The position numbers and the translations under genes are program-made. Shown here one piece after another: positions 1 to 19,476 of a DNA stretch of 19,476 bases. Under the pieces are notes generated by a model that saw only the letters and a program-made list of their open reading frames with translations, had not been told where the DNA came from and made no database searches. The DNA comes from a virus. Where the stretch lies: the UHGV virus genome UHGV-0127163. The stretch is one strand, 5' to 3'. How positions within the stretch are numbered: the first letter of the stretch is position 1; each line of letters begins with the position of its first letter.

Positions 1-49
1 TTATGTTAACGAAAGGATTGTACAGTAAAGCGCATTTGTTAACGAATCA

Positions 50-769
50 TTAAATGCCGAGTGGGAAAATATCATGGCCTTGTTCTTGCCAACTGGTGAG
101 TTGCTGCTGTTGGGCGGAGGTTCGATTTTCACCGCACCACACCAGCAATGTACGGCCTTCGAATAGTTCAGGGCGTAGTTGATTGAGCGAGTGGGCGAGG
201 ACATCAATGCGCCATCCTTGTTGACTGGCAATCCAGCCCTCCAGCCACAGACGGGTGGTATCCTGAATATTCCAGCCAACCACCAGCGCATCTTTACCCT
301 GTTTTTTACGTGCCGAAGCCAGACAAATGGCGATGTAGTTGATCAGTACGCCGTCGAGGATCGCCAGCAGCGCCTGGAGAGTCGGTTGTTGGCATTGAAG
401 TCGTCGGCGCAGAGGAATAAACAGATGTGTGGTGAGTGTCTGGGCGGGGTAATCCTGACCGCGCTCTTTGATCCACGTTCGCAGGCTATGCAGATTGCCG
501 CTTTGCAGGTAGGTCAGTAATGTTTCTTGCTGATCGCGCCAGCCGTTCTGCACATCAACATTTTCATTACTGAGCAGCATTTTAACTTTGCTGACCTGCA
601 CGCCGTTGTCGATCCAGCGTTTGATCTCGCGGATACGGTCAATATCGGCATCGTTGAACAGTCGATGACCGCCGTCTGTCCGTTGCGGTTTCAGCAACCC
701 GTAACGCCTCTGCCACGCGCGTAACGTGACAGGGGTTAAGGGTAAACTAATTGATTTTGCAAGTTTTTA
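50..769 (-). CDS. mlrA: MerR-family transcriptional regulator (MlrA/YehV-like); host gene whose native 5' end is replaced by prophage-junction sequence
   Basis: Translation carries a MerR-type HTH C-terminal half (PVTLRAWQRRYGLLKPQRTDGGHRLFNDADIDRIREIKRWIDNGV) followed by a long effector domain; stop TAA at 50-52. Upstream of ~725 the in-frame sequence (KLAKSISLPLT) no longer looks like a MerR helix-1 and the frame closes at TAA 767-769, 2 nt from the integrase stop. ORF-track start at 697 is a TTG. Assignment to mlrA/yehV is from memory of the protein and of yehV as a known lambdoid integration site. Confidence 0.55.
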
Positions 770-771
770 TT
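700..771. other. Approximate attL / host-prophage junction
   Basis: Lies between the integrase 3' end (stop at 772-774) and the point (~722-727) where the MerR-gene frame stops resembling a MerR N-terminus. Core sequence cannot be defined without attR or an uninterrupted host allele. Confidence 0.3.
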
Positions 772-2058
772 TTACCCAGCTTTCTTATGGGGCATACATG
801 GGACACTTTCAGATAGTCTTTTGTTAAGGAGTTCTATCTGTTCGTGATTGTTGTCTTTCATCCATGCTCCGTAAACATTGAATACCATTTGTGCGTTTGT
901 GTGGCCTATCTGGCTTGCGATAAAACTAGGATTAGCTCCTGCGGCAAGTGACCAGCATGCATAAGTATGCCTGGATTGGTACGATTTTCTGTGTCTCAGA
1001 CCTGCGCGTTTTAAGATACTTGTCCATGACTCCCTGATGGAGTCAACCTTGTAGTGAGGTCCGGACAACTGCTGCTGTTTTGTTACCTGAGGACTAAAAA
1101 CAAAAGTGCATTTATGCACAGCAGTTCTCCCATATTCCCTCTGCTTCACCTCTACAGAATGTTGCTTTCCAAGCATGGTCATTTCCGCCTGGCTTTTAAG
1201 AGCATCAATAGCTGGTTGAACCAGATGAATTGTCCTTCCGGTGCCTGCATCGGTTTTTGGTGGAGTGAATTCGCCAAGTTTTGTATAATTTCTACGGATG
1301 GTTATAGTCCTTGCTTTAAGGTCTATATCTTCCCATGCCAGCGATACCAACTCCCCGTGACGAATACCCGTGTATACAGCGAGAATCCACAGGTTTTTTG
1401 TTTGTTGATGACGGCAAGCCTCAATAAAACGAATAAATTCGTCACGGGTGAGAGGATCTGGTTTTACCTTGGACTTTTTTAAGGGAGCCAGACCGTTAAA
1501 TGGGTTTCCTGAGGTATAACCATTATCTGTTGCAAATTGAAACATTCCAGCTATGGTTGTCATATAGTAGTTTACCGTGACCACTGAGCGCCCTTTTATG
1601 GAAGAAGTCTTTCCATTAGAAAGCTTTTGGTAACCGGTCAACAAATCTCTCCTTACGAAAAGTAAATCCTCTTTTGTTATGGATGAAACCAGTTTTTTTT
1701 CACCTAACATTGGTAACATGTTTTTAATTACTGACTGGTAACGGTTAAGTGCATTCGCACAAATCTCAATTTTCTTAAGGTCCAACCATTTTTCCGAAAG
1801 TGCCTTAACGGTTATCTCTCTTTTTCCCAGACCAAAGTGTTTCAGGTTAGGGGAATTAGGGAACTGCGCGGCATAGTCGAAACTCCCCATTCTGATTGCA
1901 AAACAAACGGAAGTGCGAAGTTCACCAGCGATCTTCCGGTTTTTGGCTGTGTCAGGAACACCGAGGTTTTCTCTGACACGTTTGCCATTATAGTGAAACC
2001 ATATACGGAGTGATCCTCCATGGTTTTCAACGCCTGTCGGGTATGATGCGTTACTCAT
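772..2058 (-). CDS. int: Tyrosine-type site-specific integrase (phage integrase family)
   Basis: 428 aa; C-terminal catalytic signature visible in translation (…GIRHGEL…, …SRHTYACW…, …VYGAWM…; R-H-R-Y pattern). ATG at 2058 preceded by GGAGG SD (rc of 2064-2068). Located next to the att junction and downstream of xis. Confidence 0.9.
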   Translation of the reverse strand: MSNASYPTGVENHGGSLRIWFHYNGKRVRENLGVPDTAKNRKIAGELRTSVCFAIRMGSFDYAAQFPNSPNLKHFGLGKREITVKALSEKWLDLKKIEICANALNRYQSVIKNMLPMLGEKKLVSSITKEDLLFVRRDLLTGYQKLSNGKTSSIKGRSVVTVNYYMTTIAGMFQFATDNGYTSGNPFNGLAPLKKSKVKPDPLTRDEFIRFIEACRHQQTKNLWILAVYTGIRHGELVSLAWEDIDLKARTITIRRNYTKLGEFTPPKTDAGTGRTIHLVQPAIDALKSQAEMTMLGKQHSVEVKQREYGRTAVHKCTFVFSPQVTKQQQLSGPHYKVDSIRESWTSILKRAGLRHRKSYQSRHTYACWSLAAGANPSFIASQIGHTNAQMVFNVYGAWMKDNNHEQIELLNKRLSESVPCMPHKKAG

Positions 2059-2091
2059 TAAACCTCCCAGACGTCCAGGAGCATTAACAGG

Positions 2092-2346
2092 TTAACCGGA
2101 ACTTGCATTTTTGGCACCTGGTTGTTTCTGGTTTTCGATCCATCGCATAATTTCTTCGATGTTGTACAGGCATTCACTGTAGTGCCCCGGATCACCTTCT
2201 ACAGCGTAATGGCGGTATTCTTTTCCCTGCATCCATGACTTTCTTCTTGCCCGCTCAATGGTGCCAGGCTTTAGCCCTGTTGATGCAATGAGGACTCTCT
2301 CCGTACACCATTTGCTGGGGGTTATCTGATAGATGATTGTCTGCAT
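2092..2346 (-). CDS. xis: Putative excisionase (Xis-like small DNA-binding protein)
   Basis: 84 aa ORF immediately upstream of int on the same strand, GAGG SD before the ATG; position and size typical of excisionase. No strong motif recognised, so the call is mainly positional. Confidence 0.5.
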   Translation of the reverse strand: MQTIIYQITPSKWCTERVLIASTGLKPGTIERARRKSWMQGKEYRHYAVEGDPGHYSECLYNIEEIMRWIENQKQPGAKNASSG

Positions 2347-2409
2347 GCCAACCTCATAAAACTTTCATCCACGGCAGTGGCACCACACTTCAAACATTCG
2401 CTTCACAAC

Positions 2410-2499
2410 TTAACGACAGTAGAAGCCGTCAACATCTCGCGTCAGGTCATAGCGATTGCCGTAACGCTGGTGGACCCATCGTTCAAATGCTTTATTCAT
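2410..2499 (-). CDS. Possible small ORF (29 aa, MNKAFERWVHQRYGNRYDLTRDVDGFYCR)
   Basis: ATG at 2499-2497 with AGGAAG SD 6 nt upstream, located in the 156 bp gap between xis and the next upstream gene. Below ORF-track size cutoff; hand translated. Confidence 0.25.
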   Translation of the reverse strand: MNKAFERWVHQRYGNRYDLTRDVDGFYCR

Positions 2500-2502
2500 T
2501 CT

Positions 2503-2745
2503 TTACTTCCTTTTTATGGCTCGTAATTTTTTCAGGTGCTTTTCCTGCTCAGTGTCCGCGAGAATTTTGCGGTACTCCTGGTGGTCAATATGTTCGAACA
2601 GGCAGTTTAACTCACCAATGCGTACCCGCCCGGATCGTCCGTCCATCCGTCGAAAGAACACTGAGTGCTCAGTGATGCGAGTAATCACCACGGGGTATCC
2701 AGCTCTGTCCGTGTATATCTGACCGCGTTGAATCAAAGCGAACAT
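2503..2745 (-). CDS. Hypothetical phage protein (80 aa from internal ATG; ORF-track start at 2781 is TTG)
   Basis: ORF in early-left operon orientation; ATG at 2745 with GGGGA upstream. No recognisable domain. Confidence 0.45.
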   Translation of the reverse strand: MFALIQRGQIYTDRAGYPVVITRITEHSVFFRRMDGRSGRVRIGELNCLFEHIDHQEYRKILADTEQEKHLKKLRAIKRK

Positions 2746-2829
2746 GTGGTTATCCCCATCGACAAATCGAGAACACAACAAACGCTGCTGCGAATACCAC
2801 CCCCAGAGTTACGATTGCATCAGGCCAGC

Positions 2830-3774
2830 TCATTGATTCACCTCCTGCCTGTCGTCCGGCATTCGCTCACTACAGCTTATCCAACCATCCGGAGTTACCG
2901 GAACTTGTGGAATGGCTGTCTGCTCTCGAACGTCATTAGGCGCTATAGGTTCTGCTGCCAACTGACTGGCATATTTGTTAATGGTAACGATAAGCTCTTG
3001 CTCAGCCTCATCCAGACAATCACCGATACCTCGCCTGTCACCGTCAAAATCATCGAAATCGGCACGAATCCTGGCAACCTTCAGGATTGCGGACAACACC
3101 TCACTAGGAATTGCCGGATAGTTGGTTGACGTTTCCGCGATTTCCCGAAAATTATTGGTTGACGAATTCTTGTTTTCCCGAAAGTTTCCGGACTGAAGCA
3201 TGGCGGCGCGGCAGGCGTTCCATATTTCGGCAGCAATATCGCGCTCGCTATCGGTTAATTTGTACGTTGAAACATAGCCAGAGAGCATTTCTACGTTTTC
3301 CGGAGTTGCTTCTTCAGGCACTACCGGTGCTGGCTCACGTATTACAGGCTCGCCCATGCGTGATTCTCCCTGCGCCTCTTTCACCATGTGGTCATTGATT
3401 TGCTCCAGTCGCCGAACGTGCTCATCAGCTTCAAGCGCTCGCCGTTTCCAGATGGACAGGTCTTCACGAGCGCCCTGATATGCGTCACCGTATTCGCCGT
3501 TAAATACTGGCGCTGGCGGGGCGATGCGTCCAAGCAACTTATTTACCTCTTTCGCCATCGCGTCATATTTATCTAAATAGCGATTAGCTTCTAAGCAGAC
3601 TCGGTGCATCTGATCTGAGTTAACTCGTTTAACTGGATCTGCTTCCAATGATGCCAGTGCAATCCGTGCCAGTTCTTCCGCTTCTTCTGCTGGCAGTACA
3701 ACGTTGCTACCCGGTCCGTATGTTTCGCGCCACTGCTTGATTGTCAGCAGTCGCCCTTTGGTAATAGTGATCAT
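2830..3774 (-). CDS. Hypothetical phage protein (314 aa)
   Basis: Long ORF, start ATG overlaps stop of upstream gene (ATGA at 3771-3774). Acidic, coiled-coil-like composition; contains an internal ~33 bp tandem duplication (3120-3186). No domain assigned. Confidence 0.6.
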   Translation of the reverse strand: MITITKGRLLTIKQWRETYGPGSNVVLPAEEAEELARIALASLEADPVKRVNSDQMHRVCLEANRYLDKYDAMAKEVNKLLGRIAPPAPVFNGEYGDAYQGAREDLSIWKRRALEADEHVRRLEQINDHMVKEAQGESRMGEPVIREPAPVVPEEATPENVEMLSGYVSTYKLTDSERDIAAEIWNACRAAMLQSGNFRENKNSSTNNFREIAETSTNYPAIPSEVLSAILKVARIRADFDDFDGDRRGIGDCLDEAEQELIVTINKYASQLAAEPIAPNDVREQTAIPQVPVTPDGWISCSERMPDDRQEVNQ

Positions 3775-4286
3775 GCCGCGTTTCCTTCTTTCTTATTAAC
3801 AATCACACCGTCATATATTTCATTAAGGTGCCCTCTCAACTCCATGCGCCTTAATGCAGATAACATGTAATCGCATTCAACCTGCTTATTCCCGGTAAAT
3901 GGCTTATCGTCAGGATTACCCCAACAGCAATTACCCCTGGGCCATCCATGTACTTTCCGTACTCTTCCGTTAACAACGTGAAGTAATCCCCAGCCGGGAG
4001 GTAAATCCTCAACTGAAATAATTTCCGGCTCACTAATAAAGAATCGCCAGTCGCCCATGCCAAGTGAGGGATTTTTACGGAAACGCTTTTTTCTATCTGC
4101 CAACAAGTCAGCACGAGAACACTTCGCCTCTATCAGGCATGATGCTGAATTTCTGAATCCCATAGCATCTGGCTGTTCTCCGGTACTGGTTACAGCAACA
4201 AAGCGGTCATGAAAGCAAACCTTGAACCCGTTGCGCTTAAGGAACTTGTACGCAATCTGACAGAGTTCGTGGTGTGTTAACGCCAT
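3771..4286 (-). CDS. Hypothetical protein with PD-(D/E)xK nuclease-like motif
   Basis: 171 aa; GGAGAG SD before ATG 4286; translation contains …EQPDAMGF…(19 aa)…CLIEAKCSRADL…, resembling a D…(D/E)xK nuclease core. Family assignment not verified. Confidence 0.5.
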   Translation of the reverse strand: MALTHHELCQIAYKFLKRNGFKVCFHDRFVAVTSTGEQPDAMGFRNSASCLIEAKCSRADLLADRKKRFRKNPSLGMGDWRFFISEPEIISVEDLPPGWGLLHVVNGRVRKVHGWPRGNCCWGNPDDKPFTGNKQVECDYMLSALRRMELRGHLNEIYDGVIVNKKEGNAA

Positions 4287-4287
4287 A

Positions 4288-4860
4288 TCACTCTCCTTTG
4301 ATGCGAATGTCAGCGACGCGTAATGCGTGTTCTAGGTCAATCAGGTAAAGCCAACTGCCATTTTCTTTAGGTATCATGACTTGTCGCTCATCTGCATTTA
4401 TCGGGTGTCCATATCGAAGGTCGTAGCGAGTCGGTAATTGAACTTCCCGCGCTTCCAGTTCAGCAATACGCTTGCACCCATCAGAGATAACTCCCTCGTA
4501 ATACTCGCGCTGCTCGTTGAGTTTTGATTTTGCTGCTTCAAGCTCAACGCGCAGCTTCCCAACCGTAAGCGCAATATCCTCGTTCTCCTGGTCACGGCGT
4601 TTGATGTATTGCTGGTTTCTTTCCCGTTCATCCAGCAGCGCCTGCACTACTTCAGGGTTGAAAGCTGCGATATAACGAGCGTTGTTCTCTGCGTTGTTCT
4701 GTCCATCAAAGCCGGTCCATTTGATAACGTCTTCACATCGTTTATCACCAGGTGTATGCACCGCATATGTACCAGTACCAGACGAAATAAATGCGACCCA
4801 TTCACCCTGTGTTGCCAGTTGCGCCGCTTTACGCAGTGCCTGATAGTCAATCTTGCTCAC
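4288..4860 (-). CDS. Ea22-like early protein (ead/Ea22 family), start likely GTG at 4860
   Basis: N-terminal …SKIDYQALRKAAQLATQGEWVA… resembles the conserved N-terminus of lambda-type Ea22-like proteins (recalled, not searched). GTG at 4860-4858 overlaps stop of upstream gene (GTGA) and follows AGGAGG SD; ORF-track ATG at 4896 lacks an SD. Confidence 0.55.
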   Translation of the reverse strand: MSKIDYQALRKAAQLATQGEWVAFISSGTGTYAVHTPGDKRCEDVIKWTGFDGQNNAENNARYIAAFNPEVVQALLDERERNQQYIKRRDQENEDIALTVGKLRVELEAAKSKLNEQREYYEGVISDGCKRIAELEAREVQLPTRYDLRYGHPINADERQVMIPKENGSWLYLIDLEHALRVADIRIKGE

Positions 4861-5096
4861 TGGTTGCCTCCTTTGCGGATCTGCGCTGCGATGCACGAAA
4901 AAAAAGACTCCCGCGTATGACTGTTAAGAGCTGGCGCGAACGCTGCGTTAAGAACGGCAGCATCACAGCCGTCATCGATATAGAGCGCAATTTTTTTCTC
5001 CAGGCGCGCTTTGGCTTCCTGCAACTGCATACCCCGGCACGCACGCGGGATATAATCAGCAATTTGAGCGATAGCTTTTTCGTTCTGTTTAAACAT
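4857..5096 (-). CDS. Hypothetical small phage protein (79 aa)
   Basis: ATG 5096 with GAGGTG SD; stop overlaps next gene start; same operon orientation. Confidence 0.5.
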   Translation of the reverse strand: MFKQNEKAIAQIADYIPRACRGMQLQEAKARLEKKIALYIDDGCDAAVLNAAFAPALNSHTRESFFSCIAAQIRKGGNQ

Positions 5097-5292
5097 GCTT
5101 CACCTCGATAGGCTTGATGGTGTCTAACAGCAGTCGGCGGCGCGTATTTTCTGCAAAGTGGCGGCGTCCAGTTTCTTTGTGGTAAAACTCGTTTTTGCCG
5201 ACGACCCACATCCGTTCTGTTTGGTGCAATTTTTTTACCTGCGGTCCATCTTTGGTGATCACGGTACCGGTATGGGTTTTTACGATTGTCAT
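5089..5292 (-). CDS. Hypothetical small phage protein (67 aa)
   Basis: ATG 5292 with AGAGGT SD, ATGA overlap with stop of PAPS-reductase-like gene. Confidence 0.5.
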   Translation of the reverse strand: MTIVKTHTGTVITKDGPQVKKLHQTERMWVVGKNEFYHKETGRRHFAENTRRRLLLDTIKPIEVKHV

Positions 5293-6167
5293 GCCACTAC
5301 CTCTTCGAATTTCAACTCCAATTGGTCACCCCAGATTTCACATGATTCGGAACACGAACCAGTATCAAACCGCTTGGCCAGCACCATCGCCTGATACAAA
5401 CTTCTGTAGTCGCTGTCGGCATACATTCTGGCAATCCTGTCAAGCGTCAGGTGACCACGGTACATAACGTCTTTACCTGTTCTGCGATGACCATCCCGGA
5501 CGTGTTTGCCTGTAACCAGTTCATTAAAAACCCGCATCAGACCAGGTTCGTCTTTACATGCGATCCCCAGCTTTTGCGTTGACTTTTTGATGCAGAAAAC
5601 ACAGTTCCCGAGGTGCTCCGGGATTTGCAAATCAAAAGGTTGTTTACGCCACCACCGGATAACATCCGACTTATCAAAATCTGACAGCTCGGCAAGATAC
5701 CGGACGCCCGGTTTCGGTTTCAGCCTACGGTGTTCGTCCGCACGAATACCCAGCCATGTGATGTAATTCCCTCGCCCAAAATGGTCATCGCAATATTTCG
5801 TGAAAGGGGTGAGTTTTAGCCTGTCAGTACAGAATGCGCCGCCGATGTATGGCGTACCGTACTTTTTAACCATGTCCATAAACGGTTTAAGCACCGGCAT
5901 TCGCGTCTGAATATCCTTTGGTTCCCATTCCGTATAACCATTTGGCTGCCCAAGCTCTGGATTTATATCGACCTGCAACACAGTTAGCGGTATGCCCCAG
6001 AACTTCACAACCTCCCGAATAAAGCGGTATGTCAGCGGATGTTCGCAACCGGTATCCATAAAGATGTAGCAGACGTTATTGCCAGCCTTTCTTTGTTCTT
6101 CCATCAGGTGAACAAGATATGCAGATGTTCTCCCGCCAGAAAAACTAACTACATGAGTTATGCACAT
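5289..6167 (-). CDS. Phosphoadenosine-phosphosulfate (PAPS) reductase-family protein (PP-loop ATP pyrophosphatase fold)
   Basis: 292 aa; N-terminal PP-loop-like motif VVSFSGGRTSAYL (SGGxxS-type), typical of the PAPS reductase/ATP-sulfurylase-like superfamily found in lambdoid early regions. Confidence 0.7.
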   Translation of the reverse strand: MCITHVVSFSGGRTSAYLVHLMEEQRKAGNNVCYIFMDTGCEHPLTYRFIREVVKFWGIPLTVLQVDINPELGQPNGYTEWEPKDIQTRMPVLKPFMDMVKKYGTPYIGGAFCTDRLKLTPFTKYCDDHFGRGNYITWLGIRADEHRRLKPKPGVRYLAELSDFDKSDVIRWWRKQPFDLQIPEHLGNCVFCIKKSTQKLGIACKDEPGLMRVFNELVTGKHVRDGHRRTGKDVMYRGHLTLDRIARMYADSDYRSLYQAMVLAKRFDTGSCSESCEIWGDQLELKFEEVVA

Positions 6168-6694
6168 TTGCGTAATTCCGATAACTCGTTGAAGCGTTCC
6201 ATAAACATCCCGTAGGCATGGCCCGGTGCCAGTGGAATCACTTTGAACATCTCTGTTGCCGGGATACCTTCCAATACAGGCCAGAAAGAGCCATCATCAA
6301 GTCCGAGATCGCGGCGTTCGGTTGCCAGCATGATGAGATCGGCATATTTCACAGGCGTGCTCATAACCGGGGGTAACCCGTATTTCTCACGGATTACGGC
6401 GTCTATTTTTTCTTCCATCCGTTTATAGTCAGGAAGAAGGCGTTTCAGTGGAGCGGGAATATCCTGGCAATACGCTTCTGTTGCATCATGCATTAACGCT
6501 TCAAAAGCAAATTCCTGCGGCACCAGCTGGCTGCAAAGCACCGCATGTTGGGCGACACTGTAGAAGTGAGAAAGATGACCGGCAAAGCGGCAGATATTTG
6601 AAAGGGAAACCGCGATATCGTTAATCACGATGTCGTCTTTATTTATCTTGTCATAATAAAAATGCTTCCCGGAAAAAGTTTTAATAAATGACAT
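6158..6694 (-). CDS. HD-domain phosphohydrolase (YfbR-like nucleotidase family)
   Basis: Translation contains H…H and HD motifs (…FAGHLSHFYSVAQHAV…, …ALMHDATEAYCQDIP…). Preferred start ATG 6694 with GGAGAA SD; the longer ORF-track start at 6763 lies inside a strong hairpin. Confidence 0.7.
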   Translation of the reverse strand: MSFIKTFSGKHFYYDKINKDDIVINDIAVSLSNICRFAGHLSHFYSVAQHAVLCSQLVPQEFAFEALMHDATEAYCQDIPAPLKRLLPDYKRMEEKIDAVIREKYGLPPVMSTPVKYADLIMLATERRDLGLDDGSFWPVLEGIPATEMFKVIPLAPGHAYGMFMERFNELSELRKCA

Positions 6695-6736
6695 TTTGTT
6701 CTCCACGTTATATGCGCTGCACCGCTCTGAATTTTG

Positions 6737-6786
6737 ATTGCAGCAATCCAGCCCATTTGACATGGGATGATTGCTGCAATTTTTTT
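6737..6786 (+). terminator. Perfect 12-bp inverted repeat with nested 5-bp hairpin, followed on the + strand by T6 (intrinsic-terminator-like on + strand)
   Basis: ATTGCAGCAATC (6737-6748) / GATTGCTGCAAT (6769-6780); inner CCCAT-ttgac-ATGGG (6752-6766); TTTTTT 6781-6786. Sits between the RdgC-like and HD genes. Confidence 0.35.
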
Positions 6787-7702
6787 AAGTTGTTGGATTT
6801 TGGCTTTTATCTTCTTTGTAAGAAAGAAGGTCACACATCAAATTAACTACCTTGCTGAATTGGAAAAGGTCAGCGCCAGTCTGATGACGCCACTGGAATG
6901 CTTTATCATCTTCATCATTAAATGTCTGAGATTGAGTATTGATGCGCGAAAAATGGAAATTTTCGGTAAGAATGAAGGTCACACCGCAACCGGATAACTC
7001 CATTTTATCAGCAGTGAAACTACTACTAAGGCTATCGGCCAGTTCGCTTTGAATTGACTCATGCTCAGCTGAGTAGCGAATAATTTCCTTTTGATCTGCG
7101 TAGCGTGATAGCTGAATATAATTTCCGACAGTGAATCCTTCAAATGCATTGGCTGCACCATTGATGTAGTTATTCAGGCGTGTAGTCAGTCCATTCTTGA
7201 TATCACTGATGTTGATTGTTTCTGTTTTCACTGAACCGACAACCTTAATCAGCATTGCGCATACCATACCGGCTATTATTTTATTGGTTGTGTTGATTAC
7301 CAATAATTTCTCATCAGTGCTGTACAATGCAAGAATCAGAGTAGACTTAACAAATGCCTGTTTGCATAGATCTACTCGTACGTTATCAATAATGGCCAGT
7401 CGTTCGGCACGCTTTAATTTATTCCCGGACATATTTTCGATTGTTTGGATTCGAGAATTAGCTTCTTTCATGACGACATGTCGGGGAATTATTTTCTGAT
7501 CATGACGGATTACCATTGCGTACCCACCAGATATCGGAGTTACCAGTTCACCAGTGACAGGATTCTCTACAAAAGAGGACCGTGAAAATTCTGTTTCCCC
7601 GATTTCAGAATAAGGGAGTTCGAGAAGATGACCTTCAATAGCCTGTATACTAGGTAATGTTGCTCGGTACACAATTGCGTTACGAAATTTTGGTAATTTC
7701 AT
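6785..7702 (-). CDS. rdgC: RdgC-like recombination-associated protein
   Basis: From ATG 7702 (GAGGA SD) the product starts MKLPKFRNAIVYR…, matching the RdgC N-terminal pattern (M-x-x-F-K-N-x-x-VYR) and its ~305 aa length. The ORF-track N-terminal extension to 7903 overlaps the structured leader and is unlikely to be translated. Confidence 0.7.
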   Translation of the reverse strand: MKLPKFRNAIVYRATLPSIQAIEGHLLELPYSEIGETEFSRSSFVENPVTGELVTPISGGYAMVIRHDQKIIPRHVVMKEANSRIQTIENMSGNKLKRAERLAIIDNVRVDLCKQAFVKSTLILALYSTDEKLLVINTTNKIIAGMVCAMLIKVVGSVKTETINISDIKNGLTTRLNNYINGAANAFEGFTVGNYIQLSRYADQKEIIRYSAEHESIQSELADSLSSSFTADKMELSGCGVTFILTENFHFSRINTQSQTFNDEDDKAFQWRHQTGADLFQFSKVVNLMCDLLSYKEDKSQNPTT

Positions 7703-7740
7703 TCTATTTTCCTCTGCACAATGTATTAGTTTCTCCACAA

Positions 7741-7835
7741 AACAGAGAAGAACACCTGCGGTGGCAGCCGCCCGGATGGATTGGGTTATGAGCCCGTCGT
7801 CCGGTGATGCTCTTCTCTGTTTTGTAAAAAGAGCG
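7741..7835 (-). promoter_or_regulatory. Structured RNA element in early-left leader: boxA-like CGCTCTTTTTA followed by a 14-bp stem enclosing a ~53-nt multi-hairpin core
   Basis: On the - strand: CGCTCTTTTTA (7835-7825), then AACAGAGAAGAGCA (7821-7808) pairing with UGUUCUUCUCUGUU (7754-7741); 13 Watson-Crick pairs plus one G-U on the - strand (the same position is an A-C mismatch on the + strand). Immediately 5' of the RdgC SD. Confidence 0.4.
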
Positions 7836-8288
7836 GTACCAGCCGGAAGCAAGTGTACAAACTGGTACCGCCAAAGCAGTGGCTGTTGTGGTGGGGTTGT
7901 CACTCAGGCGTATGGTCAACCTGACAATCCGGTGTCCTCAACGGGGAAAGAGTAACCCCGCCATACTTACCGCCGCGCCATTTCGCGGATTACCACAACG
8001 CTGAGAGCACTTAGCCAGTTACGGCACCACACTTTGTCGCGGCTCCATAAATGCCCTCATCGTTGCACCCTGGTCTCTTCCCAAGCGTCAAACCGAATCG
8101 CCACGCTGGTTAGGCGTCTTATCAGCATCATCATTGACTTGCACATTCCGGCTACCTGGTTTGTTTGCCCGAGCAAGGAGTGGATTGTCCCCTTTAACGT
8201 CCCCAGACCGCTAACGACGCATGTGCCATACGCCGTGTTACAACCAACCTTTCGTTAACAACAGTCTGTTGTTTGTTCAGATAATGAT

Positions 8289-8303
8289 GCTACTAAAAGT
8301 AGC
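8289..8303. promoter_or_regulatory. Candidate OL operator: palindrome GCTACT-aaa-AGTAGC related to the OR repeats
   Basis: 15-bp site with 6-bp arms; shares CTA…AAGTAG with the 13-bp repeats at 10664-10676 and 10687-10699; a further AAAAGTAG half-site at 8318-8325. Embedded in AT-rich DNA with plausible leftward -35/-10 hexamers. Confidence 0.35.
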
Positions 8304-8538
8304 AAAAATCAACAACAAAAAGTAGAAGTGTGTATTTAATTTTTAGTTTTCTATATAACGTTATGAATTAAAAGGTTTTTCACAGATGGGGGGATGTGGT
8401 GTAGTTACGTATAGAAAATATCGAGTGTCTTTTGTTTTGGTTTAATTATTAGGTTAATTAGATAGTAATAATTTTGGGGAAAATAGTGGGAACTATGGAT
8501 ACAACGGGTCAGGAACAGTGTTATTAAGCAGGCTACGA

Positions 8539-8564
8539 GTATAAAACCCGACCTGTTGGTCGGG
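8539..8564 (-). terminator. Rho-independent terminator downstream of the ParA-like gene
   Basis: On - strand: CCCGACC-aaca-GGTCGGG (8564-8547) followed by UUUUAU (8546-8541), ~37 nt after the ParA-like stop codon (8601-8603). Confidence 0.6.
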
Positions 8565-8600
8565 CGAGAATTATGTTCGTTCTAAATCATGGTTATTGTA

Positions 8601-9686
8601 TTACAGACACTTGACTACTGTTGAAACATCAGATTCTAGTGCTTCAATTTGTGCTCTATTAGCTTGGGTCGCCATACCATAGATAGTGTAACTCTTATGC
8701 TGCAGCCTACTTAAAGGGCATCCCTCATGGTTTATTATTGCTGCAAGAGTATTACCATCTTTGACATTTTGAACTCTCTCGAAAGTAGCCACATTTGTGA
8801 ACAGATGAGGATGTGTATTTAACAGGTCATCCGTGATTCTTTTGATCTCTTCTGCATGTGATTTGAATGCTTTTGCTGCATCACTTTCATTAGTTCTTGA
8901 GCGGTTTTGTACGAAAAGGTGTAGTTCAGGTAGTTCGATAAGGTTTTGCTTTGCTTCTTTGTTGAAATCTAAGAACATTTCATCTTGTTCTGACTTGTCA
9001 ATAGACACTCCATAAATAAGTTTAACAAGGTTTTTTATTCCGCGAATTGATGCAGCATCGGCAGTGCAAGGGATAATTATTCTATTTGCCGCGACTACTC
9101 CCAATTCTGTGTAGCTGGCAAAACTTGGATTACAATCAATAAAAAATGTTTTTGCTCTGTCAGAAATGTTTTTATCGGCTTCAAAAGATGCTATTAGATC
9201 TACCAGCAAAGATCGGCTTTTCTTCCATGCTTCTTTTACTGGGGATGAGCCAATGTGAGATATTAAGCGTGAACAGATATCAAGATCGACATCACCAGGA
9301 AGAATATATAAGTTCTCTGGCATTTTTGCATTAACATCATGGGCTCGTACAAAGTAAGAAGATTCATTTCCTAAACGAGACAAAGGAGATTTGCTAAAAC
9401 GCTCCTTGATATAACCTGCGATTGTAACATTTCTGTCTCGCAATTTATTTAGATTTTCTTCCCCGGTACCATTGCCACCAAGAATAATTTCTGAAACGTT
9501 TGATTGAGGGCATGAGTCAATAACCACAACATCTTGATCCGGATGAGATATAGCAAACTCAACGGCAAGATTATATGTAAGAAAAGTTTTTCCTACACCA
9601 CCTTTGTTGTTCCATACTAAATATTTTGTATTGGTGGAAATCATATCTGCTACCCCATCTGTCGCTTCAGTACGTTCATTAATCAT
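8601..9686 (-). CDS. ParA/MinD-superfamily P-loop ATPase with ~100 aa C-terminal extension; orphan gene in the cI-to-OL interval
   Basis: Deviant Walker A NNKGGVGKT, Walker A'-like VVVIDSCPQ, Walker B-like FFIDCNPSF in translation. AGGA SD 7 nt before ATG 9686. Visibly AT-richer than flanking phage DNA; preceded by a 234 bp AT-rich spacer and followed by its own terminator. Confidence 0.75.
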   Translation of the reverse strand: MINERTEATDGVADMISTNTKYLVWNNKGGVGKTFLTYNLAVEFAISHPDQDVVVIDSCPQSNVSEIILGGNGTGEENLNKLRDRNVTIAGYIKERFSKSPLSRLGNESSYFVRAHDVNAKMPENLYILPGDVDLDICSRLISHIGSSPVKEAWKKSRSLLVDLIASFEADKNISDRAKTFFIDCNPSFASYTELGVVAANRIIIPCTADAASIRGIKNLVKLIYGVSIDKSEQDEMFLDFNKEAKQNLIELPELHLFVQNRSRTNESDAAKAFKSHAEEIKRITDDLLNTHPHLFTNVATFERVQNVKDGNTLAAIINHEGCPLSRLQHKSYTIYGMATQANRAQIEALESDVSTVVKCL

Positions 9687-9920
9687 TATCGTATCCTGTT
9701 GTATAGAATTGTCTATTATTTATGTTTTATTTTGGTTTTTTTTGTGTTAGTAACGCACCCAAAGATAACATATGGTCTTTATCTTTTCTTACTTAGGGTA
9801 ACAGCTCAGTGTTAATCCATTTTTATGGACCAATGTGCCAAATAAAATTTGTATAAAGATTTTCTATCCTTATCTTTTATCATCTGTGCTCGTTTGCTTT
9901 AACGATTGCTAGATGCCTAA

Positions 9921-10661
9921 TTAAAGTCGATTATATTTAATCGACTCATGAATCAGTGCCTTACCCATAACATAAAGCTGATCTTGCGACTTCTCATCAA
10001 TGTACCATTTCTCATAGGCGGGGTTATCCGAAAGAACAGCTAGTTTGTTGCCTTGCATTTGTAGACGTTTAACATGGAAAGTCTTACCGTAAACGAAAGA
10101 GTAAACTCCATCAGTCTGGAAGTGGCGAACGGAAATGTCGACAAACAATCGATCCCCGGAAACAAGAGTTGGGGACATACTATCTCCATTTACCGTCATA
10201 ACTTTTATATCATTCTGAGAACGGTTTCCGAAAAGAGAACGGGCATGTTCAGTTGTGAACTCAATGGCGTAGAGCACATCAACATAGTCTGAAAGCATAT
10301 AGGTCCCAGGTCCTGCGCTAACGCTAAGATCCAAAACTTCTATCCTGTATACATCGGGCTTTGTTGGATTGGGGATGCTTGCCATTTCCTTACATTCCTC
10401 TCTATCTCCAACACCATATTCTAGATATGAAGCTGATACTCCAAGAGCCAACGCAAGTTTACTCATGACAGAGACACGTGGCTTCGCTGCGCCGATTGTG
10501 TATCGACGAGCCATTTCATATGTAACGCCCACAAGACTTTTGAGTTGAGTGACAGAGATTCCTTTGATTGTCATCAATTCGTTTAGTCTCTTGGCGAAAT
10601 CTGGATACTTCTGTTCTTCTACCATAGGTAGAAGATTACTCACATCGCACGCGCTAGTCAT
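9921..10661 (-). CDS. cI: CI-like prophage repressor (XRE-type HTH + LexA/S24 peptidase autocleavage domain)
   Basis: HTH segment …ISVTQLKSLVGVTYEMARRY…; C-terminal S24 signature …VNGDSMSPTL… and downstream Lys (…FHVKRLQ…). Divergent from the cro-like gene. ATG 10661 has no SD and abuts operator repeats, consistent with a leaderless pRM-type transcript; ORF-track start at 10682 is TTG. Confidence 0.8.
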   Translation of the reverse strand: MTSACDVSNLLPMVEEQKYPDFAKRLNELMTIKGISVTQLKSLVGVTYEMARRYTIGAAKPRVSVMSKLALALGVSASYLEYGVGDREECKEMASIPNPTKPDVYRIEVLDLSVSAGPGTYMLSDYVDVLYAIEFTTEHARSLFGNRSQNDIKVMTVNGDSMSPTLVSGDRLFVDISVRHFQTDGVYSFVYGKTFHVKRLQMQGNKLAVLSDNPAYEKWYIDEKSQDQLYVMGKALIHESIKYNRL

Positions 10662-10663
10662 TT

Positions 10664-10723
10664 CTATTTTAAGTAGTTGCAATTTGCTATTTTAAGTAGC
10701 ATCATCCCTCTGAATTTCAGAGG
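10664..10723. promoter_or_regulatory. OR-like operator/promoter region: two 13-bp direct repeats plus a 17-bp palindrome overlapping the cro SD
   Basis: CTATTTTAAGTAG at 10664-10676 and 10687-10699 (23 bp centre to centre); CCTCTGAA-t-TTCAGAGG at 10707-10723; cro SD AGGAGAAAGG at 10721-10730. Confidence 0.45.
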
Positions 10724-10731
10724 AGAAAGGT

Positions 10732-10971
10732 ATGTCATCTCAAAACTACACAGAGAAAGCAGTAAAGGCTGCGGGAAAATCTTTATCTGAAGTAGCCCGT
10801 CGCTTTGGTTTTAAGTCCACTCAATCCGTCGCCAATTGGGTAATTAACAATCAAGTCCCGTCAGAACGGGTTTTACAACTTTGTGAGTTGGGAAACTGGT
10901 CCGTGACCCCTCATGAACTGCGTCCTGATATTTACCCCAATCCAAATGATGGATTACCTGAGTGCTATTAA
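10732..10971 (+). CDS. cro: Cro-like HTH regulator (DicC/YdaS family)
   Basis: 79 aa, strong SD, divergent from cI; …GKSLSEVARRFGFKSTQSVANWV…VP..R…LRPDIY pattern resembles DicC/YdaS-type Cro proteins. Confidence 0.7.
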   Translation: MSSQNYTEKAVKAAGKSLSEVARRFGFKSTQSVANWVINNQVPSERVLQLCELGNWSVTPHELRPDIYPNPNDGLPECY

Positions 10972-11608
10972 AAAGTTAGCGGTTCAACTGCGTAAACGTA
11001 ACCACAGAAACGAGGAATTAACCGTGGGTAAAGAACCTGAATGGAAAGTTGATAAGCAACCAGCATGGCTGGTGGCAGCAATACGAAGAACGATTGCTGA
11101 TTTACCTCATGGCTATGAGGAAGCAGCGGAAATTCTTGGTTTGTATAAATCTGATGATATCACCCCAGCGAAAGATCAATTGCATAACAGACTGCGTAGC
11201 GGTGGGGATCAAATTTTTCCACTTGAGTGGGCCATGGTTTTACAGGATGCCAGTGGTACCAGGCATGTAACGGATGCGATAGCGCGTCGTAGTAATGGGG
11301 GGTTTGTGCCGCTGGTGGACATTGATGACATTGACAATGGTGACATTAATCAGCGGCTGATGGAGTCAATAGAATGGATTGGCAAGCATTCCCAGTACTT
11401 ACGCAAGGCAACTGCTGATGGAGTTATTGACCAGGCTGAGCGTGAGCAAATCGAAGAGAACAGCTACCAAGTAATGGCGAAGTGGCAGGAGCATTTAACA
11501 CTGTTATTTCGTGTTTTTTGTGCGCCGGAAAAGAGTAACGCCCGCGAGTGTGCAGCTCCGGGCGTCGTGGCGTCGATTGCTTCTGGTTGTGGAGAAACTA
11601 ACGCATGA
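10946..11608 (+). CDS. Hypothetical early-right protein in the cII position (possibly YdaT-like); start uncertain
   Basis: ORF overlapping the 3' end of cro in another frame; candidate starts ATG 10946 (no SD) or GTG 11024 (GAGGA SD). Family not securely recognised. Confidence 0.45.
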   Translation: MMDYLSAIKKLAVQLRKRNHRNEELTVGKEPEWKVDKQPAWLVAAIRRTIADLPHGYEEAAEILGLYKSDDITPAKDQLHNRLRSGGDQIFPLEWAMVLQDASGTRHVTDAIARRSNGGFVPLVDIDDIDNGDINQRLMESIEWIGKHSQYLRKATADGVIDQAEREQIEENSYQVMAKWQEHLTLLFRVFCAPEKSNARECAAPGVVASIASGCGETNA

Positions 11609-11933
11609 ATAGTTTAACGGCAAATAACCGTTTGTCGCAACAGCTGGTGGTCAGCGTCGCTGAACACCTGTTGTTACGGCATGAATGCAGATTACCAAAT
11701 CACCTGGCTGTAAGTAACCACAGAGAACTTTACCTGACTGTGGGGGGCGAGTTGTGCAGGAACTTAACCGCTGGTTTCGTGACGGAAGAGGGCTTTATGT
11801 CCATGTTATTCGTTGGGAGCCAGAAACACAGCGCGTTATCTATCTTCGCAAAGACTACCCGCATGAGTGCTTTAGTCCTTTGTGGAAATTCAGGCGTGAT
11901 TTTGTTGAGTGTGAAGGACCACCAGCATATTGA
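11605..11933 (+). pseudogene. Small gene split between frame 1 (11605-~11748) and frame 3 (~11748-11933) at a G6 run: frameshift mutation, homopolymer sequencing error, or -1 frameshift site
   Basis: ATG 11605 is coupled to the upstream stop (ATGA). After the G6 run (11742-11747) only frame 3 reads as protein-like (RVVQELNRWFRDGRGLYVHVIRWEPETQRVIYLRKDYPHECFSPLWKFRRDFVECEGPPAY, stop 11931-11933); frame 1 turns Ser/Ala/Gly-rich and low-complexity. Frame 3 is closed upstream by TAA 11715-11717. Confidence 0.35.
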
Positions 11934-12021
11934 TTCTGCAATTCCGGGACGTTACACTGCTCAGGCACCTTATAAAGCGGGTGCCGGGGGTCGCAGCCCG
12001 GAATTGTCAACGGCGATATAT

Positions 12022-12041
12022 GACGCGCCAGCGTCTTTTTT
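12022..12041 (+). terminator. Candidate weak intrinsic terminator (tR1-like) upstream of rha
   Basis: GACGC-gcca-GCGTC followed by TTTTTT (12036-12041); lies inside the computed 382-aa ORF, ~90 nt after the frame-3 stop. Confidence 0.4.
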
Positions 12042-12207
12042 ATCGTCCGCGCTCACGCACGCCAGAATTATGGTGGGCTGGGCAGGGGAGCCGAAAGGCT
12101 CGCCGGTCTCCGTTGACGCCGGTACTGCGAACCCTGTTCAGTCTGCCACCAGTGAGTTTCGCAGCTCCGGTGGTGGAAGTTTTCCACAGTCAACGGAGGC
12201 TGCCATC

Positions 12208-12753
12208 ATGGCTACGATCCCAACCCTCACTCAACCTGAAATTGCCATCGTTGATGGTCAGGCTGTTACTTCATCCCTGGCTGTTGCCAACTTCTTCTCC
12301 AAACGTCATGACGATGTACTGAAAAAGATCCGCACGCTTGAATGCTCTGCATCATTCACTTCCCGCAATTTTTCGGTGAGTGATTACACCGATTGCACAG
12401 GCCGCAAACTACCTTGCTATCAAATAACCCGCGACGGCTTTGCGTTTCTTGCTATGGGTTTCACGGGTAAACGTGCTGCCCAGTTCAAAGAGGCATACAT
12501 CAATGCCTTTAACCAGATGGAGAAACAGCTTTCAAATCCCTCTGTACTGAGCGACGTTGCACATAACGCCAGCGTTCTCTATTCCTACATTTCATCAATT
12601 CATCAGGTCTGGCTGCAGCAGCTTTATCCCATGTTGGCAAAAGCCGAATCCCCGCTGGCTGTAAGTCTGTATGACCGCATCAACGACGCGGCGCTACTGG
12701 CCAGTCTCATAAATTTGTCGCTGAACCCTTCAGAGGTAAGGGGGCGCAAATGA
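12208..12753 (+). CDS. rha: Rha-family phage regulatory protein
   Basis: From ATG 12208 (GGAGG SD at 12195-12199) the product begins MATIPTLTQPEIAIVDGQAVTSSLAVANFFSKRHDDVLKKIRTL…, matching the N-terminal Rha domain (…KRHDxVLrxI…). The 382-aa ORF-track version is judged an artefactual upstream extension. Confidence 0.65.
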   Translation: MATIPTLTQPEIAIVDGQAVTSSLAVANFFSKRHDDVLKKIRTLECSASFTSRNFSVSDYTDCTGRKLPCYQITRDGFAFLAMGFTGKRAAQFKEAYINAFNQMEKQLSNPSVLSDVAHNASVLYSYISSIHQVWLQQLYPMLAKAESPLAVSLYDRINDAALLASLINLSLNPSEVRGRK

Positions 12754-12974
12754 TCCGGAATATTTTCAAACGGTTTACCAATCAGACTTTCCGTTGTCCT
12801 CGTCCTGGTCAGTGGTACACCACGCCTGCAGGGCATGTTCTACGTGTCAGCCTGGTTGACCGTGAATGTCAGAAGGTGATTTGTGAACCGCTGGGCCGTA
12901 ATTACCGCATCAGTATGCCGCTTATAGCCTTTTGCTCCGGAAAAATGTTTAAGCGTCTGGGAGGTGTGGCGTGA
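12750..12974 (+). CDS. Hypothetical small phage protein (74 aa)
   Basis: ATGA start/stop overlap with rha; no domain recognised. Confidence 0.5.
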   Translation: MIRNIFKRFTNQTFRCPRPGQWYTTPAGHVLRVSLVDRECQKVICEPLGRNYRISMPLIAFCSGKMFKRLGGVA

Positions 12975-13270
12975 ACTGTTTTCAGTTTGTGTGCGGATGT
13001 GCTTTCGATAACCCGATTCAGCGCCTGATTATGTTGCGCGTTTTGATGTCGGGTTCTTCAGACGGTGAAGGCGAGAGAGTTATTGATCATCAGGTGCTTG
13101 CTGATTTCTGCTGTTGTTCTAAGCAAGCGATATTCAGGGAAACCCTGGCACTGGAAAGAGCTGGTTATCTTCATATCCGAAAAATTGCAACGCTTACTAT
13201 TGATGCAAAAGCCAGACTACAACCTGCGCGTGGCTACACAATTCTCATGCTGCGGAAGGAGGTTGTATGA
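12971..13270 (+). CDS. Hypothetical phage protein (99 aa), GTG start
   Basis: GTG 12971 after GGAGG SD, GTGA overlap with upstream stop; no domain recognised. Confidence 0.5.
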   Translation: MNCFQFVCGCAFDNPIQRLIMLRVLMSGSSDGEGERVIDHQVLADFCCCSKQAIFRETLALERAGYLHIRKIATLTIDAKARLQPARGYTILMLRKEVV

Positions 13271-14250
13271 GCCGTTACGCCCCCACACCGGAAGTTATGG
13301 CTATTGGTCAAATTAATATTTCCGGCAATGTTACACCTGCGACCTGGTGGAAATATATTCGACTACCCAGTGGGCGTCCGGATGCGACGGCTATCGCTCT
13401 GCTTTCAGAGATCGTTTACTGGTACCGCCCGACAGAGGTCAGGGATGAGCACACCGGAGCGTTGCTGGGATATCGCAAGCGTTTTCAGGGCGACAAACTG
13501 CAAAGAAGCTACCAGGCGTTTGCTGAGCAGTTTGGTTTCGGGAAAAGGGAAACCGCAGATGCGCTGAAGCGTCTGCGCGATGCAGGGTTTATTACTCTGG
13601 ATTTACGCACGGTGGAAATGCTCGATGGGGTGAAATGCAGCAATATTTTGTTTGTCGGGATCAACCCACAGGCAATTGCGGCCATCACCACACCTTCTTC
13701 TGTTTCGCCAGAAAGTAACAGCAATAATGCAATCAGCGATACAGCTATTACGTTAAAACGGAACACCCCCCGACGTCATAACGGAACAGGGGATACGCCG
13801 AATGTTGATACAAATACAGAGATTACTACAGAGATTACAACGGAGACTAAAAACACTATTGATGCATCCGCTGACGCGTCTGCGCCAGCGCGTTCTGCCC
13901 GACAGGAATATTCACCGGAATTTGAACAGGCCTGGCAGGAATATCCCAAACGTGCTGGTGGCAATTCAAAATCAGCAGCCTTCAAAGCCTGGAAAGCCCG
14001 TTTGAACGAGGGGGTAAACCCCGAAACCATGCTGGAAGGTGTGAAACGCTACGCGGGCTGGGTATCTGCGATGGGCAATAGCGGCACACAATTTGTGAAA
14101 CAGGCTGTCACGTTCTTTGGTCCGGATCGTCATTTCGAAGAATCCTGGGAAGTTCCTGCGGTATCTGCAGCCAGACGCGAGGACCCGTACTTCAAAGCCA
14201 GTTACGACAACGTGGACTACAGCCAGATCCCGACAGGATTCAGGGGGTGA
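13267..14250 (+). CDS. DnaT-like primosomal/replication protein
   Basis: GGAGG SD before ATG 13267. N-terminus (MSRYAPTPEVMAIG…) and C-terminal end (…YSQIPTGFRG) resemble E. coli DnaT (…SQIPPGFRG) as recalled; central Thr/Glu-rich repetitive linker. Confidence 0.6.
   Translation: MSRYAPTPEVMAIGQINISGNVTPATWWKYIRLPSGRPDATAIALLSEIVYWYRPTEVRDEHTGALLGYRKRFQGDKLQRSYQAFAEQFGFGKRETADALKRLRDAGFITLDLRTVEMLDGVKCSNILFVGINPQAIAAITTPSSVSPESNSNNAISDTAITLKRNTPRRHNGTGDTPNVDTNTEITTEITTETKNTIDASADASAPARSARQEYSPEFEQAWQEYPKRAGGNSKSAAFKAWKARLNEGVNPETMLEGVKRYAGWVSAMGNSGTQFVKQAVTFFGPDRHFEESWEVPAVSAARREDPYFKASYDNVDYSQIPTGFRG
13815..13850 (+). repeat. Three tandem 12-bp units inside the DnaT-like gene (iteron-like)
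   Basis: ACAGAGATTACT / ACAGAGATTACA / ACGGAGACTAAA; encodes …TEITTEITTETKNT…. Confidence 0.5.
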
Positions 14251-14252
14251 TC

Positions 14253-14741
14253 ATGAGTCTGATGAACGATGTACAGAAATTCATTGAAGCCCATCCGGGG
14301 TGTACTTCAGGTGACATTGCGGATGCTTTTGCTGGTTACTCACGACAGTGCGTTCTGCAGTCAGCAAGCAAGTTACGTCAGAGTGGCCGTGTGGCTCACT
14401 GTTGTGAAGGGAAAACACGCAGACATTTCCCACACCAGGCTGAGATATCGCAGGAGGAGAAACTGCAACCTGTTCTTGAAACCATACCTGTGCGCAATTT
14501 CTATGTCGGCACTAACGATCCCCGGGTGATTTTGTGCCTGACCCGCCAGGCGGAAGAACTGGAGTCCAGGGGCTTATACCGTCGTGCTGCAACCGTGTGG
14601 ATGGCGGCATTCCGTGAAAGCCACTCCCAGCCAGAACGAAACAATTTTCTGGCGCGTCGTGAGCGGTGCTTACGGAAAAGCAGAAAGCGCGCTGTAGCGG
14701 GTGATGAGTGGTATCTGTCAGGGAATTACGTGGGGGCTTAA
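14253..14741 (+). CDS. Hypothetical regulator; C-terminal motif resembles PerC/Pch-family activators (uncertain)
   Basis: GGGGG SD before ATG 14253 (GTG 14247 also possible). Motif …AEELESRGLYRRAATVWMAA… resembles the PerC-family signature as recalled; the N-terminal ~60 aa may be a winged helix. Not verified. Confidence 0.4.
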   Translation: MSLMNDVQKFIEAHPGCTSGDIADAFAGYSRQCVLQSASKLRQSGRVAHCCEGKTRRHFPHQAEISQEEKLQPVLETIPVRNFYVGTNDPRVILCLTRQAEELESRGLYRRAATVWMAAFRESHSQPERNNFLARRERCLRKSRKRAVAGDEWYLSGNYVGA

Positions 14742-15394
14742 TGAGTAATAAATATTGCCAGGCGCTGGTGGAACTACGGAACAAACCAGCCCATGAACTG
14801 AAGGAAGTGGGCGATCAGTGGCGCACGCCGGACAACATTTTCTGGGGAATTAACACCCTGTTTGGCCCGTTTGTTCTGGATCTGTTTACTGACGGTGATA
14901 ACGCCAAATGTGCCGCGTATTACACGGCGGAAGACAACGCGCTGGCACATGACTGGTCAGAACGTCTTGCGGAGCTTAAAGGTGCTGCCTTTGGTAATCC
15001 CCCGTACAGCCGCGCCAGTCAGCATGAGGGACAATACATCACCGGCATGCGTTACATCATGAAGCATGCCAGTGCCATGCGTGATAAAGGCGGGCGCTAT
15101 GTTTTCCTGATCAAAGCGGCCACCAGCGAAGTGTGGTGGCCGGAAGATGCAGATCATATTGCTTTTATTCGCGGGCGTATTGGTTTTGAACTGCCAGCCT
15201 GGTTTATCCCGAAAGACGAAAAGCAGGTGCCAACAGGTGCTTTCTTCGCTGGTGCTATTGCTGTTTTCGACAAGACCTGGAAGGGAGCGGCAATCAGCTA
15301 CATCGGGCGCGATGAACTTGAGGCATGTGGTGAGGCCTTTCTGGCGCAGGTTCGCCAGCAGGCGGAAAAACTGGTCAGGGAGATGGCGGCATGA
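14741..15394 (+). CDS. Phage DNA N6-adenine methyltransferase (Dam-like)
   Basis: Motifs DQWRTP near the N-terminus and NPPY (…FGNPPYSR…); ATG 14741 overlaps upstream stop (TAATG). Confidence 0.7.
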   Translation: MSNKYCQALVELRNKPAHELKEVGDQWRTPDNIFWGINTLFGPFVLDLFTDGDNAKCAAYYTAEDNALAHDWSERLAELKGAAFGNPPYSRASQHEGQYITGMRYIMKHASAMRDKGGRYVFLIKAATSEVWWPEDADHIAFIRGRIGFELPAWFIPKDEKQVPTGAFFAGAIAVFDKTWKGAAISYIGRDELEACGEAFLAQVRQQAEKLVREMAA

Positions 15395-15717
15395 CGACAT
15401 TAACTCAATGCCAGCAGCAGGTGCTGGATATGCTGATTTCTTATCAGAAAGAACGTGGCTTCCCGCCAACCAATCAGGAGGTGGCAACCATGCTGGGATA
15501 CCGTTCGGTGAATGCAGCGGTGGAGCATCTTCGAGCACTGGAGAAAAAAGGTGTCATCACGATAAAGCGTGGCGTGGCCCGGGGTATCACTCTTCATACC
15601 GCGGTGAAGGACGACGACAGCGAGGCGGTCGGGATTATCCGCGCCCTGCTTGCCGGTGAGGCAAACGCCAGGCTGCGTGCAGCCCACTGGTTACATGAGA
15701 GGGGCCTGAAAGTATGA
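15391..15717 (+). CDS. LexA N-terminal DNA-binding-domain paralog lacking the S24 peptidase domain
   Basis: MTTLTQCQQQVLDMLISYQKERGFPPTNQEVATMLGYRSVNAAVEHLRALEKKGVITI… closely parallels the E. coli LexA N-terminus ([58 protein letters not shown]…, recalled). Only 108 aa; the C-terminal ~40 aa has no Ser/Lys protease motifs. Confidence 0.75.
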   Translation: MTTLTQCQQQVLDMLISYQKERGFPPTNQEVATMLGYRSVNAAVEHLRALEKKGVITIKRGVARGITLHTAVKDDDSEAVGIIRALLAGEANARLRAAHWLHERGLKV

Positions 15718-16109
15718 AGCTAATACTGCCTTTTCCGCCCAGCGTGAACACGTACTGGCGACACCCTAACAAAGGGGCGTTTGCTGGTAAGAGCCTGATA
15801 AGCGCGGCGGGGCGAAAATTCCAGAGCGCGGCGTGTGCAGCAATAGTTGAGCAGTTACGTCGTCTGCCGAAACCAACGTCGGCACCTGCTTCAGTGGAGA
15901 TCGTGTTGTTTCCTCCGGATAACCGGATCCGCGATCTGGACAACTATAACAAGGCGCTGTTTGACGCCCTGACCCACGCGGGTGTGTGGGAAGACGACAG
16001 CCAGGTGAAAAGAATGCTGGTGGAGTGGGGACCGGTTATCCCGGAAGGGAAGGTCGAGATCACTATCAGTAAGTACGAAAAAGCGAGTTGCAAATTAGCA
16101 ACTCGGTAA
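15714..16109 (+). CDS. rusA: RusA-family Holliday junction resolvase
   Basis: …LPFPPSVNTYWRH… and …RDLDNYNKALFDALTHAGVWEDDSQV… match RusA conserved blocks; ATGA coupling to upstream gene. Confidence 0.8.
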   Translation: MKLILPFPPSVNTYWRHPNKGAFAGKSLISAAGRKFQSAACAAIVEQLRRLPKPTSAPASVEIVLFPPDNRIRDLDNYNKALFDALTHAGVWEDDSQVKRMLVEWGPVIPEGKVEITISKYEKASCKLATR

Positions 16110-16154
16110 CGGAATTGAGCAACACCCTAAATTTGGGTATTACCTCGTTAAAGA

Positions 16155-16174
16155 TACTGTATTTATGAACAGTG
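16155..16174. promoter_or_regulatory. LexA box (SOS box) upstream of the antirepressor gene
   Basis: TACTGTATTTATGAACAGTG fits CTGT-N8-ACAG / TACTGTATATATATACAGTA; sits in the RusA-antirepressor intergenic region, overlapping plausible promoter hexamers, ~100 bp before ATG 16272. Confidence 0.6.
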
Positions 16175-16271
16175 TATCCTTGATAACTATTAAAAATCGC
16201 AGTAAGTTCATCCTGCATCAACGAAAAGGGAGTGCAGTCCCGCTCGTGGATAAAAATTTGTGGAGAAACCA

Positions 16272-17087
16272 ATGAATCAGTTGCTTGTAATTGATGGCGT
16301 TTCTGTGCGCCAGTACTTCGAATCTAACTACTGTCTTAACGACCTTCAGAAAGCTGCTCTTCTTGCCGCTGGTGAGAATCGCTCCTCCCGTTCGCTGGAA
16401 GTTCACGAGTTTATGCGTCGTCCTGAAACGAAGGCTCTTGTGGAATTATTGGAAGAAGAAACTACGGGAGATTCCCGTAGTATTCCTGTCATCACCATTC
16501 AGGGGCGCAATGGTGGGACGTATGTCTGTAAAGAGCTGGTCTATGCATATGCAATGTGGATCAGCCCGGCATTCAGCTTAAAAGTGATACGTACTTTTGA
16601 TGCGCTTCATAATTCATCACCAGAAGAAACCACATCCGACAAAATTAAATCCGGGGTCATTCTGCTTGAATCAGCAGCAAAGACTCTAAATCTGTCAAAC
16701 TCCTCGAAACTTGGTGCATACCAGAAATTATCAAAGGTAGCTGGTCTTCCTGAACTTATGCCGATCTATGCCATTGATGCACCTGCTGATGCGCCAGATG
16801 GTTCAAGCCGCCCTACGCTGTCGCTGAGTGCACTGCTGAAGCAGTATGGTATCCGCCTGACGGCTAATCAGGCATATCACCAGATGGTGAAACTGGGGAT
16901 CGTCGAGCAGCGCGAACGATACAGCCGTACCGCGATTAACAACATCAAAAAATTCTGGTCGCTGACAGCGAAAGGCTGCATGTTCGGCAAGAACATCACC
17001 AGTCCTGCAAATCCGCGCGAGACGCAGCCGCATTTCTTCGAATCCCGATTCCCTGAGCTGTTAAAGCTGCTCGATACCGTTCACTGA
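16272..17087 (+). CDS. KilA-N domain protein, putative antirepressor
   Basis: N-terminal KilA-N/APSES-like block (…VRQYFESNYCLNDLQKAA…GTYVCKELVYAYAMWISPAF…); GGAGAA SD before ATG 16272; LexA box upstream. Confidence 0.6.
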   Translation: MNQLLVIDGVSVRQYFESNYCLNDLQKAALLAAGENRSSRSLEVHEFMRRPETKALVELLEEETTGDSRSIPVITIQGRNGGTYVCKELVYAYAMWISPAFSLKVIRTFDALHNSSPEETTSDKIKSGVILLESAAKTLNLSNSSKLGAYQKLSKVAGLPELMPIYAIDAPADAPDGSSRPTLSLSALLKQYGIRLTANQAYHQMVKLGIVEQRERYSRTAINNIKKFWSLTAKGCMFGKNITSPANPRETQPHFFESRFPELLKLLDTVH

Positions 17088-17102
17088 TGGGAGGCGTGGA
17101 GC

Positions 17103-17618
17103 ATGAGAATTACACCACCCCATCTGCAGCCAGTTTTATCCAGGGTTAAACGTTTTGTTGAACGAATGCCGGAAGGCGCAACACTGACCCAGATATCACA
17201 GAAAGTGCAGGCGTACAGTCTACTGAATAAAAGGGATAAGGAGATACTCATTGGCATTATCCGCGACAGTGGACTTCTGGTCGTTGCGAATGATGGAAGA
17301 ACTACAACGTTACATCATCCTAAATTTGGACATCAGGCAGTAAATAGTGAAATACCAGTAAAAACAGAGGAACCCGTTGTGATTAAAAAGACCGTTACTC
17401 CGGATGAATTACGCAGGCATGCTGAGGAGCTGATCAGGGCTGCGGAAGAAGCAGAGAAGAAATTTAATGATCGTGCGGAAATTAAAAAGCAACTGGATCC
17501 TCTGAAACTGGAAATCCTCCAGGCGTATGGAATGGCAAGTCGTAAATTTGATGAGTTTGTTGATGCTATGGCGGATATGGGGAAAGCGGTACAGAAACTG
17601 AAACAGATTGTGCTGTGA
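17103..17618 (+). CDS. Hypothetical phage protein (171 aa)
   Basis: GGAGG SD before ATG 17103; no domain recognised. Confidence 0.55.
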   Translation: MRITPPHLQPVLSRVKRFVERMPEGATLTQISQKVQAYSLLNKRDKEILIGIIRDSGLLVVANDGRTTTLHHPKFGHQAVNSEIPVKTEEPVVIKKTVTPDELRRHAEELIRAAEEAEKKFNDRAEIKKQLDPLKLEILQAYGMASRKFDEFVDAMADMGKAVQKLKQIVL

Positions 17619-17627
17619 GGTTCTACG

Positions 17628-18617
17628 TTGAGAGCACTACTGACCCCTGAAATTGCCCCGCGTATGGGGATCGTATTGTTCAGGCCAGGTTCAGAGCTGA
17701 TGCCCCTGTTTATGCAGGGGCGTGTCCTGCTGGAGCCTGAGCCGGAGCGTTATTCATCTTTCGCCAGTGGTGCCGTTCCGGCGGCATCACAACCGCTGGC
17801 GGATGATCCTGCCGTTCGGGCCGTGTTCCGCAATGAGGCGGTGATCCGTCGTGCTGGTGGCGTGGAATGCCTTGAGAGCTGGTTACTTCGTGAAAAGGGC
17901 TGTCAGTGGCCTCATTCCGACTGGCACAGCGAGAACATGACCACAATGCGGCACGCGCCAGGCGCAATCCGTCTGTGCTGGCACTGTGACAATCTCCTCC
18001 GTGACCAGTTCACGGAACGGCTGGAATCAATGGCAACGGATAACTGTGCCCGCTGGGTGTTGTCTGTTGTGCGCCGTGATCTTGGTTTTGATGACAGTCA
18101 CGTTGTGACAATGCCGGAACTGTGCTGGTGGCTGGTTCGTAATGACCTGGCGGATGCCTTACCGGAAAGTGCAGCCCGTAAGGTACTGAGATTACCGAAG
18201 ACGGTTGTGCCGTCTGTCACCCGGGAAAGTGACCTTGTGCCTTCGGTTCCCGCCACCAGTATTATCCGGGATAAAGCGAAAAAGGTGCTGGCGCTGAAAG
18301 TGGATCCGGAGTCGCCGGAGTCTTTTATGTTACGCCCAAAACGTCGCCGCTGGGTTAATGAAAAGTACACGCGCTGGGTTAAGACGCAGCCGTGCGCATG
18401 TTGTGGAAAACCTGCTGATGATCCCCACCACCTGATAGGTCACGGTCAGGGCGGAATGGGTACAAAAGCGCATGACCTCTTTGTGTTGCCTTTGTGCAGA
18501 AAGCATCACGACGAGCTGCATGCGGATACCGTGGCATTTGAAGAGAAGTATGGCTCCCAGCTGGAGCTGATATTTCGTTTTATCGATCGCGCGCTGGCGA
18601 TTGGTGTGCTGTCCTGA
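17628..18617 (+). CDS. DUF968-like phage protein with C-terminal Cys/His cluster
   Basis: C-terminus …CACCGKPADDPHHLIGHGQGGMGTKAHDLFVLPLCRKHHDELH… (Zn-binding-like); TTG 17628 preceded by GAGG SD; located just upstream of Q. Confidence 0.55.
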   Translation: MRALLTPEIAPRMGIVLFRPGSELMPLFMQGRVLLEPEPERYSSFASGAVPAASQPLADDPAVRAVFRNEAVIRRAGGVECLESWLLREKGCQWPHSDWHSENMTTMRHAPGAIRLCWHCDNLLRDQFTERLESMATDNCARWVLSVVRRDLGFDDSHVVTMPELCWWLVRNDLADALPESAARKVLRLPKTVVPSVTRESDLVPSVPATSIIRDKAKKVLALKVDPESPESFMLRPKRRRWVNEKYTRWVKTQPCACCGKPADDPHHLIGHGQGGMGTKAHDLFVLPLCRKHHDELHADTVAFEEKYGSQLELIFRFIDRALAIGVLS

Positions 18618-18634
18618 TTTTGTGGAGAAAGTTG

Positions 18635-19027
18635 ATGCGTGATATTCAGATGGTTCTCGAACGCTGGGGGGCATGGGCGGCAAGTGGTAACGCCGGGGTG
18701 GACTATTCTCCGATAGCTGCTGGATTTAAAGGCCTTTTACCATCCACCGCTAAACCTCGCCCGGCCTGCAGCGATGATGACGGCCTTATCATCGAAAACT
18801 GCCTTACGCGCCTGAAGAAGAAAAAACCGGACGAGTATTCGCTGCTGGTAGCTCATTATCTGCTGCGCATATCAAAAAGGCAGATTGCCAGAACAAGAAA
18901 GAAGAGCGAAAAGGCAATACGAATTGAGATGCAGATTGCTGAAGGATTTATTGACGGATGTCTGTCGATGCTGGGTGTAAGGCTGGAGATGGACGACTGG
19001 CTGCCCAAAAAAGTAAAAAATGATTAG
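18635..19027 (+). CDS. Q: Late-gene antiterminator Q-like protein
   Basis: 130 aa from ATG 18635 (GGAGA SD); N-terminus MRDIQMVLERWGAWAA… resembles Q proteins of the phage-82/933W group as recalled; immediately followed by a promoter-proximal terminator (tR' arrangement). Confidence 0.6.
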   Translation: MRDIQMVLERWGAWAASGNAGVDYSPIAAGFKGLLPSTAKPRPACSDDDGLIIENCLTRLKKKKPDEYSLLVAHYLLRISKRQIARTRKKSEKAIRIEMQIAEGFIDGCLSMLGVRLEMDDWLPKKVKND

Positions 19028-19087
19028 CGCGGTCCGCAAAAAGTATGTCAGTATGTTAAGAGTGGTTACTACGCCACACAGCTTAAA

Positions 19088-19109
19088 CCCGCCGCCTGGC
19101 GGGTTTTTT
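19088..19109 (+). terminator. tR'-like Rho-independent terminator downstream of Q
   Basis: CCCGCC-gcct-GGCGGG followed by TTTTTT (19104-19109). Confidence 0.7.
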
Positions 19110-19228
19110 ATGACTGAAATCGCATCAGTACAGTAAACGTGCTGGTGGTGAATACCTGTCTTTCAGCTTGCTGGCTTTTTAGACAAGAGTTATTGGTATG
19201 TCACGTTAACCGGAAAAGGGAAAAAGAC

Positions 19229-19426
19229 ATGCTAAAACAGCAGGATATGACAGAAACCGCCAGAGTGGTGTTTAATGAATTAAGCGTCACCTACCCGGCG
19301 ACAGTCGGGGAGATTGCGCAGAATACTTACCTTTCACGCGAACGCTGCCAGTTAATACTGACCCAGCTGGTTATGGCGGGTCTGGCAGACTATCAGTTCG
19401 GTTGTTACAGACGCCTTCCGCAGTGA
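19229..19426 (+). CDS. Small hypothetical protein (65 aa), possible winged-helix fold, downstream of tR'
   Basis: ATG 19229 (MLKQQDMTETARVVFNELSVTYPATVGEIAQNTYLSRERCQLILTQLVMAGLADYQFGCYRRLPQ); the ORF-track start at 19139 is less likely. Weak SD. Followed by its own terminator. Confidence 0.45.
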   Translation: MLKQQDMTETARVVFNELSVTYPATVGEIAQNTYLSRERCQLILTQLVMAGLADYQFGCYRRLPQ

Positions 19427-19436
19427 AGGCTTTTTT
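19413..19436 (+). terminator. Rho-independent terminator after the small post-Q gene
   Basis: GCCTTC-cgcagt-GAAGGC followed by TTTTTT (19431-19436); stem overlaps the stop codon. Confidence 0.6.
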
Positions 19437-19476
19437 ATTTGTGGTAAATGGGCGGCTGGTGGGTGTGGTGGTTGTT

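Follow-up and report, generated by a model that had tools for sequence, protein, structure and literature searches.

Three consecutive genes in a 19,476-nt stretch of viral DNA (UHGV-0127163; hereafter the window) raise the question of whether a PP-loop protein of the PAPS-reductase-like family, an HD-domain hydrolase and an RdgC homolog act together or only lie side by side. The original prediction placed these genes at 5289-7702 in a phage early operon, with tight spacing or overlapping ends, and proposed from their pairing a shared nucleotide- or DNA-modification or anti-defence function. The three open reading frames were found to be intact and all on the minus strand at 5289-7702, as had been claimed. 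The predicted spacing was correct for one junction, at which yfdR and ninC overlap by 10 nt, but not for the other, at which rdgC and yfdR are separated by a 90-nt gap. From the analyses described below, we consider it likely that the trio does not constitute one pathway but is a mosaic of accessory genes, each exchangeable on its own, and that it lies in the PL operon of a lambdoid prophage which is inserted at mlrA/yehV and belongs to the 'no Rec module, Chi-rich' type.

The three genes lie in the early-left operon of a Chi-rich lambdoid prophage

The window is part of a lambdoid prophage located beside mlrA (an mlrA/yehV insertion), and its repressor-controlled early-left operon holds the three genes. 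An operator-like 13-mer (CTAYTTTWAGTAG) was present in three copies in the window, compared with 0.07 expected. Two of these (10664-10676 and 10687-10699) are situated between cI and cro; a third site of the same 13-mer family (CTACTTTTAGTAG) is on the minus strand at 8290-8302 (OL), where it marks the early-left promoter region and sits upstream of the leader that runs into rdgC. These operator-like sites argue for a repressor-controlled PL, from which the trio would be expressed, and they agree with the predicted early operon. The ORF-free leader between the putative PL and rdgC (7703-8275, minus strand) appears to be structured: RNA fold z-scores were -5.0 over its full length and -6.5 over the part at 7703-7900, a terminator-like hairpin (7872-7832) is followed by a U tract (7830-7826), and a long hairpin spans 7830-7733. 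This leader sequence is 97-99% conserved ahead of different first genes. When a conserved ORF was sought in 7703-8275, none was found, and the leader region had no matches when scanned for Rfam families and tRNAs. At the other end of the trio, ninC shares a 4-nt ATGA overlap with the next of two small, overlapping minus-strand genes (4857-5292), which encode proteins of 67 aa (5089-5292) and 79 aa (4857-5096) and belong to PHROG 1226 and PHROG 1344. This pair follows either ninC or yfdS, being downstream of yfdS in the SCU-172 prophage and of NinC in phage PA2.

The 19.5-kb window contains 14 Chi sites (GCTGGTGG), compared with 0.56 expected, and none of 200 shuffled sequences reached 14. Exonuclease, annealase, SSB and RecBCD-inhibitor families were sought among the early-left ORFs of the window, which is part of the prophage and has several unassigned ORFs, and none was found. 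A 'no Rec module, high Chi' class of lambdoid phages (LLS-type) was described by Zheng et al. 2025 (PMC12315714), who also report early-left regions with yfdP-yfdQ-yfdR clusters, RdgC homologues and distant ParA relatives, and the present prophage appears to match that published type. Searches of YfdR, RdgC, the ParA-like protein and two neighbouring ORFs against defence-system models (PADLOC) returned nothing meaningful. A weak PDB sequence match to 'PptA' (21fy_C, E 0.61) was dropped, a literature search on it having given nothing relevant.

The first gene encodes a diverged phage RdgC homologue

The rdgC-like gene (6785-7702, minus strand; 305 aa) is the first ORF of the early-left operon and constitutes an exchangeable cassette. 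Its product matched Pfam RdgC nearly from end to end of the 298-position profile (positions 3-278; E 1.1e-30; 107.5 bits, where the cutoff is 25), PHROG 724 (E 8.7e-77) and, over residues 6-259, E. coli RdgC in PDB 2owl (E 2.3e-9), which together sustain its designation as an RdgC homolog. When orthology to chromosomal RdgC was assessed with NCBIfam equivalog models, the best score was 90.1 bits against a cutoff of 227. Because the protein falls far below these cutoffs, we place it in a diverged phage clade (PHROG 724) and not with the chromosomal orthologue. Lambdoid early-left RdgC homologues of this kind have been described (PMC12315714).

A rather unlikely alternative for this gene is that it encodes a RexA-like exclusion or induction-control protein, which would make it a defence-related element of the trio and no modulator of recombination. 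According to PMC12315714, the RdgC fold closely resembles that of lambda RexA, and rdgC in phages is commonly found immediately to the left of cI. In SCU-172, the repressor gene has rdgC as its nearest neighbour on the left. In the window, however, a ParA-like gene, a strong terminator (8565-8546), the operator-like site and the leader of about 570 nt all intervene between rdgC and cI, so that rdgC is more likely to be transcribed from PL as a lytic gene than together with cI. Moreover, a RexB-like partner is absent, and RdgC gave no PADLOC match.

The HD-domain gene is yfdR, and its junctions are mosaic

The HD-domain ORF spans 6158-6763 on the minus strand, but its true start was assigned to the ATG at 6694, because GGAG lies 7 nt upstream, E. 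coli K-12 YfdR is matched end to end, and similarity to related prophages begins only at 6733. The resulting 178-aa protein (6158-6694) is identical to K-12 YfdR at 176 of 178 residues (99%), including the H...HD...D residues, and matched PHROG 318 (E 5e-112); the RefSeq name for YfdR is 5'-deoxynucleotidase. The prediction of an HD-domain hydrolase was thus correct, the identity being YfdR and not YfbR: scores for a YfbR orthologue were 19.6 bits against 122 for NCBIfam PRK03826 and 24.0 against 25.9 for Pfam YfbR-like. It has been reported that YfdR binds DnaA and has low affinity for nucleotides, and that its effect on initiation in vivo needed YfdQ plus YfdS or YfdT (PMC4776307). YfdQ, YfdS and YfdT are all absent from this prophage region. 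YfdR is known as a weak dNMP phosphatase (5'-deoxynucleotidase) that binds domain I of DnaA and, together with its CPS-53 neighbours, damps initiation at oriC; in this phage it would likely interfere with host replication initiation early after induction.

Comparison of otherwise near-identical prophages revealed fixed junctions at which RdgC alternates with yfdP-yfdQ, and NinC with yfdS. Four related prophages (L006, L007, L013 and L025) have the order yfdP-yfdQ-yfdR-ninC, and their alignment with the window is interrupted precisely between 6733 and 7726, rdgC having been swapped between conserved flanks. The SCU-172 prophage, which occupies the same mlrA site, carries rdgC-yfdR-yfdS, and the Stx2 phage PA2 carries NinC without yfdR or rdgC. 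The sequence of the 10-nt yfdR/ninC overlap (ATGTGCATAA) is supplied by yfdR, in that the start ATG of ninC or yfdS is located inside the 3' end of yfdR, whichever cassette comes next. Gene neighbourhoods were then compared in three sets, consisting of 5,426 complete E. coli genomes, 80 contigs of viral origin and 80 loci at the species level. Among the complete genomes, the yfdR-ninC junction was counted in 283 and the rdgC-yfdR junction in 20, and all three genes were contiguous in none. At IMG/VR loci encoding NinC of at least 93% identity, yfdR was upstream in 63 of 80 and RdgC in 0 of 80. At species-level NinC loci (31-74% identity), a YfdR or RdgC gene was adjacent in 0 of 49, and no flanking gene family recurred in more than 10 of these 49. 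The NinC homologues of lambda, Stx2 phages and a Vibrio phage have no HD gene alongside. Coupling of NinC with YfdR or RdgC was rejected outside one E. coli lineage by these neighbourhood counts. An HD partner was also looked for in the Vibrio anti-Dnd cassette, where p0019 proved to be a DUF6475 protein that is not similar to YfdR and of which the window encodes no homologue.

It is improbable that the trio is inert cargo of a decaying prophage and has no current function. The dispensability of ninC in lambda, the absence of a phenotype upon deletion of yfdQRST in K-12 (PMC4776307) and the pseudogenes in the same region of related prophages would fit such an account, but the three ORFs are intact and keep every family-invariant residue, each cassette is 93-100% conserved across hundreds of genomes and viral contigs, and the flanking regulatory elements are intact.

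We likewise regard as very improbable a single nucleotide- or DNA-modification or anti-defence pathway of the PP-loop and HD proteins, possibly with RdgC, in which (for example) the HD protein processes a precursor or by-product of the PP-loop enzyme. Such a pathway would be in keeping with the 10-nt overlap and with the adjacency of yfdR and ninC in complete E. coli genomes and viral contigs. However, all adjacency cases have NinC of at least 93% identity and may therefore trace to a single recombinant junction, and an identical overlap is present where yfdR is followed by yfdS, an unrelated gene. An adjacent HD gene is lacking from all 49 diverged NinC loci, as it is from lambda, Stx2 phages and the Vibrio phage (in which the upstream gene is the DUF6475 gene); YfdR has its own documented partner, DnaA; and RdgC is found at none of the 80 close NinC loci. 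Taken together, the cassette swaps, the lack of adjacency at diverged loci and the overlap supplied by yfdR leave unsupported the shared function that had been proposed from the pairing of the three genes. A lineage-specific functional link between yfdR and ninC may nonetheless exist within E. coli, since their adjacency there is frequent (283 genomes; 63 of 80 contigs) and translationally coupled.

The PP-loop protein belongs to the lambda NinC family

The ninC-like gene (5289-6167, minus strand) encodes a 292-aa protein of PP-loop ATP-pyrophosphatase fold, with the motif VSFSGGRTS at residues 6-14. It aligns with lambda NinC without gaps across 290 aa, at 78% identity, and matched PHROG 424 (E 7.6e-93). 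In alignments of 30 and 36 sequences, all residues invariant in the NinC family (SxSGGRxS, DTGxE, RxDE, GNCxFCxKK and CxxxC; Cys113, 126, 189, 192, 272 and 276) are kept in the window protein. An AF2 model, for which the lambda NinC sequence was left out of the underlying alignment, had a pLDDT of 88 and displayed the PP-loop core fold. The match to Pfam PAPS_reduct (E 4.7e-9), which covers only the N-terminal ~70 residues, and the full SGGRTS loop are in accord with the predicted PP-loop PAPS-reductase-like family. HMM classification then indicated that the protein is not CysH-like and that its best match in the defence library is SspD. In PADLOC, SspD was matched over profile positions 2-121 of 277 only (E 1.8e-15; 55.4 bits), and BrxP (E 1.2e-4) and DndC (E 7.7e-4; 16.5 bits, positions 26-160 only of the 468-position profile) were weaker. 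Neither SspD nor DndC was matched at full length; the sspABC neighbours that would accompany SspD are absent, as are dnd genes (dndBCDE) from the window. A sequence or close fold match between window NinC and QueC (7-deazaguanine pathway) was sought and not found. On profile similarity, then, window NinC appears to be related to the DNA-phosphorothioation enzymes SspD and DndC.

It is scarcely credible that ninC is an auxiliary metabolic gene, encoding a PAPS/APS reductase of the CysH type through which the host would assimilate more sulfate: the Pfam PAPS_reduct match, the APS/PAPS reductases among the nearest solved structures (19-24% identity) and some recent literature that takes prophage PAPS reductases as sulfur-metabolism genes are set against a score of 20.3 bits for NCBIfam CysH PRK02090 (cutoff 154), the confinement of the Pfam match to the N terminus, a full SGGRTS PP-loop where the aligned reductases have a shortened one, repeated fusion of the NinC family to DNA methyltransferases, and homology to an anti-Dnd factor. 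The defining feature of CysH is a C-terminal catalytic ECG[LI]H motif; this is absent from the window translation, in which an invariant C-terminal motif, GSCSESCE, is found instead. The original prediction had also set sulfur assimilation aside, and the CysH score, the full loop and the SspD match support that position. Genes for phage 'PAPS reductases' still tend to be assigned to sulfur metabolism; the one in the window clearly does not belong there.

A DNA adenine methyltransferase is a candidate partner of NinC

Lambda ninC is non-essential and poorly understood, with no activity on record (literature on lambda NinC), and phage NinC is not discussed in PMC10853773. A functional clue comes from p0018 of Vibrio phage 44E38.1, the PAPS module of which is 55% identical to window NinC over 283 aa (E 3e-107) and 59% identical to lambda NinC. 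When p0018 and p0019 were transferred together, a phage was able to evade restriction by the Dnd system of its host (Piel et al.; preprint 10.1101/2021.05.05.442762); the transfer also displaced two methylase genes, and the authors credit the PAPS domain 'at least in part'. The preprint is cited as an anti-Dnd experiment in PMC13551039.

In six NinC-methyltransferase fusions that were scanned, the methyltransferase was on either side of NinC and came from two families (PF05869 and PF02086). Moreover, an adenine methyltransferase gene was found downstream on the same strand, at 58 bp to 2.4 kb, in 14 of 49 species-level NinC loci. The early-right operon of the window itself encodes a DNA N6-adenine methyltransferase of the phage Dam family (14708-15394, plus strand; Pfam PF05869, E 6.4e-45). 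Across 209 aa, this enzyme shares 71-72% identity with the Dam domains of two NinC-Dam fusions, P0124 and P0118. Comparative genomics thus supports a DNA adenine methyltransferase, and not the HD hydrolase, as the likely partner of the PP-loop protein, and the window Dam is a candidate to act with NinC in trans. Such a partnership is not obligate, since lambda has NinC without a phage Dam, and phage cdtI has Dam and yfdS without NinC.

NinC, with its six invariant cysteines, would be an ATP-using PP-loop enzyme. Its most likely target is either the DNA of the phage or the phosphorothioate machinery of the host, with escape from Dnd/Ssp-type modification-dependent restriction as the outcome, and it probably works with an adenine methyltransferase, either the prophage Dam or that of the host; we infer both the biochemical activities in this phage and the target defence system. 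The anti-defence function first suggested for the trio is supported for NinC alone, through its homology to p0018 and the methyltransferase fusions, and not for the trio as a shared pathway. A more specific model, which we offer tentatively and which is somewhat more likely to be wrong than right, is that the NinC family provides a counter-defence enzyme against phosphorothioate-sensing (Dnd/Ssp-type) restriction that operates in two parts with an adenine methyltransferase. The two parts would be split here between early-left ninC and early-right dam and fused elsewhere, and NinC would put a sulfur-containing or other ATP-dependent mark on the phage DNA, at or next to sites recognised by the methyltransferase.

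Comparison with known systems

Lambdoid mosaicism probably brought the three genes of the 'module' together by accident. The finding as stated is ordinary, because all three belong to named families described before and the prophage is of a type already in the literature. What the window adds concerns NinC. Its PP-loop protein groups with lambda NinC and with the sole experimentally implicated relative, an anti-Dnd factor, and the NinC-methyltransferase fusions and adjacencies, together with the 71% Dam match, make the function of a classic lambda gene, decades without one, cheaply testable.

With the LLS-type phages, the prophage shares high Chi, an early-left yfdR-type gene, and RdgC and ParA-like genes near cI; it may also share the lack of a Rec module, to judge from the early-left ORFs in the 19.5 kb visible here. 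It differs in the order rdgC-yfdR-ninC, found in 0 of the 5,426 complete E. coli genomes. The window RdgC homologue matches the Pfam RdgC domain over its full length and E. coli RdgC in sequence, although it comes from the diverged phage clade. K-12 YfdR, from the cryptic prophage CPS-53, has the same overlapping junction with its downstream gene as window yfdR, but its neighbours are YfdP, YfdQ, YfdS and YfdT, whereas in the window RdgC is upstream and NinC downstream.

The DndC, SspD and BrxP proteins of phosphorothioation have the PP-loop ATP-pyrophosphatase fold in common with window NinC, the conserved cysteines of which would be compatible with a metal or Fe-S site. However, window NinC is much shorter than DndC or BrxP, its profile matches are limited to the N-terminal half, its C-terminal ~120 residues are family-specific, and it stands without dndBDE, sspABC or brx neighbours. 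Vibrio p0018 resembles it throughout the NinC module, and both proteins have the PP-loop and the six invariant cysteines. The anti-Dnd experiment was performed with the Vibrio phage genes p0018 and p0019, and enterobacterial NinC is linked to p0018 by homology. Whereas p0018 is a PAPS-Dam fusion with a C-terminal Dam, the window protein stops after the NinC module, and the window Dam is encoded by a separate gene 8.5 kb from ninC and is only 28% identical to the Dam domain of p0018. Lambda NinC (Nin290) agrees with window NinC in size (290 versus 292 aa), in its full-length 78% identity and in its invariant residues. Lambda ninC, however, has ninB and ninD as its neighbours and is part of the early-right nin region, whereas window ninC is early-left, downstream of yfdR, and its first four codons (MCIT), unlike those of lambda NinC, come from the yfdR junction.

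The window as part of a lambdoid prophage

The left end of the window carries the MlrA gene (50-697, minus strand), followed by the integrase (772-2058) and excisionase (2092-2346) genes; further to the right, a cI-like repressor gene (9921-10682, minus strand) lies opposite a cro-like gene (10732-10971, plus strand). Moreover, over its first 2.9 kb the window matched the mlrA-prophage junction of E. coli SCU-172 at 98.6% identity. This layout and this junction identity show that the window covers the left-hand half of a prophage of the lambdoid type, integrated at mlrA/yehV in E. coli or in a bacterium very closely related to it. The 13-mer CTAYTTTWAGTAG occurred three times (0.07 expected), with two copies between cI and cro and one at 8290-8302, just upstream of the leader running into rdgC. 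On sequence grounds, these operator-like sites support the early-left location originally predicted for the three genes under study. Also, 14 Chi sites (GCTGGTGG) were counted in the whole window (0.56 expected); of the 13 that fell within the prophage, 11 were on the plus strand. Pfam and PHROG profile searches revealed no recombination-family match among the early-left ORFs. With its Chi excess and, among the early-left ORFs that it contains, no visible Rec-module gene, the window agrees with a type of lambdoid phage already described in the literature, the 'no Rec module, high Chi' class.

Identity of the three genes

Three intact genes were present on the minus strand at the place originally predicted. 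The product of the first (6785-7702, 305 aa), an RdgC homologue, matched nearly the whole Pfam RdgC profile (E 1.1e-30), PHROG 724 (E 8.7e-77) and PDB 2owl (E 2.3e-9), and scored 90 bits against the NCBIfam RdgC cutoff of 227; it belongs to a diverged phage clade. The HD ORF is readable from 6763. Its real start is the ATG at 6694 instead, because GGAG sits 7 nt upstream of this codon, 176 of the 178 residues encoded from it are the same as in K-12 YfdR, and similarity to related prophages starts only at 6733. We accordingly name the HD protein, as its sequence indicates, YfdR of the cryptic prophage CPS-53. In earlier work (PMC4776307), YfdR was described as homologous in structure to the nucleotidase YfbR but far lower in its affinity for nucleotides; it was reported to bind DnaA via Phe46 of DnaA domain I, and additional copies of yfdQRT or yfdQRS were reported to inhibit oriC initiation. 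The PP-loop protein (5289-6167, 292 aa), which carries VSFSGGRTS, matched PHROG 424 (E 7.6e-93) and aligned without gaps to lambda NinC at 78% identity; NinC is also the name of this gene in Stx2 phage annotations. In lambda, ninC is non-essential, and its product is among the poorly understood lambda proteins.

Conservation of the gene arrangement

The three genes are closely spaced: 90 nt separate rdgC from yfdR, yfdR overlaps ninC by 10 nt, and ninC overlaps the next small gene by 4 nt. When 5,426 complete E. coli genomes were searched, 283 had the yfdR-ninC junction and 20 had the rdgC-yfdR junction, and the whole three-gene stretch was found nowhere at a coverage of at least 80%. In SCU-172, at the same mlrA site, rdgC-yfdR is followed by a 120-aa yfdS-type gene in place of NinC. 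IMG/VR contigs that are 99-100% identical to the window over yfdR, ninC and the downstream genes lose similarity at 6733 and regain it at 7726, and the interval holds yfdP and yfdQ, not rdgC. Among 80 viral contigs with a NinC at least 93% identical, all from one close lineage, yfdR was directly upstream of NinC in 63 and RdgC was found in none. The NinC gene lies between ninB and ninD in lambda, and beside unrelated genes and a RecT/exonuclease module in Stx2 phage PA2.

More diverged NinC genes (31-74% identity) were examined at 49 species-level loci with flanking sequence. Neither a YfdR nor an RdgC gene was adjacent to NinC at any of the 49. One YfdR-like and one RdgC-like gene were present, each more than 7 kb away, and no flanking gene family recurred in more than 10 of these loci. 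The ATG of the downstream cassette lies within the last codons of yfdR (...AAATGTGCATAA in the window; ...AAATGCGCATGA in K-12), and homology to lambda ninC runs from codon 5 onward only. The overlapping start thus serves any cassette that follows yfdR and is not specific to NinC. Genes are tightly spaced throughout this operon, and the spacing is no evidence of shared function. Taken together, these comparisons show that rdgC, yfdR and ninC do not form a conserved unit; the original prediction was wrong in pairing the PP-loop protein with the HD protein.

NinC and its links to DNA methyltransferases

A CysH-type reductase identity for NinC was rejected, since the protein scored 20.3 bits against the NCBIfam CysH cutoff of 154 and Pfam PAPS_reduct (E 4.7e-9) covered only its N-terminal ~70 residues. 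In the PP-loop alignment, NinC reads SFSGGRTSAYLVHL, compared with the shortened SFSGAE----DVVL of APS reductase, and the ECG[LI]H motif of the reductases is absent from NinC. Score, loop and motif all argue against sulfur assimilation, as the original prediction had held; that prediction is partly supported, being right on the PP-loop enzyme but not on the pairing. In two family alignments (30 and 36 members, 50-79% identity), S8-x-S-G-G-R-x-S15, D38-T-G-x-E42, R142-x-D-E145 and K118 were invariant, as were six cysteines (C113, C126, C189-x-x-C192 and C272-x3-C276).

A protein search recovered p0018 of Vibrio phage 44E38.1, annotated 'Dam methyltransferase with PAPS reductase domain', which shares 55% identity over 283 aa with the window NinC and 59% with lambda NinC. 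Piel et al. (preprint 10.1101/2021.05.05.442762) reported that a sensitive sister phage into which p0018 and the adjacent p0019 had been moved could infect a Dnd-protected host. A later paper citing that work noted PAPS reductases in Aca-regulated anti-defence operons (PMC13551039). Upstream of p0018, the Vibrio cassette carries p0019, which encodes a DUF6475 protein that shows no resemblance to YfdR and lacks a homologue within the window.

Fusion to a DNA adenine methyltransferase recurs in the NinC family. Six such proteins were scanned; the methyltransferase stood on either side of NinC and belonged to one of two families, PF05869 and PF02086. In addition, at 14 of the 49 diverged loci NinC was followed on its own strand, at a distance of 58 bp to 2.4 kb, by a DNA adenine methyltransferase gene, and NinC adjoins a methyltransferase in Salmonella phage Oslo. 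The window itself encodes a Dam-family N6-adenine methyltransferase (PF05869; 14708-15394, plus strand). Over 209 aa, this enzyme shares 71-72% identity with the Dam domains of two fusion proteins (P0124 and P0118), the other halves of which show 49-54% identity to the window NinC. These fusions, downstream adjacencies and Dam matches support, as the partner of NinC, a methyltransferase encoded in the other early operon and not the HD protein encoded next door. Lambda has NinC without a phage Dam, and phage cdtI has Dam and yfdS without NinC, so the link to the methyltransferase is not obligate. Homology to p0018 and the methyltransferase links point to DNA and counter-defence for NinC. A role of enterobacterial NinC against phosphorothioate restriction is a tentative reading, to which we give somewhat less than an even chance.

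As a side observation, the loci L085-L095 lay on ~48.4 kb contigs or fragments, often of low coverage, in assemblies of unrelated organisms, including Pseudomonas, Oceanobacillus, Bradyrhizobium, Kitasatospora and Segatella. The NinC of each was 78% identical to the window protein, matching the figure for lambda NinC, and these contigs are probably phage lambda DNA contaminating the assemblies.

Other elements of the window

An ORF-free leader of ~570 nt (7703-8275, minus strand) separates the putative PL operator from rdgC and is 97-99% conserved upstream of differing first genes. Its RNA fold z-score was -5.0 overall and -6.5 for 7703-7900, with a terminator-like GC-rich hairpin and U tract at 7872-7826 and a long hairpin of ~25 bp at 7830-7733. 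No Rfam family matched it; segments also occur in phiV10, SfV, ST64B and P1/P7, in the last case immediately behind a tRNA-Ile and ahead of ban. The leader may serve in antitermination or processing.

A gene for a 361-aa ParA/AAA_31-like ATPase (8601-9686, minus strand), with its own strong terminator (8565-8546), forms part of a low-GC island (0.36-0.40) that separates cI from the early-left promoter. PADLOC gave no convincing match to the protein. We regard the gene as a candidate moron or exclusion gene that would be expressed in the lysogen; in lambda, this position is occupied by rexAB. In the early-right operon, Rfam matches to the Hfq-binding RNA isrK (11965-12041, 58.7 bits) and C4 antisense RNA (12066-12153, 78.8 bits), both on the plus strand, fall within an Ash/Rha-family ORF (11605-12753) and suggest an antisense immunity element of P1/P7 type. 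Beside the genes for RusA (15714-16109) and a KilA-N protein (16260-17087) is one for a 108-aa protein (15391-15717, plus strand) that has a LexA DNA-binding domain (PF01726, E 2.9e-19) and no other; it could compete at SOS boxes. Also, a 171-aa protein (3771-4286, minus strand) matched the PHROG 9263 profile.

Discussion

From the gene identities, the cassette exchange at fixed junctions, the methyltransferase fusions and adjacencies and the operator-like sites, the following scheme can be proposed. Upon loss of repressor, transcription from ~8300 would cross the structured leader, so that rdgC, yfdR, ninC and the small genes behind them are expressed. RdgC might bind DNA and restrain RecA, or act in a RexA-like manner; YfdR would bind DnaA and disturb host initiation, with weak nucleotidase activity. 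NinC, using ATP through its PP-loop together with its cysteines, and probably acting jointly with a Dam-type methyltransferase, might mark phage DNA or disrupt the host phosphorothioate system, and so allow evasion of Dnd/Ssp-type restriction. One useful lead is lambda NinC itself against such restriction. Overall, we consider it quite probable that these are independent, known accessory genes. Every part falls into a family that is known, and so are the cassettes, of which the arrangement is a rare recombinant. Zheng et al. (PMC12315714) found clusters of yfdP-yfdQ-'yfbR' type to be common in early-left operons and considered a recombination function unlikely for them; they also reported RdgC homologues in early-left regions and placed very distant ParA relatives near cI. 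All three features were found in the window, the ParA-like gene included.

Follow-up and report, generated by a model that had tools for sequence, protein, structure and literature searches.

What occupies the place of the N gene in a lambdoid phage that has no N? The question is raised by a stretch of viral DNA of 19,476 nucleotides (UHGV virus genome UHGV-0127163), analysed at its full length and referred to here as the window. It is a lambdoid prophage of an Escherichia coli host and belongs to the N-less group of the SfV, cdtI, mEp460 and Stx2c-phage type. Between the operator and promoter OL/pL and the first early-left gene, rdgC, lies a leader of about 575 nt at the position of N. We found no early antitermination mechanism for this group, either in the present analysis or in a literature search. 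The reading proposed here, to which we give a probability of about 0.5, is that the leader is the precursor of a small RNA rather than a nut or put site, and that its last structured element, C2, is a stalk for RNase III processing. The coordinates of the features are collected in Table 1.

Table 1. Features of the leader and its surroundings (positions in the window; paired segments are given in the order of the minus-strand RNA).
Feature	Position	Strand	Description
CI-type repressor gene	9921-10682	-	S24 peptidase and HTH
ParA/AAA_31-like gene	8601-9686	-	361 aa; own terminator 8565-8546
rdgC	6785-7702 (ATG 7702)	-	First protein-coding gene of the early-left operon; Pfam RdgC E 5e-31, residues 6-280 of 305 aa
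cro	10732-10971	+	
Q antiterminator gene	18620-19027	+	
OL operator GCTACTTTTAGTAGC	8289-8303		Exact palindrome
Putative pL	8284-8312	-	-35 TTGATT 8312-8307, 17-nt spacer, -10 CATCAT 8289-8284; read from sequence
Module A	8067-8247	-	Conserved structured segment; 78-83% identical to phage P1 71012-71194 and phiV10
First hairpin of module A, CGGCGUAU-GGCAC-AUGCGUCG	8215-8235	-	Like the lower helix of HK022 putL stem I
LS1	7995-8066 (8066-8049 with 8012-7995)	-	Second long stem; 36-nt core; in the MFE fold, conserved in phiV10
Module B	7891-7988	-	Conserved structured segment before DicF-type terminators; 89% identical to K-12 Qin L007:6252-6374
DicF-related sRNA-like 3' module	7826-7890	-	CACAACA 7890-7884, UUUGGCGGUACCAGUUU core, terminator hairpin 7872-7832, U tract 7830-7826
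C2	7729-7830	-	Long stem P1, three-way junction, P2 arm with tRNA-fMet anticodon-arm mimic, variable hairpin P3
C2 helix P1	7825-7806 with 7756-7737		20 bp
C2 P1 extension	7830-7826 with 7736-7732		Five wobble-rich pairs, U tract to GGAGA
C2 helix P2a	7804-7800 with 7776-7772		
C2 GGG-CUCAUAA-CCC hairpin	7783-7795 (7795-7793 with 7785-7783)	-	Loop CUCAUAA; copies the initiator-tRNA anticodon arm
C2 helix P3	7771-7768 with 7761-7758		Hairpin of variable length
UGUGCAGAGG	7711-7720	-	Degenerate UGCAG-loop hairpin, fused to the Shine-Dalgarno of rdgC (GAGG 7714-7711)

The surroundings of the leader are those of a lambdoid early region. Downstream of rdgC, the early-left operon continues with genes for an HD-domain protein, a PAPS-reductase-like protein, Ea22 and others, and the plus strand carries, besides cro and Q, genes for a CII-like protein, an Ash/Rha antirepressor, Dam and RusA. 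A preliminary description of this DNA had placed OL/pL at about 8290, and the placement is right, since the OL palindrome recurs with two mismatches, as GCTATTTTAAGTAGC, at 10686-10700 between cI and cro; operator-type matches number four, against 0.3 expected. The putative pL overlaps the operator, the aligned place in cdtI reading TTGACA..CATAAT, and its sequence would put the start of transcription near 8277. Between cI and OL/pL, where lambda has rexAB, stands the ParA/AAA_31-like gene, a candidate moron or exclusion gene; no gene is annotated at this place in cdtI, mEp460 or Stx2a_1447. On the plus strand, Rfam recognises isrK (58.7 bits) and the C4 antisense RNA (78.8 bits) in tandem at 11965-12153, inside a 382-aa open reading frame (ORF, 11605-12753) and within the Pfam Phage_ASH region of the Ash/Rha antirepressor. 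The same pair is present in cdtI and F1055, and either the RNA genes overlap coding sequence here or the 5' part of the ORF is non-coding.

The leader itself is a non-coding, GC-rich untranslated region of the pL operon that folds on the minus strand. Its GC content is 50-57%, against about 38% in the flanks, and its RNA strand is rich in G (GC skew of the plus strand, -0.17 to -0.25); Rho acts poorly on structured, G-rich RNA. That the interval is non-coding had been proposed before and is borne out by the mismatches to related phages, which are even across codon phases in phage P1 (12/10/13), phiV10 (14/15/11), mEp460 (18/17/15) and F1055 (21/24/18). The accompanying statement that the longest ORFs have 8-29 codons holds for ATG starts only, since a 71-aa ORF with a TTG start exists at 7919-7704 and the rdgC frame is open up to a GTG at 7903. 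Coding-type conservation is absent from both, and we treat them as spurious because the underlying sequence is conserved in phages with another downstream gene. A coding interval is thus ruled out by the even distribution of substitutions and by a downstream gene that varies while C2 stays constant. Over the leader, "hypothetical proteins" are annotated on the opposite strand in cdtI (orf40, 4304-4759), mEp460 (mEp460_036/037, 3963-4516) and F1055 (3796-4368); they are probably artefacts of the GC-rich RNA, since the RNA covaries and codon periodicity is absent. A search of Rfam with the whole window at gathering thresholds, together with three local runs at E<=10, gave only chance-level matches in the leader (miRNA-precursor, snoRNA and hairpin-ribozyme models), and ARAGORN called no tRNA in the window or in cdtI, mEp460 or F1055. 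Two other classes of RNA can be set aside: a retron or other reverse-transcriptase-associated RNA, because the window encodes no reverse transcriptase, and the sRNAs Pas, AgvB and AsxR, because the published ones belong to the late region, a site other than the leader.

It is important to note that the leader is made up of structured RNA modules, strung together and each conserved on its own, which are common to other phages. By BLAST, a block of about 530 nt (8258-7726) is 98-99% identical in cdtI, Ayreon, 2H10, PhiR40_1 and Stx2c phages and 88% identical in mEp460, and of 5426 complete E. coli genomes, 4857 hold the leader at least in part. The block lies 3' of the repressor gene and 5' of the first early-left gene in all relatives examined. 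Weaker BLAST matches were used to draw the borders of the modules: SfV, SfII and SfIV share the last ~150 nt (the terminator and C2), and ST64B matches only the last ~105 nt, that is, C2. This mosaic make-up escaped the preliminary description, as did the homology to the dicF locus and to phage P1 and the mimic of the initiator-tRNA anticodon arm.

The homologue of module A lies between trnI and ban in phage P1 (78% identity in the BLAST comparison) and immediately 5' of a tRNA-Arg gene in phiV10 (82%), and a GGGG..CCCC hairpin covaries among the window, P1 and phiV10. There are hints in the sequence that module A descends from, or mimics, a tRNA gene. The GGCGATTCGGTTTGACGC of the window, at ~8105-8080, is aligned in Salmonella phage F1055 (~3900-3930) with CTGGTTCGATTCCAG, which is a perfect T-arm sequence of a tRNA; ARAGORN calls no tRNA at this place in F1055. 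The arms of the first hairpin of module A are those of the putL stem I lower helix save two changes that preserve pairing, and the hairpin stands in the same distance class from pL as putL, the rest of put being absent. In LS1, the 3' arm GUGCUCUCAGCGUUGUGG is similar to that of C2; the covariance model of C2 finds no match at LS1 in the window and weak ones at the counterparts of LS1 in Qin (E 0.07) and phiV10 (E 1.3). The Qin copy of module B lies directly upstream of dicF, and further copies are found in the "dicF-like region" annotated in phage P1 and, between dicA and kil, in phage pPE4; a compensatory change is seen in P1 in the module B helix GGUUGUCA/UGACAACC.

Module B is followed by a strong intrinsic terminator. 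Its hairpin comprises 13 bp (-21 kcal/mol) and is followed by UUUUU, and the 5' arm, with the bases that precede it, reads UUUGGCGGUACCAGUUU, where the aligned place in DicF reads UUUGGCGGUAUCAGUUU. A hairpin of -8 kcal/mol or lower abutting a run of 4-7 T stands at this place in 56 of 67 distinct upstream variants, and the UUGGCGG of the 5' arm is kept by most relatives, with covariation between the arms. The Rfam model of DicF (RF00039) gives no match in the window at E<=10 (K-12 dicF, as a control, scores 76.7 bits). The unit nevertheless lies 3' of module B in an early operon and ends in an intrinsic terminator of the UUGGCGG type, as DicF does, and by position and core sequence it appears to be related to DicF, while standing outside the Rfam family. 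In the stretch that leads up to the hairpin stands the CACAACA of Table 1; the consensus target of the GcvB R1 seed is CACAACA (PMC4104026), and the resemblance is weak, since this 7-mer is expected in ~3.5% of leaders of such size. The 3' arm of C2 is GU-rich, as is GcvB R1.

The same terminator accounts for a string, CGCTCTTTTTA (7835-7825), that had been regarded as boxA-like. It is the terminator tail and no boxA, because it is made up of the 3' arm and the U tract, because such strings occur at chance level (10 one-mismatch matches to lambda boxA, CGCTCTTA, in the window against 11.8 expected), and because the relatives diverge there: the window has CGCUCUU, and the relatives have CCGCCCU, CCGUCCU or GCCGCAC. 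Neither an rrn-type boxA nor a conserved nut-type boxA (CGCUCUUA or UGCUCUUUAACAA) was found in the leader.

Downstream of the terminator hairpin, C2 is an element whose structure is supported by comparison. A stem of 14 bp had been noticed here, enclosing a core able to form more hairpins; the stem exists and is in fact longer, with 20 bp and a wobble-rich extension of five pairs, and the core does hold two further helices. A pattern scan of viral contigs yielded at least 120 loci, comprising 78 distinct variants, and 23 distinct sequences were taken into the alignment (A3) on which the helices are based. In this alignment 95.4% of the cells are paired, against 37-53% with slid partners, and the compensatory changes for which a search had been suggested are present: nine pairs are altered on both sides. 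The covariation score is 0.212, compared with 0.109 in shuffles, and was reached by 0 of 500 shuffles. The functional strand of C2 is the minus strand, as had been argued from a G-U pair, because of its G-U pairs and because its covariance model (R1) gives the minus strand 117 bits and the plus strand 44; the fold z-score of the leader, -4.4 on the minus and -2.4 on the plus strand, points the same way. Both the G-U pairs and the asymmetry of the bit scores also rule out a palindrome acting at the DNA level.

C2 is widespread. It is present in 2808 of the 5426 complete E. coli genomes, carries no annotation in any of the five E. coli records listed, and matches no Rfam family, so that the covariance search proposed as a check came back empty. 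Among the matches listed in a GTDB scan with GGGNTCATANCCCAATC, at least six are true C2 copies (E. coli, Citrobacter, Enterobacter, Kosakonia and two other loci), standing amid chance matches in coding sequence. Because the gene that follows varies (a 120-aa family, RdgC or an HD-domain protein), C2 is considered a self-contained module. Phage P1 (NC_005856) has two diverged copies of the family on the plus strand, at 1711-1821 and 1988-2081 (33 and 37.6 bits). They lie on the strand of the ban operon and overlap plp and upl on the opposite strand, small ORFs which may be misannotations over structured RNA. A full-text literature search for the sequence of the motif found no paper, and we found no description in the literature of the module map, of C2 as a family that covaries and carries a tRNA-fMet mimic, or of its location at the position of N in an N-less phage group.

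Between C2 and the first gene there is a further conserved feature. The sequence GCAG occurs 5-45 nt 3' of C2 in 40 of 43 distinct relatives, and in the examples listed it forms the loop of a GC-rich hairpin of 3-7 bp, such as CGACC-UUGCAG-GGUCG or GGCGG-UGGCAG-CCGCC, whose stems covary. The window has nearly lost this hairpin and retains only UGUGCAGAGG. The hairpin may bind a protein or stabilise the 5' end of the processed mRNA.

These features can be joined in the following mechanism. Transcription from pL, under the control of the CI operator, would run through module A, LS1 and module B and, about 445 nt downstream of its start, meet the DicF-type terminator, where most rounds would end at 7826-7830. 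The terminated leader RNA would have a 3' end shaped like that of an Hfq-binding sRNA, with a U-rich stretch, a hairpin and a U tail. Transcripts that read through would contain C2, and RNase III would be expected to cut its stem of 20-25 bp. The cut would detach the leader RNA from the rdgC mRNA, give this mRNA a new 5' end directly upstream of the UGCAG motif and the Shine-Dalgarno sequence, and release a core of about 60 nt displaying the mimic of the initiator-tRNA anticodon arm. A processing stalk for RNase III calls for a nearly perfect duplex of some 20 bp or more on both sides of the RNA that is to be set free; the stem offers 20 bp plus an extension of 5 bp, and 95% of the cells in the alignment of relatives are paired.

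In this sense, the best precedent is the K-12 prophage Qin, where the DicF terminator is followed, after 8 nt, by a 21-bp stem round a branched (multibranch) core, ending at the dicB Shine-Dalgarno sequence. According to PMC5069750, which cites Faubladier 1990, the 3' end of DicF arises in two ways: termination yields a species of 53 nt, and RNase III, acting on the full-length mRNA, yields one of 72 nt. A cut at the latter position, some 19 nt beyond the DicF terminator, would lie inside the 21-bp stem of Qin. The parallel rests on layout and not on demonstrated homology, because the C2 model misses the Qin stem. Of the three functions that the preliminary description had considered for its stem, a processing or translational control element seems, by this layout, the best fit; the other two, a put-like antiterminator and an unusual nut site, fare less well. 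Nonetheless, if the terminator is efficient, some element would still have to let transcription through to rdgC.

With a strong terminator ahead of every early-left gene, there must be some provision for read-through, and part of the leader could be a processive antitermination element in place of N, either with RNA polymerase as its direct target, like put, or through a protein, like nut. The candidates would be module A, which lies 5' of the terminator, or C2 with the UGCAG hairpin for sites further on. We consider this explanation unlikely, though it has several points in its favour. The absence of a recognisable N gene, already remarked upon, extends from the window to the same position in cdtI, mEp460, F1055 and Stx2a_1447, and the whole phage group is without N there; no first downstream gene in the relatives is Arg-rich or N-like, the orf39-type first gene being acidic and without a Pfam match. 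For a nut site, however, a boxB with a GNRA-like pentaloop is lacking in the leader, whose sole conserved small hairpin has a UGCAG loop, a cognate Arg-rich N protein is lacking in the window, and the site as first conceived falls with its boxA-like string, a chance-level terminator tail that relatives do not conserve. A protein-binding site is still conceivable because the UGCAG-loop hairpin recurs in 40 of the 43 relatives, and the near-invariant motif of 21 nt in C2 suggests a macromolecular partner.

Put RNAs fold into two stems with a conserved GAACGGC, and their read-through of terminators depends on the beta-prime zinc-binding domain of the polymerase. For a put site, the position is suitable: the phage is N-less and module A begins some 30 nt past the inferred start of pL, with a first hairpin that shares ACGGCG..CAUGCGUCG..AGCG with stem I of putL, at the place of putL. 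Against this, a covariance model (R2) built from 15 put sequences, with putL mapped from PMC9378689 and the HK022 genome, found no match in 7703-8300 at E<=10 with filters off, and the put stem II signature GGAUGA..CAAUG is absent from the window. The stem that had been likened to put cannot overcome the leader terminator, because C2 comes after that terminator, the sole strong one of the leader, and no other strong minus-strand terminator was seen in 1-7800. Moreover, modules A and B occur in P1 and phiV10 in other contexts.

The small-RNA precursor reading leaves one feature of C2 without explanation. RNase III needs only a duplex, so that processing alone accounts neither for the 21 invariant nucleotides GACGGGCUCAUAACCCAAUCC nor for the conserved UGCAG loop. 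Within this motif, the 14-mer CGGGCUCAUAACCC (CGGGCTCATAACCC, 7796-7783) is identical to the anticodon arm of the K-12 metY initiator tRNA (tRNA-fMet), including the CUCAUAA loop and three consecutive G-C pairs. These three pairs are the mark of initiator tRNA and an initiator-specific determinant of P-site binding. The 21 nt are invariant in the 23 distinct sequences, save one loop base in two of them, while the surrounding helices covary; GGG-NUCAUAN-CCC plus AAUC is retained in the diverged copies of P1, and the exact mimic motif is also present in two unrelated stems (L009 and L040). It is therefore tempting to regard the core as a functional mimic that engages a recogniser of tRNA-fMet, the long stem serving only to present or release it. 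Such a reading, which is compatible with RNase III processing, is doubtful in our judgement. Its partners are candidates: the 30S P site (initiation on the adjacent gene), MetRS, or a nuclease directed at initiator tRNA, such as an enteric VapC, for which the core would be a decoy. The VapC toxins of Shigella and Salmonella cut tRNA-fMet at the anticodon arm. The fact that sibling modules adjoin phage tRNA genes also favours a mimic. On the other side, C-A and A-A replace the C-G and U-A of the tRNA beyond the three G-C pairs, the downstream genes have no conserved start-codon context, and no acceptor, D or T arm completes a cloverleaf (neither ARAGORN nor the Rfam tRNA model detects a tRNA on C2), so the resemblance could also be an inheritance from a decayed tRNA gene. 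An attP site or tRNA-integration relic is rejected, because the sharing is limited to the anticodon arm, the flanking helices covary, the element lies in the pL leader, and it recurs in many different phages. The boldest form of this idea is a long shot: a phage-borne anticodon-arm mimic, released from the leader, would act on translation initiation or on a host nuclease directed at initiator tRNA and, with the upstream modules, would replace N/nut in very common prophages of E. coli, Shigella and Salmonella, including those of Stx2c and some Stx2a phages.

Finally, the leader might be a decaying remnant without present function, an N/nut deletion scar or a set of dead tRNA or sRNA genes, as its mosaic make-up, the degenerate UGCAG hairpin of the window and a DicF-like unit without the 5' third of DicF could suggest, but this is very improbable in view of the compensatory changes that maintain the structure, the 99-100% identical copies in the active phages cdtI, Ayreon, 2H10 and Stx2c phages, the presence of C2 in 52% of complete E. 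coli genomes, and the fact that none of the relatives examined has N at this place.

The leader described here occupies the place of N in a widespread group of lambdoid prophages, which includes SfV-type, cdtI and mEp460 phages as well as Stx2c and some Stx2a phages of O157:H7, and C2 is found in about half of the complete E. coli genomes. Processing stems in leaders were known before, as were the dicF locus and the leader of the P1 ban operon; the module map ties the last two to a shared set of RNA cassettes and raises a specific question, namely what recognises the anticodon arm of initiator tRNA on a phage leader. Since variation of the early region correlates with Shiga-toxin output (PMC4645166), regulators at this place may carry practical weight.

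The leader can be compared with several known systems. The N leader of lambda, made up of nutL, then an RNase III-sensitive hairpin and then the ribosome-binding site of N, has in common with it a long structured element between pL and the first ribosome-binding site, whereas the window has no N, boxB or conserved boxA. HK022 putL likewise belongs to an N-less lambdoid phage, starts right after pL and shares the lower helix of stem I; unlike it, the present leader has neither the stem II signature nor a match to the covariance model. The thrS operator of E. coli is an mRNA operator that mimics a tRNA anticodon arm. There, as in C2, the anticodon stem-loop of a particular tRNA is reproduced by a hairpin in the leader; C2 differs in that it mimics initiator tRNA, stands on a processing-type stalk and has no cognate protein encoded nearby. 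Closer in sequence is the leader of the P1 ban operon (Pban, dicF-like region, tRNA genes, ban), which has a copy of module B, another of module A immediately 5' of ban, and a pair of C2-family copies that keep GGG-NUCAUAN-CCC. Its modules are, in contrast, arranged in another order and interspersed with three true tRNA genes and tciABC, and P1 is not lambdoid. The untranslated dicF region of Qin (in the dicBF operon of K-12) differs in three respects: the unit of the window is without the first ~18 nt of DicF and fails the Rfam model; the Qin stem is missed by the C2 model and has no tRNA-like loop; and the leader of the window starts at pL, without small ORFs upstream. What the two share is an early operon of the early-left type under repressor control, module B directly upstream at 89% identity, a terminator hairpin with a UUUGGCGGUAYCAGUUU core, and a long stem round a branched core between the terminator and the next Shine-Dalgarno sequence.

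Follow-up and report, generated by a model that had tools for sequence, protein, structure and literature searches.

A partner-less ParA/McdA-type ATPase gene in the immunity region of an Escherichia coli prophage, a candidate for inter-element conflict or exclusion cargo

Results

Organization of the immunity region

The window, i.e., the whole stretch of 19,476 nucleotides analyzed here (UHGV virus genome UHGV-0127163), is a lambda-like E. coli prophage which is integrated beside yecE/DUF72 and carries an integrase. Its immunity region (Table 1) comprises a cI-like repressor gene, a divergent cro-like gene with a cII-like gene beyond it (Pfam scan) and, downstream of the repressor, a gene for a ParA-type ATPase. 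The left operator, which was only putative in the original prediction, was found to be an inverted copy of the operator pair on the right (47 nt, 79%), and both sites hold two copies of the 13-bp palindromic operator CTAYTWWWAGTAG. The two sites were thus identified as OL and OR, so that the cI-like gene and the ATPase gene are together enclosed in the immunity region.

The immunity region of phage lambda has the gene order cI-rexA-rexB-t_imm. It had been proposed that the ATPase gene occupies the position equivalent to rexAB, and the assignment of the operators bears this out. Like rexA-rexB, the gene is co-oriented with cI, lies 3' of it in the interval bounded by OR and OL and is closed by a terminator, and in both cases the content of the slot varies between related prophages. 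The slot of the window differs from that of lambda in holding one gene rather than two, without homology to RexA or RexB, and the ATPase has no apparent membrane component and no PADLOC match of any kind. The dedicated terminator expected behind the gene is a hairpin followed by a T run, which lies 36 nt past the stop codon and is the only terminator-like site within positions 8000-10800. It ends the presumed cI-parA-like transcription unit before OL/PL and is analogous to lambda t_imm. When 5,426 complete E. coli genomes were compared, 71 contained the cassette at an identity of at least 99%; O157:H7 and O145:H28 strains are among these.

Table 1 Features of the immunity region and the evidence used for their assignment
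Feature	Position	Strand	Evidence
OL, operator pair (TGCTACTAAAAGTAGCA and a weaker copy) at the left edge of the immunity region	8284-8330		Inverted repeat, motif search
Intrinsic terminator hairpin (8 pairs, 6 of them G-C), followed by a T run	8546-8565	-	Terminator scan, sequence read directly
Orphan ParA/McdA-type ATPase gene	8601-9686	-	Identity with RefSeq WP_000606712.1
AT-rich spacer of 234 bp from the cI stop to the ATPase start	9687-9920	-	Terminator/promoter scan, comparison of loci, RNA fold
cI-like repressor gene, HTH_3 and Peptidase_S24	9921-10682	-	Pfam; RefSeq "XRE family transcriptional regulator"
OR, located between cI and the cro-like gene, with a pair of 13-bp operator copies (CTATTTTAAGTAG)	10659-10705		Direct repeat, inverted repeat, motif search
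cro-like (YdaS/HTH) gene, divergent from cI, completing the genetic switch	10732-10971	+	Pfam YdaS_toxin/HTH_3

Expression of the ATPase gene

The original prediction regarded the gene as a moron with its own spacer. The AT-rich spacer does exist, but an independent promoter could not be supported. Neither a terminator nor a credible promoter was found in the spacer when positions 8000-10800 were scanned, and consensus promoter-like sites in this interval were fewer than expected by chance (4 observed, 7.8 expected). The sole sigma-70 consensus-like site near the gene, at 9715-9688, was rejected because it ends 1 nt before the ATG and is therefore unusable for the ATPase ORF. Among loci with other repressors, the length of the spacer ranges from 51 to 349 bp, and only the last ~35 nt before the ATG are conserved (AGGA and an "ATAGACA" box). 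Since the spacer has no credible promoter and so little of it is conserved, read-through from the repressor promoter is the likelier source of expression. Judged from the sequence, the ATPase gene is most probably co-transcribed with the cI-like repressor gene. The spacer RNA is unusually structured (fold z = -4.6), with one hairpin spanning the cI stop codon, and an Rfam scan of positions 7900-10800 gave no match.

The ATPase and its protein family

The ATPase gene is a genuine ORF of 361 codons with an ATG start, an AGGA ribosome-binding site and a stop codon at 8601-8603. The encoded protein (N-terminus MINERTEATDG...KYLVWNNKGGVGKTFL) is identical to the RefSeq entry named "ParA family protein". 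The GC content of the gene is 37.8%, compared with 47.6% for the window, and Pfam domains AAA_31 (3e-16) and CbiA were matched, in agreement with the low-GC gene of the ParA/MinD superfamily that had been recognized from the sequence. PHROG_164, "ParA-like partition protein", was matched as well. The deviant Walker A motif NNKGGVGKT occupies residues 26-34, with the signature lysines Lys28 and Lys33. In alignments of 17 and 61 homologs, K28, G30, G32 and K33 (xKGGxxK[ST]), Asp57 of Walker A' and Asp184 of Walker B (in DCNPS) were all invariant, which confirms the three motifs claimed at the outset. A CPQxNxSE motif and a C-terminal KDGNT...H.G.P motif were invariant in the family as well. With the deviant Walker A, the A' and B aspartates and a seven-stranded fold, the protein belongs to the ParA/MinD superfamily (SIMIBI).

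Canonical ParA and MinD resemble the ATPase in sequence only at the P-loop region: P1-type ParA matched it there only (tblastn), and E. coli MinD aligned with the family profile at the P-loop alone (hhalign). Its nearest structural neighbours are nucleoid-binding positioning ATPases. PDB 3PG5, the structural-genomics protein DIP2308 of Corynebacterium diphtheriae with no assigned function, shares ~20% identity with it. It was first thought that the protein carries a C-terminal extension of ~100 aa. This was not confirmed, as the region is part of the canonical ParA fold, and the ~100 additional residues relative to the positioning ATPases are present as insertions. The C-terminal third is detectable by structure only; when its sequence (the last 107 residues) was compared with the PDB, nothing but noise was returned (designed armadillo repeats). 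No recognizable effector domain was found in the protein, and the ATPase is its sole visible catalytic activity.

Selection and distribution

Enterobacterial alleles differ by a dN of 0.04-0.13 with saturated dS, and dN/dS was 0.02-0.05 where it could be computed. These values and the invariant ATP-binding residues indicate a functional gene. Homologs of ~345 aa with 55-67% identity were found in Campylobacter, Aggregatibacter, Acinetobacter, Moraxella, Azospirillum, Gallionella and Electrothrix. In a genome scan, over 550 species were found to have relatives; among them are Planctomycetota, Verrucomicrobiota, Spirochaetota, Cyanobacteria and Acidobacteriota, together with two archaeal MAGs. 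The subfamily is compact, with only 66 clusters below 1e-30 at 50% clustering. Family members are also known in O157:H7/O145:H28 E. coli prophages and in Klebsiella and Pseudomonas phages. The distribution of the family is patchy and consistent with horizontal transfer. Among complete E. coli genomes, no more than about 1-4% have the ATPase gene. In most of 80 sampled species genomes the family is represented by a solitary gene beside housekeeping or IS genes, and it was not visibly located in defence islands in this sample.

Recurrence beside repressors and variation of the slot

A survey of gene neighbourhoods showed that homologs recur next to phage repressors. Forty IMG/VR loci with homologs 83-100% identical to the window protein were collected, 37 of which retain upstream sequence. 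In all but one of these 37, the gene directly follows a plus-strand repressor which diverges from a small cro-like gene; the exception (L038) has no plus-strand repressor. At least eight repressor types precede homologs of this identity range. One is identical to the cI-like protein of the window, others are S24 types with 22-41% identity to it or without detectable similarity, and others again are short HTH_3-only proteins of 137, 155 and 161 aa. An S24 repressor also precedes the far more distant homologs of Pseudomonas phage phi297 (38% identity; annotated gp27) and Salmonella phage S.Inf 5-2 (31%). In a P1-like phage-plasmid, the homolog (35%) follows the immI antirepressor genes. On a neighbour-joining tree, the homologs of phi297 and S.Inf 5-2 and the group of the window fall into three different clades. 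The family was captured repeatedly and independently next to unrelated repressors.

Linkage to a repressor is not obligatory for the family. An Acinetobacter prophage carries a homolog (63%) in a late-region slot beside hicAB, remote from the repressor, and the Campylobacter homolog is located in an integrative element with an SNase nuclease gene 70 bp downstream. In Aggregatibacter, Alysiella and several MAGs (Akkermansia, Oscillospiraceae and Edaphobacter), the gene is a solitary insertion amid housekeeping genes.

The slot itself is variable. In 133 further E. coli genomes with a cI allele ~91% identical at the nucleotide level, homology to the window ends at the cI stop codon. Strain EC11 has a divergent ParA-like allele (WP_023149747.1) in the slot, and in SX12 and in TUM9812 (cI allele 80% identical) it is occupied by two small hypothetical genes with no Pfam or PADLOC assignment. 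Thus, in prophages with cI alleles 80-92% identical to that of the window, this position is taken either by a ParA-like allele that has diverged or by a pair of small, unrelated genes. The varied repressors and the variable content in sibling prophages substantiate the view that the cI-proximal slot is a hotspot for cargo.

Search for a partition partner

It was expected from the sequence that the ATPase would have no ParB partner and no centromere-like repeats, and this held at every level analyzed. The window contains no ParB-like gene, nor do 26 kb of the same prophage according to RefSeq annotation, and a tblastn search with P1-type ParB matched nothing. As for repeats, only the OL/OR operators and two short unrelated tandem repeats were found, and no centromere-like array. 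At 84 diverse loci of the family, 822 neighbouring ORFs were clustered all against all, and the closest gene on either side was scanned with Pfam. Neither a ParB family nor a universal partner was revealed; the clustering yielded only transposases and a HEPN cluster from 12 loci.

Full-length homologs (35% identity) are carried by ~150 IncY P1-like phage-plasmids. In the one examined (NZ_CP057246.1), the homolog occupies 10.6-11.7 kb and is preceded by icd, a pair of KilAC antirepressor genes and a gene for a 281-aa HTH protein, while canonical repA, parA (398 aa) and parB form a separate locus at 1-3.6 kb. The homolog is thus a second, partner-less ParA and not the partition ATPase of the plasmid. 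The original prediction had considered that homologs might be consistently paired with ParB in plasmid-prophages; they are not, the P1-like homolog being an extra ParA gene.

The window ATPase shares the ParA/MinD family and the deviant Walker A motif with the positioning ATPases ParA, Soj and McdA. It differs from them in having no gene for a partner of the ParB or McdB type, no centromere and no cargo, and in its location in a phage immunity region. The features of a type I ParABS system, namely an adjacent partner, a centromere array and an autonomous replicon, are absent from the integrated prophage. The ATPase is not a partition module or motor for the integrated element.

Relatives in known and predicted conflict systems, and an earlier listing of the protein

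The HEPN cluster mentioned above consists of genes for proteins of ~200 aa located 1-13 bp downstream of the ATPase gene at 12 loci. These proteins match Pfam HEPN_RiboL-PSP and contain an invariant VRHSFAHGF motif (Rx4H; RHSFAH). The hosts include Cupriavidus, Duganella, Comamonas, Methylobacter, Microcoleus and Entotheonella, and the 12 ATPases form one monophyletic sister clade with 34-39% identity to the window protein. A dyad of a ParA/Soj-like ATPase and a MAE_18760-family HEPN protein has been predicted to be a toxin-antitoxin-like conflict system in which the ATPase is the regulator (Anantharaman et al. 2013; PMC3710099). One clade of the window family is similar to these predicted systems in its translational coupling to a RiboL-PSP-type HEPN gene with intact Rx4H. 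The window gene itself has no HEPN or other partner, since the terminator and OL come next, and no ParA-HEPN dyad was found in enterobacteria among the sampled loci.

The statement that no described defence system is built on such a lone ATPase agrees with a scan of PADLOC-DB v2.0.0, in which no model matched the window protein; a Drt5 match at E = 0.007 over 90 residues was taken as noise. Seven relatives scanned in the same way gave nothing or P-loop-only matches to PDC-M28B. Full-text literature searches returned no experimental work on the repressor-adjacent ParA-like gene. A computational listing does exist: in Table S10 of DefensePredictor (DeWeirdt, Mahoney and Laub, Science 2026; PMC13092281), WP_000606712.1 appears as "Predicted novel defense gene". 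Its mean log-odds in that survey of 3,000 genomes was 8.34 (cut-off 4), a score which reuses genomic context in part and is not fully independent of the present evidence. Of 94 units tested in the same study, 42 (45%) were validated; WP_000606712.1 was outside those 94 (PMC13092281). The ATPase is a real and worthwhile candidate, and it has been flagged computationally by others before.

DefensePredictor also led to DS-15 ("AAA1"), a validated anti-phage operon of E. coli with three genes (281, 132 and 221 aa), the first of which encodes a MinD/ParA-like ATPase; this ATPase on its own has a log-odds of -0.47 and was not predicted to be defensive (PMC13092281). It shares 26% identity with the window protein over 199 aa (hhalign probability 98.3%), and its alignment with the family extends over ~180-200 residues and takes in a portion of the insertion that follows the DxxPQxN motif. 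The window gene differs in being solitary, in its length of 361 codons and in belonging to another subfamily, and the DS-15 partners are absent. DS-15C was tested as a possible HEPN relative of the sister-clade partners and found not to be homologous.

Discussion

The gene in the rexAB-equivalent slot encodes an intact, selected, partner-less ATPase of the ParA/McdA type and is carried by many temperate phages as exchangeable cargo of their presumed lysogenic transcription unit. The best explanation of its function is that it is lysogen-expressed cargo for inter-element conflict or exclusion, to which we assign a probability of roughly 0.45, i.e., somewhat short of even odds. It is favoured by the position in the slot, by the recurring capture of the gene by phages that are unrelated, by the sister clade with its HEPN coupling and by the machine-learning call. 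The absence of an effector domain and of a PADLOC match, the housekeeping or IS neighbours in most species and the very high conservation speak against it, and in P1-like plasmids the context of the homolog may be lytic rather than lysogenic. The conservation is atypical, as a sensor of phage proteins that evolve rapidly would be expected to show less of it, and counts against a simple "sensor" model.

If co-transcribed with the cI-like gene, the ATPase would be made together with the repressor, both in lysogens and during the establishment of lysogeny, similar to lambda rexAB. By analogy with the ParA/McdA family, it would form an ATP-sandwich dimer, and it probably binds DNA non-specifically, to judge from structural neighbours that bind DNA. 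As conflict cargo, it would act in an ATP-dependent, non-nucleolytic manner on incoming DNA or on a conserved host machine, and the lysogen would be protected against superinfecting phages or other incoming DNA. A bolder proposal, which we consider possible but doubtful, is that the solitary ATPase is by itself a complete system against phages or mobile elements. Made in lysogens along with the repressor, it would employ the cycle of ATP-dependent dimerization and DNA binding known from partition motors to trap or mislocalize incoming DNA, block its replication or packaging, or arrest the cell, without a nuclease, NADase or membrane effector. The family would then constitute an immune module of wide distribution, reaching from Proteobacteria to archaea, and the HEPN RNase would be an optional effector in one clade.

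The main rival, rather unlikely in our estimation, is a role in regulation or physiology that is not defensive. Soj and FleN are examples of ParA-family members with a regulatory function, and the window ATPase could similarly act on the nucleoid, on replication initiation, on cell division or on the phage switch, and thus stabilize lysogeny or adjust host growth instead of acting against other phages. Such a role fits the persistent association of the gene with a repressor or antirepressor in four phage lineages that are unrelated, and also its product's similarity to nucleoid-binding positioning ATPases. The very high conservation and strong purifying selection would indicate that the target is universal, such as DNA or a core machine, and the solitary copies amid housekeeping genes in many phyla would suit a cellular function. 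However, the gene is dispensable for the switch, since prophages with near-identical cI alleles lack it or have other genes in the slot, and some homologs reside far from a repressor, as in the Acinetobacter prophage, or in non-phage elements. Its presence in so few E. coli genomes does not favour a general physiological factor either, and the HEPN-coupled sister clade suggests conflict systems instead.

Phages carry antitoxin mimics, and the orphan ATPase might be such an anti-defence protein, mimicking the "antitoxin" partner of ParA-HEPN systems and neutralizing them for the phage. Relatives do occur in ParA-HEPN operons with the ATPase in the antitoxin position (PMC3710099), but these HEPN-linked proteins form a separate and distant clade for which no enterobacterial dyad was sampled. 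Moreover, the solitary forms, chromosomal ones included, are the large majority, and the gene is part of the presumed lysogenic transcription unit and not of an early lytic operon, which is the usual site of anti-defence genes; this explanation is very unlikely. Also very unlikely, and already largely refuted, is a partition or maintenance ATPase which serves an episomal phase of the phage or remains from the parABS module of a plasmid-prophage: the ParA fold and motifs, the "ParA-like partition protein" annotation in PHROGs and GenBank, the homologs on P1-like plasmids and the speculation of the phi297 authors that a parA without parB explains unstable lysogeny (PMC3564109) are outweighed by the missing partner and centromere array, the integration next to yecE, the extra status of the plasmid homolog, the P-loop-only similarity to P1-type ParA and, for a remnant, by purifying selection that speaks against decay.

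If the preferred reading as conflict or exclusion cargo is correct and the ATPase excludes phages, it would be an unusual single-gene system based on a DNA-positioning ATPase and not on a nuclease or a nucleotide-depleting enzyme. A function would be provided for a family found in more than 550 species, including the ~150 P1-like phage-plasmids and the prophages of O157:H7 and O145:H28 strains, and the predicted ParA-HEPN dyads would be tied to phage defence. The cI-proximal slot of CPS-53/lambda-like prophages would be an exchangeable site for immunity cargo. Should the gene instead be a factor of lysogeny or host physiology, this would be the first demonstration of an orphan ParA wired into the genetic switch of a phage.

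Immunity region of the prophage

The cI and ATPase genes of the window are enclosed between two operator sets, each with two copies of a 13-bp palindrome, CTAYTWWWAGTAG, and together the sets make a 47-nt inverted repeat. They are the OL and OR which define the immunity type of this prophage. The predicted fold of the cI-ATPase spacer RNA (9687-9960, minus strand) is much stronger than that of shuffled controls (z = -4.6) and includes a 10-bp hairpin spanning the cI stop codon. This folded RNA may be an attenuator; conservation of the spacer was absent in loci with other repressors.

Other genes and prophage type

The early-left operon encodes a RdgC homolog, a YfdR-like HD-domain 5'-deoxynucleotidase and a PAPS-reductase-family protein, a gene set that identifies the prophage as CPS-53/KpLE1-like. 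The RdgC ORF has a GTG start giving a possible 67-aa N-terminal extension relative to the RefSeq call. A 382-aa ORF (11605-12753, plus strand) joins Ash and Rha (Phage_pRha) regulatory domains; its counterpart in a near-identical RefSeq prophage is annotated shorter, as 'ash family protein'. In the replication-gene region, ORF 13267-14250 contains 2.7 tandem copies of a 12-nt unit, TACAGAGATTAC (13815-13846), which may be origin iterons.

Distribution and neighbours of the ParA-like gene

One clade of homologs comprises two-gene operons of a ParA-like and a RiboL-PSP-HEPN gene, found at 12 loci (L089, L109 and 10 more) in beta- and gammaproteobacteria, cyanobacteria, Entotheonella and Binatia. 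The two genes are separated by 1-13 bp, the VRHSFAHGF motif is invariant, and the arrangement is similar to a dyad predicted in 2013 (PMC3710099). A staphylococcal-nuclease (SNase) gene lies 70 bp downstream of a 67%-identical homolog in Campylobacter sp. CCUG 57310, within an integrative element that also carries a ParE toxin, RhuM and integrases, and at another homolog locus (L064) a DUF1016_N nuclease-related ORF overlaps the end of the ParA-like gene.

In about 150 IncY P1-like phage-plasmids the canonical repA-parA-parB is accompanied by an additional ParA-like gene, an orphan with 35% identity, which is located downstream of icd, antirepressor and HTH genes in the plasmid examined (NZ_CP057246.1). 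A search of 50,697 phage records detected homologs in only 5, with no P1/P7-type phage among these five.

Truncated alleles include a 257-aa cluster (P0047, 92 members) and a 232-aa allele in Leclercia (L063). In one genome, E. coli PEC165, the cI-ParA-like cassette was split by ISVsa5 (IS4-like).

Coordinates of the features described
Feature	Locus	Position	Details
Operator sets	window	8284-8330; 10659-10705	
Early-left operon	window	5289-7903	minus strand
ParA-like + RiboL-PSP-HEPN operon	L089	7869-9628	
ParA-like + RiboL-PSP-HEPN operon	L109	8010-9656	
Homolog + SNase gene	L045	6001-7485	Campylobacter
P1-like plasmid locus	L139	6001-7056	NZ_CP057246.1
P1-like plasmid locus	L143	1-3633	NZ_CP057246.1
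Interrupted cassette	NZ_CM168018.1	3534466-3538204	hit H28
Small-gene pair, SX12	L137	4279-4978	115+126 aa
Small-gene pair, TUM9812	L138	4298-4972	133+90 aa

In the prophages of E. coli SX12 and TUM9812, whose cI alleles are 80-92% identical to that of the window, the ParA-like gene is replaced by two small hypothetical genes, for which no Pfam or PADLOC assignment was obtained. These small genes may represent alternative cargo of the immunity region.

Follow-up and report, generated by a model that had tools for sequence, protein, structure and literature searches.

The 19,476-nucleotide stretch of viral DNA analysed in this study (UHGV-0127163, hereafter the window) very probably carries the lysis-lysogeny switch of an Escherichia coli lambdoid prophage, with a CI repressor related to that of HK022, a Cro of the YdaS type, CI operators at both OR and OL, a ParA-like cargo gene and a hairpin at cro. 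The architecture of these sequences, its conservation among relatives and the match between recognition helix and operator were directly observed, and from them we infer operator binding, promoter activity, transcription start sites and looping.

In the proposed mechanism, CI dimers would recognise a 13-bp dyad, CTACTT-W-AAGTAG. The sites OR2 and OR1 would overlie a promoter pR (TTGCAA-17-CATCAT) reading rightward into cro, and OL2 and OL1 would overlie a promoter pL (TTGATT-17-CATCAT) reading leftward; cooperative binding of CI at each pair would shut off both pR and pL in the lysogen, and an OL-OR loop of ~2.4 kb probably reinforces this repression. OR2 abuts the predicted -35 hexamer (ATGACT, 10661-56) of a weak promoter pRM, with its -10 hexamer TAATCT at 10638-33, thus CI bound at OR2 could activate transcription of cI. 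Transcription from pRM is predicted to begin at the first base of the ATG 10625, so that the cI mRNA would be leaderless, and a weaker dyad, OR3, centred on the pRM start would give negative autoregulation. The ParA-like gene would occupy a variable cargo slot between cI and OL, with a promoter-like site and a terminator of its own. The coordinates of the features are collected in Table 1.

Table 1. Genes, putative operators and predicted promoter elements of the switch region, numbered from the first nucleotide of the window
Feature	Position	Strand	Description
Predicted pL -10	8284-8289	-	CATCAT; CA..AT in all relatives, 17 bp from TTGATT
OL1	8290-8302		CTACTAAAAGTAG; perfect dyad in pL spacer
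Predicted pL -35	8307-8312	-	TTGATT between OL2 and OL1; invariant in relatives
OL2	8313-8325		CAACAAAAAGTAG; right half consensus, left half degenerate; 23 bp from OL1
Terminator-like hairpin	8546-8565	-	After ParA-like gene
ParA/MinD-type P-loop ATPase gene	8601-9686	-	Cargo between cI and OL
cI	9921-10625	-	HTH and S24 LexA-like autopeptidase; alternative in-frame start 10661
Candidate OR3	10619-10631		CTACCATAGGTAG; core of 21-bp perfect palindrome 10615-10635
Predicted pRM -10	10633-10638	-	TAATCT; TA..CT conserved; A 10625 is the 8th nt downstream
Predicted pRM -35	10656-10661	-	ATGACT; ATGAC invariant in 26 distinct sequences; contains ATG 10661
OR2	10664-10676		CTATTTTAAGTAG; abuts pRM -35, upstream of pR -35
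Predicted pR -35	10677-10682	+	TTGCAA; TTG conserved
OR1	10687-10699		CTATTTTAAGTAG; in pR spacer
Predicted pR -10	10700-10705	+	CATCAT; most relatives CATTAT, some TATTAT
Hairpin	10707-10723	+	3' arm holds AGG of cro Shine-Dalgarno (SD) AGGAG (10721-10725)
cro	10732-10971	+	79-aa HTH protein, YdaS family

Gene order and limits of the immunity segment

The window is 99.9% identical to a prophage of E. coli STEC17-183 that is integrated beside yecN and cmoA. Its genes are ordered int, xis, rdgC, a 580-nt gap without annotated gene, a ParA family gene, cI, cro and ymfL, and the region right of cro holds ymfL (CII-like), ash/Rha, replication genes and Q. These roles were backed by Pfam and PHROGs, with HTH_3 and Peptidase_S24 for cI, a YdaS-family HTH for cro and a CII-like assignment for YmfL. 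Apart from the Pfam matches, CI has the motifs SVSA-GPG, GDSM and HVKR with the Ala-Gly site and the Ser/Lys residues, and its predicted recognition helix is YEMARRY. The cI and cro genes are divergent, and three dyads lie between them or at their starts.

The heteroimmune phages Ayreon, mEp460 and cdtI are similar to the window up to ~8247, with the annotated promoter of Ayreon itself just past this break on the Ayreon side, and similarity to other lambdoid phages is back at 11001, 30 bp past the cro stop. Given these two breaks, the predicted immunity-specific segment spans ~8248-11000 and comprises OL/pL, the ParA-like gene, cI, OR and cro; together with co-inheritance of OL and cI-cro around diverged cargo in E. 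coli, the breaks indicate its exchange as a unit between heteroimmune phages. The boundary at 11001 falls between two candidate starts of the CII-like gene ymfL, the frame of which is open from an ATG at 10913 (+ strand, to 11608) overlapping the end of cro, and the PGAP start of which is at 11024.

Two Rfam matches, both above the gathering score, were found inside the ash/Rha ORF (11605-12753), namely isrK at 11965-12041 (+ strand, 58.7 bits) and C4 antisense RNA at 12066-12153 (+ strand, 78.8 bits), which by analogy with the immI region of P1/P7 suggests a second, RNA-based control layer on this antirepressor-like gene. An Rfam scan of 7600-11200 returned no family at E <= 1, and the lambda CII-type pRE site TTGC-N6-TTGC was not enriched, with none near the cro/ymfL junction.

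A probable operator family common to OR and OL

The sequence-only reading had proposed that an operator family is shared between OR and a distant palindrome resembling OL. The elements that it described were all found in place: 13-bp direct repeats CTATTTTAAGTAG at 10664-10676 and 10687-10699, the first of them 3 bp from an in-frame ATG (10661-10659), a palindrome GCTACTAAAAGTAGC at 8289-8303 and a half-site AAAAGTAG at 8318-8325. The OR repeat extends to 16 nt, TT(T/G)CTATTTTAAGTAG, at 94% identity, each 13-mer being itself an imperfect dyad, CTAYTT-W-AAGTAG, and in a palindrome scan the 8289-8303 palindrome proved perfect with 7-bp arms over 8288-8304.

When the motif was scanned over the whole window, as that reading had suggested, CTAYT-N3-AGTAG occurred exactly at three places, compared with 0.037 expected. 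Allowing up to one mismatch returned the same three places only (8290, 10664 and 10687), that is, six strand-hits against 1.0 expected, a number reached in none of 200 shuffles. With up to two mismatches the count was at background (14 against 13.6 expected) and extra sites such as 10783 and 8776 are not callable, thus OL2 at 8313-8325 and OR3 at 10619-10631 are called from spacing and comparison.

Within 7900-11100, the longest inverted repeat is one of 47 nt with 79% complementarity, formed by 8284-8330 and 10659-10705. OL and OR are alike in having two sites 23 bp apart, a TTG-type -35 hexamer between them and a CATCAT -10 hexamer, the hexamers being 17 bp apart. In the sense of transcription, pL reads OL2 (8325-8313), TTGATT, 4 nt, OL1 (8302-8290) and CATCAT, and pR reads OR2 (10664-76), TTGCAA, 4 nt, OR1 (10687-99) and CATCAT. 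The 47-nt inverted repeat, the equal spacing and the same promoter hexamers bear out the proposed operator family. The promoter hexamers fit the consensus at only 4 of 6 positions, and a generic promoter scan did not call them.

The half-site at 8318-8325 turned out to be the right, good half of a full second site, OL2, at which relatives have CTACAAAAAGTAG or CTACCAAAAGTAG with the same spacing. In nearly all variants an A is found 7-8 nt downstream of the pL -10 hexamer. A third OL site at a spacing like that of OR3 (~8351-8363) has four mismatches and was rejected. TAGCAT at 10697-10702 was likewise rejected as the -10 hexamer of pR, because it would be separated from TTGCAA by a 14-bp spacer and is not conserved at pL in its sixth position.

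Conservation of the switch among relatives

When IMG/VR was scanned for exact matches to a pair of sites spaced by 23 bp, 55 loci were recovered. The sites adjoin a cI homolog in 54 of them, most of which also have a cro homolog; the other one (L063) is truncated immediately left of OR. Because these loci were chosen by the OR pattern, only OL, OR3 and the promoter features provide independent evidence.

The loci fall into groups by their similarity to the window: in group A cI is 100% identical and the ParA-like gene is the same; in group B cI is 97% identical and the ParA-like gene is only 23% identical at the protein level; in group C cI is 96.6% identical and the ParA-like gene is absent; in group D cI is 83-84% identical; in group E cI is 37-45% identical overall and cro 70-86%; and in group F cI is about 30% identical and a cro homolog is absent. 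A second cluster of sites was found downstream of cI in all 37 loci that have more than 2 kb left of cI, and in groups A-E the sites of this OL cluster are again 23 bp apart and are accompanied by an invariant TTGATT and by CA..AT as the second hexamer. Outside OR and OL, one exact site occurs in 541 kb, and the 18 sites with one mismatch correspond to the chance rate. The placement of OL/pL at ~8290 in the earlier reading is thus upheld by an inverted-repeat copy of OR and by an OL pair in 37 of the 37 relatives with enough flank.

In E. coli, 71 genomes carry the full module, and about 133 further genomes have OL and cI-cro at 93% identity with a gene between them that is beyond megablast detection; the IMG/VR group matching these genomes has a ParA-like protein 23% identical to that of the window. 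Among the 5,426 complete E. coli genomes that were searched, at least 200 carry this immunity type, O145:H28 strains among them, and it is also present in IMG/VR prophages with more distant cI and in a Providencia phage.

The protein predicted to read the operators

All phages with the motif share the predicted helix Y-E-M-(A/I/V)-R-R-Y. Among deposited phage genomes, only two uncharacterised records have this operator family, an unverified contig of an Stx phage and the Providencia phage PSTRCR_117lys, and both have the helix. At the same positions, HK022 and the locus L007 have the helix PKA(I/V)SKW and dyads with GAAC/GTAC, and L006 has the dyad TAAC..GTTA and HK639 the dyad ATAAC..GTTAT, both likewise with a helix other than that of the motif-bearing phages. 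Helix and operator sequence therefore change together across relatives. The cI homologs of Salmonella phage S9-5 and Klebsiella phage Mulock go with other operators and were placed outside this specificity group. Since group F keeps both the operators and the CI helix without a cro homolog, CI is predicted to be the common reader of the operators; by analogy with lambda, Cro probably binds the same sites.

The start of cI, a predicted pRM and a likely third operator

The palindrome around the candidate OR3 reads TCTTCTACC-ATA-GGTAGAAGA (palindrome scan), and its core CTACCATAGGTAG departs from the operator by one symmetric change. The dyad, CTACC-TAT-GGTAG, has its centre at the first base of the cI start codon (10625), and the palindrome is conserved, also in group F where it is non-coding; we regard it as a likely third operator. 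In HK022, L006 and L007, whose CI proteins all start MV.., the respective phage's own operator is likewise centred on the cI ATG.

Among 26 distinct OR sequences of groups A-E, AAAATAGAAATGAC is invariant, the next 17 nt vary freely and a TA..CT hexamer follows. Group F has ATGACG-17-TAAAAT at the place of pRM, even with a cI ATG that is placed past OR3, further downstream. Because group F keeps these hexamers with its ATG elsewhere, ATGAC and TA..CT appear to be conserved as promoter elements and not as codons, and the ATG at 10661 is most likely the -35 hexamer of pRM. In the predicted pRM, ATGACT-17-TAATCT, the start codon begins at the 8th nucleotide past the -10 hexamer, and L006 and L007 share this geometry. 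An SD sequence is found at neither cI ATG (10661 or 10625); a leaderless cI mRNA is likely with either, and more probably starts at the A of the ATG 10625. Against this proposed start, the centre of OR2 would be at -45 from it, compared with -42 for the corresponding operator centre of lambda.

Alternatively, cI might start leaderless at the ATG 10661, as the sequence-only reading had it, with a -10 hexamer inside the first repeat and an OR of two sites only. The ATG 10661 is indeed invariant, no variant of groups A-E has a stop in the 12 in-frame codons between 10661 and 10625, some differences between variants are synonymous, with most of those in the loci L028 and L011 falling at third positions of codons, a promoter-like match TTAAAA-18-TAAAAT lies at 10695-10666, and the Providencia phage is annotated with the long form of cI. 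However, TAAAAT ends merely 4 nt before A 10661, and its T1 is the variable operator centre in relatives. Both operators would lie over the -10 and -35 hexamers of such a promoter, which would therefore be shut off in the lysogen and could not maintain CI. Moreover, group F keeps ATGAC-17-TAAAAT, yet has an in-frame stop and its cI ATG further downstream, the N-terminal domain varies far more in the six residues that follow MT than elsewhere, and cI starts at an MV.. ATG in HK022, L006, L007 and the PGAP annotation. A start at 10661 is thus unlikely, and what probably survives of the earlier proposal is the leaderless message itself, whereas its ATG 10661 is made doubtful by the fit to pRM -35 and by the MV.. 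starts of HK022, L006 and L007.

Annotation of the cI start differs in the family, PGAP using the ATG of MVEEQ (10625) and the Providencia phage record an upstream MT.. ATG. At the other end of the gene, a palindrome with 9-bp arms, AGTCGATTA-N4-TAATCGACT (9925-9946, - strand), overlaps the final codons of cI, with TTTAATT after it, and possibly acts as a weak terminator between cI and the ParA-like gene.

A hairpin over the cro Shine-Dalgarno sequence

The 17-bp palindrome CCTCTGAA-T-TTCAGAGG, which is present at 10707-10723 as described earlier, had been proposed as a possible site of another regulator, and this proposal was not sustained by comparison. Among phages with the same operators and Cro, its sequence varies and its pairing is kept, with the stems CCTCTGA/TCAGAGG, CCTCTAC/GTAGAGG, CCTGTGA/TCACAGG, CCTATGA/TCATAGG and CCTTGG/CCAAGG and with loops of 1-8 nt across variants; AGG of the cro SD closes the 3' arm in every case, and the SD is the sole fixed part. 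In the alignment, 89.8% of cells are paired and 4 of 7 pairs change on both sides, values matched by none of 500 shuffles. The RNA of + sense is at least 4 kcal/mol more stable than that of - sense in five of the six imperfect variants; for four of these five the sole departure from a perfect stem is one G-U pair, and G-U pairs occur only in the + sense. Because pairing is conserved while the sequence changes, with compensation and variable loops, we interpret 10707-10723 as a nucleic-acid hairpin, predicted to pair an anti-SD with the cro SD, and not as the binding site of a dimer.

It is very improbable that the palindrome is instead a DNA site of a second regulator, either Cro or the protein at the CII position. 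In favour of such a site, it is a perfect palindrome spanning -6 to +12 of predicted pR, and symmetric changes might in principle mirror a co-evolving dimeric protein. However, its sequence differs among phages whose Cro proteins are 70-100% identical, the distance between the arms ranges from 1 to 8 nt, a variation that a dimer site would not tolerate, and the preference for folding in the + sense and the pairs changed on both sides also argue for a hairpin. A hairpin in a leftward transcript of the pRE type was disfavoured by the same difference of at least 4 kcal/mol in five of six variants.

The 5' arm of the hairpin starts 0-2 nt past the conserved -10 hexamer of pR and lies between that hexamer and the predicted pR start at G10712; the 7th or 8th nucleotide past the hexamer is always a purine after a pyrimidine, from which the start at G10712 (or A10713) is predicted. 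With a start at G10712, pR transcripts would lack the 5' arm. In 12 of 14 variants, the SD is predicted to be more accessible when the leader is initiated at pR. Our working explanation is fold-back inhibition of the kind seen in IS10/IS50, whereby the cro SD would be closable in read-through RNA only.

Fold-back inhibition of IS10 and IS50 transposase translation was reportedly described by Davis, Simons and Kleckner in 1985 and by Krebs and Reznikoff in 1986. The likeness would be in the geometry: an anti-SD upstream of the SD forms a hairpin with it, transcription from the promoter of the element itself begins within that hairpin, and so only transcripts reading through are silenced. The differences are that the setting here is a phage lysis-lysogeny switch and not a transposase and that the transcription start is a prediction; the mechanisms are compared as analogous, and no homology is implied.

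A broader idea, which we put forward tentatively and with more doubt than confidence, is that the cro hairpin and the OR3 palindrome insulate both sides of the switch translationally, both palindromes being bisected by the respective gene's own promoter. The palindromes at 10707-10723 and 10615-10635 would then fold only in read-through RNAs from outside, with the cI AUG sitting in the loop of the OR3 palindrome RNA. No Cro or CI would be made from stray transcripts across OR, whereas messages initiated at pR or pRM would be without the 5' arm and would be translated. If true, this would be the fold-back logic of IS10 applied to a phage lysis-lysogeny switch.

The pL leader

The pL leader (7703-8283) is gene-free, and no N-like ORF was found within it. 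At ~8145-8240 (- strand) the leader aligns partly with HK022 putL and with the putL-like RNA of HK639 (ACGGCG..CATGCGTCG..GCGG..GGCAAT); a fourth row, which came from an unoriented locus, is disregarded in this alignment. The fold of the leader was no better than that of shuffled sequence (z-score -0.49), and the leader had no Rfam match. RNA-mediated antitermination from the pL leader may take the place of N. Close to the predicted pL start (near A8277), at 8257-8273 (- strand; ~+5 to +21 of the predicted pL RNA), lies another perfect 17-bp palindrome, AACAACAG-T-CTGTTGTT, within the immunity-specific segment right of the ~8247 break and, among relatives, in group A only; it is a possible 5' stem-loop.

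The ParA-like gene and the cargo slot

The earlier reading had placed the ParA-like gene inside the immunity region, and the homology breaks at ~8247 and 11001 and the variable cargo between cI and OL in relatives agree with it. The comparative test in relatives thus locates both OL/pL at ~8290 and the ParA-like gene in a cargo slot. In relatives the cI-OL gap ranges from about 100 bp to 1.9 kb, and the slot contains nothing, ParA-like ATPases, small-protein pairs or a kinase-phosphatase-like pair. The last of these, in L026 (~8490-10370 of the oriented locus), consists of Ser/Thr kinase-like and PP2C-type phosphatase-like proteins, with motifs judged by eye; the small-protein pairs, in L012, L025 and L059, have one member with a hydrophobic C-terminal stretch.

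The ParA-like gene of the window has its own promoter-like site at 9688-9715, and its protein has the deviant Walker A motif KGGVGKT. As to a partition function, the NF041546 match scored 48.9 bits against an NCBIfam equivalog cut-off of 180, and no adjacent ParB-like ORF was found. A known defence gene was not accepted either, the PADLOC search giving a marginal Drt5 match only (E = 0.007).

That the palindrome at 8289-8303 is a centromere-like or auto-regulatory site of the ParA-like gene, with its likeness to OR a coincidence, is scarcely credible: it does lie ~300 bp downstream of that gene, and ParA systems often have palindromic sites nearby, but the same paired sites and hexamers stand ~105 bp downstream of cI in relatives without any cargo gene and flank quite different cargo in others, a terminator separates the gene from the palindrome, and the 47-nt match of OL to OR takes in the promoter elements.

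Comparison with HK022 and lambda

The deposited phage genome with the closest cI is HK639 (58% identity), and the closest studied relative is HK022. CI of HK022 loops between OL and OR (PMC8053113). Comparison was made with the immunity region of HK022 (GenBank X16093; Carlson and Little 1993, as cited in PMC8053113). The two systems have in common homologous CI proteins (43% identity), dyad operators 23-24 bp apart at OR and OL, a third OR site centred on the cI ATG (the HK022 dyad being TGAACTT-A-TGGTTCA) and apparently the lack of an N gene, the pL leader here aligning in part with putL. They differ in recognition helix (PKAISKW in HK022, YEMARRY here) and half-site (GAAC/GTAC against CTAC), in the OR2-OR3 distance (33 bp against 45 bp here), in the promoter element between OR2 and OR1 (the -10 hexamer of pR in HK022, the -35 hexamer here), in the family of Cro, and in the OL-OR distance (~0.7 kb against 2.4 kb here, where the cargo gene adds to it).

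Lambda has divergent cI and cro genes, operator pairs over pR and pL with one operator abutting the -35 hexamer of pRM, a leaderless cI mRNA from pRM and a repressor cleavable in the manner of LexA; its OL and OR are ~2.4 kb apart, and rexAB, expressed in the lysogen, lies between cI and OL. The window resembles lambda in its divergent cI/cro, its operator pairs over the predicted pR and pL, the single operator at pRM -35, the likely leaderless cI mRNA, the LexA-like repressor, the OL-OR distance of ~2.4 kb and the cargo in the position of rexAB. Unlike in lambda, the operators are of 13 bp and not 17 bp and have no sequence similarity to those of lambda, only two clear OL sites are present, OR3 lies over the pRM start and not over the -10 to -35 region, and the cargo is a ParA-like ATPase and not RexAB.

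Implications

The architecture is that of an ordinary lambdoid switch, and its operator code belongs to an immunity type that has apparently not been studied before. For that immunity type, the present analysis defines the operator sequence CTACTT-W-AAGTAG, the promoter layout and the boundaries of the module, which can serve immunity typing and the correction of gene-start and regulatory annotation, and repressor and operator together offer an orthogonal pair ready for use. ParA-like ATPases, a kinase-phosphatase-like pair and small membrane proteins are marked, by their place in the slot between cI and OL, as candidate lysogen-expressed exclusion or defence genes. The sole feature of possible wider interest is the geometry of the hairpin, which suggests that cro may be translationally insulated.

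Follow-up and report, generated by a model that had tools for sequence, protein, structure and literature searches.

An IsrK–C4-type RNA pair precedes the antirepressor-like gene rha in the early operon of a lambdoid prophage

The window analysed here is a stretch of 19,476 nucleotides of the UHGV virus genome UHGV-0127163, and each feature described below is located on its + strand. The last conventional gene before the interval of interest is a 59-aa DUF4222 gene (11754–11933; Pfam PF13973, E = 9.4e-14; phrog_1343), which RefSeq annotates in the same place. The first-pass annotation, made from the sequence alone, had listed it as a frame-3 ORF with a TGA stop at 11931–11933, and the DUF4222 protein is indeed encoded there. 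The next gene, rha (12208–12753; Pfam Phage_pRha, E = 1.5e-30; TIGR02681), encodes a protein of 181 aa from AUG 12208; its ATG at 12208–12210 and the Shine–Dalgarno sequence GGAGG at 12195–12199 are placed as originally annotated. The PHROG matches of this protein (phrog_821, 518, 373 and 63) are labelled as transcriptional regulator and anti-repressor, and by these family labels Rha is a putative antirepressor-like regulator. The rha stop overlaps the next ORF, replication-initiator ORFs follow at 12971–14250, and a Q-like protein is encoded at 18620–19027. A long open frame of 382 aa (11605–12753), whose start overlaps the stop codon of ymfL, a cII-like gene, by ATGA, continues in frame with rha across the DUF4222 gene, which uses another frame, and across all elements of the interval between DUF4222 and rha.

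In this interval, Rfam calls two curated families, isrK and C4, above their gathering scores. The IsrK-type small RNA, equivalent to P4 seqA and P1 a1b1, is located at 11965–12041 (RF01394; 58.7 bits against a gathering score of 50) and covers the full-length model (1–77/77). The c4-a1b1 family (RF03163) yields a weak match at 11952–12004 (17.1 bits against 46.7), and its threshold is passed in five relatives. Hairpin 1 (11965–11984) of the IsrK-type RNA is a predicted fold with compensatory changes in the alignment of 21 loci, and hairpin 2 (11985–12000) holds in its loop the decoy site a1 (TCGCAG, 11991–11996), a 6-nt complement of the C4 segment a'. The decoy site b1 (GTCAACGG, 12006–12013) is an 8-nt complement of the C4 segment b'. 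Both decoys are weaker in the window than in most relatives. The RNA ends with an intrinsic terminator at 12022–12041, composed of the hairpin GACGC-GCCA-GCGTC (−7.1 kcal/mol) and TTTTTT. It lies exactly where the first-pass annotation had put a hairpin with six T residues, is the top + strand terminator-like match of the scan, and retains a covarying stem and a T-run in 21/21 aligned loci.

A putative promoter, TTGATT-17 nt-TACACT, was read from the sequence at 11930–11958; with 8/12 consensus positions, it was not called by the promoter scan, the cut-off of which was 9/12. It ends 6 nt before the start of the isrK model, and the DUF4222 stop codon lies inside its −35 hexamer. The site is conserved in loci of the window type, while other loci, including Gifsy-1, have TTGACN-17/18-TATAYT at the same distance. 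The PisrK promoter of Gifsy-1 was shown experimentally (PMC4825925), and we infer a similar function for the putative promoter of the window.

The terminator is followed by a spacer (12042–12065), the sequence of which varies among relatives, and then by a C4-type antisense RNA at 12066–12153, equivalent to P4 CI and Salmonella STnc1160 (RF01695; 78.8 bits against a gathering score of 45, model positions 1–87/87, E = 2.8e-14). With the purpose-built covariance model R1, the score is 89.3 bits. In the predicted fold, the outer stem (12071–12087 with 12132–12148) encloses helix 2, which is the hairpin GAGCC-GAAA-GGCTC (12088–12101, −7.9 kcal/mol), and helix 3 (12102–12123), which carries the single-stranded b' loop (CTCCGTTGAC, 12108–12117). 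The a' junction (CTGCGAA, 12125–12131) is also single-stranded. The trinucleotide CCA (12149–12151) stands directly after the stem, and an AUG at 12070, at the 5' end of C4, is kept in nearly all loci. The window sequence folds into the same structure as the family, with an MFE of −47.8 kcal/mol (z = −4.3). Compensatory changes on both sides were found among relatives in 15/27 pairs of the C4 helices; 98.9% of the cells are paired, against 34–48% when the partner is slid.

Two target sites for C4 are located between it and rha. Site a2 (TTCGCAG, 12158–12164) is an exact 7-nt complement of a'. Site b2 (12189–12199) consists of GTCAACGGAG (12189–12198), an exact 10-nt complement of b', extended by G12199 through a G-U pair, and overlaps the rha Shine–Dalgarno sequence (12195–12199). 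Apart from the 8-nt b1 copy, this 10-nt complement of the loop occurs once in the window. When further C4 targets were sought across the window, GTCAACGG was found only at b1 and b2, and the next-best duplexes were non-specific. The target sites are separated by a spacer hairpin, GTGGAA-GTT-TTCCAC (−5.0 kcal/mol). This palindrome had been reported at 12171–12185; it exists, but 2 nt to the right, at 12173–12187. Its 5' arm is part of a conserved GGTGGTG box, the complement of the 3' strand in the outer stem of C4; box and strand covary in the loci L010/L012, L014, and L005. Most relatives have a hairpin in the a2–b2 spacer, with a different sequence. The terminator hairpin, the spacer hairpin, and a hairpin at the GAAA position all recur in relatives with differing sequences and are therefore beyond chance.

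Covariation links the C4 segments with their complements. The 21 phage loci contain 17 distinct b' loops and 11 distinct a' junctions, each with its own complements at fixed positions. The cognate b2–b' match averages 8.6 nt and the non-cognate one 4.0 nt (21 loci, 17 loops); for the a/b matches overall, the cognate means are 7–8.6 nt against 3.3–4.0 nt. An exact 7-nt complement of a' is located 4–9 nt past C4 in 21/21 loci despite the 11 different a' sequences. As for the a1–a' pairing, 99% of the cells pair, 6/7 pairs covary, and the observed score is reached in 0/500 shuffles. The differences between L010 and L012 are essentially confined to a', a1, and a2; P1 and P7 differ in the same manner. 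Further a/b cassettes were found beyond the 21 loci. The net gain of full-length cofolding over separate folds is only −1.3 kcal/mol for the target and −3.4 kcal/mol for IsrK, in a calculation that excludes loop–loop kissing. The a/b cassettes appear to define immunity-like specificities and could govern cross-talk of co-resident prophages.

The isrK–C4 tandem, with like strand and spacing, was found in 20/20 other phage loci scanned and also in P4, and it stands 5' of rha homologues in many genera of gamma-proteobacteria (about 35 genomes). We assign the 11930–12207 interval, with a probability of about 0.85, to the RNA-based control modules of the P1/P7 immI, P4 immunity, and Gifsy-1 isrK type, standing here before the antirepressor-like rha. 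The sub-threshold promoter, the small cofolding gain, the weak decoys, the dissimilarity of Rha and AnrP, the published Gifsy-1 model with translation of an upstream ORF, and the conserved open frame weigh against this assignment. The IsrK-type decoy RNA and the C4-type antisense RNA are an unannotated copy of a known phage regulatory pair; the two families and their folds, the complementarities with their three-way covariation, and the position of b2 over the ribosome-binding site were observed directly in this analysis. The first-pass annotation had already recognised a regulatory point just 5' of rha, and this part of its reading is supported. IsrK–C4 has previously been equated with P4 seqA–CI, and such modules have been noted in lambdoid prophages (PMC3632133). 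Three other candidates were considered and rejected. A minus-strand small RNA or peptide (ORF 12068–12193) is unsupported, as every Rfam match is on the + strand; a riboswitch or tRNA-like gene gave no Rfam match down to E = 10; and RNA antitermination of the HK022 put type was dropped, since isrK and C4 explain both structured elements and it has no support from Rfam or elsewhere.

In P1 and P7, the immI region (c4, a1/b1, a2/b2, icd-ant) uses the c4 antisense RNA to control icd-ant (Citron & Schuster 1990, as summarised in PMC8201110). The module of the window shares with it the RF01695 family, the three-helix fold with single-stranded a' and b', and one target copy on either side along the same strand, of which the downstream one overlaps the ribosome-binding site. 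The controlled gene is of the antirepressor type in both cases (here putatively, by family labels), and specificity is set by the a/b sequences. In contrast to immI, there is no icd, and b2 lies directly on the Shine–Dalgarno sequence of a rha-family gene; an intrinsic terminator after a1/b1 delimits a separate small RNA; the module lies in an early rightward operon, that of a lambdoid prophage, after cII-like genes and before those for replication; and it lies entirely inside a conserved open frame. Both Rfam families recur, with order and strand unchanged, in the seqA–CI RNA–seqC region of P4, which also stands before replication genes; its a' (TTCTCAC) and the loop of seqA (GTGAGAA) obey the covariation seen in the other loci. 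For P4, immunity has been attributed to premature termination of transcription in the replication operon (Forti et al. 2002 and Sabbattini et al. 1995, as cited in PMC3632133). In the window, by contrast, masking of the rha Shine–Dalgarno sequence is the most direct reading, and an effect on the replication genes may accompany it.

The Gifsy-1 isrK-orf45(STnc1160)-anrP locus (Hershko-Shalev et al. 2016, PMC4825925) has a C4-like RNA downstream of IsrK, an AUG at the 5' end of C4, and b2 over the Shine–Dalgarno sequence of an antirepressor-like gene, as in the window. IsrK of Gifsy-1 has its own promoter and a leaky terminator; the promoter of the window is putative, and the terminator is predicted. 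Compensatory mutations proved the a1/a' pairing in Gifsy-1 (PMC4825925). When the mutations of that study were mapped, G28A and G31A fell in a1 and their partners C162U and C159U in a'. Mutations of a' raise anrP translation 100–200 fold, and IsrK in trans activates it, whereas IsrK mutated in a1 does not (PMC4825925). The Gifsy-1 module is downstream of the Q gene, and orf45 stops at the anrP start, whereas the module of the window is in the early operon and its frame continues into rha and has no stops for a long way upstream. Rha and AnrP have no significant pairwise similarity (E = 2.3).

By homology with these systems, the module may be expressed and processed as follows. A promoter at about 11930–11958 would start a transcript at about 11965. 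Part of the transcription would end at the terminator (12022–12041) and yield an IsrK-like RNA of about 77 nt with the decoys a1 and b1, and the read-through transcripts would contain a tRNA-like C4 RNA of about 78 nt (stem 12071–12148, then CCA). The CCA, a sequence prerequisite for processing, is visible, and cleavage by RNase P to a stable repressor of about 77–78 nt is predicted. A role of CCA in RNase P cleavage was reportedly described by Hartmann et al. in 1995. In P1, C4 RNA is cut out by RNase P; summaries of the P1 and P4 systems are given in PMC8201110, PMC3632133, and PMC4825925. The b' loop (12108–12117) would then pair with b2 (12189–12199) and a' (12125–12131) with a2 (12158–12164), on the same or on other transcripts. 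Because b2 covers the rha Shine–Dalgarno sequence, rha translation would be blocked; if the analogy with P1 and P4 holds, a message left untranslated would become accessible to Rho-dependent termination, and the replication genes after rha would be held down. The short IsrK RNA would compete for a' and b' and so relieve the repression.

The long open frame was analysed in the same loci. Judging by substitution patterns, it is a stop-free corridor whose amino-acid sequence appears unconstrained. In the DUF4222 stretch, the substitutions in six relatives number 12, 56, and 17 at the three codon positions of the long ORF, the excess corresponding to third positions of the DUF4222 frame. No codon periodicity was found across 11934–12207, and the position counts for isrK (45, 47, 31), C4 (78, 79, 91), and a2b2 (51, 47, 38) have no third-position excess. 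The peptide encoded by the spacer differs in 4/6 residues between two loci with identical a/b cassettes. At the same time, the window has no stops in the rha frame at 11605–11964, where the other two frames contain 11 and 6. The rha frame is stop-free across C4 in 20/20 enterobacterial rha-type loci and is open through isrK as well in 17 of them. Twelve enterobacterial loci of equal length have no stops from C4 to rha, against 18 and 31 in the other frames; column shuffling gives an expectation of 9.3 stops from C4 to rha and 16 from isrK to rha, with no stops in 0/2000 shuffles, although this procedure disregards phylogeny and RNA pairing constraints and the 20 loci share ancestry. In different loci, the start of the long ORF overlaps by 4 nt with the stop of an upstream gene, of which there are five kinds, and in places the corridor runs for 640–970 nt antisense to real toxin–antitoxin genes with no stops, against 10–23 in the other frames. 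The N-terminal parts of the 479–584-aa ORFs of Edwardsiella and Izhakiella were considered as domains and rejected, being antisense to bona fide BrnT/BrnA and TumE/HTH genes. The corridor is absent from C4-containing rha loci of Marinomonas, Aeromonas, and Endozoicomonas and from the nin-region loci of Stx phages. Stx phages use N. The AUG of C4 is out of frame in 3/20 loci, and a few database variants are frameshifted before rha. A separate observation concerns the module itself: the conserved open frame makes a picture of it as a plain non-coding leader incomplete.

The profile Phage_ASH (PF10554) matches residues 117–212 of the long ORF, which correspond to nt 11953–12240, with 64.5 bits against a gathering score of 26 (E = 1.4e-17). 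It also matches translations that contain stops (L014, 36.7 bits with one internal stop; L020, four stops), and its match in P4, to the obsolete 'cI protein' ORF, coincides exactly with the CI RNA. Phage_ASH appears to model the conceptual translation of an IsrK–C4/CI RNA locus. A search for homologous proteins with this stretch gave only 16 matches, mostly partial E. coli fragments, and its AlphaFold2 model has a pLDDT of 45.5 and a pTM of 0.13, which is weak evidence given the 12-sequence alignment. Codon periodicity, a foldable domain, and intact homologous ORFs, taken together as signs of protein-like evolution, were not found for the Phage_ASH stretch; the enterobacterial rha-type frame is still stop-free.

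Several other explanations of the interval can be weighed against these data. The first-pass annotation had proposed a lambda-type nutR/tR1 arrangement, in which CGCTCA as boxA and the GAAA hairpin as boxB would load an N-like antiterminator for read-through. Its appeal is in the setting, a terminator to be passed between cro/cII-like regulatory genes and rha with the replication genes, and in the superficial resemblance of a 5-bp stem with a GAAA loop to boxB. The hairpin is present at exactly the noted positions, but it is helix 2 of a full-length C4 match, with a stem that covaries, as the covariance analysis once suggested for it revealed, and with a loop that is GAAA, UUCG, GCAA, or GAGA in relatives; a loop that varies in this way is a structural cap rather than an N-binding loop. 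Likewise, CGCTCA does occur at 12050–12055, but a boxA role does not follow, since it is at chance frequency (the + strand of the window has four copies, and about 4.8, 19476/4096, would be expected of any random hexamer) and is missing from the same spacer in relatives. It is the only boxA-like sequence (CGCTCTTA-like consensus) in the interval, where CGCTCTT is absent, and it stands 3' of the terminator and 32 nt before the GAAA hairpin, whereas the boxA–boxB spacer of lambda is about 8 nt. The terminator of the window is intrinsic, and tR1 of lambda is Rho-dependent. Pfam and PHROG scans of ORFs in the window, in which small ORFs were covered non-exhaustively, detected no N-like family. As for the palindrome before rha, listed in the same arrangement, it forms the hairpin of the spacer that separates a2 from b2. 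The nutR/tR1 explanation is already contradicted by these comparative data and deserves practically no credence; control would act through antisense pairing at the rha ribosome-binding site and not through N. It is also very improbable that the interval is ordinary coding sequence, with the 382-aa or a shorter Ash–Rha product as a real two-domain protein and the RNA matches as incidental. The Phage_ASH match, the long CDSs annotated here in GenBank and RefSeq, the absence of stops in the enterobacterial rha-type loci, and the overlap of the ORF start with the preceding stop in several contexts would fit such a protein. The lack of third-position excess, the constraint of the DUF4222 stretch in the other frame, the altered spacer peptide, the matches to translations with stops and to the P4 CI RNA, and the poor model from a shallow alignment argue against it, and the strong RNA covariation would be left unexplained. 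The earlier opinion that no ordinary single protein corresponds to the 382-aa ORF stands, but the idea that it is untranslated throughout may be wrong, as the frame is kept stop-free in relatives.

The stop-free rha frame across C4 leads us to hypothesise selection for ribosome transit. As a tentative addition to the RNA module, the module may be embedded in an ORF held open only for the passage of ribosomes. On transcripts from the early rightward promoter upstream, ribosomes coupled from ymfL through the ATGA overlap would cross IsrK, the terminator, and C4 into rha; their passage would prevent the folds and suppress termination and Rho polarity, and the module would be bypassed in lytic growth. 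On transcripts from the internal promoter, which do not have the upstream start codon, the RNAs would fold and C4 would shut off rha. The stop counts, the overlaps with diverse upstream genes, the persistence of the corridor antisense to toxin–antitoxin genes, the undetectable amino-acid constraint, and the Stx phage loci without the corridor all speak for such transit, as does the finding that anrP translation in Gifsy-1 needs translation from the homologous AUG (PMC4825925). The evidence, including that for the use of AUG 11605, is purely comparative, the shuffle is blind to shared ancestry and RNA pairing, and the three genera named above with C4 but no corridor, the out-of-frame AUGs, and the frameshifted variants speak against it. 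It is conceivable, at a similarly tentative level, that in N-less lambdoid prophages promoter choice, read out through translation, replaces N/nut antitermination, the RNAs from the internal promoter shutting off both rha and the replication genes after it and the 'Ash domain' being a by-product. A positive control of the Gifsy-1 type seems rather unlikely for the window: the read-through transcript would be a translationally silent fold until IsrK, acting in trans, exposes AUG 12070 for the synthesis of a 227-aa form of Rha. This AUG corresponds to A107 of Gifsy-1 orf45, the end of which overlaps anrP by ATGA; it is kept in nearly all loci, and its frame runs into rha in the window. Experimental support exists in Salmonella, where the authors' model is translation of the upstream ORF from the AUG homologous to 12070, and not plain Shine–Dalgarno masking (PMC4825925). 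In the window, however, no Shine–Dalgarno-like sequence precedes 12070, and the AUG lies at the foot of the C4 stem, which is very stable; the ORF that opens at this AUG has just 3–64 aa and, in most other families, no link to the gene start. The Salmonella double mutants restore the a1–a' pairing and not repression, which fits repression through C4–a2 at least equally.

The IsrK–C4 module as such is ordinary, as two curated Rfam models detect it. RefSeq and GenBank annotate the region as protein ('Rha', 'antirepressor', 'ash family protein') without RNA genes. In the literature, the 'Rha/Ash' products encoded by Stx phages count as two-domain proteins with no assigned function, and PF10554 serves as a marker of P4 epsilon. 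If ribosome transit through the long ORF is real, it would be an N-independent route for early transcription past a built-in terminator. A 1.3-kb stretch of the locus was matched in 2158 of 5426 complete E. coli genomes; protein-only annotation of such a common prophage region makes the probable regulator of rha invisible to users.

The window belongs to a lambdoid E. coli prophage whose relatives are mEp460, ST64B, cdtI and several Stx phages. Its gene order starts with a cI-like repressor (minus strand), a cro-like gene, the cII-like YmfL and DUF4222, and continues with a Rha-family gene, a 74-aa ORF, replication initiators, PerC and, farther on, a Q-like antiterminator. At gathering thresholds, Rfam has exactly two hits in the whole window, both on the plus strand between DUF4222 and the Rha-family gene: isrK (RF01394) at 11965-12041, with 58.7 bits against a gathering threshold of 50, and the full-length C4 antisense RNA (RF01695) at 12066-12153, with 78.8 bits against 45. 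Folded by itself, the C4 segment adopts the structure of its family (-47.8 kcal/mol, z=-4.3). In the RefSeq and GenBank records compared, no RNA genes are annotated in this region, with the exception of the APSE-8 record, the only one to mark isrK, C4 and the unpaired C4 segments a' and b'. The element is an unannotated copy of a known, experimentally characterised kind of RNA switch; the kind is already known because of the Gifsy-1 experiments (PMC4825925) and the equation of IsrK-C4 with seqA-CI of P4 (PMC3632133).

In Gifsy-1, the isrK promoter drives a downstream antirepressor-like gene, some transcripts pass the terminator, and the message is translationally silent; mutations in a' increase translation 100-200 fold, and IsrK in trans turns translation on, whereas IsrK a1 mutants do not (Hershko-Shalev et al., PMC4825925). 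The same authors noted STnc1160 as a stable processed RNA downstream of IsrK and drew a parallel with seqA/CI of P4. Barquist et al. (PMC3632133) explicitly equated IsrK-C4 with P4 seqA-CI and remarked on such systems in lambdoid prophages. When the published Gifsy-1 numbering is mapped to the sequence, G28 and G31 lie within a1 (TTGGCGT, 26-32), C159 and C162 within a' (ACGCCAA, 158-164), and G114/C175 within the C4 outer stem, while A107 is the AUG at the C4 5' end.

The corresponding segments can be traced in the window. The loop of the second inner C4 hairpin, b' (CTCCGTTGAC, 12108-12117), matches b2 (GTCAACGGAG, 12189-12198), downstream of C4, by exact complementarity. The GGAGG at 12195-12199, indeed present upstream of the rha ATG at 12208 as the first-pass annotation had it, is covered completely, since an additional G-U pair at G12199 extends this duplex. 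An exact complement also exists for the unpaired C4 junction a' (CTGCGAA, 12125-12131), namely a2 (TTCGCAG, 12158-12164). In isrK, a shorter copy of a2, a1 (TCGCAG, 11991-11996), lies within the second hairpin's loop, and a shorter copy of b2, b1 (GTCAACGG), is at 12006-12013; a whole-window search found GTCAACGG nowhere else. By this arrangement, C4 would cover the rha ribosome-binding site, IsrK would serve as a decoy for C4, and a polar effect on the replication genes is likely. Of this mechanism, the analysis shows the steps at the level of sequence. Thermodynamic cofolding of the full-length RNAs gave a small net gain, which was counted against it; in our view, this is because the model is limited in its treatment of loop-loop contacts.

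For comparison, 22 phage loci with 68-99% identity to the interval were fetched, and P4 and Gifsy-1 were added. In all 20 loci scanned, isrK is followed by C4 on the same strand with a gap of 22-35 nt, and the downstream gene is of the Ant, Rha, BRO-N or Icd type; the isrK and C4 pair is also present in the P4 immunity region. Across 21 loci, 17 distinct b' loops and 11 distinct a' junctions occur, each with its own complement at fixed sites: a1 at isrK position 26, a2 4-9 nt past C4, and b2 31-38 nt past C4, extending into the Shine-Dalgarno sequence. The mean match length is 7.0-8.6 nt for cognate and 3.3-4.0 nt for non-cognate combinations. In anchor-defined columns, 99% of cells of the a1-a' helix are paired and 6/7 pairs covary; no shuffled or slid register came near this pairing score. 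The C4 fold shows compensatory changes in 15 of its 27 pairs. A search based on Rha revealed some 35 genomes in which C4 precedes an rha homologue by 50-57 nt. They range from Citrobacter and Edwardsiella to Aeromonas, Vibrio, Endozoicomonas and Marinomonas, and they supply more matched cassettes.

The first-pass annotation had explained the same interval as a nutR/tR1-type control point. Its terminator and the placing of a control point before rha hold: the GACGC-GCCA-GCGTC hairpin with T6 lies at 12022-12041, is the top plus-strand terminator-like site in a scan of 9500-14500 and coincides with the isrK 3' end, and among the loci its stem covaries and the T-run is always retained. The nut/N interpretation is not supported. 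CGCTCA does occur at 12050-12055, but as a boxA it fails, being present in four copies in the window, the number given by a random hexamer, and lying in a spacer that shows no conservation among the relatives compared. The proposed boxB, GAGCC-GAAA-GGCTC at 12088-12101, is in the Rfam alignment the first inner hairpin of C4. Covariation across relatives was confirmed for 5/5 of its pairs, but the loop is GAAA, UUCG, GCAA or GAGA, and because the stem covaries while the loop switches class, the hairpin is a structural cap rather than a site for N binding. The GTGGAA-GTT-TTCCAC palindrome exists, shifted rightward by 2 nt from the position claimed, at 12173-12187, and is the local form of a hairpin that most loci have between a2 and b2. 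Its 5' arm is contained in a conserved GGTGGTG(A) box between a2 and b2 (12167-12179), which complements the outer C4 stem on its 3' strand, the two covarying in L010/L012 (phages PA8 and P14437), L014 and L005; this suggests that the unprocessed or read-through transcript may adopt an alternative fold.

Databases treat the interval as protein-coding. In mEp460, gp41 is recorded as a protein of 383 aa, and in ST64B, sb41 as one of 385 aa; Rha CDSs in RefSeq and GenBank begin at window position 11863 (the RefSeq "Rha family" CDS, 11863-12753, is 2836-3726 of locus L001) or 11605 (2584-3735 of L002), spanning both RNAs. The earlier doubt that the 382-aa ORF (11605-12753) is a normal protein is borne out. 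Within it, 11754-11933 is the DUF4222 gene, ended by the predicted frame-3 stop (11931-11933), and substitutions here fall on third positions of the DUF4222 frame (12, 56 and 17 counted in the long-ORF frame). No codon periodicity was found in isrK, C4 and the a2/b2 stretch, whereas rha has the expected third-position excess. The first 49 codons (11605-11753, from the ymfL stop to DUF4222) have no PHROG match and no codon periodicity among relatives. Pfam Phage_ASH (PF10554) matches residues 117-212, i.e., nt 11953-12240, exactly the RNA module; it also matches other isrK-C4 translations in which the matched part holds one to four stop codons and, in P4 (L023 8330-8521, minus strand), an obsolete ORF, the "cI gene product", that overlies the CI RNA; P4 epsilon matches PF25738 instead. 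AlphaFold2, run on a shallow alignment, predicted no fold for the Ash part (pLDDT 45.5). The substitutions, the stop-containing and P4 matches and the AlphaFold2 result argue against an ordinary protein across the module. Given the P4 CI RNA ORF and the stop-containing translations among its matches, Phage_ASH looks like a translated RNA locus rather than a protein domain. PF10554 has served as an epsilon marker (PMC8628076), and "Rha/Ash" proteins have been listed with unknown function (PMC8951638). The element itself is of modest interest; the apparent Ash annotation artefact and the unexplained stop-free frame are of greater interest.

This frame, that of rha, has no stops from the AUG of C4 to that of rha in 20/20 enterobacterial rha-type loci, against 18 and 31 in the other two frames (12 equal-length loci), and is open through isrK in 17/20. 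Column shuffling, a null without phylogeny for loci that share ancestry, gives 9.3 expected stops, or 16 over isrK-to-rha, and zero stops in 0/2000 shuffles. In the window (11605-12207) and in loci L025-L037, the open frame crosses the putative promoter, IsrK, the terminator and C4 into rha. The long ORF starts with a 4-nt (ATGA-type) overlap with the stop of the preceding gene, which may be YmfL, DUF4222, a helicase-domain protein, another Ash-Rha copy or a 63-aa ORF. In Edwardsiella and Izhakiella, real toxin-antitoxin genes lie antisense to the frame, which is nevertheless open over 640-970 nt (0 stops vs 10-23 in other frames). These pairs (BrnT/BrnA; TumE with an HTH protein) are minus-strand insertions between DUF4222 and isrK, at L029 669-1185 and L033 513-1146, and the plus-strand rha-ward frame is open across both. 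The open frame is absent from nin-region, Uetakevirus and APSE-type loci and from the Marinomonas and Aeromonas loci. As a hypothesis, the simplest reading of these sequences would be that selection keeps the frame open but does not act on the peptide, i.e., that it favours ribosome transit. If true, this would also explain how transcription from the early promoter passes the terminator without N, the question left by the first-pass annotation. A few "ash family" database proteins (P0001, P0007 and P0015) carry a frameshift, either within C4 or immediately ahead of the rha AUG, and have ...HGYDPNPHST as their C-terminus; they are either natural variants breaking the frame or sequencing errors.

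The modules of PA8 and P14437 are near-identical, with a' being GTGAGAA in the former and GTAGCAA in the latter, and a1 and a2 changed to match. Judging by these changes, specificity has switched here in the way that sets P1 apart from P7. In Symbiopectobacterium purcellii (L036), the whole C4-Rha unit occurs twice in tandem, with C4 at 406-493 and 1359-1446, and the second long ORF start overlaps the stop of the first Rha. In P14437, about 130 nt downstream of the rha-like gene, 2223-2306 matches sRNA-Xcc1 (RF02221) at the gathering level, with 79.6 bits.

Follow-up and report, generated by a model that had tools for sequence, protein, structure and literature searches.

A stand-alone LexA-type DNA-binding protein of lambda-like prophages, with a conserved tail and no autocleavage domain: a candidate RecA-insensitive binder of SOS boxes

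What use could a phage make of the DNA-binding domain of LexA when the domain responsible for autocleavage is missing? This question is raised by the ORF at positions 15391 (ATG) to 15717 (TGA) of the plus strand of UHGV-0127163, a 19,476-nt viral sequence analyzed here at its full length (the window, 19.5 kb). The ORF encodes a 108-aa product and is preceded by a Shine-Dalgarno sequence GGGAG (15378..15382, plus strand, 8 nt upstream of the ATG); the label lexN, used below for the gene at 15391..15717 (+) and its product, has been coined in the present analysis. An earlier note, made by reading the sequence, had likened the product almost residue by residue to the N-terminal winged helix of LexA, had described the S24 peptidase domain as missing, and had proposed a potentially non-cleavable SOS-box binder.

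The likeness to LexA is borne out by profile, pairwise and structural comparisons. The Pfam profile LexA_DNA_bind (PF01726) matches residues 1-65 of lexN over its whole length (1-65 of 65; E 2.9e-19; 69 bits, with the cut-off of 23.7), and BLASTP against E. coli LexA, the LexA sequence used agreeing with the PDB sequences, yields 43% identity across 91 aa (E 1e-21). Both the HMM search and the pairwise alignment, which the earlier note had suggested, thus place the head of the protein within the LexA domain, and the PDB chains 1lea, 1jhh and 3jso match it at E of about 1e-15. The loss of the peptidase is equally plain, as the Pfam scan gives no match to Peptidase_S24 (PF00717), the protein stops at residue 108, and the Ser119/Lys156 dyad of LexA is absent. 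The architecture is that of LexA's DNA-binding domain minus the autocleavage domain. Since the score of lexN against the NCBIfam LexA equivalog TIGR00498 (70.7 bits, covering positions 1-91 of 203) is below the cut-off of 110.95 bits, the product is a LexA-derived DNA-binding protein, but not LexA proper.

Neither the gene nor its family is new: it has been catalogued and annotated for a long time, and it is very common. LexN is found in 2233 of 5426 complete E. coli genomes, at up to four copies per genome (2855 places in total, all with intact length), and in approximately 50 deposited phages whose copies are at least 95% identical. In particular, it is 95-100% identical to genes of SfV (orf42), SfII, SfIV, mEp460, cdtI, Stx2c and Stx2a_WGPS2. 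The profile phrog_362 is matched completely, tail included (residues 1-108 of lexN, profile positions 1-106 of 106, E 4e-59). The database labels are "LexA family transcriptional regulator", "LexA DNA binding domain protein" and, for PHROG 362, "transcriptional repressor", while a survey of Stx phages entered the family as a pham without an assigned function (PMC8136144). Stand-alone LexA-head proteins are predicted in many unrelated phages, and lexN occupies the position of the stand-alone LexA_DNA_bind phage family, immediately preceding rusA in the interval from the replication genes to Q. No functional study of the lambdoid lexN family was found in a search of the literature outside subscription journals.

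The AlphaFold model of lexN, built from an alignment of 18 family sequences (pLDDT 84.8 overall), consists of two ordered parts. The first one is a winged helix-turn-helix (residues 1-68, 15391..15594) with helices 6-22, 28-35 and 40-52 and strands 56-58 and 66-68 (pLDDT about 89). Foldseek superimposes it on 3jso, the LexA-DNA complex (1.0 Å, 68 columns, 50% identity), leaving the tail unmatched. According to the alignments, the recognition helix is SVNAAVEHLRALEK (residues 39-52, 15505..15546). It is followed by a predicted flexible linker (residues 69-73, 15595..15609); the pLDDT drops below 50 at residues 71-75, and the linker length differs among relatives. The second part is a predicted helical hairpin specific to the family (residues 74-102, 15610..15696), with helices 74-88 and 93-102 modelled at pLDDT of about 90. 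The protein does end approximately 40 aa past the LexA head, as the earlier note had stated, but this stretch is not an empty tail.

Relatives were collected by an exhaustive search over 1.8 billion representative proteins. Those with 40-52% identity to lexN resemble it both in length (105-135 aa) and in the tail, where apolar residues at positions 79, 82, 83, 86, 87, 97, 100 and 101 are kept at 40-50% identity, A97 and L101 being invariant. The tail is the second conserved element of the family. A search of Pfam and PDB with the tail alone gave nothing meaningful (the best match was a NIL-domain, E 0.038). The doubt had been voiced whether such a protein could dimerize, as LexA pairs via its C-terminal domain. 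A plausible answer is provided by the hairpin, which is probably a dimerization module: since two helices cannot bury so many apolar positions alone, we infer that the hairpins of two molecules would pair, in the simplest case as a four-helix bundle. According to the model, a small hairpin of helices appears to stand in for the protease and dimerization domain of LexA, and dimerization of lexN, if any, must use an element different from that of LexA and much smaller.

The tail also contains Ala88-Gly89 (in LLAGEA), which BLASTP lines up with the LexA cleavage site VAA84-G85EP, so the earlier statement that there is no Ala-Gly cleavage site context was incorrect. Still, this dipeptide was rejected as a site of self-cleavage or cleavage in trans, as relatives do not conserve it and it lies within a confidently predicted helix. 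The cleavage fragment of LexA, residues 1-84, binds DNA weakly and is cleared by ClpXP via its new C-terminus; the C-terminus of lexN (...RGLKV) is unlike that of the fragment.

The relevance of dimerization to repression is illustrated by a sulA-operator reporter. In strain SU101, the LexA DNA-binding domain alone leaves the reporter at approximately 1000-1500 Miller units, that is, unrepressed, while its fusion to any self-associating partner reduces expression to 16 Miller units (PMC503385). As such fusions of the LexA head to dimerizers shut an SOS operator, a dimerizing tail would suffice for repression by lexN. The pSR658/SU101 fusions are artificial constructs, whereas lexN looks like their natural version, provided that the tail dimerizes.

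The residues of E. coli LexA that contact bases are S39, N41, A42, E44 and E45 (PMC3091678). Four of the five (S39, N41, A42 and E45) are kept in lexN, while E44 is replaced by Val, and the adjacent P40 of the LexA recognition helix is also replaced by Val. Relatives of lexN differ at recognition positions 42-45; for instance, the enterobacterial protein P0086 from Citrobacter, 66% identical to lexN, has NTIAGH where lexN has NAAVEH. Because of P40V and E44V in lexN and NTIAGH in P0086, the recognition specificity seems to drift within the lexN family, unlike that of host LexA.

The variation among near-identical copies was assessed using 49 nucleotide alleles from 82 loci. The polymorphic codons are silent-only in 33 cases and amino-acid-changing in 11, which points to clear purifying selection. 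The pattern is uneven along the gene, with 23 silent-only and three changing codons in the DNA-binding domain, and eight silent-only and six changing codons in the tail, the tail being more tolerant to changes than the head. In the recognition helix, codons 39, 44 and 45 show silent polymorphism only. The retained contact residues and the silent codons favor, short of proof, recognition of SOS boxes by lexN. Hence one part of the initial proposal, a LexA head free of the S24 domain, is confirmed, while the other, binding to SOS boxes, is favored by the four contact residues; a RecA-insensitive SOS-box binder is a reasonable reading of this sequence.

The window corresponds to the early part of a lambda-like prophage. 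It contains, in this order, genes of integrase (772-2058, minus strand), RdgC-like and ParA-like proteins, a cI-type repressor in which the domain search finds HTH and Peptidase_S24 domains (9921..10682, minus strand), cII-like and Rha/Ash proteins, an O-like replication protein, a PerC-family protein, a dam-type N6-adenine methyltransferase (14708..15394, plus strand; PF05869, E 6e-45), lexN, and the Holliday-junction resolvase rusA (15714..16109, plus strand; PF05866). Past rusA there are a 150-bp gap, a KilA-N domain gene (16272..17087, plus strand; PF04383, E 1.3e-15), an ORF with no assigned function, a DUF968/HNH gene, and the Q antiterminator (18620..19027, plus strand; PF06530, E 3e-52), which ends the nin-like region containing lexN. 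The ORF of the KilA-N gene opens at GTG 16260, and GGAG precedes the ATG at 16272.

Both ends of lexN form ATGA overlaps, the dam stop with the lexN start and the lexN stop with the rusA start. A sigma-70 scan detected no convincing promoter for lexN or the KilA-N gene; inspection by eye yields TTGATA-17-TAAGTT and TTACCT-18-TATGAA, which are only weak promoter candidates. In mEp390 and in a Klebsiella phage, lexN homologues likewise lie between the replication genes and Q. Considering the overlaps, the failure to find a promoter-like site upstream of lexN, and the conserved replication-to-Q slot, lexN is probably a delayed-early lytic gene, by analogy with the nin region of lambda, and would be made after infection or induction, not in a quiescent lysogen. 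Since lexN is most likely produced only after derepression, it is unlikely to set the induction threshold, contrary to what had been suggested, and more probably acts once the switch has already been thrown.

The gap between rusA and the KilA-N gene carries the SOS (LexA) box TACTGTATTTATGAACAGTG (16155..16174), 440 bp downstream of lexN. The pattern CTGT-N8-ACAG occurs in the window twice, with 0.23 occurrences expected. A position weight matrix trained on SOS boxes gives this site 21.1 bits, compared to the median of 20.5 bits for the training boxes and 19.5 bits for the best of 200 shuffles, while the runner-up site in the window scores 9.2 bits. The second occurrence of the pattern, at 11708-11723 inside the Rha/Ash gene, was attributed to chance (G+C-rich spacer, 7.6 bits). 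The box downstream of lexN that the earlier note had pointed out is thus real by both pattern and score; it looks like a genuine SOS box, and the window contains no other.

Taken together, the best reading of lexN, which we nevertheless hold tentatively, with slightly less than even confidence, is that of a RecA-insensitive, tail-dimerized SOS-box repressor produced during lytic growth. Transcription of the gene would start at the early rightward promoter and include the replication and nin genes, as its position and overlaps suggest; two molecules would pair via the C-terminal hairpin; the pair would bind CTGT-N8-ACAG operators using the conserved recognition residues of LexA; and activated RecA would be unable to remove it, given an architecture that lacks both the S24 domain and a usable cleavage site. 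As a result, LexA-controlled promoters may be closed again in lytic growth after destruction of the host LexA. Within this phage, the only expected target is the KilA-N gene with its SOS box, while targets in the host could include the SOS regulon, together with LexA-gated functions encoded by colicin plasmids and by prophages residing in the same cell. Host LexA and its non-cleavable (Ind-) mutants have the fold of lexN and, for the most part, its DNA-reading residues, and by this analogy lexN would behave functionally like an Ind- LexA. The features that speak against this reading are P40V and E44V, the precedent of gp6 (see below), the absence of an SOS box near most copies of the gene, the dispensability of lexN, and the change-tolerant tail.

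The most serious competitor comes from the phage protein gp6 of GIL01, a tectivirus of Bacillus thuringiensis, which is the closest characterized analogue of lexN. It is a 66-aa truncated LexA homologue that activates the late promoter P3 and binds GaCACAnnTGTGaC, a palindrome other than the SOS box, at a site overlapping a -35 element (Fornelos et al. 2018, PMC6182141). Hence a truncated homologue of LexA is able to acquire a new binding site and act as an activator, and by analogy lexN may have drifted to a phage-specific, non-SOS operator, activating or repressing a late or accessory phage promoter. We regard this as unlikely, yet deserving real weight: gp6 at P3, the sole characterized phage truncated LexA homologue found, acts in this way, Val in positions 40 and 44 of lexN departs from LexA, relatives vary at positions 42-45, and lexN persists in phages in which the ±5 kb examined contains no SOS box.

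The comparison of the two proteins nevertheless shows important differences. Both are approximately 44% identical to the LexA domain of their own hosts, and both belong early in the lytic programme (for lexN, judging from gene position), but gp6 is tailless, while the 108 residues of lexN include the conserved predicted hairpin. The contact residues are S-N-A-E-E in LexA, S-K-T-H-R in gp6 (one of five kept) and S-N-A-V-E in lexN; the re-specified recognition helix of the gp6 type (K38) is absent in lexN, and N41, A42 and E45, all altered in gp6, stay. Moreover, lexN is embedded in an operon of overlapping genes and has no intergenic operator next to it, late transcription in lambdoid phages is already under the control of Q, and no alternative conserved palindrome was identified. 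BLASTP produces no alignment between lexN and gp6, the MAFFT alignment gives 35% identity, which is below the identity of lexN to host LexA, and the carriers differ in both virus type and host, so that the two genes probably represent independent captures of the LexA head. Relative to gp6, the apparent novelty of lexN is the added conserved tail and the LexA-like recognition residues.

A clearly less probable alternative is that lexN is a weak or non-regulatory binder, that is, a monomer bound to half-sites, a decaying remnant of a captured lexA, or a protein whose tail docks a partner while the head serves as a tether. It agrees with the poor repression by the LexA DNA-binding domain alone (PMC503385), with the absence of a recognizable dimerization motif in the tail, and with the dispensability of the gene. 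At the same time, the clear purifying selection (three times as many silent-only as changing codons), the retention of the full-length architecture down to 40% identity and the 2855 intact-length copies in E. coli genomes speak against it, and the residues that never vary in the tail point to a genuine function.

The dispensability follows from the distribution of lexN as a clean presence/absence cassette. Exact copies of the box are found 98 times in IMG/VR, and lexN is present in 63 of the 69 boxed loci with enough upstream sequence. In four of the six boxed loci that lack it, dam is joined directly to rusA, representing a clean natural deletion, while the last two are interrupted upstream of the box (one of them, L119, has a 370-aa ORF in the stretch from a rusA fragment to the box). 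Conversely, rusA directly follows lexN in essentially all IMG/VR loci that reach past lexN, but the box together with the KilA-N allele of the window is found in only 18 of the 80 near-identical loci (L009-L088); in the others, a KilA-N gene 67-70% identical to that of the window abuts rusA, leaving no gap and no box. In E. coli, the arrangement of the window is observed in 186 genomes (about 8% of the 2223-2233 lexN carriers). At the mEp390 locus there is no KilA-N gene, and the homologue of lexN (47% identical) is situated between the replication gene and rusA-DUF968-Q. Hence lexN mostly occurs without the box/KilA-N module, and the module persists without lexN. The co-occurrence of lexN with the box was rejected as an indication of functional coupling, since linkage to one rusA allele explains it.

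The scenario of the earlier note, in which lexN made in the lysogen would occupy the box at 16155-16174 and host boxes, setting the threshold of the adjacent antirepressor or dampening the SOS response, draws on the position of the box between rusA and the KilA-N gene and on the frequency of lexN among boxed loci, but it is the least likely of all, as this association is accounted for by physical linkage, the module accompanies lexN in a minority of loci and survives its deletion, the gene overlaps early lytic genes with no promoter-like site upstream, and both the antirepressor and the need for it are doubtful. Indeed, the KilA-N product is only a putative antirepressor, labelled "transcriptional regulator" in PHROG 129, and the cI of this phage is probably cleaved with the help of RecA, as it has the Peptidase_S24 domain, and induction should therefore need no antirepressor.

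In this respect the locus deviates from the known LexA-controlled antirepressor modules, such as 186 Tum, N15 AntC and Gifsy GfoA/GftA (PMC3121763). In both cases an SOS box precedes a small regulatory gene; however, in the Tum, AntC and GfoA systems the phage repressor is non-cleavable, whereas here cI carries HTH and S24 domains. LexN belongs to no described module of this type, and the effector role of the KilA-N protein in this phage is putative.

Returning to the lytic repressor of SOS boxes, its consequences depend on the operator. If lexN forms a stable dimer on SOS boxes, many E. coli and Shigella strains would carry a damage-insensitive substitute of LexA that is switched on at induction, the carriers including Stx2c, some Stx2a and the serotype-converting Sf phages. 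It could then shape the duration of the SOS response in induced cells, the choice of co-resident prophages, colicins and toxins that fire, and the amount of SOS mutagenesis during antibiotic-triggered induction, and lexN would be a natural example of a DNA-binding domain plus minimal dimerizer, as in the LexA-based two-hybrid tools. The strongest form of this reading, that the entire SOS regulon is silenced again in trans by RecA-proof lexN whenever a prophage bearing it goes lytic, is considerably more doubtful and about as unlikely as an operator of the gp6 kind. If it holds, lexN would shut off SOS mutagenesis and colicins, as well as those antirepressors of rival prophages that LexA gates, amounting to an unrecognized "replace the repressor" mode of anti-SOS activity and inter-prophage competition, with lexN prophages residing in approximately 40% of E. 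coli strains. If lexN has a private operator instead, it would be one more small phage regulator, a routine case.

Other proteins of mobile elements, namely GIL01 gp7, DinI and phage 434 Hex, blunt the RecA/LexA pathway, as proposed here for lexN. All of them act on LexA or RecA, whereas lexN would replace LexA on DNA. In the Klebsiella phage mentioned above, the lexN-like gene adjoins dinI, another modulator of the SOS response.

The LexA-like gene lexN is a clean presence/absence cassette. In four of the compared loci (L095, L100, L135 and L151) it is missing from its place some 440 bp ahead of the SOS box, the stop codon of dam overlaps the start of rusA directly, and the SOS box and the KilA-N gene remain intact. 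At the very end of rusA there is an inverted repeat, CGAGTTGC-aaatta-GCAACTCG (window positions 16084-16105). It has a terminator-like score only on the minus strand, and no T-run accompanies it on the plus strand; thus, transcription running through rusA towards the KilA-N gene is unlikely to be halted there.

In Klebsiella phage ST846-OXA48phi9.1 (locus L090, positions 1-969), dinI, a gene encoding a RecA modulator, lies two genes upstream of a LexA-head gene with 40% identity that occupies the same position ahead of Q; this arrangement suggests that SOS-modulating genes may be clustered there. Several library proteins retrieved as lexN relatives, including P0131, P0133, P0148, P0151 and P0152, contain two LexA_DNA_bind stretches per chain. 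These proteins may be single-chain pseudo-dimers, that is, an alternative way to dispense with the C-terminal domain of LexA.

Sequences resembling SOS boxes were also observed at other genes. In phage phiSTEC1575-Stx2k (L001), a near-perfect SOS box AATACTGTTTTTACATACAGTATT (5773-5797) lies within a gene for a cI-type repressor (5311-6003, on the minus strand), in the part encoding the linker between the HTH domain (residues 7-64) and the S24 domain (residues 104-218). An SOS operator within the coding sequence of a repressor is unexpected; this box is found again in approximately 25 of the 80 related loci. Another SOS-box-like sequence, TACTGTAAAAATAAACAGTG (L010, 8918-8939), overlaps the first codons of a DNA methyltransferase gene (350 aa, start at 8912) downstream of Q. 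With minor sequence variants allowed, this site occurs in about one third of the 80 related loci, but it falls outside the window.

The early-left operon of the prophage, on the minus strand of the window, includes genes for an RdgC-like protein (6785-7903) and a ParA-like ATPase (8601-9686). Two consecutive overlapping ORFs, 12971-13270 and 13267-14250, match the replication-initiator families phrog_4617 and phrog_270, and may represent an O-like gene, either split or two-part. The nin-like region contains a homologue of PerC-family transcriptional activators (14247-14741); in pathogenic E. coli, virulence loci are under the control of PerC/Pch relatives. An ORF of 171 aa with no assigned function (17103-17618) separates the KilA-N gene from DUF968. 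Just 3 of the 80 related loci have this ORF, and it resembles a small mosaic insertion.

Follow-up and report, generated by a model that had tools for sequence, protein, structure and literature searches.

The locus described here raises the question of whether a KilA-N gene carried by an SfIV-like lambdoid prophage of E. coli is wired directly to the SOS response of its host through LexA and, if so, whether its product is an antirepressor, as the original prediction held. The gene (kilA-N, 16272-17087, + strand) encodes a 271-aa protein and lies within the window, i.e. the whole 19,476-nt stretch of viral DNA that was analyzed. It is separated from rusA (15714-16109, encoding RusA) by a 162-bp spacer, which contains a predicted LexA operator or SOS box, TACTGTATTTATGAACAGTG (16155-16174, no strand assigned), found by exact match and by position weight matrix (PWM) score. 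The box is identical to the consensus TACTGTATATATATACAGTA at 16 of 20 positions, with both the CTGT and ACAG cores intact. With a PWM of 27 Escherichia coli LexA sites, which themselves score 12.8-26.5 bits (median 20.1), the box reaches 21.7 bits, and the runner-up site in the window 8.8 bits. In 2000 simulations of the window under a first-order Markov model, no site attained this score. The heterology-type index of the box is 4.93 (1.25-9.56 for the 27 reference sites, median 5.75), so that it beats the median reference site on both measures. The exact pattern CTGT-N8-ACAG is present twice in the window, where 0.23 copies are expected; the second copy (11708), within a Rha/Ash gene, has a score of 7.3 bits and an index of 15.4 and was taken as a chance occurrence. 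Judged by these scores, the predicted operator is a high-quality, binding-grade LexA site, and the earlier claim of a near-consensus SOS box before the KilA-N gene is borne out. The box adjoins a conserved predicted promoter. A literature search returned no report that pairs KilA-N with an SOS box or describes such an arrangement.

That promoter, which we name P_kil (16180-16208, + strand), was revealed by the kilA-N leaders of nine genera as a conserved σ70-type sequence, TTGATA-N17-TAAGTT, with a predicted -35 hexamer at 16180-16185 and a -10 hexamer at 16203-16208. The footprint, defined by an alignment of 10 leaders, spans Escherichia, Kluyvera, Raoultella, Rahnella, Serratia, Buttiauxella, and Cedecea. 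In this alignment, the columns at T16203, A16204, and T16208 (-10 positions 1, 2, and 6) are invariant, TT16180-16181, within the TTG of the -35 hexamer, is near-invariant, and the 17-bp spacing is kept though the letters of the spacer diverge. A consensus promoter scan of 15900-16400 returned no promoter, P_kil being overlooked because it matches only 8 of 12 consensus positions. Two alternatives read by hand, TTGGGT-N16-TACTGT and TTACCT-N18-TATGAA, both overlapping the box, are weak and unconserved and were replaced by the footprinted promoter. Relative to the predicted transcription start near 16215, the box would fall roughly between -60 and -41. Its 3' edge lies 5 bp ahead of the -35 hexamer, i.e. 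adjacent to it but not overlapping. LexA sites classically overlap the -35, the -10, or the +1; a box centered near -50 is not in such a position, which makes the efficiency of repression uncertain. Translation would start from a Shine-Dalgarno sequence GGAG (16262-16265, + strand) 6 nt ahead of the ATG, and GTGGAG is kept in all aligned leaders.

At the other end of the spacer, just to its left and within the 3' end of rusA, lies an 8-bp palindrome, CGAGTTGC-N6-GCAACTCG (16084-16105, no strand assigned), with a T-run on the - strand only and no U-tract on the + strand. Its position is analogous to that of the terminator-like palindromes found ahead of the LexA boxes of Gifsy prophages (PMC3121763), apart from this missing + strand U-tract. 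No acceptable - strand promoter was found for a LexA-controlled small RNA that would run leftward to the terminator-like hairpin of the - strand (16105-16084), and this possibility was rejected. Small ORFs within the spacer, e.g. MNLLRFLIVIKDTLFINTVSLTR (23 aa, - strand), were likewise set aside, having no usable Shine-Dalgarno sequence and too little hydrophobicity for a type I toxin.

LexA-like boxes are not confined to this prophage. Sites of at least 12 bits occur in 6 of 30 Enterobacterales kilA-N leaders, compared with 5 of 1174 control windows (Mann-Whitney p = 2e-4), and in Raoultella, Erwinia, Edwardsiella, and Serratia LexA-grade boxes accompany this promoter. The Raoultella box (14.5 bits) has the identical distal position, 5 bp before the -35 hexamer, and those of Erwinia, Edwardsiella, and Serratia overlap the -10. 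In Kluyvera, the homologous box has decayed. The closest relatives outside E. coli (Citrobacter, Kluyvera, and Cedecea, 74-80% aa identity) have kept promoter-like hexamers with no good box, suggesting that LexA control is dispensable or else that the promoter is weak or under some other control. Within E. coli, the box-bearing spacer is present in 186 of 5426 genomes, or 186 of the ∼2280 that have this gene family. The allele is thus found in about 3% of complete genomes, including O104:H4, O157:H7, and O111 strains and the ExPEC strain S88. The common E. coli alleles have kilA-N 16-19 bp past rusA, and most kilA-N orthologs are box-free, plain nin-operon genes. The box is identical across five allele variants in which the neighboring bases differ; the SfIV and AZ187 variants finish in ...CAGTA, which is nearer the consensus. 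Box-bearing E. coli alleles diverge too little to give a true footprint of the box. Because a conserved promoter abuts the box and LexA-grade boxes recur across genera, LexA control of kilA-N is probably real, albeit a minority state.

The opposite reading, that the box has no function, being a relic or a by-product of recombination, and that kilA-N is expressed by pR read-through only, as in SfV-type phages, could appeal to the rarity of the spacer among E. coli genomes with the gene family, to the decayed boxes in the nearest foreign relatives, and to the atypical position upstream of the -35. We nonetheless regard it as very improbable indeed, considering that a site of this score lies beyond chance expectation, that the box is invariant amid varying flanks, and that other genera have LexA-grade boxes around the same promoter.

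Another candidate ligand of the box is encoded nearby. As originally predicted, the second gene upstream of kilA-N (15391-15717, + strand) encodes a truncated LexA paralog; its 108 aa match only the LexA N-terminal domain (PF01726, E = 2.9e-19), and LexA structures in the PDB match it at 1e-15. Conceivably, the box would chiefly serve as the operator for this non-cleavable phage protein, which pR would express in lytic growth and which would then re-silence P_kil together with host SOS genes. The paralog is 43% identical to E. coli LexA over residues 1-87, and its recognition helix is largely LexA-like (SVNAAVEHL versus SPNAAEEHL), with S39, N41, A42, E45, and H46 kept and E44 to V as the sole change. 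Its position as the second gene before kilA-N is shared by Escherichia, Citrobacter, Kluyvera, Cedecea, Raoultella, and Buttiauxella. However, it lacks the LexA dimerization domain, its DNA specificity is putative, and a search across loci for its co-occurrence with LexA-like boxes found none, since it is just as present in alleles with neither box nor spacer and no copy of it lies in the 2.5 kb preceding the box-bearing loci of Serratia, Erwinia, Pantoea, and Rosenbergiella. This role for the paralog is therefore very unlikely in our estimation.

The leader of the predicted P_kil transcript contains a stem-loop, GGGA-GUGCAG-UCCC (16228-16241, + strand), with an outer imperfect stem that stretches to 16217-16251 in the MFE fold. 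TGCAG-loop hairpins are present in 18 of 31 Enterobacterales kilA-N leaders versus 87 of 3966 control windows (p = 1e-21). They have 16 different stems, and in a selected set of leaders there are changes on both sides at all five stem pairs. A covariance model of the hairpin, which is too short for significant E-values (best 0.025) and was used solely to locate best matches, placed 18 of its 22 best matches in 405 kb of scanned DNA inside kilA-N leaders. No Rfam family matches the leader hairpin, and a search of 15000-19476 against Rfam at permissive E-values returned nothing in the spacer and only sub-threshold small RNA-like matches near pR'. Comparative evidence thus identifies the conserved, covarying UGCAG-loop hairpin as a predicted RNA element that is unannotated and new here.

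Downstream, kilA-N is followed on the + strand by orf171 (17103-17618), a DUF968/HNH gene (17628-18617), and the gene for the Q antiterminator (18620-19027). The four genes are packed tightly, with gaps of 2-15 bp (orf171 starts 15 bp past kilA-N), and no strong + strand intrinsic terminator was found in 16272-19027. Compared with a moron cassette, kilA-N therefore has a promoter supported by the leader alignment but no terminator behind it. The order KilA-N-DUF968-Q is kept in Enterobacterales, within a RusA-KilA-N-DUF968(HNH)-Q block. P_kil transcripts would probably run into orf171, the DUF968/HNH gene, and Q. Such co-transcription invites the reading that the LexA-gated promoter mainly feeds Q rather than KilA-N, as an SOS shortcut to the late antiterminator that would bypass the cI to N to Q cascade and prime or speed late transcription and lysis. 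The short gaps, the absence of a convincing + strand intrinsic terminator between the genes, and the conserved gene order would all suit it. In relatives that have promoter-like hexamers and no LexA box, however, unregulated read-through to Q would be lethal, implying that the promoter is weak or that transcription halts before Q, and we consider this reading decidedly unlikely. It is also a tentative and improbable proposition that the spacer forms a compact SOS-responsive unit of a kind so far undescribed in lambdoid phages, in which a LexA-gated nin promoter reaching Q would link LexA directly to late antitermination, independently of cI, and would be combined with the UGCAG-loop hairpin as a leader RNA operator by which KilA-N or DUF968 controls its own mRNA.

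What the KilA-N protein itself might do was approached through its domains. The KilA-N/APSES domain family (Pfam PF04383) was reportedly described by Iyer, Koonin, and Aravind in 2002, and the protein belongs to it by a significant profile match (E = 1.3e-15, residues 10-114) and by an APSES-like fold. It consists of an N-terminal KilA-N/APSES-like DNA-binding domain, the fold of which matches the APSES DNA-binding domain of Mbp1, a helical linker, and a C-terminal α/β domain (about residues 182-271) with no family match. The KilA-N fold is related to nucleic acid-binding modules. Searches of Pfam, PHROGs, and NCBIfam detected KilA-N alone, with no ANT/KilAC, Bro-N, AntA, P22_AR, or DinI/Tum domain; Pfam searches with C-terminal fragments at E ≤ 10 gave no match, including to ANT/KilAC, and the PDB contains no sequence relative of the protein. 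PADLOC gave a single domain-level match, to the candidate PDC-S22, which was judged uninformative. The KilA-N/phrog_129 family is very common, with a member in some 40% of E. coli genomes.

The cI gene (9921-10625, - strand, start taken at MVEEQ) encodes a protein with HTH_3 and Peptidase_S24 domains that is 84% identical to a 234-aa Citrobacter homolog. Its translation carries every hallmark of S24 autocleavage, i.e. Ala-Gly (LSVSAGPG), GDSMSP, and VKRL, in agreement with the original prediction of an S24 autocleavage domain. Four other box-bearing prophages likewise have repressors of the S24 type. Moreover, KilA-N proteins at least 99% identical in aa sequence are found beside four unrelated S24 repressors, which are only 16-39% identical, and this argues against repressor specificity. 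With a cleavable cI and a binding-grade box at the kilA-N promoter, the element plausibly senses SOS twice; of the two proposed routes to induction, it is the action of the second as an antirepressor that finds no support.

An antirepressor role, whether it offers a second route to induction by acting on the cognate cI or cross-induces a co-resident prophage through the repressor of that prophage, is unlikely in our estimation, the cross-induction variant being one for which the evidence points neither way, although precedents exist. A box and promoter that follow a palindrome within the nin region reproduce the place and layout of the Gifsy dinI-antirepressor operons, and Fels-1 FsoA is an antirepressor able to act solely on a foreign repressor (PMC3121763). 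KilA-N is part of the domain-shuffling "Bro network" to which the Ant domains of P22 and P1 also belong (PMC10111431), and phi24B has a cleavable cI yet uses an Ant protein for efficient induction (PMC3064807). A DNA-binding fold is compatible with antirepression through protein-protein contacts. On the other hand, KilA-N shows no homology to proven antirepressor domains, its N-terminal fold is DNA-binding, and the identical protein accompanies four unrelated repressors. Since every partner repressor examined is cleavable, no antirepressor would be needed. Most orthologs are not LexA-controlled and lie in the pR operon, where the repressor would already be gone when they are made.

The arrangement had been likened to the usual architecture of Tum/Ant-type systems, but the known LexA-controlled antirepressors (186 Tum, N15 AntC, and Gifsy GfoA, GfhA, and GftA) are small, are unrelated to KilA-N by domain search, and serve non-cleavable repressors (PMC3121763), and most orthologs of the gene studied here are box-free. 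A LexA box before the gene and outside the immunity region, as for Tum, AntC, and GfoA, is present; a repressor devoid of an autocleavage domain is not, cI having S24, and neither domain nor PDB searches found kinship to a proven antirepressor. The dinI-antirepressor operons of Gifsy-1, -2, and -3 in Salmonella (gfoA, gftA, and gfhA; Lemire et al. 2011, PMC3121763) likewise have a LexA box and their own promoter, located in the nin region some 1-2 kb past the replication genes with a palindrome ahead, and they too, from a position outside the immunity region, wire a prophage gene directly to the SOS response. Their products are small (about half of the 146-aa Tum) and bind non-cleavable repressors (PMC3121763), whereas here a 271-aa KilA-N protein with no similarity by domain search is combined with an S24-cleavable repressor and a box upstream of the -35. 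phi24B/P22 Ant and Listeria AriS belong to the same Bro network and likewise come from phages with cleavable repressors, but their activities reside in ANT/KilAC or AntA domains, none of which the KilA-N protein has; Ant modulates induction, and the KilAC domain of AriS modulates the SOS response itself (PMC3064807, PMC9043618). P1 KilA has a KilA-C/ANT domain and is under C1 control, in contrast to the different, unclassified C-terminal domain and the LexA box found here. Coliphage 186 Tum, N15 AntC, and SPC32H Ant are also encoded by host LexA-repressed phage genes acting at induction, all three being LexA-repressed antirepressors. These phages rely on an antirepressor because their repressors do not self-cleave, and no sequence or domain relation to KilA-N was found. 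Passages of PMC3121763 and PMC8044961 cite AntC and SPC32H Ant in this role. The map position just upstream of Q is equivalent to that of the HK022 roi gene. Roi is a nin-region DNA-binding protein encoded between P and Q, with an HTH and a KilA-C-like domain, and we know of no report that it is under LexA control. Naming such genes "antirepressor" by domain neighborhood alone is unsafe.

The explanation that we favor, with moderate confidence, is that the rusA-kilA-N spacer holds a LexA-gated P_kil and that KilA-N is an ordinary delayed-early nin function, not a repressor-specific antirepressor. The spacer would thus bear its own σ70 promoter, and a high-affinity LexA operator would end 5 bp ahead of the -35. 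By occupying this site (about -60 to -41) in the lysogen, LexA would hold P_kil off, possibly by occluding the α-CTD/UP-element region and crowding the -35. Upon DNA damage, RecA* would trigger LexA self-cleavage and P_kil would fire independently of cI cleavage, probably before it and at lower damage, to judge from the established kinetics of LexA versus λ cI. The transcript would carry the 5' UGCAG-loop hairpin, encode the KilA-N/APSES-type DNA-binding protein, and probably continue into orf171, the DUF968 HNH gene, and Q. In most relatives, KilA-N would be made by pR read-through only. We see the protein as a putative DNA-binding regulator or an accessory factor tied to the DUF968 nuclease and Q block, and the LexA box would be a lineage-specific input added to an otherwise generic gene.

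Direct LexA control of prophage genes is already known for 186, N15, and Gifsy, where it stands in place of repressor cleavage. Here, a predicted LexA-gated promoter lies within an early operon, before a block that ends in Q, in a phage whose own cI is cleavable. Besides flagging an unannotated conserved RNA hairpin, this arrangement gives a handle on the function of the KilA-N/phrog_129 family. If P_kil is active, an SOS response too weak to cleave cI would already lead SfIV-like lysogens to express KilA-N and perhaps the HNH protein and Q, with possible effects on induction thresholds, lysis timing, or DNA-damage physiology.

The window covers the early region of a lambdoid E. coli prophage, whose nin segment shares 98% identity with Shigella phage SfIV and Escherichia phage PhiR49_1. 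The cI gene (9921-10625, - strand) encodes HTH_3 and Peptidase_S24 domains, and its translation contains all three hallmarks of RecA-stimulated self-cleavage, i.e. an Ala-Gly pair (LSVSAGPG), GDSMSP, and VKRL, which bears out the autocleavage domain previously proposed for this repressor. On the + strand, a cro-like gene (10732), a cII-like gene, and a gene for a 382-aa Rha/Ash fusion (11605-12753) precede the replication genes and genes for a PerC-like protein and a Dam-like methylase. These are followed by genes for a LexA DNA-binding domain alone (108 aa, 15391-15717), RusA (15714-16109), and, after a 162-bp spacer, a 271-aa KilA-N protein (16272-17087), and then by orf171, a DUF968/HNH gene, and Q (18620-19027). 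An orphan ParA/AAA_31-type ATPase gene (8601-9686, - strand) adjoins the immunity region. Gifsy-1 has a ParA-like gene, STM14_3218, in a comparable place, and SOS-dependent activation of the RtcR RNA-repair operon requires it (PMC9879122).

The candidate LexA operator upstream of kilA-N (TACTGTATTTATGAACAGTG, 16155-16174) matches 16 of 20 consensus positions, and both its CTGT and ACAG cores are intact. As assessed with a position weight matrix of 27 E. coli LexA sites, it scores 21.7 bits (reference-site median, 20.1), whereas the runner-up 20-mer across the 19.5-kb window scores 8.8 bits. In 2000 first-order Markov simulations of the window, no site scored as high as 21.7 bits, and the heterology-type index (HI) of the box is 4.93 (1.25-9.56 in the reference set). 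Every element of the original prediction, i.e. this near-consensus SOS box, the KilA-N gene, the S24-containing cI, and the LexA paralog, was thus found where it had been placed. The other exact CTGT-N8-ACAG (11708) is intragenic, scores 7.3 bits, and was treated as a chance occurrence.

We fetched 80 loci, one per species, encoding relatives of the N-terminal 173 residues of the KilA-N protein, together with contigs encoding the closest non-E. coli proteins (Citrobacter, Kluyvera, and Cedecea, 74-80% identity). Many Enterobacterales have a rusA-kilA-N spacer (leader) of 90-140 bp. Ten such leaders, when aligned, are invariant at T16203, A16204, and T16208, which in a -10 hexamer (TAAGTT in the window and TAATGT, TAATCT, TACGTT, or TATTTT in others) occupy positions 1, 2, and 6. 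TT at 16180-81, starting a TTGnnn -35 element (TTGATA in the window), is nearly so, and a constant 17 bp separates the two hexamers, with no conservation of the intervening sequence. We take these conserved hexamers as the phylogenetic footprint of a putative sigma-70 promoter, P_kil (16180-16208), with a predicted start near 16215. A simple promoter scanner missed P_kil because only 8 of 12 consensus positions match. The 3' end of the box lies 5 bp upstream of the -35 element, so that it spans roughly -60 to -41.

LexA-like sites recur around this promoter. Raoultella has a LexA-grade box (CGCTGGATGTTTGTTCAGTG, 14.5 bits, HI 8.3) at the identical position, and a decayed homolog (GGGTGTATGCATGAACAGTG) is present at one Kluyvera locus while the box is lost at another. 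The LexA-like boxes of Serratia (15.1 bits), Erwinia (16.3 bits), and Edwardsiella (18.9 bits) instead overlap the -10/start region, and weaker remnants lie inside the -35/-10 spacer in Buttiauxella and Cedecea. Boxes in the comparison loci map to L008 2409-2428, L029 2426-2445, L030 337-356, and L021 (Raoultella) 2344-2363. Sites of ≥12 bits occur in 6 of 30 Enterobacterales leaders but in only 5 of 1174 control windows drawn from the same loci, and leader maxima exceed control maxima (Mann-Whitney p = 2e-4). Box positions that differ by genus, either 5' of the -35 or on the -10, suggest operator turnover around P_kil. Such turnover at one conserved promoter is expected from maintained selection for LexA input and speaks for a functional box in E. 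coli. Against this, the nearest foreign relatives have no good box, and the centre of the E. coli box, near -50, is not at the classical overlapping position.

The box-bearing arrangement is a minority allele. The 162-bp spacer is present in 186 of 5426 complete E. coli genomes, every time between rusA and kilA-N, including O104:H4 C227-11, S88, and O157:H7 and O111:H8 strains; 2282 of these genomes carry some member of the kilA-N gene family. In SfV, SfII, Stx2a_1447, and the most populous E. coli/Salmonella alleles, kilA-N starts 16-19 bp past the rusA stop, which leaves no room for a promoter or box. Across five aligned spacer variants the box is unchanged, two of them ending ...CAGTA, nearer the consensus, and a few flanking bases differ, but divergence is too low for this invariance alone to prove constraint. 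Alleles of O157:H7, O111:H8, and some other E. coli have an 11-bp deletion (CTCGTGGATAA; L004 3119-3184 versus window 16242-16252) 3' of the box, which spares box, promoter, and core hairpin but takes the 3' arm of an outer leader stem.

This stem belongs to a stem-loop, GGGA-GUGCAG-UCCC (core 16228-16241, outer 16217-16251, + strand), ∼30 nt 5' of the start codon. Its (G/U)UGCAG loop, in which UGCAG is invariant, is shared among loci whose stems are quite different: GGCGG/CCGCC in SfV-type alleles, where the hairpin overlaps the rusA stop, GUCGG/CCGAC, UUCAU/AUGAG with G-U pairs, and AAGCCCGC/GCGGGCUU in Janthinobacterium. Long-spacer and 19-bp-spacer alleles alike have the hairpin, which maps in the comparison loci to L001 2283-2304, L007 2446-2467, L009 2406-2427 and 2442-2463, L021 2413-2434, L057 2408-2429, and L087 5956-5977. 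Some leaders have two copies. Among Enterobacterales leaders, 18 of 31 have a hairpin of this kind, with 16 distinct stems between them; the frequency in control windows is 87 of 3966 (odds ratio 62, p 1e-21). An alignment of 11 sequences shows changes on both sides at all five pairs; as these were picked for having the stem, the covariation is informative but the pairing percentage is not. The 22 best matches to a small covariance model in 405 kb include 18 in kilA-N leaders. The G-U pairs make the structure strand-specific, hence RNA. In Morganellaceae relatives the hairpin at this site has another, UACGG-type loop, and an Rfam search returned no family matching the leader hairpin. Our guess is that KilA-N or DUF968 might use the leader hairpin as an operator, or that it might stabilise the 5' end. 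A palindrome at the rusA 3' end (16084-16105) scores as an intrinsic terminator for the - strand only, and a search for a leftward promoter able to use it found none.

The truncated LexA paralog predicted two genes upstream is indeed a DNA-binding domain alone, 43% identical to residues 1-87 of E. coli LexA, with an almost intact recognition helix (SVNAAVEHL versus SPNAAEEHL). It has no catalytic/dimerisation domain, and so no protease, and retains an Ala-Gly-containing stretch. It could possibly act as an uncleavable mimic binding SOS-like boxes and made during lytic growth. It is widespread in lambdoid nin regions, equally present in box-less alleles, and absent near several box-bearing loci; it is not a dedicated partner of the 16155-16174 operator.

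The original prediction also cast the KilA-N protein as an SOS-dependent antirepressor, and here the analysis points the other way. Its sole Pfam match is KilA-N (E 1.3e-15, residues 10-114), and the whole protein is assigned to phrog_129, "transcriptional regulator". An NCBIfam search gave no match, a PDB search found no sequence relative, and its C-terminal 157 and 92 residues match no Pfam family even at E ≤ 10, hence no ANT/KilAC, AntA, Bro-N, P22_AR, or DinI/Tum domain. In an AlphaFold2 model (39 homologs, mean pLDDT 78), a long helical linker joins two alpha/beta domains, one N-terminal and one C-terminal. Alleles 99-100% identical to this one, in SfIV and O104:H4/S88, accompany repressors only 16 and 39% identical to the window cI, and a prophage of O157 FRIK944 has a fourth repressor type. 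An S24 domain is present in every one of these repressors, as it is in those of the Citrobacter, Kluyvera, and Cedecea relatives. The order RusA-KilA-N-DUF968(HNH)-Q is kept from Escherichia to Proteus, Morganella, and Gilliamella, and KilA-N looks like a generic nin-region function; in the common alleles it can be produced only once repression has ended. The antirepressors known to be under LexA control are small and unrelated, and are directed at non-cleavable repressors (PMC3121763), whereas here a 271-aa protein accompanies an S24 cI. In the nearest supportive precedents, phi24B Ant improves the induction of a phage whose cI is cleavable (PMC3064807), and the KilAC domain of Listeria AriS damps SOS (PMC9043618), but these activities reside in ANT-type domains that the KilA-N protein does not have. 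Although protein-protein action is compatible with a DNA-binding fold and, by the FsoA precedent, an antirepressor may act on foreign repressors only, we consider an antirepressor role unlikely. The Rha part of the Rha/Ash fusion matches several PHROG "anti-repressor" families and, by annotation, this protein would be at least as good a candidate.

In the lysogen, LexA would keep P_kil off, presumably because LexA bound near -50 blocks alpha-CTD/UP contacts and crowds the -35. Upon DNA damage, LexA cleavage would turn kilA-N on independently of cI cleavage, and probably earlier, since LexA is cleaved faster than lambda cI. Genes 3' of kilA-N are separated by 2-15 bp and we found no convincing + strand intrinsic terminator between kilA-N and Q, so that the P_kil transcript may run through orf171 and DUF968 into Q, giving LexA a direct line to late-gene antitermination. 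We rate this lower, because box-less relatives keep the promoter and read-through to Q without regulation should be lethal. LexA control of kilA-N itself is the most likely mechanism; the original observation is confirmed, but its interpretation finds only partial support. kilA-N and DUF968 are adjacent, without an intervening ORF, in most relatives; here orf171 (17103-17618, 171 aa, phrog_2539) is inserted between them, and a related ORF is at the same place in Raoultella (L021) and E. coli STEC2018-607 (L096). Sub-threshold matches (16-27 bits versus gathering thresholds of 50-54) to the enterobacterial prophage sRNAs isrK and STnc370 lie 3' of Q (19036-19150), followed by a clean + strand intrinsic terminator (GCCTTC-N6-GAAGGC + T7, 19413-19430). 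Together they are presumably the pR'/tR' unit, the target of Q.

A literature search, mostly outside subscription journals, found no publication on a LexA box before kilA-N genes, on P_kil, or on the hairpin. As a principle, the direct control by LexA of prophage genes that lie outside the immunity region is already known. What is new in the arrangement predicted here is the class of gene, its coexistence with a cleavable cI, its location within the early operon, 5' of Q, and an operator lying 5' of the -35.

Follow-up and report, generated by a model that had tools for sequence, protein, structure and literature searches.

A predicted winged-helix gene downstream of Q in a lambdoid phage genome is the orphaned upstream member of a conserved DNA methylase cassette

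Introduction

In phage Mu, the 62-aa protein Com binds a hairpin located beside a translation-inhibition structure and switches on Mom (PMC6483171). Modification enzymes of the Mu type are toxic to the host and are produced late, they protect phage DNA from many restriction enzymes, and their start is buried in RNA (PMC6483171, PMC3299994). Comparable gene pairs occur in Mu-like prophages, in which homologues of Com precede non-specific adenine methylases (PMC3299994). The set used for comparison in the current study comprised Mu com-mom, FluMu hin1523, Pnm1 nma1821, hia5, and B3 ORF47/48. Small DNA-binding proteins encoded upstream also time the expression of modification and restriction genes in the case of the controller (C) proteins, which are dimers with an Xre-type helix-turn-helix and recognize palindromic C-boxes.

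Two further groups of described elements are relevant to lambdoid phages. Firstly, M.EcoGI and M.EcoGII are prophage-borne methylases producing non-specific m6A, and the 349-aa M.EcoGII is silent in the lysogen, harmful when expressed, and has a close relative in phage 1720a-02; the cloned enzyme is active alone both in vitro and in vivo (PMC5778455). Secondly, the late leaders of lambdoid prophages, such as StxS of Sp5/Sp15 and IsrK of Gifsy-1, arise from a constitutive promoter located after Q as short terminated transcripts, with the downstream genes requiring read-through (PMC7547250, PMC4825925). Functional StxS is a 74-nt RNA corresponding to the 3' end of the 258-nt pR' RNA (PMC7547250), and IsrK is a short RNA found after antQ that terminates at a leaky terminator, behind which lies a small ORF (PMC4825925).

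The current study examines the end of a 19,476-nt stretch of the virus genome UHGV-0127163, the whole of which is referred to here as the window. A first-pass annotation had drawn attention to a small gene located after Q and flanked by terminators, and had assigned it to the position that toxin cargo occupies in Stx phages. The small gene is annotated in thousands of genomes and the Q-pR'-tR' architecture in front of it is well known. Our analyses place this gene instead within a conserved two-gene cassette, the second member of which is a DNA methylase that is absent from the window.

Results

All of the features described below are encoded on the plus strand. The Q antiterminator gene (18635–19027) encodes 130 aa from an ATG at 18635, with a TTG at 18620 as an alternative upstream start. 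Its match to PF06530 (E 2.8e-52) agrees with the first annotation of the small gene as lying after Q, and the product, which falls into PHROG 79, shares 48% identity with the Q protein of phage 933W. As expected of a lambdoid late-control region, Q is located directly upstream of the small ORF. The segment 19028–19060 is predicted, purely by homology, to be the region of the late promoter pR', as it aligns to the annotated "putative" pR' of 933W. The 933W -10 sequence is TATCAT, and the candidates in the window are CAGTAT at 19049–19054 or TATGTT at 19052–19057; a consensus sigma-70 promoter scan of 17500–19476 returned no match. Much like the known lambdoid late leaders, positions 19053–19109 are homologous to the pR'/qut/first-terminator block of 933W (79% identity to 2193–2248 of the compared 933W sequence, where the start is near 2201). 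This homology is seen in the window as well as in other phages having a PF06530-type Q, and the pR'/qut/hairpin block is invariant in six phages despite differing DNA upstream. In 933W, a start at Q stop +22 brings the end of the second terminator to +258, which fits the mapped StxS RNA (PMC7547250). By the same geometry, transcription in the window would start near 19061. The resulting short pR' leader RNA (19061–19115) is predicted to span approximately 53–55 nt and to consist of the conserved initial transcribed block, a small 5' hairpin, and a terminator. The 56-nt stretch 19061–19116 folds at -23 kcal/mol (z -3.6).

The terminator shortly past this predicted promoter had been described as tR'-like, and its sequence, fold, and conservation all bear this out. 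It extends over 19088–19115, with a stem-loop of CCCGCC-gcct-GGCGGG at 19088–19109 and TTTTTT at 19110–19115. A consensus terminator scan omitted this site, probably because an extension of its stem (AAACCCGCC/GGCGGGTTT) can reach into the T-run, and it was detected by a separate scan for hairpins followed by T-runs. The number of terminator-like sites found by the consensus scan is not above chance (4 found versus 2.0 +/- 1.2 expected), and it is the conservation of the two terminators flanking the small gene, rather than the site count, that makes both of them significant. For the upstream terminator, an equivalent hairpin and T-run ends 83–130 nt before the small ORF in 37 of 41 related loci, the stems differ in sequence between loci, and the structure is present whichever Q family is encoded. 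The ORF lies downstream of this terminator and no consensus promoter precedes it, so its expression is plausibly Q-dependent. In Sp5, at least some transcription passes the homologous hairpin when Q is absent, as StxS is 258 nt in length, and read-through that is at least partial also applies to the 933W homologue (PMC7547250). The invariant, promoter-like motif described below may also provide the ORF with an independent promoter.

Two known RNAs were considered as candidates for the pR' leader itself and rejected. A StxS homologue is excluded by the alignment, since the match is limited to the initial ~50 nt of the 933W transcript together with the end of the -10, leaving the 3' part without a counterpart. 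IsrK (Rfam RF01394) scored 16.5 bits (E 0.68) against a threshold of 50 bits, and is nonetheless a useful analogue for the leader in the window.

The small gene (19229–19426) encodes 65 aa and is preceded by a Shine-Dalgarno-like AAGGGA (19216–19221), read directly from the sequence 8 nt before the ATG, in a region that is purine-rich in the aligned loci. Its stop codon is located 50 nt before the end of the window. An alternative 95-aa reading from a GTG at 19139 was rejected: N-terminal extensions found in databases differ from each other in both sequence and frame, which identifies the ATG at 19229 as the start. The product matches the profile of PHROG 331, a phage family of unknown function, over residues 1–64 (E 2.8e-37). 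It is conserved in 332 homologue clusters from E. coli, Shigella, Salmonella, Klebsiella, Citrobacter, Buttiauxella, and others, where it is most frequently annotated with a length of 63–65 aa. Comparisons between genera yielded dN/dS values of 0.03–0.09, with saturated synonymous sites and a dN of ~0.1. Short as it is and embedded between structured RNA elements, the ORF might be taken for a chance reading frame, or for a stretch conserved purely at the RNA level from which no protein is made. We give virtually no credence to this explanation in view of the dN/dS values, the saturated synonymous sites, the invariant residues specified by varying codons, and the confident predicted fold. The 65-aa ORF is a genuine gene, as had been supposed from the outset, and the selection acting upon it is strongly purifying. 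For the orphan copies, the substitutions are too few to gauge selection, the window differing from one relative by 1 synonymous and 3 non-synonymous changes.

The AlphaFold2 model of the protein (pLDDT 89, pTM 0.74) predicts a winged helix, which had been suggested as a possibility previously. Its elements (helix 4–17, strand 24–25, helix 26–33, helix 37–49, strand 53–56, and strand 59–62) follow the H1-strand-H2-H3 order with a beta-hairpin wing. Foldseek aligned the model to IclR-type DNA-binding domains at TM scores of 0.80–0.83 and also to OhrR, SelB, and the N-terminal domains of O-methyltransferases, all at E values of 1e-3 to 1e-2 that indicate weak, generic winged-helix matches. NCBI records label the protein as a "TrmB family transcriptional regulator". 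Membership in the TrmB family (PF01978) was rejected, with a score of 15.9 bits (E 0.012) against a gathering threshold of 25.6 bits, and the name appears to reflect a weak winged-helix resemblance only. No NCBIfam model matches the protein, PADLOC gave a marginal match only, and sequence searches of the PDB found nothing significant. An exhaustive HMMER search recovered only 62 representatives, confined to Enterobacterales, and no distant family suggestive of a function. Within the family, the recognition helix RCQLILTQL (residues 39–47) is invariant, whereas its codons vary freely and employ all six leucine codons, which implies a fixed binding partner. The protein has two cysteines, C40 and C59, the latter of which is not kept in Proteus or Providencia. 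With 6 basic residues balanced by 6 acidic ones, its net charge is near 0, a low value for a DNA-binding protein.

When the surroundings of the homologues are examined, it is evident that the small gene forms the upstream half of a cassette that is conserved among lambdoid prophages of Enterobacterales and consists, in order, of an intrinsic terminator, a motif located near -60 relative to the small gene (the -60 motif), the small gene, a hairpin at its stop codon, a structured leader of ~150 nt, and a methylase gene. In intact cassettes, the latter encodes a beta-class N6-adenine DNA methyltransferase of ~350 aa and is found 142–200 nt downstream of the small gene. In a scan of one genome per species, the methylase start was 151–200 nt beyond the small-protein match in 32 of 34 loci, and the two exceptions comprise one locus cut by a contig end and one partial ORF. 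This set includes Proteus, Providencia, Mangrovibacter, Mixta, and Plesiomonas, with protein identities of 41–63%, and the spacer from stop to ATG measures 134–153 nt in all but two loci. Conversely, when starting from the methylase, the small gene was located upstream in all 76 evaluable viral contigs. Among 5426 complete E. coli genomes, the ORF region was present in 2364, and 1910 encoded the ORF and methylase contiguously. In Klebsiella, Salmonella, Citrobacter, and Buttiauxella, the small gene is likewise followed by a ~350-aa N6_N4_Mtase (Pfam) protein, and phage 1720a-02 encodes Q, the small ORF, and then a 352-aa methylase. Upstream of the cassette, both the Q family (PF06323, DUF1133/PF06530, or PF06530) and the distance to Q are variable, and in some loci, genes on the reverse strand have been inserted between Q and the small ORF.

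The cassette methylase contains DPPY at residue 35 and FMGSG at residue 310. This is the beta-class motif order, and the same order is described for M.EcoGII (PMC5778455). Compared by published description, the enzyme of intact cassettes resembles M.EcoGI/M.EcoGII in its length of ~350 aa, its beta-class organization, and its carriage on prophages (PMC5778455). We infer that it is of the M.EcoGI/GII type and, by analogy, that it would be non-specific, toxic, and silent in lysogens. Unlike the cassettes, the published accounts of M.EcoGI/GII do not mention an upstream small gene or leader. More broadly, our reading of the literature on M.EcoGII and Stx methylomes found no reference to either element and no description of an obligate methylase pairing, a structured leader, or an invariant helix.

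Two conserved elements border the small gene within the cassette. The -60 motif, CTTGCTGG-N11-AAGAGTTATTGGTATGTCA in the window (19167–19203), is found at a fixed distance from the ATG in 21 of 21 aligned loci, including those of Proteus, Providencia, and Plesiomonas, and its family form is CTTGCTG-N11/12-(C)AGAGTTA-y-h-TGTrTGT. In the window, it also reads as TTGCTG-17 nt-TATTGG. This spacing is sigma-70-like, but the motif has a G at -7 and the promoter scan makes no call. A search of the conserved motif for a palindrome found none. The -60 motif is possibly a weak or activator-dependent promoter, an operator, or a 5'-UTR element. The second element is an intrinsic terminator (19413–19436) consisting of the hairpin GCCTTC-cgcagt-GAAGGC, which has the TGA stop in its loop, and T6. 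The consensus scan listed the hairpin (19413–19430) along with its T-run, and the first-pass attribution of a separate terminator to the ORF is further borne out by conservation of the hairpin. It is kept across at least seven different stem sequences, with compensatory changes in other genera, and a strong T-run is confined to the E. coli and E. mori/hormaechei clades. The copy in the window thus exhibits all three of the features by which the cassette is recognized upstream of its leader, namely the -60 motif, the stop-codon hairpin, and the RCQLILTQL helix.

The presence of terminators on both sides of a small gene inside a late operon is a feature shared with phage morons, and raises the question of whether the gene is an independent regulator of the moron type, which would be expressed in the lysogen from its own promoter at the -60 motif and act upon host or prophage genes irrespective of the methylase. 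An invariant TTGCTG-17-TAT(C/T)(T/G)G at a fixed distance from the ATG is consistent with such a promoter, as is the persistence of an intact ORF in methylase-less phages, including PhiR5_1, with a methylase-independent role. However, the motif is without a T at -7 and the consensus scan does not recognize it as a promoter, the gene hardly ever occurs apart from the methylase in the species-level sampling, and both the fixed spacer length and the structured leader argue for a functional unit. Unlike morons, the gene has no convincing promoter of its own and constitutes half of a conserved two-gene unit rather than a free-standing insertion. We therefore regard the moron-type explanation as unlikely.

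In intact cassettes, the spacer between the two genes forms a conserved RNA leader with covarying pairs, in which the methylase start is buried. The fold of this leader includes stem-loop 1 and a long-range helix between GGTCAC-AAG and CTT-CTGATC. The latter sequence occupies the -12 to -2 region of the methylase ATG, which is itself without a Shine-Dalgarno sequence. Leader helices 1–3 are 97–99% paired and exhibit AU-to-GC compensatory changes at levels above both shuffle and slide controls, and our claims regarding the leader structure refer to these three helices only. Three divergent leaders fold alike when examined individually (z -2.4 to -3.8). A first pairing register for leader stem 2 was rejected, as two of its pairs are broken in 24 of 25 sequences. 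An Rfam scan of an intact cassette and the end of the window produced sub-threshold matches only (STnc370, 27 bits against a threshold of 54; isrK, 16.5 against 50; P26, 18 against 36), indicating that no known RNA family is present.

The leader also bears upon an alternative role for the small protein as a partner of the methylase, i.e. an antitoxin-like inhibitor or a targeting or dimerization subunit acting through protein-protein contact. A methylase that is harmful when expressed (PMC5778455) and a gene order of small gene first and toxic enzyme second are both reminiscent of toxin-antitoxin pairs, and the top Foldseek matches include N-terminal winged-helix dimerization domains of SAM-dependent methyltransferases. 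Nevertheless, a 150-nt structured spacer with an intervening terminator is atypical of toxin-antitoxin pairs, and M.EcoGII is functional by itself both in vitro and in vivo (PMC5778455). Furthermore, the invariant part of the protein is a canonical recognition helix, whereas the remainder diverges to 41% identity, and the fold matches in question are weak (E 1e-3 to 1e-2) and generic. A protein partner thus appears improbable to us.

In the window, the cassette is truncated. Positions 19437–19466 are the 5' end of the methylase leader, identical to intact cassettes up to ...GGCGGCTGGTGGGTGT and divergent beyond, such that the homology ends inside the 5' arm of stem-loop 1. The final positions, 19467–19476, begin an unrelated filler of ~86 nt, which connects the truncated cassette with the segment normally found after stx. 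This junction was placed by comparing a near-identical (99.9%) genome with a Stx2a phage. The homology to the Stx2a phage stops at 19466 and is restored only ~46 nt past the stx2B stop, with the methylase, tRNAs, and stx2AB passed over, so that segment 7870–10709 in the coordinates of that phage is absent from the near-identical genome. Neither the window nor the near-identical genome encodes a methylase ~142–200 nt downstream of the small gene. The window copy is accordingly a truncated member of the cassette and its small gene is an orphan, probably a remnant whose target gene is gone. The orphan ORF is still intact both in the window and in the methylase-less phage PhiR5_1.

What follows the window had been posed as a choice between lysis genes and further cargo. 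Lysis genes do follow in the near-identical genome, where they are preceded by a pseudogene and the nanS-p esterase gene; no stx or tRNA cargo was annotated after the ORF, nor any methylase. Consistent with the first description, a tRNA search of the window found none, and neither stx nor the ileZ-argN-argO tRNAs that typify Stx-phage cargo are located between Q and the lysis genes. One part of the original interpretation does not hold, which is the assignment of the ORF to the toxin slot. The Q-leader-ORF segment recurs at 91% identity in Stx2a phages, and those with the same Q type encode the ORF, the DNA methylase, three tRNAs, and stx2AB in succession. ORF2, ORF3, tRNAs, and stx2e of phiP27 are found in the same order, and both Stx2a_1447 and phage 1720a-02 have the same small ORF upstream of a methylase, tRNAs, and stx2, while 933W and Sakai Sp5 encode stx and no small ORF. 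In phages having stx2 and this Q type, the cassette is therefore situated between Q/pR' and the tRNA-stx cargo. The idea that the small gene is a cargo gene filling the interval that holds stx in toxin phages has its position between Q and the lysis genes in its favor. It is rendered very improbable by Stx2a, Stx2e, and other Stx phages in which the same gene precedes the methylase, tRNAs, and stx2, as well as by a homology to those phages that extends across the gene as far as 19466. The true cargo slot begins after 19466 and is empty in the near-identical genome.

Discussion

The explanation that we favor, and consider reasonably likely, combines the cassette and its orphaned copy in the window with a role for the small protein as a dedicated regulator of a toxic methylase. 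This regulatory role is inferred by analogy with described systems. According to such a scheme, transcription would enter the cassette from pR', with Q needed to pass both terminators, and the small protein would use its invariant recognition helix to bind a conserved nucleic acid element within the cassette. If the target is DNA, the protein might act at the -60 motif or the spacer in the manner of a restriction-modification controller protein. If the target is RNA, it might act upon the leader as Com does in Mu and open the helix in which the methylase start is buried. In either case, the outcome would be a methylase made only late after induction. We offer more tentatively the specific proposal of a winged-helix switch of 63–67 aa that would bind the ~150-nt leader or the -60 motif and free the buried methylase start, which is devoid of a Shine-Dalgarno sequence, in lambdoid prophages including many Stx phages. 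It is a similarly speculative extension of the same reading that this switch could be a functional analogue of Mu Com-Mom assembled from unrelated parts, in which case the window would contain an orphaned copy of the switch protein.

Several observations count against a regulatory role. No palindromic operator is seen, and the net charge of the protein is ~0. Since M.EcoGII is active alone (PMC5778455), the small protein is not needed for catalysis. Likewise, intact orphan copies, such as those of the window and PhiR5_1, could mean that the protein has a function independent of the methylase.

The parallels with Mu com-mom are twofold. In both cases, a gene of ~60 aa is located just upstream of a toxic, late DNA-modification enzyme, as far as the properties of the cassette methylase can be judged from M.EcoGI/GII, and in intact cassettes, a structured leader pairs the -12 to -2 region of the enzyme start. 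The differences are equally clear. [quoted passage not shown] The com and mom genes are close together, whereas a gap of ~150 nt with a terminator-like hairpin separates the two genes of the cassette. Com is found in Mu-like phages, whereas the hosts of the cassette are lambdoid phages, and RNA binding by the small protein is putative. Lastly, unlike Mu com-mom, and unlike the prophages encoding M.EcoGI/GII, the window does not contain the enzyme gene. With C proteins, the cassette shares the location of a small gene upstream of a DNA-modification gene. However, its protein is a predicted winged helix, the conserved upstream motif contains no palindromic box, and its partner enzyme, encoded within the late operon of a phage, is an orphan methylase. 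The small protein was rejected as a C protein based upon its fold and the lack of a palindrome in this motif.

For the window itself, our result is mostly a correction, as the small gene after Q is a leftover of a methylase cassette and not an alternative toxin cargo. The contiguous cassette has a much broader relevance, as roughly one in three complete E. coli genomes contains it, as do many Stx phages. Methylases of the M.EcoGI/GII kind are widely used as tools, and their silence in the native host has so far been without an explanation. A protein with an invariant helix, together with a covarying leader that belongs to no Rfam family, provides a testable model for how a toxic, restriction-evading methylase could be kept off until lytic growth. 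In some Stx phages, the cassette is located on the transcript that carries stx2, and therefore it could also affect toxin expression.

Results and Discussion

Between the 65-aa winged-helix gene (19229-19426) and the adenine methyltransferase (methylase) that completes the cassette lies a leader of about 150 nt, which is conserved and covarying (an Stx2a phage, L002 7831-7981; L010 5193-5342; L035 3199-3340), and of which the window retains only the first 30 nt (19437-19466). The leader folds into a first stem-loop and a long-range helix; the latter buries the methylase start region, where the ATG stands without a Shine-Dalgarno sequence. No Rfam family was matched by the methylase leader.

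In several phages, one to three reverse-strand genes lie between Q and the conserved block of pR' (the predicted late promoter) and its own short leader (L005 889-2452; L012 2799-4353; L015 3053-4662), making this interval a second insertion hotspot and placing 1-2 kb between Q and its presumed promoter. In Klebsiella prophages, a reverse-strand HicA/HicB pair is found immediately 3' of the methylase (L007 6427-7089), which is the position of the tRNAs and stx in E. coli Stx phages. The genome near-identical to the window (L001) contains a pseudogene with a copy, on either side, of the sequence found next after stx2B in Stx2a phages (9953-10179 and 10436-10665; 71% and 86% identity).

Many database entries for the small gene have 72-110-aa N-terminal extensions or C-terminal fusions (P0008, P0021, P0110 and others; window 19139-19228), under names that include "lipoprotein" and "DUF3927"; such entries are apparently annotation errors involving the start site or a frameshift. 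Directly upstream of Q is a DUF968/HNH (ydfU-like) gene (window 17628-18617), likewise present before Q in many of the compared loci; in phage 1720a-02 (L051 2529-3518) it is labelled "antitermination protein Q", which is probably a mis-annotation. The enterobacterial cassette occurs in contigs that bear the names "MAG Bacillus sp." and "Chryseobacterium sp." (L017 and L027; 97% and 79% protein identity), host labels that are likely due to contamination or mis-binning.

With regard to termination, a consensus scan did not pick up the tR' terminator after Q (19088-19115), although it is clear, probably because its stem can be extended into the T-run, leaving too few tail T residues. Its 933W/Sp5 homologue occupies positions +27 to +49 of the pR' transcript (L006 2227-2249), and a second terminator follows in 933W (L006 2430-2458). 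Since the mapped StxS RNA is 258 nt long and has its 3' end at the second terminator (PMC7547250), the first hairpin of 933W/Sp5 must let at least some transcription pass when Q is absent. Downstream of tR' in the window, an invariant motif, CTTGCTG-N11/12-CAGAGTTA..TGTrTGT (19167-19203), keeps a constant distance to the small-gene ATG in all genera; its spacing is promoter-like and its -10 non-consensus. A covarying hairpin (19413-19436; equivalents in L007-L050) carries the small gene's stop codon in its loop, so a ribosome terminating at that codon would mask the 5' arm. Termination at this hairpin may be conditional on the small gene being translated.
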